Source: a virus (Duplodnaviria > Caudoviricetes). From it: a stretch of 37,938 nt of DNA. The translations under genes and the position numbers were made by a program. The notes beneath the pieces are model-generated. The model was given only the letters and a program-made list of their open reading frames with translations. It made no database searches and was not told where the DNA came from. The DNA is taken from positions 1-37,938 of the IMG/VR virus record IMGVR_UViG_3300030060_004988; one strand, given 5' to 3'. Shown here in pieces: positions 1-37,938 of the stretch (its first letter is position 1; the number at the start of each line of letters is the position of its first letter).

Positions 1-84
1 TAAGATCACTAGCATCACAGTTTTATCAGCTGCTTTGATTCCTCTTGCTTTTAAAACAAGGGTTTGAACTTCGAATTCATTCAT
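1..84 (-). CDS. 5' fragment of the replication initiator gene, truncated by the window edge
   Basis: Identical to 36650-36733 (MNEFEVQTLVLK...). Confidence 0.9.
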   Translation of the reverse strand, partial: MNEFEVQTLVLKARGIKAADKTVMLVIL

Positions 85-117
85 TGTACTTCTCCTTTTT
101 TACAATGGATGATTCTT

Positions 118-215
118 TTTATATATATTACTTGTTATTTTGTCAAACTGATTTATATTATTTTATAATTTTATTTGACAATGATTTTATTCTCATGTAA
201 GAAACATCATGTAAG
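118..215. promoter_or_regulatory. Divergent sigma70-type promoter region, left allele
   Basis: Back-to-back TTGACA hexamers (minus 141-146, plus 175-180). TATAAA at 17-bp spacing on the minus strand (118-123). Direct repeat TCATGTAAG at 193-201 and 207-215. Confidence 0.6.
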
Positions 216-237
216 CAAAAACATTCATGGAGGTAAC

Positions 238-456
238 ATGAGCAAATTAAAAAACAGAATCAAAGCAGCCTTAGCCAAAGAAGGATACAACCTGGCAGAT
301 TTGGCAAGACGCATGGATATTCATCAATCAAGTCTTTCAATATATTTAAGAGGCAATATGAGAATGAGCACAGCACTCAAGATCTCTTCATCACTTGCAG
401 ACATGACAGGATATCACTTAACTCTCAATGACTTCAGAAAGGATGAAGACCAATGA
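238..456 (+). CDS. Cro/XRE-family HTH regulator (Aca-like), allele A
   Basis: GGAGG RBS before ATG 238. HTH pattern LADLARRMDIHQSSLSIYLRG. Confidence 0.85.
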   Translation: MSKLKNRIKAALAKEGYNLADLARRMDIHQSSLSIYLRGNMRMSTALKISSSLADMTGYHLTLNDFRKDEDQ

Positions 457-668
457 ACTTTCACGCAGGAGATCAATTCATTGACCCCAATACTGATGAA
501 GTCTTTCACATTCAAGAGATGGAGGAGACTGTTGTTCATGCATTCAATCAACCGCCATTCAAAATCCATTCTTACTTTTTACAAGGTACTCAGGGCAATG
601 AACTTGAATTAAATCATTGTGAACTTGTGGACCTTATCAACAACGACCAACTCATTGAGGAGCTTTAA
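453..668 (+). CDS. Small acidic hypothetical protein, allele A
   Basis: ATGA overlap with the HTH gene. Frame conserved in the second copy (61/71 aa identical). Confidence 0.8.
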   Translation: MNFHAGDQFIDPNTDEVFHIQEMEETVVHAFNQPPFKIHSYFLQGTQGNELELNHCELVDLINNDQLIEEL

Positions 669-1043
669 ATGCTATACGCTATTATCTTAATCTTAATCTT
701 TGTAATTCTTTTCATGTGGGAAGAAGAACAACCAATCAAAATCAGCAAGTATTCACGAGTCATCAATCATGATGTTACATTGGCAATCTTTGAGGCCATG
801 AAGCGCATTGAAGAACGTGAAGACGAAGACATTCAATATCTTATAAACCAAGGCAAGGTCACCAAAGACATCATTGAGCAAGATGCTGATAAGATCATGT
901 TTCAGCGTGGGGAGTTCCCTGCTGAGATGACTTGCCTGGACGGTCGAGACTTTGCAAAGCTCGTCGTCGTATATCAAGAAAACGTGAGAGGAGCAAGCCA
1001 AGATCAGATCTCTTGGATGCTCAACTCAATCTTCAACTCTTAA
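669..1043 (+). CDS. Hypothetical protein with N-terminal membrane anchor
   Basis: Hydrophobic MLYAIILILIFVILFMW. Abuts the upstream stop codon. Confidence 0.8.
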   Translation: MLYAIILILIFVILFMWEEEQPIKISKYSRVINHDVTLAIFEAMKRIEEREDEDIQYLINQGKVTKDIIEQDADKIMFQRGEFPAEMTCLDGRDFAKLVVVYQENVRGASQDQISWMLNSIFNS

Positions 1044-1067
1044 TTAACATAGATAAAAGGAAAAACC

Positions 1068-1628
1068 ATGTTGAATCAAGATACTATTAACTTAATTGAA
1101 AATCTTAGTAAAAACAAGAATGACTTTGATGACAATGTCAAAGCATTCCTCACCTTTGGTCATCTCTTTGAAAACAATCCTGCTGTGACACTTGCAAACA
1201 CATATGTAGTACAGGGTAAGCCTGCTCTCAATGCTGATGCAATGGCCGGCGTTGTAAGACGTTACAAAGATCATAATGGTGAAAAGATTTGTGCATATAT
1301 TAGAATCGTTGAAATCAATGAATCAACTTGCACAGTGGCAACAAAAAGAAGAGATGAACTAGAATTTGATCTTGAGCATACTTGGACTTATACAATTGAA
1401 GATGCTGCAAAAAGAAACTCATTGAAGCAAAAGCAATGGCGTGAAATGCCTAAGAACATGCTGCACAAGAGATGTCTGACTGCATTGTTAAGAGCTGTAT
1501 ATCCCGAAATCATTGGACAGTCTTATAGTCCTGATGAACTTGCTGAATGTATGATCAAAGATGAGAAGTTAAGAAATGAAATAATCTATGCATCAACTGA
1601 AGGAACTCGACCACCTCAAGAGGTTTAA
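1068..1628 (+). CDS. RecT-like single-strand annealing recombinase
   Basis: Motifs YVVQGKPALNADAM, YTIEDAAK and W..MPKNML.KR....LLR.VYPE resemble phage RecT-like proteins. AAGGA RBS. Confidence 0.7.
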   Translation: MLNQDTINLIENLSKNKNDFDDNVKAFLTFGHLFENNPAVTLANTYVVQGKPALNADAMAGVVRRYKDHNGEKICAYIRIVEINESTCTVATKRRDELEFDLEHTWTYTIEDAAKRNSLKQKQWREMPKNMLHKRCLTALLRAVYPEIIGQSYSPDELAECMIKDEKLRNEIIYASTEGTRPPQEV

Positions 1629-1634
1629 TCCTCG

Positions 1635-1662
1635 TTTACATTCTTTACGTAAACCTTGTAAA
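1635..1662. promoter_or_regulatory. 28-bp interrupted palindrome, possible operator
   Basis: TTTACA-ttc-TTTACGTAAA-cct-TGTAAA in the intergenic gap. Confidence 0.45.
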
Positions 1663-1727
1663 TCAATCACTTGCAAAATCTCCCAAATGGGAGCGAGTGT
1701 TTATTGTTAATAAGTTAGAGAATAATT

Positions 1728-2366
1728 ATGGGCAAAAGAAAATACTACAAAAAAAGTCAGATCATTGAATATTGGTTTAGCGATAAAGGGTTTGAACGAA
1801 TGTTTAAATGTCATAAAGATTTAGCATGCAGATTAGAGTATGATATACCTCATTGCTTTGCTTGCCAAAGAACAATGATTGATCTTGATAATAAACAGAA
1901 GTATGGAAATTTAAAAAACACTTCTGAAAATTGGGATATAGAATCAAACCTTGAAAAGTGTCACATCATACCACTGGCTCTCGGTGGAGATGATCACCCT
2001 TGCAACTTAGTTTTGTTATGTAAAGAATGCCATAAGTTAAACCCAAACACAGATGACGAGGATTTGTATTGGTTATGGATGAAAGGAGTAGAGGACTCTT
2101 ATTCTGCTGACGTAAAGAATTTTAAACAAGCTTTTAAAAACTTCAAAATTGATGGTGACTATTACATGATTTACCATGTAGAGATTCAAAAAATTATCCA
2201 CACAATATTACAAGATGAAAGTCAATTTTTAGTGGTTCCAAATGCCGGCAGATCATCAATGTTTGGAGCATCTCCCAACTTCACTCCTCTACTTTCTGTT
2301 ACAGCTAAAGCAATCAAAAAGCACAAAGAGCTTCAATCATCAAGTGGTCAGCTTTCATTATTTTAA
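1728..2366 (+). CDS. HNH endonuclease
   Basis: CFAC...LEKCHIIPLALGGDDHPCNLVLLCKECH zinc/HNH motif. Confidence 0.9.
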   Translation: MGKRKYYKKSQIIEYWFSDKGFERMFKCHKDLACRLEYDIPHCFACQRTMIDLDNKQKYGNLKNTSENWDIESNLEKCHIIPLALGGDDHPCNLVLLCKECHKLNPNTDDEDLYWLWMKGVEDSYSADVKNFKQAFKNFKIDGDYYMIYHVEIQKIIHTILQDESQFLVVPNAGRSSMFGASPNFTPLLSVTAKAIKKHKELQSSSGQLSLF

Positions 2367-2418
2367 TTTACATACACATATTATTCTGTTAAGAATTATT
2401 GTGTTAATATTCATACAT

Positions 2419-2471
2419 AAGAGAGGGTTGCTTCATATGGTCTTGCAGGACCGAAGCAGCTCTTTTTTTTT
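2419..2471 (+). terminator. Intrinsic terminator, probably bidirectional, between convergent HNH and nrdJ
   Basis: Stem GAGGGTTGCTTC/GAAGCAGCTCTT with inner hairpin GGTCT-TGCA-GGACC, followed by a long T run. Confidence 0.75.
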
Positions 2472-2474
2472 GGG

Positions 2475-4484
2475 TTAAAAACTTAAAGTACATTCCCCAC
2501 CCGAGCAAGCAGGATCAAGAACAGGATTCTCACCTTCCCCCTCGACAAATAAGTTGACCCCCTCCCAATCAATTGAAGCAAGATCATTCCAAGTCTTTTC
2601 TGAGTCATGGCCATCAACGACAGTTTGATAAGGTGCCATATCATATAAATGATCAGCGACGTATCCGAGCAGTGCCACCCCTCTCAATGACTCTCGATGA
2701 TCCCAAATGAATGAAGCAACATCATTCCACTCATCTTCTTTCACTGTACAAGTATTACTTACATTATGGGTCAAGCCTTCAACTCTTGTCTTTGTGCTGC
2801 CAGGAAGAACCCAATTCTCATAAACTGTCTTAACTCTTTGAAGGTGAGTCATTGCATTTGATGATTCTCGAGTGATGCTTTCCTTGGGTGCTTCACATGC
2901 AAATGAAATGATTCCAGTGTTCTCATCATGATCATGACAGGCTTGAGGAACCTTGCTTATCAGTTCATCCCATATTGGATTGACCTTTGAGATTCTCATA
3001 CGTCGGATATATTTCTTTGCATGATGTGGATGGATGCCAGAAGAGATGCCTCCTGCAATCGTTGACGTATTACCACTTGGCTTCACACATGTTGTTCTTG
3101 ATGCTGAGTTGATCCCAAGGATCTTTGCAACCCGTTGATTCTCTTTGTTGATGATGTGCGCTCCTGCTCGTAATAATGCTGGATGAAATGAGATGTCATT
3201 CTCACACATGCCTGTCATGCTCACACCAATGAGAGCTTCACGCCTCAAGATCTTTTGAGTGATGTGCCCAAGATAACCCGAGCGAGTATAAGCCGCTTGA
3301 AGAGTTCCAATGAAGGAAGCAACTTGGCAGGCCTCAAAGAATTCTTTTGCTGACTTGTTCTTTGCCATGTTGATCTCTGTGAGGTTGCATGATTGCCAGC
3401 CGCTAAAATATGAATATCCTTTTTTGATGTATGTTTCTTTGTTCTCCAACATGTCAAGCGTTACATGGTCAATCACATCACCATATTGATCACGAATGAG
3501 CAGACCGAGCAGGCCAATCTCAGCACATGGGTTTGTCCCATGTTCATCACTCTTAAAGAAGGCCACACCAGGTTCACCCCATTGTTTTGAAGCATCGACA
3601 ATTTCATTGACAGTTGACTGTTGCTCATTACCATCGAGCTTGATACCTGCTGATATATTTGCATATGCTCTTTCTGGGTGATCCTTCCACCAGTCCCCCT
3701 TCTTTGATTCAATCATCTCCTCATCATCCTCATCAAAGATCGCAATGGATGCAGATCTTCTCACGCCACCGGACAACACGGCCTCACTCAAGTACATGAC
3801 TATATCAAAGCAATCAATTGGGTGGAACTTCTCATCTCTTACAGTCATGTCTCTTAATCGAGAGCGAATCTTTTCAAGTGCAATCTTCAAAGGTTTGTAT
3901 CCTGGCGCTCGACCTCCCGAGGATATTGGCGCTCCTTTTCTTCGAATCAATGAATAATTAAAATCAATCTCTTTGTCATGCTCGAGATCATAATATGAAT
4001 CGAGGCAATATGATTCAATCAACATTAAAGCGGCATTTGCCCACCCTTCAATTGAGTCAGAGATAAAGCACTTCTTGACAGGTCGTGTTCTCCAATGTTG
4101 CTCAGATATCAAACGAGGTAACTTTGAAACATGTTGGCGACGTATTGAGAAGCCAGTACCACAACCCGAAAGGAGGAGCCAAAAGGCTTCAGCAAAGAAT
4201 CTGATTCTATCACATGGGGAGAACGTGCAATTGAACATCCTCATATTATTGCGCTCAATAGCTCTGCCACCAAATTGAGTTGACCTCTGACTTGCAAAGA
4301 CTCTCTTCTCACGTACAAAATCAAAAGCTTTTCGAATCTCTGTTTCAAGATTTAAGTCTTTGAACTTCTTTTGATGCATTGACTCAACGCGATTCACAGC
4401 ATCAATCCATGACTCACGACCCCCTTCAACCGGCTTTGCGTATTGTGCTGCAAAGCTCACCTCTCCCAAAATCTTATTCTGCAT
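2475..4484 (-). CDS. nrdJ: Class II (adenosylcobalamin-dependent) ribonucleotide reductase, monomeric RTPR type
   Basis: FNC, GGVRRSA, TNPCAEI, CNLTEIN, TTCVKPSGNTS and C-terminal CSGGEC. No small-subunit gene in the window. Confidence 0.92.
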   Translation of the reverse strand: MQNKILGEVSFAAQYAKPVEGGRESWIDAVNRVESMHQKKFKDLNLETEIRKAFDFVREKRVFASQRSTQFGGRAIERNNMRMFNCTFSPCDRIRFFAEAFWLLLSGCGTGFSIRRQHVSKLPRLISEQHWRTRPVKKCFISDSIEGWANAALMLIESYCLDSYYDLEHDKEIDFNYSLIRRKGAPISSGGRAPGYKPLKIALEKIRSRLRDMTVRDEKFHPIDCFDIVMYLSEAVLSGGVRRSASIAIFDEDDEEMIESKKGDWWKDHPERAYANISAGIKLDGNEQQSTVNEIVDASKQWGEPGVAFFKSDEHGTNPCAEIGLLGLLIRDQYGDVIDHVTLDMLENKETYIKKGYSYFSGWQSCNLTEINMAKNKSAKEFFEACQVASFIGTLQAAYTRSGYLGHITQKILRREALIGVSMTGMCENDISFHPALLRAGAHIINKENQRVAKILGINSASRTTCVKPSGNTSTIAGGISSGIHPHHAKKYIRRMRISKVNPIWDELISKVPQACHDHDENTGIISFACEAPKESITRESSNAMTHLQRVKTVYENWVLPGSTKTRVEGLTHNVSNTCTVKEDEWNDVASFIWDHRESLRGVALLGYVADHLYDMAPYQTVVDGHDSEKTWNDLASIDWEGVNLFVEGEGENPVLDPACSGGECTLSF

Positions 4485-4544
4485 TTGTCTTCCTTTTCAC
4501 AATTGATGAACAATTAATTTATGAAAAGAATCCTGATGATGCAA

Positions 4545-4799
4545 TTAGTCTTTTAATAAGTTTTTTACTGATGTATCAATCCTTGTAAGTGTTACTTGTA
4601 TATTATCTAATTTTTTTTCAATTGTTTGAAATCTGTTTTCATTCACTTTTGATTGCTCTTCAAGAGTGACAACCTTTTGTTTTAATTGCCCAAGGTCTTC
4701 GGCTGACTTAAGCTTCTCTTTTAAAAATGAGAGGTATGCAAACACCACTCCAGCGATTGAAACAAATGAAGCAAGTGCATTGATTGAGCTAATATCCAT
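4545..4799 (-). CDS. Small membrane protein, one TM helix plus coiled coil (holin/XhlA-like architecture)
   Basis: Likely start at ATG 4799 (MDISS) after AAGGA. Hydrophobic ALASFVSIAGVVFAYLSFL followed by a heptad-rich tail. Confidence 0.65.
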   Translation of the reverse strand: MDISSINALASFVSIAGVVFAYLSFLKEKLKSAEDLGQLKQKVVTLEEQSKVNENRFQTIEKKLDNIQVTLTRIDTSVKNLLKD

Positions 4800-4822
4800 A
4801 ATTAAATTCCTTGGAGAAACCA

Positions 4823-5155
4823 ATGATCTATGAAAAAATAATATCACTTATATCAGATAAAATCATCATCTCAATTATTTTATTGATAAGTTCCCTTTCA
4901 TATATATCTTATCAAGCTGGTCTTGAAGCTGGATTTATTCCTAAAGAAAAACTTTGTGCTGATGAAATAACTTGGCTCGATCAATGCCATAAAGATTTGA
5001 TTGAGATGCAAAAAGACAATCTTGAAGCTGTCACACAATGCAAAGCATCTTGTCACCTTGATGTCTGCAAACCGATATGTACAAAGCAAGTCAGCGAAGC
5101 AATTGAGAGCTATAAAAAGTTAATGCATGAATTCAAATGTGGAGGTTCAAAATGA
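4823..5155 (+). CDS. Cys-rich protein with N-terminal TM helix (spanin-like candidate)
   Basis: GGAG RBS before ATG 4823. TM IIISIILLISSLSYISY. Seven Cys in a helical C-terminal part. Confidence 0.65.
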   Translation: MIYEKIISLISDKIIISIILLISSLSYISYQAGLEAGFIPKEKLCADEITWLDQCHKDLIEMQKDNLEAVTQCKASCHLDVCKPICTKQVSEAIESYKKLMHEFKCGGSK

Positions 5156-5580
5156 TTCACTTATTGCTTACACCAATTTTGTTATTCTCTTCAATCCTCA
5201 CTGAGATTACTTTGAATGAGAATCATCGAATCAAAGGGATTGTCGTTACTGCCAATACTCAAGTAAATCGTGATCTCATGGCTGTGACACCTGGCGATTG
5301 GATATTGATGAAGGGGCTTATCGAGTCGAATGATGGAGAGTGCAAAGCAATCATCAATGATGGTATTGCAATTTGCAAGCATCAACTTGATGTATGCCAT
5401 GATACATGCGGCAGTGTTCCCGACTATCAAAAGACTTTGATTAAAACATTACAATTGGAACTTCAAGACAAACGACAAGATCTCAAGATTGTAAAGTATA
5501 AATCAAAAGCATGGAAATATGTTGCCATTGGTTTGGGATCGGTTGCCATTGGTGCAACAACATACAGCATTATCAAATAA
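5152..5580 (+). CDS. Cys-rich protein with signal-like N-terminus, coiled coil and C-terminal TM helix (spanin-like candidate)
   Basis: GGAGG RBS and ATGA overlap. C-terminal WKYVAIGLGSVAIGATTYSIIK. Confidence 0.65.
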   Translation: MIHLLLTPILLFSSILTEITLNENHRIKGIVVTANTQVNRDLMAVTPGDWILMKGLIESNDGECKAIINDGIAICKHQLDVCHDTCGSVPDYQKTLIKTLQLELQDKRQDLKIVKYKSKAWKYVAIGLGSVAIGATTYSIIK

Positions 5581-5607
5581 AAAAACCCCAAGCACTCGCT
5601 TGAGGTT
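5578..5607 (-). terminator. Intrinsic terminator closing the minus-strand late operon
   Basis: Minus strand reads AACCTCAAGC-GAGT-GCTTGGGGTT followed by a T run. Confidence 0.8.
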
Positions 5608-5662
5608 CGGATGTCGTGACCCACTCCCCAGTGGACATAACAATATTATAACACTTGAGGAA

Positions 5663-5947
5663 TCACTTGTCTTTAGCTTCAAGCTTTGCAACCTTCAGCT
5701 TTAATTCATTTAAGTCTCGCCATATCTCAATCCGTCCACCCTTGCAAGCCTCATAGTTTGTCTGAATTCTTGCGTTCATACCTTCATCAATCTTTGTGAT
5801 CTTCTCTTCTTGCACGCTGTTTAATTGTGCTGAAGTTGAGAGGTCTTGATTGATCTTACTCAGAATGCTGCTCATGTACCAAATTACACCGATAATCGTA
5901 CCGAGCAATCCAAGTATTTGAAATAAAGTATCTGAGTCTATTGTCAT
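5663..5947 (-). CDS. Small membrane protein, one TM helix plus coiled coil
   Basis: TM LFQILGLLGTIIGVIWYM. Last gene of a tightly coupled operon. Confidence 0.75.
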   Translation of the reverse strand: MTIDSDTLFQILGLLGTIIGVIWYMSSILSKINQDLSTSAQLNSVQEEKITKIDEGMNARIQTNYEACKGGRIEIWRDLNELKLKVAKLEAKDK

Positions 5948-6301
5948 TTATCTGATCACAATCGTTACGAGTTCACCGGCTTGACGTTGAGCCGCATTGA
6001 TAAAATTAGGACAGATGATGCCTGCATGATTCGCACCGTTATCAACAAAGACCGCGCCATTCTCAACATTCATCTCACCCCCTTCATCAGGAATTAATCG
6101 GCTTGATTTTGCTTCGATTTGTCCTTGCATTTGCATTTGAACAAAATAGTAAGTTTCATCTTCTGATAATTGTGCTTGATCTCTTGCCACTCCCAAAGGC
6201 GTGGAAAGGGAGTTGGCTTTGGTCCACAATTGAGACGAACTATCATATGATAATACGTCTCCTTTGACAATGTCTTGATTTGTTTTAACTGATATCCACA
6301 T
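5948..6301 (-). CDS. Structural protein with a DUF2190/capsid-cement-like pattern
   Basis: IVKGDVL...PLGVARDQA...G...AGELVTIVI resembles the cement protein at 25142-25528. Confidence 0.5.
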   Translation of the reverse strand: MWISVKTNQDIVKGDVLSYDSSSQLWTKANSLSTPLGVARDQAQLSEDETYYFVQMQMQGQIEAKSSRLIPDEGGEMNVENGAVFVDNGANHAGIICPNFINAAQRQAGELVTIVIR

Positions 6302-6316
6302 TTAAAAATCCTTTGT

Positions 6317-6964
6317 TTATCCTAATTTAATGATAGTCATTCCGGTCATCCATTGTTCTTTTTGTCCTGGAATTTTAATTGAACCGCTTTTTGCAGTAAC
6401 TACAATCCTAAAAACATCATTTGTTGTTGCTGTCATTATTGCAACTACTAGTCCTCCATAAAAATTATTATTATTTTGAACATAAGTCTTTGCCCCTGTA
6501 TTTCCAGAATTGTTTTCCCATTGCCAGGTTACATTTGTTCCTGTATGACAGTGAGTCCCTGCAATGCATAAATATGTGCCAGCTGTAGGAACGTCTATTG
6601 ATTCATTCCATACGCTAGTTGAAACAGCTGTATTTGTAGAAGTTGCATTATTGAAAATATTTGTACTTCCAGTTGATGAGTATAACCTGGCTGAATTCGT
6701 GTTTTTTCTAATACAGTTGTAATCATTAATAGCAAAATAATAACTTCCAGCCCCATAGCCACCACTATATTGAAATATTCCAGCATGCAACTCAACGCCT
6801 GTATCAGTTGATCCAGTAGCAACAAAAGATGAGCCGTTATAACCGAGCATATCACCGCTAGAAACACTTGTTGTATCAACGTCACTCAAGTCATTTAAGG
6901 AAATATTAATTTCACTTGATGAGCTTGGTTCTTGATTGCCGACTTTTATTTTATTATGACTCAT
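6317..6964 (-). CDS. Short fibre / receptor-binding protein, paralog 2
   Basis: LNDLSDV...SGDMLGYNGSSF fibre motif. Beta-rich C-terminal domain (VPTAGTY). Confidence 0.7.
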   Translation of the reverse strand: MSHNKIKVGNQEPSSSSEINISLNDLSDVDTTSVSSGDMLGYNGSSFVATGSTDTGVELHAGIFQYSGGYGAGSYYFAINDYNCIRKNTNSARLYSSTGSTNIFNNATSTNTAVSTSVWNESIDVPTAGTYLCIAGTHCHTGTNVTWQWENNSGNTGAKTYVQNNNNFYGGLVVAIMTATTNDVFRIVVTAKSGSIKIPGQKEQWMTGMTIIKLG

Positions 6965-6968
6965 AATT

Positions 6969-7601
6969 TTAAACCTTCATAATGAATAAAAATGAATGCT
7001 CACTTGGAACCGTCCCTTGATTTGCAACACTGTCAACATTGTTGGATTGACCAAATCTAATTTTAAAAGTTTCACTAGAAGCTAGATTCATGTAACTCTG
7101 TAAAGTCGATGCAACACCTGATGCATAAGAGGTTGAATTATCACCGATCAAAGCACTGTTTGAAATCTCATCATTATTGGAGGTCTTAGCTAAATTAAAC
7201 AATAAATACCCACTAGCAGAAAAAACAACACGGGTTTGACACTGAACAAAATATTGACCTGCAGGTAAAGTGATTTCCCTTATCCAATTGCTTGTTTTTG
7301 TTAACGAAGCACCAGCAATATTTTCTATGGGACTAGTATCATATATTTGCAGAGAGTCCCCTTGTGCCAAACCTGTGGCAGTGCTGCTTGAATAAGGTTC
7401 ACTTTCTCCTTGTCCTACTAAAATATACTGAGGACTGCCAGCTGGCGCAGCTCCAGTGTCCCAAGATGAACCATTGTATTTGATTACTTCACCACTTGAA
7501 ACTCCACTTGTTGAGACATCACTGAGGTTATCAATAGCAACTGAAATCTCACCGCTTGCATTGGGTTCTTGACCTGCAACTTTGATTTTATTATGACTCA
7601 T
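6969..7601 (-). CDS. Short fibre / receptor-binding protein, paralog 1
   Basis: Start MSHNK at 7601 (ATGA overlap). Same N-terminal module as 6317-6964. Beta-rich C-terminal domain (LPAGQY). Confidence 0.7.
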   Translation of the reverse strand: MSHNKIKVAGQEPNASGEISVAIDNLSDVSTSGVSSGEVIKYNGSSWDTGAAPAGSPQYILVGQGESEPYSSSTATGLAQGDSLQIYDTSPIENIAGASLTKTSNWIREITLPAGQYFVQCQTRVVFSASGYLLFNLAKTSNNDEISNSALIGDNSTSYASGVASTLQSYMNLASSETFKIRFGQSNNVDSVANQGTVPSEHSFLFIMKV

Positions 7602-9664
7602 ACAATCTCCCATTCTGATGCACCAACAACCAAAGTGATTGATGAATATAAGACACTTAGGGTTTGACTTGTAGCGCCGTCAATTGTATCGCTTCCTGCT
7701 CGATTAATAGTCACATCATAAGCGGCATCTCCTCGAGCTTGCAACTTGAATCTGATTTGTTGACCATCAGTCAAAGAACTTAAAGCAGGAAGGTTAACAA
7801 CAAATGTTGCACTATCTGCATTGATTGAATAATGATAATCAGCGGCAGGAGTCAACGGACTATGTGAAGCCGTGGTTCTCGCTTGATATGTCAGACCACC
7901 TCCACCGCTTGCTTGGTCCACCCAATCGAGATTTCCCGAACCATCACTTTTAAGTACTTGATCAGCATTTCCATCAGTATTTGGGAAGGTCAAAGTATAA
8001 GAAGCGGCAGCCGAATGAGGAGGACCTTTGAGAGATATACCATGTGAGTTTTGTTCACAGTTTAAAACAATTTGACCAGAACCACTTGTTGCATTTCCTT
8101 TGATTGTAACTTTGCCATTACCATCAGGAGCCAGTTCAATATCACCATTTGAAACACTTATGATGTCTTGACCATTGACATCAAGAGAGCCACCGAGTTG
8201 GGGGCTTGTGTCTTCCACAATATTGGTTGTAAGTCCTGTGAGTTGGGAACCATTGACAGCAGGAAGACCGACCGCATCAAGCAAGACAACGTTACCATTT
8301 GAAGTTCCGTGGTCTTTAACTGCCGCAGTTCCAAGTCCAAGATTGGTTCGTGCTGTCGTTGCATTATTAAGATCACTTAGATTGTTAGCAATAGCGAGTT
8401 TTGTGGCATCCGTTCCGGTGACATTCGTTAATTGAGAACCATTGACAGCAGGAAGACCAACCGCATCAAGTAAAACAAGATCACCATTTGAAGTTCCGTG
8501 GTCTTTGACTGCTGCAGTTCCAAGACCAAGATTCGTTCTTGCTGTTCCTGCATTATTGAGATCACTCAAGTTGTTAGCAATAGCCAACTTTGTGGCATCC
8601 GTTGAAACAATGTTTGTTAATTGGGATCCATCCACAGCAGGGAGCTTTGAAGTTCCATCAAGTTGAACAACGTTATTCGCACTTGTGCCAACGGTTTGAG
8701 TTGCCGCTGTACCAAGACCAAGATTCGTTCTTGCTGTCACTGCATTATTGAGATCACTTAAGTTGCTAGCAATAGCGAGTTTTGTGGCATCTGTTCCTGT
8801 GACTCCTGTGAGCTGTGATCCATCTACAGCAGGGAGACCGACCGCATCAAGCAGGACAACATTTCCATTTGCTGTTCCTGTGCTTTTAGTTGCCGCCGTA
8901 CCAAGACCAAGATTCGTTCTTGCTGTTCCTGCATTATTGAGATCACTTAGGTTGCTAGCAATAGCCAACTTTGTGGCATCCGTTCCGGTGACATTCGTTA
9001 ATTGAGAACCATTGACAGCAGGAAGACCAACCGCATCGAGTAAGACAAGATCACCGTTTGACGTTCCATGATCTTTGACTGCTGCAGTTCCAAGACCAAG
9101 ATTCGTTCTTGCTGTTCCTGCATTATTGAGATCACTCAAGTTGTTAGCAATAGCCAATTTTGTGGCATCCGTCCCTGTGACTCCTGTGAGCTGTGATCCA
9201 TCTACAGCAGGAAGACCAACCGCATCAAGCAGGACAACGTTACCGTTTGACGTTCCATGGTCTTTGACTGCCGCTGTACCAAGACCAAGGTTGGTTCTTG
9301 CCGTTGTTGCATTGTTAAGATCACTAAGGTTTGATGTTATTGCTAAAGCTCCAACATCAGCAGAATCCAATACAACAGGACCGGTTTTAGTATTGACTGA
9401 GACCACTGCATCAGTATTGTCAATCACATCAAACATTGCAGAAGTCACAGGGTTTGCAGAGTCCTGATTGAAAACAATATGATCTCCAACATTAAGGGTT
9501 ACCCCTGCCAACGTGCCAGCAACTGACACAATGTAGAAGTCACCTTTCTTTGCTGTAACTAATGAAGGGCTTGATGTGGTTGCATTGTATGAGCCTTTGT
9601 AAACAAGACCACCAGTGACAGCACCGCCGCCAGTTCCGCGGAATGATTCGAATTTAATACTCAT
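7598..9664 (-). CDS. Long repetitive tail fibre protein
   Basis: Six NLSDL..ARTNLGLG repeats, plus DTSPQLGGSLDVNG and QVLKSDGSGNLDW fibre motifs. Confidence 0.9.
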   Translation of the reverse strand: MSIKFESFRGTGGGAVTGGLVYKGSYNATTSSPSLVTAKKGDFYIVSVAGTLAGVTLNVGDHIVFNQDSANPVTSAMFDVIDNTDAVVSVNTKTGPVVLDSADVGALAITSNLSDLNNATTARTNLGLGTAAVKDHGTSNGNVVLLDAVGLPAVDGSQLTGVTGTDATKLAIANNLSDLNNAGTARTNLGLGTAAVKDHGTSNGDLVLLDAVGLPAVNGSQLTNVTGTDATKLAIASNLSDLNNAGTARTNLGLGTAATKSTGTANGNVVLLDAVGLPAVDGSQLTGVTGTDATKLAIASNLSDLNNAVTARTNLGLGTAATQTVGTSANNVVQLDGTSKLPAVDGSQLTNIVSTDATKLAIANNLSDLNNAGTARTNLGLGTAAVKDHGTSNGDLVLLDAVGLPAVNGSQLTNVTGTDATKLAIANNLSDLNNATTARTNLGLGTAAVKDHGTSNGNVVLLDAVGLPAVNGSQLTGLTTNIVEDTSPQLGGSLDVNGQDIISVSNGDIELAPDGNGKVTIKGNATSGSGQIVLNCEQNSHGISLKGPPHSAAASYTLTFPNTDGNADQVLKSDGSGNLDWVDQASGGGGLTYQARTTASHSPLTPAADYHYSINADSATFVVNLPALSSLTDGQQIRFKLQARGDAAYDVTINRAGSDTIDGATSQTLSVLYSSITLVVGASEWEIV
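8234..9346 (-). repeat. Six tandem coding repeats of about 189 bp (63 aa) in the fibre gene
   Basis: Unit LAIANNLSDLNNAGTARTNLGLGTAAVKDHGTSNG.(V/L)VLLDAVGLPAV(D/N)GSQLT.VTGTDATK. One unit is 64 aa. Confidence 0.95.
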
Positions 9665-9666
9665 AA

Positions 9667-10056
9667 TTAACCTCTATTAAATCCGCAATACACAACAAAT
9701 GAATCTGATGAATCAGCCTTCTTGTATGCAATGCTTGTGATGTTGGAAGATGCAAGAGCTTGACTATCAATCGAGTAAGATGAAAGCAAAGGGATAACTC
9801 CATCAGTGTTAGCAATTCCATCACCAGCACCGGCCGCAGCTCGTAACTTAATAAAAGACACACTTGAAGTATTTGAAGAGTTAGCACCGACAAAAGCGAA
9901 CTTCAAAGAAGCTGTGATTTGTGTGCCTGTGGTAGGATCATAAAAGTCAGCACTTGTCAAAGAGTGCCAATCGGTATCACTGACACTACTGGCATTATAA
10001 GCCCCAATGATTTGGCCTGCTGATATAGGATTTTGAACTGATAATTTATTGCTCAT
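9667..10056 (-). CDS. Hypothetical (probably virion) protein
   Basis: Likely start MSNKLS at 10056. Ser/Ala-rich, beta-type composition, inside the late operon. Confidence 0.65.
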   Translation of the reverse strand: MSNKLSVQNPISAGQIIGAYNASSVSDTDWHSLTSADFYDPTTGTQITASLKFAFVGANSSNTSSVSFIKLRAAAGAGDGIANTDGVIPLLSSYSIDSQALASSNITSIAYKKADSSDSFVVYCGFNRG

Positions 10057-10237
10057 TTGTTTTCTCTTTCTTTTTTGCAACGACGTTTGAACCTGCATAG
10101 ACGAGATACAAAGTATCAATCAGCCCAAGGACTTCAGTTGATGCTTTGTTGAATGCTGACAGTGTGCAAACTGTGATCAATGTTACAAGGAACATGAAGG
10201 ACTTGCGACCTCCAAAAGCTTTAATTAATTTACTCAT
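10046..10237 (-). CDS. Holin candidate
   Basis: 63 aa, GGRK followed by two hydrophobic segments and a charged tail, directly after the endolysin. Confidence 0.7.
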   Translation of the reverse strand: MSKLIKAFGGRKSFMFLVTLITVCTLSAFNKASTEVLGLIDTLYLVYAGSNVVAKKKEKTNEQ

Positions 10238-10904
10238 CAAAGTCCTCATCTCTCAAGCGGTATATATGGGCAACATTAAAAATACTTCTTTTGCGCTTGA
10301 TCACTCCCTCTCTGATGTCGAGGTCTGGACCTGCACCAACTGCATTTCCTTCAATAGTATCAAAGTGTCCATCATCATCAGGAGTACTCAATGCAATGGT
10401 AATATGATTCCCATAGCTTGGGGTTTTTTGGTCTGATGTATACACCACCACAATATCACCTTTTTGAATCTCAGCGACTTTTCTTGATGTGCCTCCCCAT
10501 GCATTATACATTCGATAACATGAAGGGAAGATCTTTTGACGAATGTTAAATATAACCTTGGTATAACACCACGCCGCGAAAGCTCCACACCAAGCGAATT
10601 GACCATTCTTTGTATAGTCATCTTCCCAAGTCCATCCGATACCCTCTCTTGATTTGATGTATAAAGTGATCGGTGCTGAGTGACCACCAAGGCCAGGTTC
10701 AGTAACGTTCTTTTCCCACTCGTCGCAAGCTCTTTGGATGACTTCTCTTACATGATGTGTTTGTTTTGATTCATGGTCAAAGCATCGATCCACATACTGC
10801 AAAGGGTTTAAATCAAGTTGAGCATGGTTGACATCTCGTTTGAGTCTTCTGATCTGATGCTCATAGTCTTCAAGTTTTTTAATTAATTCTGCTTTGGTTG
10901 TCAT
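10230..10904 (-). CDS. CHAP-domain endolysin
   Basis: AWCGAFAAW (catalytic Cys), KGDIVV, GNHITI (catalytic His) and TIEGN. Confidence 0.88.
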   Translation of the reverse strand: MTTKAELIKKLEDYEHQIRRLKRDVNHAQLDLNPLQYVDRCFDHESKQTHHVREVIQRACDEWEKNVTEPGLGGHSAPITLYIKSREGIGWTWEDDYTKNGQFAWCGAFAAWCYTKVIFNIRQKIFPSCYRMYNAWGGTSRKVAEIQKGDIVVVYTSDQKTPSYGNHITIALSTPDDDGHFDTIEGNAVGAGPDLDIREGVIKRKRSIFNVAHIYRLRDEDFDE

Positions 10905-13900
10905 GCGTACTCCTGTGCTTTGTCTGATGATCCAAGGACACCGGCAGCACTTGCAAGGTAAGCATCTTGCTTATGATCTGCTGATGCATTGTTGTAAGTT
11001 GTTGGCTCAAGTGTTCCAAGTGTTGACACTCCATGAGCTGCCGTAAATGTCACGACGGCCCCAACAATTGATTGAATTGTCAATCCTGTGATTGCACCGT
11101 CTTCATTTCCAAATGGTAGAAAGTCAACCACGTCATTCACTGCAAAGAAGGAGGTGTCATCACTGCTAAAAGTATTCGTTGAGACTGTGAGTTCTGTGGA
11201 CGATGTAACAAAAGTCACCTTCAAAGTTGAGTTCCAATTGACAACGCTGATTCCAGTTCTAATAATCTCAAGCTCACATCCTTCACTCATAAGTTCTTGA
11301 TTGATGGATTTAACCATGCCAACTTTGTCAGTGACTCCATATGAATCACCCAAGTCTTTGAGATGTGGCGACGAGCATTTGACGTATGATCCAACTTCAA
11401 GAAAGATTGATTTACCTGTGCCAATTGAGCCGGTCCACAATCTCATTGGATCAGATAATACATTGAATACTCTTGATGCTATTGGAAGGAAGTAATTAAA
11501 AGCATCACCTGCACCCGATCCAACATCAATTGAATTAAGGCCATACAGGTCAATTGTAACTTTGCTTTTCTCTCCACCATATCGATTGATTGATTCTTGA
11601 TTGTTGAATATCACATGTTCCAAGAATTCATTCTGATCATTATCCCAATCAAAGTTGATTTCACATTGTGTTACTATGTCTTCATAGATTGACCACGTTG
11701 GAGAAGGATCTGTCAACCAATCTCCAGCGCTTATCGTTGCAGATACAAATTGATCCAACTCAGTCCCCAATGATTCAAGCGTGATCTTTGGAATACCTGA
11801 TGCACTCCTCTTCATGATCAGAATGCAACCAATGGACTTGAGCAAAGAATCAAAGAAGTCACGAGGATTAAAATCATCAACTGAAAACCCACGGCTCAAC
11901 CATTCAATTTGCCTGCTGCCATTATTCAAGAATGAATCAACGTCTATATCATCCTCATGGATGGACAAACCGAAACCAAGAGTGTCATAAGTTCCATTGT
12001 TACCACCTCCACCACTTTGGAGGATTTTCAACATCATCTCACCAGGGGAAACAAAGTATTCATTGACCCCACGTTTGACAATTGTTCTTTCTTGACCATT
12101 CCAGTCTCCGAAGTGTCCTTGTCTTTCGTTTTCTCTGAATCGTCTTAAGTGGATCAAGAAGCCGGTTGACAATGCTTCTTCATGTGTCGCTTGGAAGTAT
12201 AACGTCTTTGACCTACCAGCAGCATAATCAAATGTTTCAACTTGAATTCCATAAAACACATTGGCAGTTGCTGAGGTTGGAAGGTTTAAAGAACTCTCGC
12301 AAAGAATGCCTGGTTCATTGGCTTGCTTATATGCTGGTGAGATGTTCACATCAGCAAATGAAGAGGTCGATCTTTGATTTGGGAATTCAATGGTTTTTAC
12401 AAGAGTGCTATTTCCTGCATAGTTGGGTTTGCTTCCATCATTCCACCAGTCGAGAGGATAGAACACCCGACGACCGTTGGACAATCTTGATCTTACTTCT
12501 TGGGTTGCGCTTCTCCAATATGCATATCTATAATTTGGGCTTGATCGATACCACGCTGAAGAGTACCAAAGATGGATCCTTCCTTCGTGGGGGGTCCATC
12601 CTCGATGATCCGAAAGTGTTACAGCACGAACTTGATCACCTCGAATTTTGAAGTTGCTGAATGCACCATCAACCCCTTGGTGGGTTGTAATATTATTGAG
12701 AGCTGTGTTGATGACATCCGGCCAACTTTGAAGTGAATCACTTGCAAGCTCAAACCTTTTAATTTCCCCACGGTTCTCAATCTTAGCCACAAGATTACCA
12801 ATGACATTCACAGCATTAATAAGATCCGCTTGGGATGTTGCTCCTGTGATTGCATGACTGACCGTGATTCTTTGGATTGATCCTGCTGTGGCCAAGGCCA
12901 CAGGATAAATCTTTAATCCTGTGGTTGTGATAATCATTGGGTAACGTGGATGGCATAGGGTGGCTTGAGCATCTTGTCCATTTGACAAGCTTGCATCATA
13001 AATTTCTTGAAGTGGGATGCCAGGATACAAGATATCAACATCAGTCTTTGTATTGTCGCTTGAGTTCTGAACCGCATTTGTTAATTGAAGGATATAATCA
13101 TTTCTAAATGCTGAACCGAACTCGAAGACGTTTGACTTATTCTTGAAGAAGTAATGCCGATCTTGAAGGAGGAATGAAGAGGATCCCTTCTGATCACTTA
13201 GCTCAGTATCAAGTAAAGCAGTCAAAGGAATGATTGAAAGATTGATGGTTGATCCATTTTCAACATATGGGGATGACTCGATGAATCCATTAATGACACA
13301 AGTGAAAGCACCAACAACGCCGGTTGAGCTTTGACTAGCTACATATAACTTGCAACGCCGTCCTCTAAAGATTGTGATTTCATCTTCAACAAATGGGATT
13401 GATGAGGTTTGAGCATCGATCCTATGAGATTGAAACTGACTACCACCAACGCCACGGCTTGAGATTGTCATATTGGTTGCTGTGAAAGCTGTGACTTTGA
13501 AAGTCTCTGCACCTATGTGCATAAGTCTAGGAACTGACAACCCAGAAAGATCAGAATCAAGATTGATTGTTTGAGGTAGAGAATTAAACGTGATGTCGGT
13601 TTCAAGATTAGCTCTTGTGATATTATCTGATCTCTTGCCAATTCTACCAAAGACAACACCCGGATCACTTTCAAGATTGTTCTTGAGAATCGATAACTCA
13701 ATTGATACAGCCCCATACTCAGCGACACCACCAACGGGATCAATTGAACTATTGAAGGAGCCGATTGAAACAATGGCTTGAGTGTCATTGTATGCAATAC
13801 CACTCACGACATTTGAATCAAGATTACTATTTGAAGGAGGAATGATTGAGTGATATCGATATTTCAATCCTGCAATCTCAAGCGCAAACACGCGCCGTCC

Positions 13901-13921
13901 TTCATCTCTTGTTATGCTCAT
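10901..13921 (-). CDS. Large tail tip/hub protein
   Basis: 1006 aa, beta-rich, downstream of the tape measure gene. Includes IN.ESI.RYG, typical of tail tip proteins. Confidence 0.7.
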   Translation of the reverse strand: MSITRDEGRRVFALEIAGLKYRYHSIIPPSNSNLDSNVVSGIAYNDTQAIVSIGSFNSSIDPVGGVAEYGAVSIELSILKNNLESDPGVVFGRIGKRSDNITRANLETDITFNSLPQTINLDSDLSGLSVPRLMHIGAETFKVTAFTATNMTISSRGVGGSQFQSHRIDAQTSSIPFVEDEITIFRGRRCKLYVASQSSTGVVGAFTCVINGFIESSPYVENGSTINLSIIPLTALLDTELSDQKGSSSFLLQDRHYFFKNKSNVFEFGSAFRNDYILQLTNAVQNSSDNTKTDVDILYPGIPLQEIYDASLSNGQDAQATLCHPRYPMIITTTGLKIYPVALATAGSIQRITVSHAITGATSQADLINAVNVIGNLVAKIENRGEIKRFELASDSLQSWPDVINTALNNITTHQGVDGAFSNFKIRGDQVRAVTLSDHRGWTPHEGRIHLWYSSAWYRSSPNYRYAYWRSATQEVRSRLSNGRRVFYPLDWWNDGSKPNYAGNSTLVKTIEFPNQRSTSSFADVNISPAYKQANEPGILCESSLNLPTSATANVFYGIQVETFDYAAGRSKTLYFQATHEEALSTGFLIHLRRFRENERQGHFGDWNGQERTIVKRGVNEYFVSPGEMMLKILQSGGGGNNGTYDTLGFGLSIHEDDIDVDSFLNNGSRQIEWLSRGFSVDDFNPRDFFDSLLKSIGCILIMKRSASGIPKITLESLGTELDQFVSATISAGDWLTDPSPTWSIYEDIVTQCEINFDWDNDQNEFLEHVIFNNQESINRYGGEKSKVTIDLYGLNSIDVGSGAGDAFNYFLPIASRVFNVLSDPMRLWTGSIGTGKSIFLEVGSYVKCSSPHLKDLGDSYGVTDKVGMVKSINQELMSEGCELEIIRTGISVVNWNSTLKVTFVTSSTELTVSTNTFSSDDTSFFAVNDVVDFLPFGNEDGAITGLTIQSIVGAVVTFTAAHGVSTLGTLEPTTYNNASADHKQDAYLASAAGVLGSSDKAQEYA

Positions 13922-14622
13922 GATAAATCCGCTCGATAAAGATCAAAGGTTGTGAATGATTTCAACTTGCAATCACTGCATGAGATATTAAAAACCATCC
14001 TCTCACCTCTCGCTTGATATGATCCCACTGTATTGGGAATATATAAAGGACGAGGAGCTTCAGGACTCACATTTGTTGGAACGGCTGAAGGTATAATATA
14101 ACCGGAATCAACCATGAAGTTTTGAGAGTATTGTGTTGATGTCTCTGAAGTGAGCAACATACTATCAGCAGAATTGAATCGAATACCATGATCCACAACC
14201 GCAACTTGTGAATATCCCGAACCCGAGTCAAAGAGCAATCCAATCTCGACATCGATCACAGGAGAAAACTCTGAGCTTCCTGCATCCTGTCCAGTTGTGC
14301 CGCTTTCATATTGTGCAATGATCCCGATCCAATCAGACACAAGGCGAGTTGCTGAAATCAGCTTGTGACTCTCAGTGTACCCTTTGGCAATCCTTCCATC
14401 AGATTCGGCAATCCTCGTATTCATGTAATCTCGACCATTGGCAACATGAGCAAATGCAAATGTTGATCTCATGATTGGATAATTTGTGCGATTCAAAAAC
14501 TTGACATAATTGAGTTGATTCAATGCATTTGACATTGATGATACTGCTGAACCGAAAAGCACTTGGCCATTATTGCAGGAAGACTTTTGAGGTAGTAAGC
14601 TCAGAGCCGTTGAGATTAGCAT
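13918..14622 (-). CDS. Minor tail protein
   Basis: Position in the tail module and translational coupling. GGAG before ATG 14622. Confidence 0.6.
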   Translation of the reverse strand: MLISTALSLLPQKSSCNNGQVLFGSAVSSMSNALNQLNYVKFLNRTNYPIMRSTFAFAHVANGRDYMNTRIAESDGRIAKGYTESHKLISATRLVSDWIGIIAQYESGTTGQDAGSSEFSPVIDVEIGLLFDSGSGYSQVAVVDHGIRFNSADSMLLTSETSTQYSQNFMVDSGYIIPSAVPTNVSPEAPRPLYIPNTVGSYQARGERMVFNISCSDCKLKSFTTFDLYRADLS

Positions 14623-14623
14623 G

Positions 14624-15745
14624 TCATACTCCAATCAGCGTCATTGCAATGATTGTGTTTGCCGTGGCTGTACCACTGGCGGCCGGTGGATATCTTTGAG
14701 ATCTTGCATTGGCAAGCGATACCAAGTTATCTTGATTCTCATTTGTTGCGTCAAATGTCGCTTGATAGTATGGCAGTCTGGTATCTCCAACGGTTGAAAG
14801 CTGTGCATTGTCAATCTCTAAATCGAATACATGCCACCCAATAGTTGTATCACTCGCTTGATTGATGCTCAATGATTGACCAAAGAATGTAAAGTCAACA
14901 TCACCAATTGCTTTGACATGAAGCTCTAACTTATCAAAGCTCAAGTTCTCAAATCCACTTGGTAACAATGGATAAGCAAAAAGAGAATTGATGTCACCAA
15001 CACCAATATATATTTGACTTGAGGCAGCGTCTTCAGCATTGGGATAAAGTGTTGAGCTTGTACTATATACACCCGACCAACTGAGAAGACTTCTGAAGCG
15101 CTTTCTTAACTCACCAATATTATCAATCATGTTGTGAGCAAATCGAGATGTGAATGCATTGTTGACAGTCGTTCGAGTGGTTCCAAATGGAGTCACAAAG
15201 GATGATGCATTATATTGATTCTTTTGGCCTGCTGGTATGGGTGACACAATCCTTTTGAAATATGCCATAACTGAAAAGATTTCAACTTCTGCTCCCGAGT
15301 TGGTTTCAATCTCCATTGTCACAGTTCCATAGTAATGGTTGCCAGCAGGGAAGACAATTACTCCGTTGTTATTTGCAAATGCATTTGTTGTAGAACTAAG
15401 AGCCAAGATTGACGTGACAGTTGTTCCATTGACATCCAATGTAAATCTGATGTTGCAACCCGTCACTGATCCATGGGTTCGATAATTGACAATGTATTCA
15501 ATCTCATCATGATCCAATGAGACGAGAGGCACTCTCCATTCTGCCATTTCAGTATATGAGGAAGCACTTGTGATGAAGCAACGATCAGCAAAGGCTTGAG
15601 ATATTACATTCTCACAATTGCCAGTTGCAAAAGCAAAGTTCACCCCATTGGCCATCCTCTCAGGAGTCGAGAAGGTGACTTGTCTTCCTGCGACGGTTGA
15701 AGCAGGATCGGCAAGGATTGTTGTTGCATTATACGAGTTACTCAT
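14624..15745 (-). CDS. Minor tail protein
   Basis: Position, coupling to neighbours and beta-rich composition. Confidence 0.6.
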   Translation of the reverse strand: MSNSYNATTILADPASTVAGRQVTFSTPERMANGVNFAFATGNCENVISQAFADRCFITSASSYTEMAEWRVPLVSLDHDEIEYIVNYRTHGSVTGCNIRFTLDVNGTTVTSILALSSTTNAFANNNGVIVFPAGNHYYGTVTMEIETNSGAEVEIFSVMAYFKRIVSPIPAGQKNQYNASSFVTPFGTTRTTVNNAFTSRFAHNMIDNIGELRKRFRSLLSWSGVYSTSSTLYPNAEDAASSQIYIGVGDINSLFAYPLLPSGFENLSFDKLELHVKAIGDVDFTFFGQSLSINQASDTTIGWHVFDLEIDNAQLSTVGDTRLPYYQATFDATNENQDNLVSLANARSQRYPPAASGTATANTIIAMTLIGV

Positions 15746-16958
15746 TCAAGTGCTCGATTCTCATGTTGACTGGTACACGTCGCCTCATGTTATTGGGGAA
15801 CATCAAGTTGAATTCTGTGGTGATCATGCAACCTCTGATCCTTCCTTCAAATCCATTTCTTGAGCTGGTGAATACTAAGTCATGAGCAGGCTGAGAGGCA
15901 TTGACATCAGATGATATCAAAGAACGTCTTGAGTCTCCCCATACTTGATAAAAGTTTACACGCTCCCCCTTGGATGCATGATTGATGAACTTATGAATAA
16001 AGTGTTGATATAGGTTTATCAGATCAAGATTAGCGTCAAGATCAAAACCAAGGACAGTCGTTGCATAGGTTCCAACATAGTTGCTTGTATATCCTCCGCC
16101 AATCTTGCGACGTGATTGGCTTACATTCTCGGTGCTCACATGGTTTTGTTGATATGGTCGAGATGGCACAAGGACCGCCTCACATGGATAGGTTGCAGTT
16201 AATACGCTGTATCCGTTAACAGTGGATGCCGCTTCACTTCCTGTGAATCCAAGGAAGTCTCTGATGGTTGTATCGTTCCAAGTTAATGCAGTAAGTCCAA
16301 CACTTGAGTTCACCACATGACCATCATTGTTGATATACCATCGAGTATCTCCACTCGTTGCAGTTACATCAGCACCTTCAAGCGTTCCACTGTTAAGGTC
16401 ATCAATGTCACCATTACCACGTTCACGACAGGCAACAATTAAATCTTGAGCATTACCAATGAAATTAAAATTGAATGCACCTGCTCCCCCGATTTGTTCA
16501 ATGGTGTATGAGAATGCAATGATCTCACCTCGTAACCATTCACCTGGAGAGGTCACCTTGTAAGCTAATAAAGGAGAGCCTATTGTGGCTGATCCACTGT
16601 AGTTGACAAAGGTTGTTCCAATTCCAAAGACATCAGTTGCAAAGTCGGGAGCGCCGGTTGTATTGTATTTTATCTTGAATGTATGAGTTGAGCTGATCTC
16701 AACTTTATCATTTGCATCGATTCCAATGTGCCAATCAGTTCCAAATCCTCCCCCTCCTGCTGATGTCAACAAGAGTGAGTCGGGAAGGTTGATACCGTTG
16801 GCCATACCTCGCCCATTCAAGAAGCTGATCATGTCTTCATAATTGTCTGACCAAGTGCCACTGATGGCAGTGGCTCCACGATTAAAAGGCTTACTGTTAA
16901 TTTGAGATAGATCAGTACTTGCAAGTAAAGCAAAGTTAGGAGAAGGGGATGGATTCAT
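15738..16958 (-). CDS. Distal tail (Dit-position) protein
   Basis: First gene after the tape measure gene, with ATGA overlap. Confidence 0.6.
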   Translation of the reverse strand: MNPSPSPNFALLASTDLSQINSKPFNRGATAISGTWSDNYEDMISFLNGRGMANGINLPDSLLLTSAGGGGFGTDWHIGIDANDKVEISSTHTFKIKYNTTGAPDFATDVFGIGTTFVNYSGSATIGSPLLAYKVTSPGEWLRGEIIAFSYTIEQIGGAGAFNFNFIGNAQDLIVACRERGNGDIDDLNSGTLEGADVTATSGDTRWYINNDGHVVNSSVGLTALTWNDTTIRDFLGFTGSEAASTVNGYSVLTATYPCEAVLVPSRPYQQNHVSTENVSQSRRKIGGGYTSNYVGTYATTVLGFDLDANLDLINLYQHFIHKFINHASKGERVNFYQVWGDSRRSLISSDVNASQPAHDLVFTSSRNGFEGRIRGCMITTEFNLMFPNNMRRRVPVNMRIEHLNE

Positions 16959-19051
16959 GATCTTGGTGCTCCTCTTCGGTTTGATCTCATGACTTTTGTT
17001 ACACGATCAGCAAGCGCTTGTTCAGCTGCTCTTTTTGTATCATACACGACAGCCCCAGAAAAGTTAACATTAAAGACCATGCTTGAGCTTGTCGCCTCTT
17101 CACGTTGTGTCATGGATGAGGTTTGAGGAGATCCACTTGGTGACATCCCACCACCACCACCACCAAACGAACCACCACCGCCACCACCACCGAGAGCACT
17201 TGAAGCGGCACCAGCCGCAACGGCCGCCGCACCAAAAGCACCAGCGGCGGCAAAGTGATTTGTTGCTCCTGCTGGATTGATGAATAAAGCGGCAATTCCT
17301 TTTGCTGTCTCCATGAGTGACTCGACACCAGCTTGCTTTGCTAAGGCTTGAAGAACCAATGAAGTTGAATTCTTGAATGACTCACCCATGAGCATGGCAC
17401 CAACGGCCGCTTCAGCAAATCCCTTACCCATATCTGCAAACATGTCTTTGAACTTTAATTTCATTTCATCAGTTTCACGGTTCAAAGCCTTCAAGAACTC
17501 AATCGAAAATCTTCTTTGCAGTTCTTGCTTTCGCTCCTCATTGTCTTGAGCAAGCCTCAACTCTTCATCATGCTTCACTTGCAACATTAATAATTCTCTT
17601 TGTGTCTGATCTTCAATTTGTTGAATCTCAAAGTTTAAAGTCTCAAGTGCAAAGGATCGACGTTGCTCTTCAATTTGTTTTTCTTCTTGAAGTCTTTGTT
17701 GTTCAGCTTGTCGATTGATGGCTGTGACCTCATTCTCAAAGGATAGCCTTGCAATCAGTTGTTGATTTAGGTTTCGACCTGCAAGTTTTTTGGCAGTGTC
17801 AAATCGGTGTCTTGCAAGTTGGATTTGTTTTAATGTTGAATCTTCCTCGGCTTCAAGTTGGAGCTGTCTGATTCTTGCTCCTTCTGTCATCCTCCTAAGT
17901 TCCGCTTGCTTCTCTTTTTGAAGTCGTGCCATTCTTGCCGCTTCCATTCTTTGGGCTTCCTGGCTTCTCTTCTCTGATGCCGCTTTTCTTTTCTCATTGA
18001 TTTCATCAATTGCTTTTTGAGTCTCAAAGACTTCTCTTCTGTTAGCAACCCTTTTCTCATCAATTAATTTAATTGCAAGCTCGAGGTTTTGATTCTGTTC
18101 AAGTAAAGCTTTGGCGTTCTCTTTGTTGCTTTCAGCTTGGATCAATGCTCTCTTTGTGTCTGCTTCAATTTGAATTGATGTGAGCTTGAATTGGTCCTCT
18201 GACTTCTTAGTCTCTAAGTCTGCCAGCACTAAACCCTTGAGCTTCTCTGCATTCTCTTTTACTTTACCAAGTAAGAATTCAGCAGACCTCTCCTCAAGTC
18301 CTTTGTATATTTCTTCTGTCTCCTTTTCTCCTTTCATCACTTCTTTTTGTTCTACGCTTAACTTGTCATAAGATCGGCTGACAGCATCATTTTGCTTTGC
18401 TAGATTCTTTTGTGCTCGAGCAAGTCTTTGTGTTGCGGCTGACATGGCACTGATATCATCATGTTGCTCTTTGAATACTTTGTTTTGATTTGCCGTTGCT
18501 TCTCTTAGTTCTTTAGTTGCTAGATGTAATTTAGCATAACTTTTAAAAAGCTTTTCTTGTGCTGTCTGAAGCTTTTCTTTTGAGAACTGCACTCTTGAAT
18601 TCATTAAAGCAAAAGTTTTCATTTCCTTGTTAGCCGGAACAACTCCCTTCTCAGCTAATGCCTCTAGCTTACTTTGTAAGTCACCAGCCGCCGCCGCCAT
18701 GGCTGATTGATTCTCTTCAGCTTCTTGAGCTGCTCCACTTATCATTTTAAATGTTTCAAATAAAGCAAACCCAGCAGTTGCAACCATCCCAAGGGGACCA
18801 AGTAAACCGAGCAGTCCTTTTGATCCAACTTGCCCAACGTTCTTAATGCCTGCTTTCAACTCTCCAAAACTGTCAACAATCCCAAAGACTGATTCACCAA
18901 CGCCGGCAAGACCTTCACCGAGCTTCTCATTTGTCGCCCCCATGGTTTCACTCAGTGCTTTGCCTGCATTCCCTATTTCACTGAATCCTTCTCTGATGTC
19001 TTTGGTTCCTGTCAGCTCGACATCAATCTCTATTGTTCCACCATTAGCCAT
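16955..19051 (-). CDS. Tail tape measure protein
   Basis: Long Ala/Gln/Glu/Lys helical protein with a Gly-rich C-terminal linker, following the chaperone genes. GGAG before ATG 19051. Confidence 0.9.
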   Translation of the reverse strand: MANGGTIEIDVELTGTKDIREGFSEIGNAGKALSETMGATNEKLGEGLAGVGESVFGIVDSFGELKAGIKNVGQVGSKGLLGLLGPLGMVATAGFALFETFKMISGAAQEAEENQSAMAAAAGDLQSKLEALAEKGVVPANKEMKTFALMNSRVQFSKEKLQTAQEKLFKSYAKLHLATKELREATANQNKVFKEQHDDISAMSAATQRLARAQKNLAKQNDAVSRSYDKLSVEQKEVMKGEKETEEIYKGLEERSAEFLLGKVKENAEKLKGLVLADLETKKSEDQFKLTSIQIEADTKRALIQAESNKENAKALLEQNQNLELAIKLIDEKRVANRREVFETQKAIDEINEKRKAASEKRSQEAQRMEAARMARLQKEKQAELRRMTEGARIRQLQLEAEEDSTLKQIQLARHRFDTAKKLAGRNLNQQLIARLSFENEVTAINRQAEQQRLQEEKQIEEQRRSFALETLNFEIQQIEDQTQRELLMLQVKHDEELRLAQDNEERKQELQRRFSIEFLKALNRETDEMKLKFKDMFADMGKGFAEAAVGAMLMGESFKNSTSLVLQALAKQAGVESLMETAKGIAALFINPAGATNHFAAAGAFGAAAVAAGAASSALGGGGGGGSFGGGGGGMSPSGSPQTSSMTQREEATSSSMVFNVNFSGAVVYDTKRAAEQALADRVTKVMRSNRRGAPRS

Positions 19052-19056
19052 GAGAA

Positions 19057-19469
19057 TCACTCCTTCATGTGTTGCTCGTGTTGACGTGCAATCATTTGAT
19101 TTTGATTATATTCTATTATCTCAAGACTTTCAATGATTGCGCATGTTGGGGAAGGATAGATGTCTTTCATTTCAATCAATCCTGTTTTGATTCGATTGTA
19201 ATTTGTGATAATTGAAGCAACCCGATTCATATCTGCAATGGGGCAAGATCTGATTTTAAGATCAGAGTATGCTTCTCCCGAGTTGGGTGCAACTCGATAT
19301 CCTGGCATATACAATCCGTGCTCATCTTTTCGCGCTTGTTGAAGACCTGCTTTGAATGGTCCACCACAATTTCCACGCCTTCTCCTCAAGTCTTTATTCT
19401 CTTGACATTGTGAGCAATCCCACCCCCTCCCCCTGCTGAAGGGGATCCATATGGAGGAGGCGAGCGCTA
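19057..19469 (-). CDS. Tail assembly chaperone, frameshifted (GT-like) C-terminal part
   Basis: The -1 frame is open from the slippery site (IALASSIWIPFSRGRGWDCSQC...) into ORF 19057-19389. Confidence 0.8.
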
Positions 19470-19979
19470 TTTTCCCGTGTCACCTGTCAAAGACACTCTT
19501 TGAATGTGCAAGACTAACTCGGTGATTGTTGTGATTCTCATGGAGTCAGGTCTGATCATTTGGATCATGTCAACCGTTGCAGGTTCTCCATTGATTGACA
19601 CAAGGGACTCTCGAATCATTTCAATGTATACTCGACTGATGTATGCTTCATAATCGGCATATGCTTCACGCTCATCAATTGGGAGTTCATGATGCCATCT
19701 TGCTTTGTCTCTTAAATCAGTTGGAGCTTCAACCCAAAGCAACCGGCCCAACTCACTTCTTGTATATGCACCGGCTCGAATCTCGGCTTGCTCTCGTTCA
19801 CTTGGTCCAAGTGGTTTAAGAGTGAATATAGTTGCATCACTTCCCACATCCTCAAGATGATTCATGTCACCTTCATTCAGATACTTACGACGTTGATCAT
19901 CATTGCAAGTCACTGAGCTGTCAGCAGTGACGACCACGTCAAAGGTTGATTCTGTGGATGTAAGAAAGTTGATAGCCAT
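19467..19979 (-). CDS. Tail assembly chaperone (G-like)
   Basis: Lies between the tail tube and tape measure genes and ends in GK at a slippery heptamer. Confidence 0.8.
   Translation of the reverse strand: MAINFLTSTESTFDVVVTADSSVTCNDDQRRKYLNEGDMNHLEDVGSDATIFTLKPLGPSEREQAEIRAGAYTRSELGRLLWVEAPTDLRDKARWHHELPIDEREAYADYEAYISRVYIEMIRESLVSINGEPATVDMIQMIRPDSMRITTITELVLHIQRVSLTGDTGK
19470..19476 (-). promoter_or_regulatory. Programmed -1 frameshift slippery site G GGA AAA
   Basis: ACG GGA AAA TAG at the end of the chaperone gene, with a GC-rich hairpin immediately 3'. Confidence 0.85.
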
Positions 19980-19983
19980 TTAA

Positions 19984-21285
19984 TTATACTCCAAGTGCAA
20001 TCCGAAAAGGTGAGCATCCTGCATTTGCTTCGTAAGCCGCTCCCCCATTGACATCTCCAGCATAACGAGATTGATTGTAAGTCAGAGTCTGACGAACGAT
20101 ATCATTACCACTAACATCATACTTCGATGGATCATTTGCAAGTTGAGCAGCAGGGATCATGATGGCACAACCTTCACCATCAGCCGAGGGGCCTGTACCT
20201 ACTAACACTTGGCGAACCGTTCTGTTGAAATAATCGTTTGCAATTGTTGTATTGACAGTTGACAAAGTCAAAGTCAGCTCAACATTTAAATCAGTGATCT
20301 CCATGTCAGACATTGCAAGGATTGATTCTGAATGACCAAGTGGTGTCAATGTATTTGTGACAGTCAAAGAGAAGTCTTCACAATCGACCGCGATTCTTGC
20401 AAGTTCGTCGGCTGATGTTGCATTGGTTAATGATGAAGGAGATCCACCACTGATCACAACATAAGAGTTTCTGAAGAAAGGAGGAGCACCTGTATTGTAA
20501 GTTGGCTCGATTGGACCAACTGCATTTCCATGATCATCTTGGATTAACGCTGATTGATATGTGAAGTCAGCCATCAATCTTCCATTGTCTAAACTAATAG
20601 CAAGACTTTCAAGAACGCATCCATAAGCATATGATCTGAAGTTCACGCCATCAACACGGAAGGTCAAAGAGTGCGTTCTTGTGCCTGTTGCAGTTCTTGA
20701 GCCAGGATACCACGTTTGAGTTCCTCGGATGTCCGGCGTTCCTGTGAATTGTGCAGAGAAGGCAGGAGATACGCTGATGTCAGTTCCACTCACTTCAGTG
20801 ATTGCACTATATTCAACAACACCTTTTATGATAGATGAAATCAAAGTTCCTGTGTCAGTCGCCGCAAATCCAGCCGCCGCAAAATTATTGACGTTTGTTA
20901 CTCCTGAAGCGGTAACATTTGCAACGCCTCCAACCTTAGTCAAGAAGCCAGCTCCCAAAAGCATGCCCAAATAGTTGGCATTGTAATTCGCTGCACTGCT
21001 TCCAATAGTGGTTAAGTCAACTCGAAGATTCACTTGTCCAGTTCTACGACGGACACGACTGCCACCACTGAACACGGTATCAGGTTCGGGAGGTACCATG
21101 TAAGAACCATCTCTTGCATCAGTTCTCTCACTTGCAACAACATCACCATAGATCAAGATAGGTTCTCTTTCACATGGGATTGATACATAAGAATATCCCG
21201 AGTTATCGGGTAAATTGTTGACGGTTGACAATGAACCAAAAGAAGATTCAATTGCAACACCTAGACTTCTATGTGTAACACTCAT
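19984..21285 (-). CDS. Major tail (tube) protein
   Basis: N-terminal AIESSFG, mid-protein SLTFRVDG...YGC and DFSLTVTN patterns. Synteny. Confidence 0.75.
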   Translation of the reverse strand: MSVTHRSLGVAIESSFGSLSTVNNLPDNSGYSYVSIPCEREPILIYGDVVASERTDARDGSYMVPPEPDTVFSGGSRVRRRTGQVNLRVDLTTIGSSAANYNANYLGMLLGAGFLTKVGGVANVTASGVTNVNNFAAAGFAATDTGTLISSIIKGVVEYSAITEVSGTDISVSPAFSAQFTGTPDIRGTQTWYPGSRTATGTRTHSLTFRVDGVNFRSYAYGCVLESLAISLDNGRLMADFTYQSALIQDDHGNAVGPIEPTYNTGAPPFFRNSYVVISGGSPSSLTNATSADELARIAVDCEDFSLTVTNTLTPLGHSESILAMSDMEITDLNVELTLTLSTVNTTIANDYFNRTVRQVLVGTGPSADGEGCAIMIPAAQLANDPSKYDVSGNDIVRQTLTYNQSRYAGDVNGGAAYEANAGCSPFRIALGV

Positions 21286-21749
21286 TATGCCTCCAAATAA
21301 AGCAGATCAAAAGGAACGATCAGCAAGTGACCAAGAATCTCACCAACATCATCAGTGATGAGTTCAGCTCTTGATTGTGATGGTATCACTGAGACTATCC
21401 CAGTTGTATTAAAATCATATTGAGGACCTTTGATTGTATCAATCAACTTTCCTGAGTCCTCTGTCATCATGCGAATCTTGAAGCCTTGTTCTTTGGGAAC
21501 GGCATATCTCACATGGATCTCAACTGTCACTCGTTTTCTTCCACTCAAGCCAGCACTGCCATCATCCATTGCAAGACTTACAATTTCAAAAGCAAACTGG
21601 CGTTGACTTTGAAACCTTGTATTCAATGGAGATACAAGACCACTACCATCATTGATACAGACAAATCCCTGGTGAATGTCGGTCTTTGGGTCAATGGCTT
21701 CAATCATGTCTTTGAGCTTTGTGAGTGCTTTGAATATTCCTCGGCTCAT
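21285..21749 (-). CDS. Tail terminator-like protein
   Basis: Size and position immediately before the tail tube gene. Confidence 0.6.
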   Translation of the reverse strand: MSRGIFKALTKLKDMIEAIDPKTDIHQGFVCINDGSGLVSPLNTRFQSQRQFAFEIVSLAMDDGSAGLSGRKRVTVEIHVRYAVPKEQGFKIRMMTEDSGKLIDTIKGPQYDFNTTGIVSVIPSQSRAELITDDVGEILGHLLIVPFDLLYLEA

Positions 21750-22267
21750 GTTTTCCTCCCTAGTTTCTTGGAGATGTCAAAAGCAACGGCATTCACCAAA
21801 ACATCAATCTCACTGTCAGTCAATCCAATGAATGGTCTGACTCTGTGTACTTCATATCCATAATGCTGAACATGCTTTGTCAATCCGATTCTGAAACGAG
21901 TGTCAGTTGCTTCAAGTACAACAAGGTTATTCATGAGTTGACCACTTAGAACAAGATCAACTTCAGCCGTCTTCCCTTGTCCTCCTTGGCGCTTCCTCGA
22001 ATCATTCTTATATTGCTTATATCCTCCATCATAATAGATGGACTTACCTGTGCGAGAAACTCTTGTTCCTCCCTTGGGCTTGAGTCGAGCACCTTTGAAA
22101 GATACATACATGGGTTTTGTTGAGTACTTCTTGAACTTCCCCCCATTGGATGATAGGCCCTTCATGGTTCGACGCTTGACAGTTGCAACGGTATTCAATG
22201 CAACTGTCTTTGTGTCTTTGGCAGACCAGACATTTTGAGGAAGATTCAACTTGAGCTTGACTGACAT
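21746..22267 (-). CDS. Tail completion / virion morphogenesis protein
   Basis: Basic protein with VDLVLSGQLMNNL and RPFIGLT motifs (Mu gpG / P2 gpS-like). Confidence 0.75.
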   Translation of the reverse strand: MSVKLKLNLPQNVWSAKDTKTVALNTVATVKRRTMKGLSSNGGKFKKYSTKPMYVSFKGARLKPKGGTRVSRTGKSIYYDGGYKQYKNDSRKRQGGQGKTAEVDLVLSGQLMNNLVVLEATDTRFRIGLTKHVQHYGYEVHRVRPFIGLTDSEIDVLVNAVAFDISKKLGRKT

Positions 22268-23220
22268 TAGTGCCTCATCGATCTCGATGGGGTGAAGTCT
22301 TTGTCATACTCTGTCTTGTTGTAAGACTTCCAACTTGCACGAAAGTCAGTTGACTTTCCACCCTGTTTTTCAAGATCAATCTCACCATCATCAATCACTC
22401 CATCACCATCAAGATCGAGGTCAACTGATCGCAAAGCCAAATCCATCAACTCCATACATCTTGATCTCATAGCATCCGACGCATCAAGTTGAAGATTCAT
22501 TTCATAGATTCTTGCCGCCGTGCAATATGCATGACAAAGCTGGAATGATTCAGCGTTGAAGATCTCATCTTCTGTCACATTGGAAGTTGATAATCGATCT
22601 CTTAACATCAAAGATAATTCATCAAGTGATGCTTTGATTTGTGGAGCAAAGTCTGATTGTCTTCTTGGTATCATGTCAGCAAGTGGAGCAAAACGATTGA
22701 CAAAAGTATCATGATCGAGGCCGGTGTCAAAAGGTCGAGGAGTAACTTTGATCACCCCCTTGTCCAACTTGGATAAATTGTTTTGTCCAAGATCAGCAGT
22801 ATATGAAACTAAGTATTGAAAAGTTCCGCTGACTGCTGTGACATTGGCTGATGATGCTGTCACATACCACATTGCAAACTCGATTGTTGCACTTGATGAC
22901 AAGTCAATCTCACGTGGTAAGGGTTCGGCAAGGATGGCAGTTGTTCCAACAATCCGAACGATCTTGATTGAGTACCAGGCATCACCATTTGTTTTGAGGA
23001 ATGCAAAGACTTGATCTCTCTCAAGAGAATCAGAACTTGCAATTGTCAAAGTCCTTCTGTCGTTTCCAATCGCAGTCACTGAGATGTCTGATCTTGAATG
23101 AGTCAAGTTCGTTGTGATATCACTGGCAACTTTGAAGGTGATGGAAGGAGTGCCATTCAAAGGGGATGGTGAGTTCCACTCGAACAAATGATTTTGACCT
23201 GTCATGAGTTTTCTTATCAT
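22267..23220 (-). CDS. Head-tail adaptor-like protein
   Basis: Position in the neck region. Helical C-terminal half with a DLDGDGVIDDGE loop. Confidence 0.55.
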   Translation of the reverse strand: MIRKLMTGQNHLFEWNSPSPLNGTPSITFKVASDITTNLTHSRSDISVTAIGNDRRTLTIASSDSLERDQVFAFLKTNGDAWYSIKIVRIVGTTAILAEPLPREIDLSSSATIEFAMWYVTASSANVTAVSGTFQYLVSYTADLGQNNLSKLDKGVIKVTPRPFDTGLDHDTFVNRFAPLADMIPRRQSDFAPQIKASLDELSLMLRDRLSTSNVTEDEIFNAESFQLCHAYCTAARIYEMNLQLDASDAMRSRCMELMDLALRSVDLDLDGDGVIDDGEIDLEKQGGKSTDFRASWKSYNKTEYDKDFTPSRSMRH

Positions 23221-24119
23221 CTCTTTGCTCCTTTGTTTGCATCAGATATGTCTTTGGTGGTTGCTCGGTCGAGGCCTGCCGCTTTTAAAAATCCTTCACT
23301 GACAGGACTCCATGAATGACGGCAGTTGTACCCACCGCCGGCGGTCTTCACTGGCAACCCTTGTCGATTGTTGAGCTTCTTCATTTGCGATTCACTCACC
23401 ACTTTGTCAACGAGAGGAGAACAAAACTTTCTTGTTTCTCCATCAAGTGGACCAGTGTATAAATATAGATTCAAGCCAGCCTCATCAGCCATGGCCGCCG
23501 TGACACCTCGTCCATACATTGAAAGCTTTGTGTTGACTTCTGTGAGTTGTCTTCCTGTGGCTGACTTCATCTTTTGTGAAAGTGAAGAGATGGCCTGTGT
23601 CATTGGAACATCAACTGTCATTGCCACAAGTGACTCTTTGACACCACTTGCAACATTGGGGATGATCACATCATCAAATAATGTTTCAACCGCTGATGTC
23701 TGCATGATGTCAAGTTGTTGTTGGATTGGTGCAAGCCCAAGGTCGGGCTGAACAATCCTTGTCGTCTTCTCTACTGCTTGAGCTATTAAGTCAGCTTGCT
23801 CAATGAACTCGTCAATTGACAAGTCAAACCCCCCTCGAATAATGAAGTCAATCAACTGATCTCTATCAAGAGATAGGATTGTATTGGGGCTGCTTGCTGT
23901 CACTGCTGTCTCAAGTGTTTTTATAAATCTAGTCCTTGATTTATCAAGAACTGATTTCATTGATTTCTCTGCTTTGATCTGAGTCTTTAACTCGTTGATC
24001 TTTGATCTCGTAATTCGTGCGACATCACCACTTTGATTCTTGAGTTGCTTCTCAAGATCTTGAACAGCCAATTCATCGGCATCTTGTTCTGCGAGTAGTG
24101 TGGTTTGGGTGTCGCACAT
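23217..24119 (-). CDS. Minor head / head morphogenesis protein (SPP1 gp7 / Mu gpF-like)
   Basis: YTGPLDGETRKFC and GGYNCRHSW motifs. Confidence 0.8.
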   Translation of the reverse strand: MCDTQTTLLAEQDADELAVQDLEKQLKNQSGDVARITRSKINELKTQIKAEKSMKSVLDKSRTRFIKTLETAVTASSPNTILSLDRDQLIDFIIRGGFDLSIDEFIEQADLIAQAVEKTTRIVQPDLGLAPIQQQLDIMQTSAVETLFDDVIIPNVASGVKESLVAMTVDVPMTQAISSLSQKMKSATGRQLTEVNTKLSMYGRGVTAAMADEAGLNLYLYTGPLDGETRKFCSPLVDKVVSESQMKKLNNRQGLPVKTAGGGYNCRHSWSPVSEGFLKAAGLDRATTKDISDANKGAKR

Positions 24120-24126
24120 ATCAACC

Positions 24127-25131
24127 TTATGCTAAGCAGTCTGTAAGGATATATCCAAGAGTAGAATCAATTGCTTTGAATTGTTGTACTTCTTCAGCAT
24201 ATACATATCGACGGGTTGCATCAAGACTGTCATATTGACCAGCTTGCATTCCACCAAAGTCAAAGTTCAAAGCGGCAACAGGCATTCCTTTTACATTACC
24301 AGACTTTTGTACGATTGCGTCAGCACCCTTCATGATACCACAGAAGATTGTTTCAGTGTTCCAAATCTGTGCTTCACTTGAAGTTGCACCAGGTACAGCA
24401 GTCTCGCGACGAGCTTCACCAACATAAATGTTTGGAATACCCAAGATGTTACGAAGAACTTCTTTTGTTGCTTCTTCAGTCAAGATCATATTACCACTTG
24501 CAAGACCGTTTGCTACGCTTCCTGCATATCCACGAACCTCGGGATTACGAGCTAAAGCACGGAATACACCACGACCAAAAATTAATGTATCGGGATTGAT
24601 GCCATGAGCAGCCGCAAATACAAGATCCTTCAATTTGTCAAGACCAGTCAAAGCGTCAGTTCCTGCCGCGTCAACTTTGCCCAACATAACATTGGTGCAA
24701 ATATCATTTGAGAAGGAGGCTGTATCAAACATTAAGTCAGCAGCACGCTTCTCTTTTGCGAGCATCATGGCGCGGCGAACCTTGCGCACAATGCGAGCTT
24801 CTTCTCCGCCAGGATATTGAGAGTCAATGATGTCTTCCATTGCAATTGAATCTTGAGCAGAAAAGATCTTTGCTTTGAAGGTCAAAGATGTTCTGTCAAA
24901 ACTTCCAATGTTAGCACGACTTGCACCAGGAGCACGCTCAAGGTCAAGACCAACGCCTGCGCCCATGAAGTTACGGCTATTCTCAAGTAAGAAAGTACCA
25001 CTTCTTTCGGGGATTTTTACGTTCTCAAAGATTTGATTTGCAATGAGCTGATCATCTGAAGGCACAACCTCAGAAACTAGGCTGGTTAAAATCTGATCGA
25101 CTGGATGAATATTATTATATGAACTAGCCAT
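24127..25131 (-). CDS. Major capsid protein (lambda gpE-like)
   Basis: 334 aa following the protease and cement genes. VDQILT, IANQIF, E.RAA and PDTLIFG patterns. Confidence 0.85.
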   Translation of the reverse strand: MASSYNNIHPVDQILTSLVSEVVPSDDQLIANQIFENVKIPERSGTFLLENSRNFMGAGVGLDLERAPGASRANIGSFDRTSLTFKAKIFSAQDSIAMEDIIDSQYPGGEEARIVRKVRRAMMLAKEKRAADLMFDTASFSNDICTNVMLGKVDAAGTDALTGLDKLKDLVFAAAHGINPDTLIFGRGVFRALARNPEVRGYAGSVANGLASGNMILTEEATKEVLRNILGIPNIYVGEARRETAVPGATSSEAQIWNTETIFCGIMKGADAIVQKSGNVKGMPVAALNFDFGGMQAGQYDSLDATRRYVYAEEVQQFKAIDSTLGYILTDCLA

Positions 25132-25141
25132 GAGTCACTCC

Positions 25142-25528
25142 TTAAGCGTGTACGATTGTTGGACCAACGAATAGAACAGTGATTTGATCATTGTTAGCCG
25201 CTGAGGTTTGATTGATGTTAGGGATCATGCGACAAACTGCAAAATCACCAGCCGCCACAGTTTCAACTTTACCACCGCCAGTAGTGGCCTTTAAACGTGG
25301 ATCAGTACTTGCAGTGATTGCACCTCCTGCAATAGCTCGACTAATTCCAGAAACTACAACGTCAACCGGATCACCTGCTGAAGCGCCTCTTTGAGCGATA
25401 CCGACACAATTTTTATCAGTGCCATTTGTTGATACTTCAACTTTGCCTTGTGCGTTTACACTGACAATTTGAAATTCAGTGATAGTACCACCTGCAATGA
25501 ATGATTGAATAATTTGATTAGTAGCCAT
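25142..25528 (-). CDS. Capsid cement/decoration protein (DUF2190-like)
   Basis: VGIAQRGASAGDPVDVVVSG..AIAGGAI pattern, just upstream of the capsid gene. Confidence 0.8.
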   Translation of the reverse strand: MATNQIIQSFIAGGTITEFQIVSVNAQGKVEVSTNGTDKNCVGIAQRGASAGDPVDVVVSGISRAIAGGAITASTDPRLKATTGGGKVETVAAGDFAVCRMIPNINQTSAANNDQITVLFVGPTIVHA

Positions 25529-25530
25529 GA

Positions 25531-26190
25531 TTAACCTCCGAAAGCTTGACGGTAAAAGTCAGGTTGTTGTTCTCTAAATAAACTTAATGCATCACTATAG
25601 TTGATTGATTTCTCTTCAGCTAAGGCGCGCACTTTTTGGTCAAGAGTCTTTTTGCTGATCTCTTGTCCACTTGCTCCATGTCCAACTTCATTCAAAGGGA
25701 CGCTTGAATTGGATTGTCTTTCGCTGAACATTTGCCAGAACTCGGGTTGTAGTTCTTTGATGTTCCAGGCTTTGGAAGCAATGTCTTGTTCAGCTGGTGA
25801 AATCTTGCCTTCTCTTAATAAAGAGCTGACAGCCTCTTCACATTTGATTTTAGTATTTTCAGCTTCAAGCTTTTTGACAGACTCACGAAGAGCAACGACT
25901 TCATTTAACAAAGAAACATCTTGAGAGAATGATTCAGAAAGCTTTTGCTTTTTGTCTTCATATTCTACCATCTTCTCTTTCTTGTCATCGTCGTCTTTTT
26001 TCTCCATCATTTTCTCATCGTCGTCTTTTTCAGCAAGGTCTTTTTTGTCGTCCTCTTCTGCCATTGTTTCTTCTTCAACGAGTGATGAATCTTTGTCATC
26101 CATCATCTCTTTGATCTTGGCTTCGAGTTCTTTGACCATTGCATCTTTTGCTTCTAAAGCTGCTTTTAATTCTTTGATTTGATCATCCAT
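25531..26190 (-). CDS. Nested in-frame scaffolding protein (internal start)
   Basis: GAGGAG directly upstream of tandem ATGs at 26193/26190, at the protease/coiled-coil boundary. Confidence 0.6.
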   Translation of the reverse strand: MDDQIKELKAALEAKDAMVKELEAKIKEMMDDKDSSLVEEETMAEEDDKKDLAEKDDDEKMMEKKDDDDKKEKMVEYEDKKQKLSESFSQDVSLLNEVVALRESVKKLEAENTKIKCEEAVSSLLREGKISPAEQDIASKAWNIKELQPEFWQMFSERQSNSSVPLNEVGHGASGQEISKKTLDQKVRALAEEKSINYSDALSLFREQQPDFYRQAFGG

Positions 26191-27504
26191 CATTGACTCC
26201 TCTGAAAGTGTAATTCGATCAATTTTATTATGGGATTGTGCTGGTCGTGGTGTCAGTGTGATTGCTAATAGTTGAGCATCTCCCACCTTGTCACCACCAT
26301 CACGAGAAAAGATCTCGCCATGAATATATTCGGGAGATGACCAAAGGACACCGCCGGCATTCTTGACAACTTCAAGCCCACGCTCGTTATAAGCAGGCAC
26401 GGCATAAAGTCCATCAGTTTTCATTTCAAGATCAACAATCATTCCAAGCGCAGTTCCTGACTCGGGTGGTGCAGGTGATCCACTTTGAAAAGGTGAAGTA
26501 GCATGTTGCCAATCAATGATGACTGGATCATGTTGCTGTCTTTCTTTGAATACTCGAACTAGTTCAGAGATCAGAGTTTCATCGATCTCCTTACCTATGG
26601 CATCACCACTCATTCGAGATGATACTTGTCCAAGTGACAGAGTCTTGAAGGGTTTGCCAACTGTCAATCCTTCAGGTACTTCATAAGAGCTTGATTCAGA
26701 AAGTTGGATTGCTTCCCCATAAGCTCTCAATGTTGTCTTGTTGTCTGCTGCATTCATTTGTTTAACAACCTTTCGCGCAAAGGCAAAACCAGCATCACCG
26801 CCCCAACCATCCCAAGCTTGACGGCCTTTGCCATAGTCGTCCCAAGTGGAACCCTGCTTGTCAACTTCATGTCTTGTGAAGTATGCCAACATTCGACGGA
26901 CTGTATCGGGTGATAACTCACGACCGTTTGCAAGATCACGTGCACGAGCTAAACCAATGGGAGTCATCCCCCTTTGACTTGGTGGTTTCTCTGCTCTCTT
27001 CTTGAGTGCTCTTTCTGCATTCTCTTGGGCTTGCTTTGGTGGATCAAATGAGATGTGTGAATACTTCTTTGGAGCAAGTGAAATTGATTCGCTTTTCTTA
27101 TCAGCCTTCTTGTCACTCTTTTGAGGATGACCCTTGGGGAGCAAATCAAGATCAGTGTTATAAGCTTTTTTACGTTGACCAGTGCCAACCAACTTAAGGA
27201 AGGCTTTGACCCTTGCAAGTGCCCACTGTTCTCGACTGCTAACATTGGGACGATGAGAAGATGAGAAAGCTCCTGCTCCCCTTCTATAAACGGCTTTAAG
27301 CATCCCAAGGTCAACACGCTTGGATTGAGATTTGTATCTGTCATTGTGCTTATCACGCAAGTTGACAAGCGCCTTCTCTGTGGCTTGACTTATCTTAATT
27401 GAACCTCGAGATCCACTTGCTGACCCCTTGGGGTTTTTCTTGGATCCTTTGATTCTATCCTTTGGAGGAGCTGGAGTTTGTGCCTTAGTTCTTTTCTTTG
27501 CCAT
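25531..27504 (-). CDS. Mu gpI-like prohead protease/scaffold with two extra basic N-terminal domains
   Basis: VIIDWQH, GMIVDLE...GLYA, SPEY and LLAITLTPRPA protease motifs. Acidic coiled-coil C-terminus. Confidence 0.85.
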   Translation of the reverse strand: MAKKRTKAQTPAPPKDRIKGSKKNPKGSASGSRGSIKISQATEKALVNLRDKHNDRYKSQSKRVDLGMLKAVYRRGAGAFSSSHRPNVSSREQWALARVKAFLKLVGTGQRKKAYNTDLDLLPKGHPQKSDKKADKKSESISLAPKKYSHISFDPPKQAQENAERALKKRAEKPPSQRGMTPIGLARARDLANGRELSPDTVRRMLAYFTRHEVDKQGSTWDDYGKGRQAWDGWGGDAGFAFARKVVKQMNAADNKTTLRAYGEAIQLSESSSYEVPEGLTVGKPFKTLSLGQVSSRMSGDAIGKEIDETLISELVRVFKERQQHDPVIIDWQHATSPFQSGSPAPPESGTALGMIVDLEMKTDGLYAVPAYNERGLEVVKNAGGVLWSSPEYIHGEIFSRDGGDKVGDAQLLAITLTPRPAQSHNKIDRITLSEESMMDDQIKELKAALEAKDAMVKELEAKIKEMMDDKDSSLVEEETMAEEDDKKDLAEKDDDEKMMEKKDDDDKKEKMVEYEDKKQKLSESFSQDVSLLNEVVALRESVKKLEAENTKIKCEEAVSSLLREGKISPAEQDIASKAWNIKELQPEFWQMFSERQSNSSVPLNEVGHGASGQEISKKTLDQKVRALAEEKSINYSDALSLFREQQPDFYRQAFGG

Positions 27505-28906
27505 GTCGCCTCCTTGCTCTGATCAGTTGTTCAGCAAGTAAAGCACTTCCACCGGTTGCACTTGATGAGACTGATCTTTCAATCGCTGATCTTTGTGCAT
27601 CTTCTGGAAGGTCACCAGCTCCCAACCTTTCACGGATTGCACGCTCAAGTTCATCATCAGGAGTCAAGAGTCCAAACTGAACAAGAGGCCCGAGCATGCC
27701 GAGACTATTGGCCAAGTCATCAGTGTCAAGACCTGCATGGGTCAAGCGTGGTAACTTGGAAGGATCGACAGCCCCATAGTTGAAACGAATCAACCGGCCT
27801 ATGGTTCCCCCTCCTCGTCTTCCTGGTCCGCTGACTTGTCCAGCTATGACATCACAAAGATTGATAGCTGATCTTCTGAAGACAGAAAGGTGAACTTCAC
27901 CAACTGATCTTGATCCAGTGTCACTTATTCCGAGGTTTGCAAACTGAGCCAAGAAGGCTTGACTGATTTGATTGTCACACTCTTTGATGATGTCGAGTGG
28001 ACCTTGTGAATATAAATATGGGGTTGTTGAATATGAGTCGAACTTAACGGCTGCATTCTCGACGAGATATGATTGCTCAGTCGAGAGGAACGCTTGAGCC
28101 TGTGCCTCTGCATCGTCAATCATTGCATCAATGTCTCCATCAGTTAAACCTTGAAGCTCTGCCACTGATCGATCGACTGTCACCTTTGGAGTTGGGATTG
28201 CCCAACGATCCAAACCAACACACATCATATTGGATACTCTTTGCTTTGTCTTCCACCACCACCAAACAGGCCGGAGCATTCCGACACCTTCAAAGTTAGA
28301 ACCTGTACGATTCAAAGTAAGAAGGAGGATTTTATTGGATGGAATCGGCTGTGGATTCTTGCCAACACCAACGACGGTTTGAAGTACTCCATCGAGATGT
28401 TGACCGTCTCGGCTCAACCATTCATTGTGAGCTGATGGTTCTCGATCTGCATAATAGTCGAGGAAGACTTTTGTTCTTCCATTCTCATCGACACCAACTT
28501 TGTAAATCTCTTCAGCGTATCGATACCCAATGGTGACATACTCAAAAAGATATCCAAGTTGTTCTTCCCATGAGACAGACATCTGACCTGAGTGACCATC
28601 GAAACCGAAGGCTTCATTTGCATATCGAGCAAGCTCTTCAGATACAGGATCGTCCTCAATGCCTGGCTCAAATCTCCATGTTGCAGAGAGCAAGGTTTGT
28701 CTTAACATGTGCCAAGAACGACGGACGACAGGATCAGTCCTCAACATCTCCTCAGCTGCTCGAACCCATGAGAGTCCAGTGAGTGAAGTGTTTTGCTCAT
28801 ATCCCGATATGGTGCCACCGGATAATTGAGTCCCTGTAATACCCAATGTTTTGAAACGTGGATATCTCGCTCTTAAATGTTTTGGTGCATTGTCATCTTG
28901 ATGCAT
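27485..28906 (-). CDS. Portal protein (Mu gp29/DUF935-like)
   Basis: G.GMLRPVWWWW..K, GLDRWAIP, CDNQIS.AFLAQ and GSRSVGEVH motifs. Likely start ATG 28906. Confidence 0.9.
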   Translation of the reverse strand: MHQDDNAPKHLRARYPRFKTLGITGTQLSGGTISGYEQNTSLTGLSWVRAAEEMLRTDPVVRRSWHMLRQTLLSATWRFEPGIEDDPVSEELARYANEAFGFDGHSGQMSVSWEEQLGYLFEYVTIGYRYAEEIYKVGVDENGRTKVFLDYYADREPSAHNEWLSRDGQHLDGVLQTVVGVGKNPQPIPSNKILLLTLNRTGSNFEGVGMLRPVWWWWKTKQRVSNMMCVGLDRWAIPTPKVTVDRSVAELQGLTDGDIDAMIDDAEAQAQAFLSTEQSYLVENAAVKFDSYSTTPYLYSQGPLDIIKECDNQISQAFLAQFANLGISDTGSRSVGEVHLSVFRRSAINLCDVIAGQVSGPGRRGGGTIGRLIRFNYGAVDPSKLPRLTHAGLDTDDLANSLGMLGPLVQFGLLTPDDELERAIRERLGAGDLPEDAQRSAIERSVSSSATGGSALLAEQLIRARRRHGKEKN

Positions 28907-28938
28907 AATACCCTCGTGATTCAAATCACTTTGGGTAT

Positions 28939-28986
28939 ATTATCATTTTGATCATATCATTTGTCAAATGTTATCTTTTTGATCAT
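28939..28986 (-). promoter_or_regulatory. Sigma70-like promoter upstream of portal, with flanking direct repeats
   Basis: TTGACA (28967-28962), 17-bp spacer, GATAAT (28944-28939). Repeats TTATCWTTTTGATCAT at 28940-28955 and 28971-28986. Confidence 0.7.
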
Positions 28987-29125
28987 CTTCATGAAGTAGC
29001 GCTTGGATAATTTCAACAAAGAGTTTTACTGACTCTTTGAACTCTTCATTTGAAAAGATCTCTGCCGGTTGTGTGATCATCTCCCTTGTCAAATCGAGAA
29101 CTACTTTTTTGTCAAGATCATTCAT
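28964..29125 (-). CDS. 53-aa hypothetical protein absent from the ORF track
   Basis: AAGGAG RBS. MNDLDKKVVLDLTREMITQPAEIFSNEEFKESVKLFVEIIQALLHEDDQKDNI fills the intergenic gap. Confidence 0.75.
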   Translation of the reverse strand: MNDLDKKVVLDLTREMITQPAEIFSNEEFKESVKLFVEIIQALLHEDDQKDNI

Positions 29126-29139
29126 TACTTTGCTCTCCT

Positions 29140-29328
29140 TCATAGCTTCCTAATACTGCAATGGATTGCCTGTATAAACTTTAAAACATTTCCATGTTTA
29201 TCATAAATACATGTAATGCCTCCAATTAATTTCATATATTCACGCTCATCAAAGTAAGTATTAACTTGCTCTTCAAGCTCTTCAATACTTGAAGCTCTTA
29301 ATACTTTATAAATCTGATATCTTATCAT
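29140..29328 (-). CDS. Small DUF1737-like protein
   Basis: YKVL.ASS..ELEEQVN...LIGGI...FIQAI pattern. TAATG coupling to terL. Confidence 0.65.
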   Translation of the reverse strand: MIRYQIYKVLRASSIEELEEQVNTYFDEREYMKLIGGITCIYDKHGNVLKFIQAIHCSIRKL

Positions 29329-30689
29329 TAGAAGTTAACCTTTCTTGATGAGCCAACTCGAACCTTTCGGTTCGGTTTGCTCTTTGGTTGATAGTTGCGA
29401 GCAGACTCAGTCCAATGATGAAAGATACAATCATATCTCAAAGCATCAAGTGGATCTTCCCTGCCGTCTTTCTTTGGTTGCTCTTTCTTATCCCATGCAT
29501 ATGAGAGGAGCGCTTTTCTGATTGAGTTACCGCTTGCCCTTTCCCCCTTCTCCCATACCTCTCGAGTGATCAGATACTTGCCCGAGTTGAAAGCTCTCTT
29601 CAATCTTTGGACACCATTGAGAACATCGGTTCGAACTGGATCAGTCGTTGACCTCATTGGCAAACCGATTCCACCTTCATCGGGATCCTTTCGAATTACT
29701 CTGAATGCTGAGAGTCCAGTGTGATCGCTTCTTGCTTTTCCTGCTTTATCAGCAACACCAGTATCAAGCCAAATTCTTTCTGATGGTGCTGATGATATCA
29801 ATGAACGAGGATATGCCACAGCAAGGATCATCAAGCTGAGTTGTTCAATAGTGACTTCCTTGGGGTTGAATTCGTGAACAATGATTGAGGCTTCTCTTTG
29901 CTCATCGTATACAATGATTAAGACTGATGGTTTTCTAAATCCCCAGTCAATCGCAATCCGGCCGGTCATGGATGGATGATAAACAAAGTCATCGATCACA
30001 TGCTTCTCATGATTGAATTCTGAATACACAAGACCACTCGGTGGTTTTGGTTTATTCATGACCATGGCTTCACGTTCATCAGGTGGAAGGAGCTTCGTTG
30101 CCTCAAACCACTCTTGACTCAAGTTCTCCTCGTTAACATATGAGGAGAAGAACAAGGGTTGACATTCAGCCTGCTCAGCTAACTTCACCCACCACGCATC
30201 AATGACAGGAAGACCAACGAGGATCATGATTGGAGATGGTCCACTTCTCAAACGACCGAGAGCTTTGTGTGCTACCTCAGAAGTCAGAGTCTGACATTCA
30301 TCAATCATGCATACTCCACTGGTGACATTCAAACCTTCAAGTGGATTGTGAGTTGCTTCTCTTGTGCCAGGTCGATAATAGGAGCGACACCAAACGGTTG
30401 AGCCGTTCTCGGTATCAGTCCATAGTTTATTTGTGTGATTGTAAATCCATCCAAGAGGAACCAACCACTTCTCAATCTCGGGCATCAATACCGAGTTATA
30501 GCGTGGAGTTGTATCTGTGACCATGAGTGATGAAGTGCCAGGTCGTAACTTTGAAACCAGCAACATTGAAAAGACTAAGGCTGAAGTCTTACCACTTCCC
30601 CATCCACATCGAGCAGCCACAACACGGTCTTGTTTTCCTATGGCCTTAAGGATTTGAGTCTGCAATGGATTGGGGTTAATGTTAATCAT
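29328..30689 (-). CDS. terL: Terminase large subunit
   Basis: Walker A CGWGSGKT, Walker B MIDECQ, nuclease motifs IDWGF and DPLDALRY. Confidence 0.95.
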   Translation of the reverse strand: MININPNPLQTQILKAIGKQDRVVAARCGWGSGKTSALVFSMLLVSKLRPGTSSLMVTDTTPRYNSVLMPEIEKWLVPLGWIYNHTNKLWTDTENGSTVWCRSYYRPGTREATHNPLEGLNVTSGVCMIDECQTLTSEVAHKALGRLRSGPSPIMILVGLPVIDAWWVKLAEQAECQPLFFSSYVNEENLSQEWFEATKLLPPDEREAMVMNKPKPPSGLVYSEFNHEKHVIDDFVYHPSMTGRIAIDWGFRKPSVLIIVYDEQREASIIVHEFNPKEVTIEQLSLMILAVAYPRSLISSAPSERIWLDTGVADKAGKARSDHTGLSAFRVIRKDPDEGGIGLPMRSTTDPVRTDVLNGVQRLKRAFNSGKYLITREVWEKGERASGNSIRKALLSYAWDKKEQPKKDGREDPLDALRYDCIFHHWTESARNYQPKSKPNRKVRVGSSRKVNF

Positions 30690-32629
30690 TTCTTTAGTTT
30701 TAATCCTTTTGAAGTCAATGCTTGTTGCACTTTGGTGTAAAGATTATATCCAAGTATTTGTCCCATGAGTTCATCATTCGTGATTTGATTATCAACTTTT
30801 AACTGTGGATAGTGTTTTGCAAATGCCATCTTATGAGCATGAGCCACTTTAATATCAAGCTCAACAACATGTTGAATCTCATGCATAATAGTCTCCTTGC
30901 GCTTATCTCCTCCCTTATACAAGCTGACAAAGTATTGTTGCATTTGCTTGAAGATGTCATGATTGGGATTGCAAAAGATTGTTGTTCCAAGTCTTGTGAC
31001 AAGTGATGTCATTGGATATGAGAAACCATTATAACCGATATAGCGACAATCTTCTTCATTAGTGGAAGGTTCCCAAAGGACACCTGCAAGAAGTTCTTTT
31101 TTCTTTTTGTTTTGAAGACTCTCTTTATTTAACTTATCGAGCTTCTCCTTCATCTTCTTGCTTAACTCTGGTTTATCTTTTTTGTCTTTGGATTTCGCTT
31201 TGGTCTTATCTCCATTAAGACTTAAATCAAGCTGATCCTCTCCTTCTTTGTCTGCTGCCATTTGCTCTTCAAGTTCTCGAGTTACTCTCAACTTAAACAA
31301 GAACTTATACTTTTTGAATATCGTTTCATCTGAATGTTTAAAGTTCATCTTCTTTTTTAAAGCATTGTCGATTGCATCAGATACTTCTTGAGGCATATTA
31401 TCAACATAATGTTCTCTGATCTCCTTCAAGTCTAAGACCTTTGTTTCTTGGTCTTTGCTTCCATCCTCAATCATGAGAGTGTCACGTCCTTCATTGGGGA
31501 ACACTCCATAATTTTTTTTAGGATCGTACTCAGGAGGAATAACAATAATCTTCACTTGACTCATGACTTCATCAGCAATGATCCCCCATTGTCTTGATGC
31601 TCGTTTCCCTGTTTCAAGATTGTATAATTCATTCTTATATTTTACTGCAATGAATCCATTGTTGTATGATGAAGGGTCAAAAAAAGAAGCTAACTTGTTA
31701 TAATTTTTTAAATTGTTTTTTTGCCTATGCATTGCATTTTTATTAAATAATGTAATGACTTTAAATCCATTTATTATACTTTCATCAATTTTTTTAAATC
31801 CTAATGCATAAGTATGATACTCGAAGCCATATAGTTGATAATTACCATTACTCTTTTTTGAAAGACTTCCTACACTCACACCATTCAACATATTAAATCT
31901 TTTATTAAGATAATAACTATAAGACATTTCCTTAAATGATTTGCCACTTGCATCACGACACCAAGTATTATCCGTTGAATGCATTCCACAAAAATAAACA
32001 ATAGTTCCATGCTTTTTGATTGTTTTGTGCTTGTTTTTATGATTATCAGCATTCCACCACTTAACCCCTTCAAATCCTCCTTCATCTTCATAGGTTGCCT
32101 CAAGCTCGCTCAAAGACACAACTTGCTTATATGTCAGTTCATACTCTCCATCATCTTGTTTTTCATATACTGGAATATGTCTGACACCAAATTGTTTTGC
32201 CTTCTTGTTGTAACACAACCAAATCATGTTGCCTTCATCTGACTCTCTTGTCCATGAGATGAACACAAGACCATAGTGATTGAAGTTGGCTGCAGTTGCT
32301 TTGATACCTATTCCAAAGTTGTCATGATGACCACCGCTGATCTTGGATGATGAATTATATTTATTAATATATTTCAACAACTGATCTGCGTTCATTCCGA
32401 CACCATTATCAAGAACGGACAATCTTTTGATTCCACCTGGCAACTCAGCATGCTCATGCAATGCCATTGGGCAAGGTTCAATCTTGATCTTTGTTGCACC
32501 TGCTTCGATTGAGTTCTGAACTGCTTCCCTCAAGAATTGCATGGGTGCGACTTGTCGCCCAAATCGAATCATTGTTGATGATGGTGAATCATCTTTTATC
32601 GGTGTGAATTGACTTCTCTTCATATTCAT
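30686..32629 (-). CDS. GHKL (MORC/HATPase_c_3-like) ATPase
   Basis: N-box LREAVQNSIEA, G1 DNGVGM, G2 NFGIGIK and later HGT. Lys-rich linker and C-terminal NPNH motif. Confidence 0.88.
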   Translation of the reverse strand: MNMKRSQFTPIKDDSPSSTMIRFGRQVAPMQFLREAVQNSIEAGATKIKIEPCPMALHEHAELPGGIKRLSVLDNGVGMNADQLLKYINKYNSSSKISGGHHDNFGIGIKATAANFNHYGLVFISWTRESDEGNMIWLCYNKKAKQFGVRHIPVYEKQDDGEYELTYKQVVSLSELEATYEDEGGFEGVKWWNADNHKNKHKTIKKHGTIVYFCGMHSTDNTWCRDASGKSFKEMSYSYYLNKRFNMLNGVSVGSLSKKSNGNYQLYGFEYHTYALGFKKIDESIINGFKVITLFNKNAMHRQKNNLKNYNKLASFFDPSSYNNGFIAVKYKNELYNLETGKRASRQWGIIADEVMSQVKIIVIPPEYDPKKNYGVFPNEGRDTLMIEDGSKDQETKVLDLKEIREHYVDNMPQEVSDAIDNALKKKMNFKHSDETIFKKYKFLFKLRVTRELEEQMAADKEGEDQLDLSLNGDKTKAKSKDKKDKPELSKKMKEKLDKLNKESLQNKKKKELLAGVLWEPSTNEEDCRYIGYNGFSYPMTSLVTRLGTTIFCNPNHDIFKQMQQYFVSLYKGGDKRKETIMHEIQHVVELDIKVAHAHKMAFAKHYPQLKVDNQITNDELMGQILGYNLYTKVQQALTSKGLKLKK

Positions 32630-32674
32630 ATTATCTTCCTTGTTGACACATTAGACTTGAGCACTGGTGATTCT

Positions 32675-33142
32675 TTACGACTCGGAATCATCAGTGCTTT
32701 CTTGTTTTAAAATATTTGCTAGCATTCCATGAACCACATCAGTCCCTGTCTGCTTTGTTACATTGACCTCAAGTTCTCTCTTGACTCCCCATCGTTGTGG
32801 ATAACGTCTTTCGAGGATCCAAGCGGCCGCTCTCCAATCTCCAAACTCTCTGATGGTATCGAGCAAGGTTGCCTCCACATCAGACTCGGTTGCATTGACA
32901 AACTCTCTGAATTCTGGAATCTCTTCTTTCCATCGATAGTATGTCCTCCTGTCAACATTGGCAGCTTGACAAGATGCTTCGATGGTGCATCCTTTTCTCA
33001 AGTAGGTGCATATGATCATTGCGACATCTTCAGAGTATTTGTATCTGTTCTCATGCGCACGCGGGGACACTGTGACTTTTGAGACATTTTCATGACTCAT
33101 AGCTTCACGCCTTCCGAATTCAGTTAAGTCTTTTGGATTCAT
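32675..33142 (-). CDS. terS: Terminase small subunit
   Basis: HTH GCTIEASCQAANVDRRTYYRW and DWRAAAWILERRYP. Start 33142 via ATGA overlap (alternative 33160). Confidence 0.8.
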   Translation of the reverse strand: MNPKDLTEFGRREAMSHENVSKVTVSPRAHENRYKYSEDVAMIICTYLRKGCTIEASCQAANVDRRTYYRWKEEIPEFREFVNATESDVEATLLDTIREFGDWRAAAWILERRYPQRWGVKRELEVNVTKQTGTDVVHGMLANILKQESTDDSES

Positions 33143-33657
33143 TTTGGATTGTTTCTCCATGGTTGATTGACAAAGGAATTCACTTCACTTGGGTTTGTTT
33201 CCCACTTGTAATCACTTTGCACTGGATCCTCTGTCTTGTCCCAAGTCCAAGGATCCAAGGCTTCAACTCTGTTTGATTCTGCTTTTACCTCTTGAAGAGA
33301 TGGAGCTGGCTTATATTCAGTTGAATGCTTTGGTTGTTGATTGCGCTCAGGACGAGTATGAAATTCTACACCACGCATCAATACGGACCAGTCAACACGA
33401 TTCTCACCATTATGTTGATAAGACCTTGCTTCCATCTCCCCATGAACTGAGAGCTTACATCCTTTGACAAGTGATCGAGCACATCTTTCAGCGATTTCAC
33501 CAAAGGCCACAACCTTAAACCAAGTTGTGTTGTCCTGATTGTTGTATCTCTTTGTTACTGCAACGCTAAGACGAACCATCGTTTTACCTGCTTGAGTTGT
33601 CTTGACTTCTGGATCTCTCCCAAGATTTCCACAAATATGGATATGATTGTATCCCAT
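33139..33657 (-). CDS. ssb: Single-stranded DNA-binding protein
   Basis: GNLGRDPEVK, TTWFKVVAFG..AE and LVKG...V.G OB-fold motifs. Confidence 0.95.
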   Translation of the reverse strand: MGYNHIHICGNLGRDPEVKTTQAGKTMVRLSVAVTKRYNNQDNTTWFKVVAFGEIAERCARSLVKGCKLSVHGEMEARSYQHNGENRVDWSVLMRGVEFHTRPERNQQPKHSTEYKPAPSLQEVKAESNRVEALDPWTWDKTEDPVQSDYKWETNPSEVNSFVNQPWRNNPK

Positions 33658-33914
33658 TATTGATCCTCAATTCTATTTTTTAAATAATCTCGTTGATAAG
33701 ACAATTCTTTTTGTTGCTCTTTAAGTAGGTAAATCCTGTTTTCAATAAGCTTGATTTTTTGATTGACAGGAATCTCATTGCCTTGATGAAGCTTGATACC
33801 CATCTCAATCAGAGTTCTTGCAGACTCACTGATTGAGATGTACTCTTCTCTTGCAATTAGTCTAATATACTCAGCATGAACATTGTCAATGCTGATTGAT
33901 AATTGTGTTTTCAT
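33657..33914 (-). CDS. Putative ribbon-helix-helix regulator with coiled coil
   Basis: QLSISID strand followed by IRLIAREEYISISESARTLI. AGGAGG RBS. Confidence 0.65.
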   Translation of the reverse strand: MKTQLSISIDNVHAEYIRLIAREEYISISESARTLIEMGIKLHQGNEIPVNQKIKLIENRIYLLKEQQKELSYQRDYLKNRIEDQ

Positions 33915-33932
33915 GTTTTCCTCCTTTGTGCT

Positions 33933-33966
33933 ATTGTGTCAAAACAAATTAATTAAGTCAATGACT
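33933..33966 (-). promoter_or_regulatory. Promoter and operator for the RHH-ssb-terS operon
   Basis: TTGACT, 17-bp spacer ending TGA, then CACAAT on the minus strand. Inverted repeat AGTCA-A-TGACT (33956-33966) overlaps the -35. Confidence 0.55.
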
Positions 33967-33978
33967 AAGTGAGTTATT

Positions 33979-34641
33979 ATGAAAACAAAAAAAGAAAGTC
34001 TCGGATTTGTCACATTGGTTGACAGTATGGGAGACAGTGTCTCAATTGTAAATGCTGCTCGTGTGAGCTTTGGTAAACGCCGTGAAGGTCAACTGACAGA
34101 GGATGACAGGAGATTGATTCGATATCTTTGGAATCATCAGCACACCTCACCATTCAGACATATTACATTCACCTTTCACATTAAAGCGCCGATCTTTGTT
34201 TTGCGCCAATGGCAAAAGCACCAAGTTGGATCAACCTTTAATGAAATCTCTGGGCGGTATGTTAAATTCGATTATGAGATTTATGAGCCGGATGAGTGGA
34301 GAGCATCAATCAAGAATGTAAAGCAAGGATCAGGAGGACCATTGAAAGATCAGAAAGACCCAATGGACTTGTATCGGTGGAGCATCCAACATCAGTATTC
34401 AGTTTACAATCAATTGATTGATATGGGGGTTTGTCGTGAACAGGCTCGGTTTGTTCTTCCCTTGTCGACCTTCTCAGAATGTTATTGGACTTGCAGCCTT
34501 CAAGCACTCATCCACTTTTTGAAGTTAAGACTTGCAAAGAATGCACAGGCTGAAATCACTTTTTATGCTGAAGCAATTAAGTCGATTCTTGAAAGAGATG
34601 AGGATATGAAATTTATATTGGATGTGTGTATCAAATCATGA
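33979..34641 (+). CDS. thyX: Flavin-dependent thymidylate synthase
   Basis: IVNAARVSF, HTSPFRH, APIFVLRQW.KH...FNEISGRY, REQAR.VLP and AQ.EI motifs. Confidence 0.95.
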   Translation: MKTKKESLGFVTLVDSMGDSVSIVNAARVSFGKRREGQLTEDDRRLIRYLWNHQHTSPFRHITFTFHIKAPIFVLRQWQKHQVGSTFNEISGRYVKFDYEIYEPDEWRASIKNVKQGSGGPLKDQKDPMDLYRWSIQHQYSVYNQLIDMGVCREQARFVLPLSTFSECYWTCSLQALIHFLKLRLAKNAQAEITFYAEAIKSILERDEDMKFILDVCIKS

Positions 34642-35087
34642 AGTGGAAGACTCACTGGATGAAGCATGCTCAATTAATTGCATCGATGTCACCTTGTCCA
34701 CGTGCTCAAGTTGGAGCATTCATCATTGACGAAAACAACAATCCAATCAGCGCCGGCTTTAATGGTCCTCCTCGAAAGTCATCATCAAGTCTTTGTGGTG
34801 ATGATCATGAATGTGCTCGAGATATTATGAAGATTGAATCAGGTACAAGGACCGAAGTTGGATGTCATCATGCTGAAGCCAATGCAATTGCAAATGCTGC
34901 TCGGAAAGGTGTTGGGCTTGAAGGAACAACTATTATCATCAGTATTCCTCCCTGTGTTGCATGCGCTAAATTGATTCATCATGCTGGCATTAAATCAGTT
35001 GCTATTTCATCGAGTGGATATTCTTTGGATGGTGTGCACTATCTTGAGTCAAATAATATTAAAGTGTTTTCATTGTCCCCAAACTGA
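34638..35087 (+). CDS. dCMP deaminase
   Basis: SPCPRAQVGA, GFNGPP, HAEANA and PCVAC zinc motifs. ATGA overlap with thyX. Confidence 0.93.
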   Translation: MKWKTHWMKHAQLIASMSPCPRAQVGAFIIDENNNPISAGFNGPPRKSSSSLCGDDHECARDIMKIESGTRTEVGCHHAEANAIANAARKGVGLEGTTIIISIPPCVACAKLIHHAGIKSVAISSSGYSLDGVHYLESNNIKVFSLSPN

Positions 35088-35984
35088 TGATGTATTCAAT
35101 GGACTTCTTCGATCTCGTCCAGTCATCTCAATCGGTTGCTGGAACATCTCCTGCATTCTTGATAGAGCTGCATAATTACCATCAAATAATTTATCTCTTA
35201 ACATGGATGGATGAATGTTAGTTGTGAAGATGACAGACATCTTTCCAGACTTCCACTTTTCATATATTGATCCAATCAACTCAATGGTCGTGTTCTTGAA
35301 CCAATCAGAATACTTGTGAACACCACCACCAAGGCCGCCGAATTCATCAAGACAAAGTACTTCGACATCATTCAAGAACTGATCGAGATGAGGCTTTGAT
35401 GTATTATCATTCCAAGAGTTCTTCTCTGCTTCAAAGGTTCGATAGTGATGAGCATACTTAACTTTGAATCCTTGGGAGGTCTTGTGTTTTGCAATGATGT
35501 ATAAGAGACTCGACTTGCCATTGCCAGGTCTTCCATGCATCAAGAATGAAGGAGGCTTATTGATTCTATCCCAAGAGATCATCTCCTCAAATGCATTCTT
35601 TTGAAGTGCACTATCGAATTCATATTCTGAAAGTGAGGCATTCAAAGCATCATTCGGCAGCTGTGATCTCAATAATAGATTAAGTGACTTCTTAAGCTTT
35701 CCACAGTTACGACAAGGAATTGCATTGGGTTCACTGTTCTCCCTTGTGAACTCGTACCCTTCAACACAACGTTCACATGGAGGTTGATTAACTGCAAGGC
35801 ATCGATTGCTCCCTGCTTTGATGAGATCATAAAGATGATATTCGTCGGGGTTGAAGTTCGACCAGTCTTGATTGACTTTGAATTGTAAAGGTTCTCTGTT
35901 TGGATCTTGAATAAACTCTTGAAGCGAGTTCAATAATTTTTTTAGTTCAGGACTATCACCAAGGCGCTCCATTATTAACTCCAT
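35070..35984 (-). CDS. DnaC/IstB-like AAA+ helicase loader
   Basis: CERC/CRNC zinc finger, Walker A GRPGNGKS, Walker B LCLDEFG, IFTTN, SR and G.DRR. Confidence 0.88.
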   Translation of the reverse strand: MELIMERLGDSPELKKLLNSLQEFIQDPNREPLQFKVNQDWSNFNPDEYHLYDLIKAGSNRCLAVNQPPCERCVEGYEFTRENSEPNAIPCRNCGKLKKSLNLLLRSQLPNDALNASLSEYEFDSALQKNAFEEMISWDRINKPPSFLMHGRPGNGKSSLLYIIAKHKTSQGFKVKYAHHYRTFEAEKNSWNDNTSKPHLDQFLNDVEVLCLDEFGGLGGGVHKYSDWFKNTTIELIGSIYEKWKSGKMSVIFTTNIHPSMLRDKLFDGNYAALSRMQEMFQQPIEMTGRDRRSPLNTSSVWGQ

Positions 35985-36733
35985 GTCTTTTTGATCTGTG
36001 CATTTGAACGATAAAGATCAAAGTCTTCTCTGATCTCTGCTTTCTTGAAAGCTTCAAAGATTCTTGCTTGATTGAATGGATTTGTTTCAATCGTCTTCTT
36101 GTGATGTGCCCAACGTCTTTCAATCTCAAGTCTTCGATGTAGTGCTTTGAGAACATGAAGAGGAACTTTGCCACGATCATCACACATATGAGATAGATTT
36201 TTAAATTCTTGATTCTCAGTGTATTCCATTGCCTCTTCTTTTGTCACAAGTTTCAGATCTTCTTTATTGATATCTATATTGATATCTTTATTGGTTATAT
36301 TGGTTATATTGATATATGCATCATTTTGAGACATGGTAGGCTCATTTTGATACACGGTAGGCTCATTTTGATACACGGTGTTATCATTTTGAGACAACGG
36401 TTGTGTCATTTTGATACTATCGATAGGCTCATTTTGAGACAACGGTTGACTCATTTTGATACTATCGATATTTACTTTGATTGTAGTCTGGAATTTATTA
36501 AATGCTGTTCTGTCACAATCCACAGTCAACCAACCAGCTGCTTTCAATCTTTTCATTGCTCTTGCAAATGTTGCTCTCGGGATATCAGCATACTCACAAA
36601 GGTATGTTTGAGTGATTCGACCAATCCAAGTTTCCCAATCAACATGTTTTAAGATCACTAGCATCACAGTTTTATCAGCTGCTTTGATTCCTCTTGCTTT
36701 TAAAACAAGGGTTTGAACTTCGAATTCATTCAT
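35975..36733 (-). CDS. Replication initiator with N-terminal winged HTH (lambda O-like layout)
   Basis: TQTYLCEYADIPRATFARAMKRLKAAGWL, internal xQNEP repeats, upstream of the DnaC-like gene. Confidence 0.8.
   Translation of the reverse strand: MNEFEVQTLVLKARGIKAADKTVMLVILKHVDWETWIGRITQTYLCEYADIPRATFARAMKRLKAAGWLTVDCDRTAFNKFQTTIKVNIDSIKMSQPLSQNEPIDSIKMTQPLSQNDNTVYQNEPTVYQNEPTMSQNDAYINITNITNKDINIDINKEDLKLVTKEEAMEYTENQEFKNLSHMCDDRGKVPLHVLKALHRRLEIERRWAHHKKTIETNPFNQARIFEAFKKAEIREDFDLYRSNAQIKKTWS
36260..36463. repeat. Putative replication origin: seven iterons plus an AT-rich tract
   Basis: TCATTTTGA(G/T)AC starts at 36321, 36342, 36363, 36384, 36406, 36429 and 36451. AT-rich repeats at about 36260-36320. 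Confidence 0.85.
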
Positions 36734-36763
36734 TGTGTTCTCCTTTTTTACAATGGATGACTT

Positions 36764-36866
36764 ATATTGTATAATGTGAATTATTTTGTCAATAAAATAT
36801 TTTATTTAGTTTTTTTTAAAAAATATTTGACATAGCAAATGAATTATTATAATACTTGATTATCAA
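36764..36866. promoter_or_regulatory. Divergent promoter region, right allele, with palindromic operator candidates
   Basis: TTGACA on minus 36787-36792 and plus 36827-36832. TATAAT at 36848-36853 (15-bp spacer, shorter than canonical). Palindromes AATAAAATATTTTATT (36791-36806) and TTGAT-T-ATCAA (36856-36866). Confidence 0.6.
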
Positions 36867-36879
36867 CAAAGGAGACGCT

Positions 36880-37359
36880 ATGAAACTTTATCACACAAGT
36901 CCAGAACTAATCACAAACATCAATTCATCATATGACAACGAATTTCAAGGAGCTTTGTTTTTCAGTTCTACTCCATACTTTATGTCAGGAGCTTCAAAGA
37001 TTGTATATGAAATTGAAATTGCAGAAGATCAAATTTTAGAAGTTTGTGATCTTGAGTATAACCAAGAAATAATTGACGAAATTAAAGACAGGTTTAATGT
37101 TCTTTTTGATATTGAAATTGATGATGATGATGCTTATGACTATCTTTTAGAAGATTTAAGCGTATGGAATACAATATCCGACTCTGACAATTGTGCTGAT
37201 TTTGATTGGTTTATACAAGGGATTCAGGCTAAAGCAGCAAAAAAAGAAAACTATGTTGCTGTTGAAGCTGAAGATGAGCAAGGGACAGTCTTCATTATTA
37301 ACATGATCAATAAAGAGTCACTTTTAAAAGATGTAACATCTAAATTTTTAGGAGCATAA
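36880..37359 (+). CDS. AcrIF11-like ADP-ribosyltransferase (anti-CRISPR candidate)
   Basis: AAGGAG RBS. N-terminal LYHTS, FQGALFFS and C-terminal W.IQ...A..AK...Y.AVE.EDEQGT match the AcrIF11 family pattern as I recall it. Very acidic; directly upstream of an HTH gene. Confidence 0.75.
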   Translation: MKLYHTSPELITNINSSYDNEFQGALFFSSTPYFMSGASKIVYEIEIAEDQILEVCDLEYNQEIIDEIKDRFNVLFDIEIDDDDAYDYLLEDLSVWNTISDSDNCADFDWFIQGIQAKAAKKENYVAVEAEDEQGTVFIINMINKESLLKDVTSKFLGA

Positions 37360-37360
37360 A

Positions 37361-37582
37361 ATGAGCAAATTGAAACGACGAATCAAATCATCATTAGCAA
37401 GCCAAGGGTATACTATGACTCAACTTGCTGAGAAGATGGGTATCACACAATCGCAGCTCTCAAACTATTTGAGAAGCCAAGGAATCAAGATGAATACAGC
37501 ATTAAGAATTGCTGATGGTCTTGCAGATATGACAGGCTATCAATTGACTCTTGATGACTTTCGAAAGGATGAGGACCAATGA
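37361..37582 (+). CDS. Cro/XRE-family HTH regulator (Aca-like), allele B
   Basis: HTH MTQLAEKMGITQSQLSNYLR. 46/73 aa identical to allele A by manual alignment. Confidence 0.88.
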   Translation: MSKLKRRIKSSLASQGYTMTQLAEKMGITQSQLSNYLRSQGIKMNTALRIADGLADMTGYQLTLDDFRKDEDQ

Positions 37583-37794
37583 ACTTTCAAGCCGGTGATC
37601 AATTTATTGACCCCAACACGGACGAAGTATTTCACATTCAAGAGATGGAGGAGGCCACGGCTTATCCTTTTAATCAACCACCTGAAAAGGTTTATTCTTA
37701 CTTTTTACGAGGTACCCAAGGCAATGAACTTGAATTAAATCATTGTGAACTTGTGGACCTTATCAACAACGACCAACTCATTGAGGAGCTTTAA
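37579..37794 (+). CDS. Small acidic hypothetical protein, allele B
   Basis: Homolog of 453-668. Confidence 0.8.
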   Translation: MNFQAGDQFIDPNTDEVFHIQEMEEATAYPFNQPPEKVYSYFLRGTQGNELELNHCELVDLINNDQLIEEL

Positions 37795-37938
37795 ATGTTA
37801 TACGCTATTATCTTAATCTTAATCTGTGTAATTCTTTTCATGTGGGAAGAAGACCAACCCATCAAAATCAGCAAGTATTCACGAGTGATCAATCATGATG
37901 TTACCTTGTCAATCTTTGAGGCCATGAAAAGAATCGAG
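37795..37938 (+). CDS. Partial second allele of the membrane-anchored protein, truncated by the window edge
   Basis: Homolog of 669-812 with several substitutions. Confidence 0.85.
   Translation, partial: MLYAIILILICVILFMWEEDQPIKISKYSRVINHDVTLSIFEAMKRIE

Follow-up and report, generated by a model that had tools for sequence, protein, structure and literature searches.

An optional AcrIF11-family ADP-ribosyltransferase gene in front of a core HTH gene in phages known from uncultured sequences

The stretch of DNA analysed here (the window) comprises all of virus record G000 (37,938 bases, rated complete and devoid of end repeats). It carries close to its right end an optional gene for a 159-residue ADP-ribosyltransferase of the AcrIF11 family (36880..37359, plus strand), assigned through NF052490, the structure 8DWQ, fold searches and dN/dS. 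We lean, by a modest amount, towards the reading in which this enzyme ADP-ribosylates and inactivates the type I-F Cascade of the host early, while the core HTH protein encoded directly behind it would shut off the promoter shared by both.

The locus is built around a divergent promoter region of 146 bp with 21% GC (36734..36879), which holds a rightward TTGACA (36827-36832, plus strand, with a -10 at 17 or 18 nt) and a leftward one (36792-36787, minus strand). To the left, and divergent from the enzyme gene, lies a lambda O-like initiator gene (35975..36733, minus strand; weak matches to PHROG 345, 270 and 678, E 5e-6 to 7e-5), next to which comes a DnaC-like loader (35070-35984; phrog_50, E 4e-26). 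Six 21-nt repeats of family D6 inside the initiator gene (36334..36463) are, going by the lambda O/ori arrangement, presumably origin iterons. Compared with L005, L006 and L009, the initiator occurs in two N-terminal types, which have different internal repeats and a common C-terminus and are swapped among close relatives. To the right, an AGGAG ribosome site (36870-36874) precedes the enzyme gene, the first one behind the rightward promoter, so that the first-expressed position proposed for it earlier holds as regards position, with expression being predicted. It is followed by the XRE (Cro/C1-type) HTH gene of 73 amino acids (37361..37582, plus strand; PF01381, E 1.1e-8), by a hypothetical 71-aa gene that overlaps the HTH stop (37579..37794, plus strand), by a 124-aa gene and by RecT (left copy, 669-1043 and 1068-1628).

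An AcrIF11-family enzyme with its catalytic residues in place

The sequence-only reading had described a 159-aa acidic ORF with several motifs and had named it an AcrIF11-like ADP-ribosyltransferase, and both statements are borne out. The ORF shows the quoted motifs and 34 Asp/Glu against 10 Lys/Arg (pI about 4.05), and its product matches phrog_11282 as well as NF052490, the latter with 99.4 bits (curated cut-off 50) over profile positions 1-142 of 142. The best PDB sequence match is 8DWQ (E 1.8e-16), which corresponds to AcrIF11Pae2 (PMC12421852); a Pfam search of the enzyme gave no match, though the protein index nonetheless assigns PF26151. The comparison with AcrIF11 by profile and by structure, which had been put forward as a check, returned 8DWQ and 6KYF both ways. 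Profile A5, made of 100 single-domain relatives (the query, 9 close ones and 90 picked by length from 150 listed), finds 8DWQ at E 2.7e-49 and 6KYF at E 6.4e-12, the next match being at E 0.36. Concerning the fold, the predicted model (pLDDT 94.3) has 8DWQ and 6KYF on top in Foldseek (E 1.2e-7 and 3.1e-6), most of the further matches there being RES-family toxins, and VIA yields 6KYF with Z 10.1 (rmsd 2.9, 120 aligned) and 8DWQ with Z 9.3 (rmsd 3.7, 142 aligned), the next having Z 6.8. The ORF is hence a genuine AcrIF11-family member, with a predicted ADP-ribosyltransferase fold.

Counted along the 8DWQ alignment, residues H5, Y33, D132 and E133 align to H20, Y46, D146 and E147 of AcrIF11Pae2, whose double mutants H20A/Y46A and D146A/E147A are reported to lose activity altogether (PMC12421852). 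Over 100 aligned rows H5, D132 and E133 are conserved in all 100 and Y33 in 99. Residues 56-125, with 20 Asp/Glu against 5 Lys/Arg, fit the contact to Csy3 K58/K60 that the Discussion of PMC12421852 proposes for the acidic helical insert of AcrIF11. The dN/dS of the enzyme gene is 0.17 between the window and L002 and 0.10 between L002 and L008, the comparison of the window with L008 being saturated. Family, catalytic residues and low dN/dS together indicate that the gene is intact and under selection, and judged from its sequence the product is very probably an active ADP-ribosyltransferase.

The enzyme had also been called a divergent member, which overstates its distance: it is about 30% identical to AcrIF11Pae2 and about 22% to AcrIF11Pae1, and between these two tested homologs the similarity is itself only about 27% (PMC12421852). 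In a quick tree, which contains neither 8DWQ nor 6KYF and in which most deep forks are open, the nine closest rows form their own clade (SH-aLRT 99) apart from a Vibrio phage homolog. The GC3 of the enzyme gene, 0.22, is the lowest of the 11 genes measured. Fold, length and the His/Tyr/Asp-Glu catalytic set are shared with AcrIF11Pae2 (8DWQ), AcrIF11Pae1 (6KYF), NF052490 and phrog_11282, as are the acidic helical insert, the location in a phage and the small DNA-binding gene behind. Unlike these, the enzyme described here belongs to a clade of its own within a phage group known from uncultured sequences and sits in a core early operon beside an initiator gene.

Relatives of Vibrio phage H20, which infect Vibrio anguillarum, carry an unannotated AcrIF11 homolog (L012:4004-4629) that is 34.6% identical; it has a small gene behind it and an inverted repeat between -35 and -10.

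Target and host

Both tested AcrIF11 homologs modify Csy1 (PMC12421852), and the enzyme is no further from AcrIF11Pae2 than AcrIF11Pae1 is, so that parsimony favours type I-F. By this analogy we hold, with moderate confidence, that type I-F Cascade is the likeliest target, in a host that our searches did not identify. Relatives of the terminase and the initiator were absent from 185,579 genomes, where 39 and 118 pattern matches gave 0 confirmed cases. The capsid had no match among cultured phages, and the terminase is less than 25% identical to those of the listed cultured phages. The cluster names of relatives read only 'hypothetical', apart from one unclassified bacterium and one archaeal bin, and searches with ThyX, SSB and the sigma factor pointed to no taxon for the host. 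Judging by titles and the beginnings of abstracts, neither of two papers found on AcrIF11 in a marine context deals with such phages.

The main alternative keeps the same enzyme and slot and supposes another target, either some other type I Cascade or a defence protein outside CRISPR, in a host that is not a type I-F gammaproteobacterium; we regard it as unlikely, though worth pursuing. The promoters of the family (window 36827-36856 and the matching sites) keep TTGACA-N17-TA and mostly miss the -7T, which is a possible host signature. At the conserved 17-nt spacing T-12 and A-11 are kept and a -7T is found in 1/16 family loci and in 11/13 other acrIF11 loci (that is, it is missing from 15/16 family promoters and from 2/13 controls), and loss of -7T is described as typical of Alphaproteobacteria (PMC8407463; PMC7703639). 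Against this, allowing an 18-nt spacer makes 7 of 15 family promoters, among them that of the window, look canonical, and the family promoters are kin, so the -7T counts are not independent. The published genus list for AcrIF11 counts 37 genera (supplement). Only one control locus comes with a named host (L012, Vibrio). The 37 genera are mostly Gammaproteobacteria, with a few outside genera and none known to be alphaproteobacterial. Taken together, the promoter signature is a weak pointer to a host outside the Gammaproteobacteria, and hence perhaps to another target.

Two further points count for the other-target alternative together with the clade of its own described above. The first is that the helical insert of AcrIF11 is variable and has been proposed to set specificity (PMC12421852). 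The second is the wider occurrence of the domain: 25 of the 150 listed relatives exceed 250 aa, and the five fusion proteins tested (P0064, P0124, P0137, P0072 and P0088) all pass the NF052490 cut-off, which makes the AcrIF11 family wider than acr-aca loci. In P0064, P0124 and P0137 the AcrIF11-type domain, the same as in our enzyme, occurs along with ART-PolyVal, as in the polyvalent phage ART proteins (PMC9503650); those are fusions of 2,400-2,700 aa, whereas the enzyme here has an early gene to itself. Other domains found across the five are LPD22/LPD38, pyrophosphatase or zeta-toxin-like ones. Since domains of polyvalent proteins score above the cut-off, family membership does not fix the target. 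What mainly speaks for Csy1 is that both tested homologs modify it in spite of their low mutual similarity, a span within which the enzyme falls. If the host should lack type I-F, this would be the first sign of other AcrIF11 targets and would bear on the question of substrate recognition.

An optional slot between initiator and HTH

Enzyme, initiator and HTH, each used as a query, led to 33 records with initiator and HTH, which reduce to 24 distinct rep-to-HTH sequences; L077, with no initiator on its contig, and repeat copies of the same contigs are omitted from this census. The slot is empty in 18 of the 24, holds the enzyme in 4 (window right end, L001/L002, L008 and L046) and another gene in 2, in line with the suggestion that the enzyme gene is facultative. 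As L046 was recovered only via the enzyme, the unbiased count is 3/23. It is a distant member, tied to the group by ThyX, DnaC, SSB, RecT and gene order, its initiator being recognised by position only. Five genomes were searched for an enzyme homolog elsewhere, and none of the four near-complete ones with an enzyme-free slot has one.

L008, with the enzyme, and L006/L007, without it, have identical HTH proteins and share 140-141 of 146 promoter bases, and the empty form follows an L008-like sequence up to the first GGAG and then continues with the HTH start of L008. A second AGGAG (37350..37354, plus strand), in the last codons of the enzyme gene, is the likely ribosome site of the HTH. From these sequences, a crossover between the GGAG ribosome sites at both ends of the ORF is a plausible route of gain and loss. 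Between the window and L002 the dS is 0.40 for the enzyme, 1.3-2.8 for five flanking genes, one of which is the HTH with 1.6; between the window and L008 it is saturated for the enzyme and 0.5-1.3 for the same five genes. The enzyme is therefore out of step with its neighbours and moves alone, without the HTH.

Both states are also found together in public assemblies. X1, a marine metagenome that may be the sample from which the record came, and X2 each contain both, with contig depths, which are not allele frequencies, of 26.5 without and 4.86 with the enzyme in X1, and of 35.6 and 15 without and 10.2 with it in X2; this contig evidence leaves out runs X4 and X6-X21. One joint in X2 skips exactly 36870-37360. 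None of the public runs listed is an RNA run.

The sequence-only reading had expected other cargo in the slot and had proposed to collect genes between initiator and HTH, which turned up one other cargo family in the 2 remaining loci of the census. It consists of P0372/P0373, of 83-102 aa, 45% identical to each other and unrelated to the enzyme, and was found at four viral loci, distant relatives, always in the same slot (L043:3602-3853, L042:257-508, L040:3365-3673 and L085:3001-3252). It has no match in PHROGs, NCBIfam, Pfam or Atlas, and its predicted model is poor (pLDDT 56.5). A bolder version of the other-target alternative seems to us doubtful: in it the host would be non-gammaproteobacterial, this AcrIF11 clade would have shifted from type I-F Cascade to another defence, and the slot would serve as an anti-defence socket, with a new inhibitor as its second tenant.

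The HTH gene as a probable core regulator

The observation that an HTH gene starts 1 bp after the stop of the ORF is correct, the enzyme ending at 37359 and the HTH ATG lying at 37361. The labels attached to it, an acr-aca operon and a new Aca marker, are not supported. The HTH is present in 24/24 distinct loci, 18 of which have nothing upstream of it, and in every locus it heads the RecT-bound operon opposite the initiator. With a dN/dS of 0.13-0.14 it is under purifying selection as core genes are. Being kept in every member examined, it is likely the phage's own early regulator and not a dedicated anti-CRISPR partner; we are confident, on comparative grounds, in calling it a core gene of this phage group. 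Its nearest PDB sequences are HipB, ImmR-like and SinR, and no Aca-named match was seen in Pfam, NCBIfam or PDB sequences (0 of 14 PDB matches, E up to 0.5), a comparison in which no Aca HMM set was included.

That the arrangement is nevertheless a true acr-aca operon, in which the HTH would represent a new family of dedicated Aca proteins and the loci with nothing in the slot would be orphans after loss of cargo, appears improbable. The gene order, with a small PF01381 gene directly behind the acr in one operon, and the 1-bp spacing fit such a view, and so does the presence of the same HTH behind the second cargo family in 4/4 viral loci found. Moreover, only 15% of known Aca homologs are reported to adjoin a known acr (PMC9410906), so that an Aca would be compatible with empty loci as such. 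It is opposed by the fixed position between initiator and RecT operon, by the core-like dN/dS, by the lack of Aca-named PDB matches and by the behaviour of the gene itself, which is identical in both states of the slot, does not move with the cargo and belongs to the core module.

The promoter region gives no further help to the Aca interpretation. Its description as AT-rich with palindromes is right for the base composition and fails for the palindromes, which are not above chance: the best inverted repeat upstream was equalled or beaten by 17 of 200 shuffles or, when scoring was information-weighted, by 28 of 100. Palindromes as HTH operators were accordingly rejected, and the inverted-repeat shuffle tests of the promoter region found no operator above chance. 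Known Aca promoters have inverted repeats in the core promoter (PMC9410906; PMC12658196), and inverted repeats above shuffles occur in 6/13 unrelated acrIF11 loci and in 1/16 promoters of this phage group, a test that a short or degenerate operator would escape. Whatever the cargo, the rightward TTGAC hexamer can be made out in all but two of the 24 distinct loci, namely L046 and L040 (22 of 24).

A close described parallel is the acrIF11-aca7 operon of Halomonas caseinilytica (PMC12658196), where, as here, a strong promoter is followed by acr and HTH genes and self-repression is plausible. The binding site of Aca7 in its own promoter is a 19-bp inverted repeat (PMC12658196), of which there is no counterpart above chance here, and the HTH of our phages differs in being core, in not moving with the acr and in heading a longer operon that ends in RecT. 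The gene order of the locus is also reminiscent of lambdoid phages.

In the lambdoid divergent control region an XRE repressor lies between the replication and recombination operons. Back-to-back promoters are common to both; here one side carries an O-like initiator with internal repeats and DnaC, and the other an XRE HTH and RecT, with a single short HTH, no peptidase-bearing CI or integrase among the ORFs scanned, and optional cargo before the HTH. Seen from the sequence, the HTH probably represses the promoter ahead of the enzyme, and it may do so at both divergent promoters. It may thus work like an Aca in function, although linkage to cargo, a defining Aca feature, is lacking. Marker-based acr hunting calls for caution here, as the HTH gene next to an acr can turn out to be a core regulator.

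Proposed mechanism

In the mechanism that we favour, an anti-CRISPR has inserted behind a core early promoter and is likely borrowing the phage's own XRE repressor for its shut-off. The rightward promoter, which is near consensus, would fire on DNA entry and make the enzyme the first product. By analogy with the family, the enzyme would use NAD+ to modify Cas8f in assembled Cascade, and its acidic helical insert may dock on basic Cas7f residues. The HTH, translated from the site in the last codons of the enzyme gene, would then accumulate and repress the promoter, doing the job of an Aca without being a dedicated one. The enzyme would pay only in hosts with the target system, which could let carriers and non-carriers coexist.

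The first-gene position would also suit an enzyme for host takeover, of the kind of T4 Mod/Alt, with the transcription or translation machinery of the host as its substrate, and the ARTs of polyvalent phage proteins have been proposed to target host macromolecules (PMC9503650). Such a role is very unlikely for a gene that most relatives lack; moreover, AcrIF11 is reported to have modified only Csy1 in P. aeruginosa (PMC12421852), and neither family nor fold searches gave a Mod/Alt match.

The window and its two alleles

Among the gene products of the window are terminase, portal, capsid, tail fibre, ribonucleotide reductase, ThyX, dCMP deaminase and SSB, in addition to the DnaC-like loader, the O-like initiator and RecT; the ORFs scanned showed no integrase. 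One locus is present twice, as bases 1-811 and as bases 36650-37938, in versions whose first 112 bases are 98% identical and which converge again downstream. The most likely explanation is that the genome is circular and that the record ends in the two alleles of a bubble. The second allele (1..811) contains the 5' end of the initiator gene (1-84), a different promoter (85-237) and an HTH (238-456) identical to that of L005/L018 and L078, and has no enzyme gene. Its own junctions are known from the window, L005/L078 and a single joint in an X1 contig, which passes from 36760 to 37520 with 281 other letters in between.

The ORF had been said to be cleanly absent from this other allele; the absence holds, the cleanness does not. 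Within the window the promoters are identical at 96 of 144 aligned bases and the HTH is 64% identical, and since both differ as well, the whole block has been swapped and not the ORF alone. Clean absence of only the ORF occurs elsewhere, in L006, L007 and L009 compared with L008, and at the X2 contig joint described above.

Hardly credible, and already largely refuted by independent loci, is the view that assembly produced a chimera here or that the gene is decayed: the record does join two alleles at its ends, is longer than its relatives (37,938 against 36,359 and 36,778) and has no single examined contig spanning the whole stretch, but the same gene order recurs in L001/L002, L008 and L046, contigs of X5 (36441-37340, linking rep to the enzyme gene) and X2 (36845-37476) bridge the locus, and the frame is open with the low dN/dS given above.

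Several other places in these genomes vary too. A second variable slot after RecT (window 1728-2366) holds an HNH endonuclease gene in the window and in L006 and unrelated ORFs in L005, L008 and L009. An optional ECF-type sigma factor gene lies between ThyX and dCMP deaminase in L008 (1801-2274), with similar ORFs in L006, L007 and L009, and is absent from the window. Between the small and large terminase genes, a lower-GC stretch of the window encodes a 647-aa protein with an N-terminal GHKL ATPase (30686-32629, minus strand), where L003 has a different ORF. The tail fibre gene (8228-9331) contains about six repeat units of 189-192 bp.
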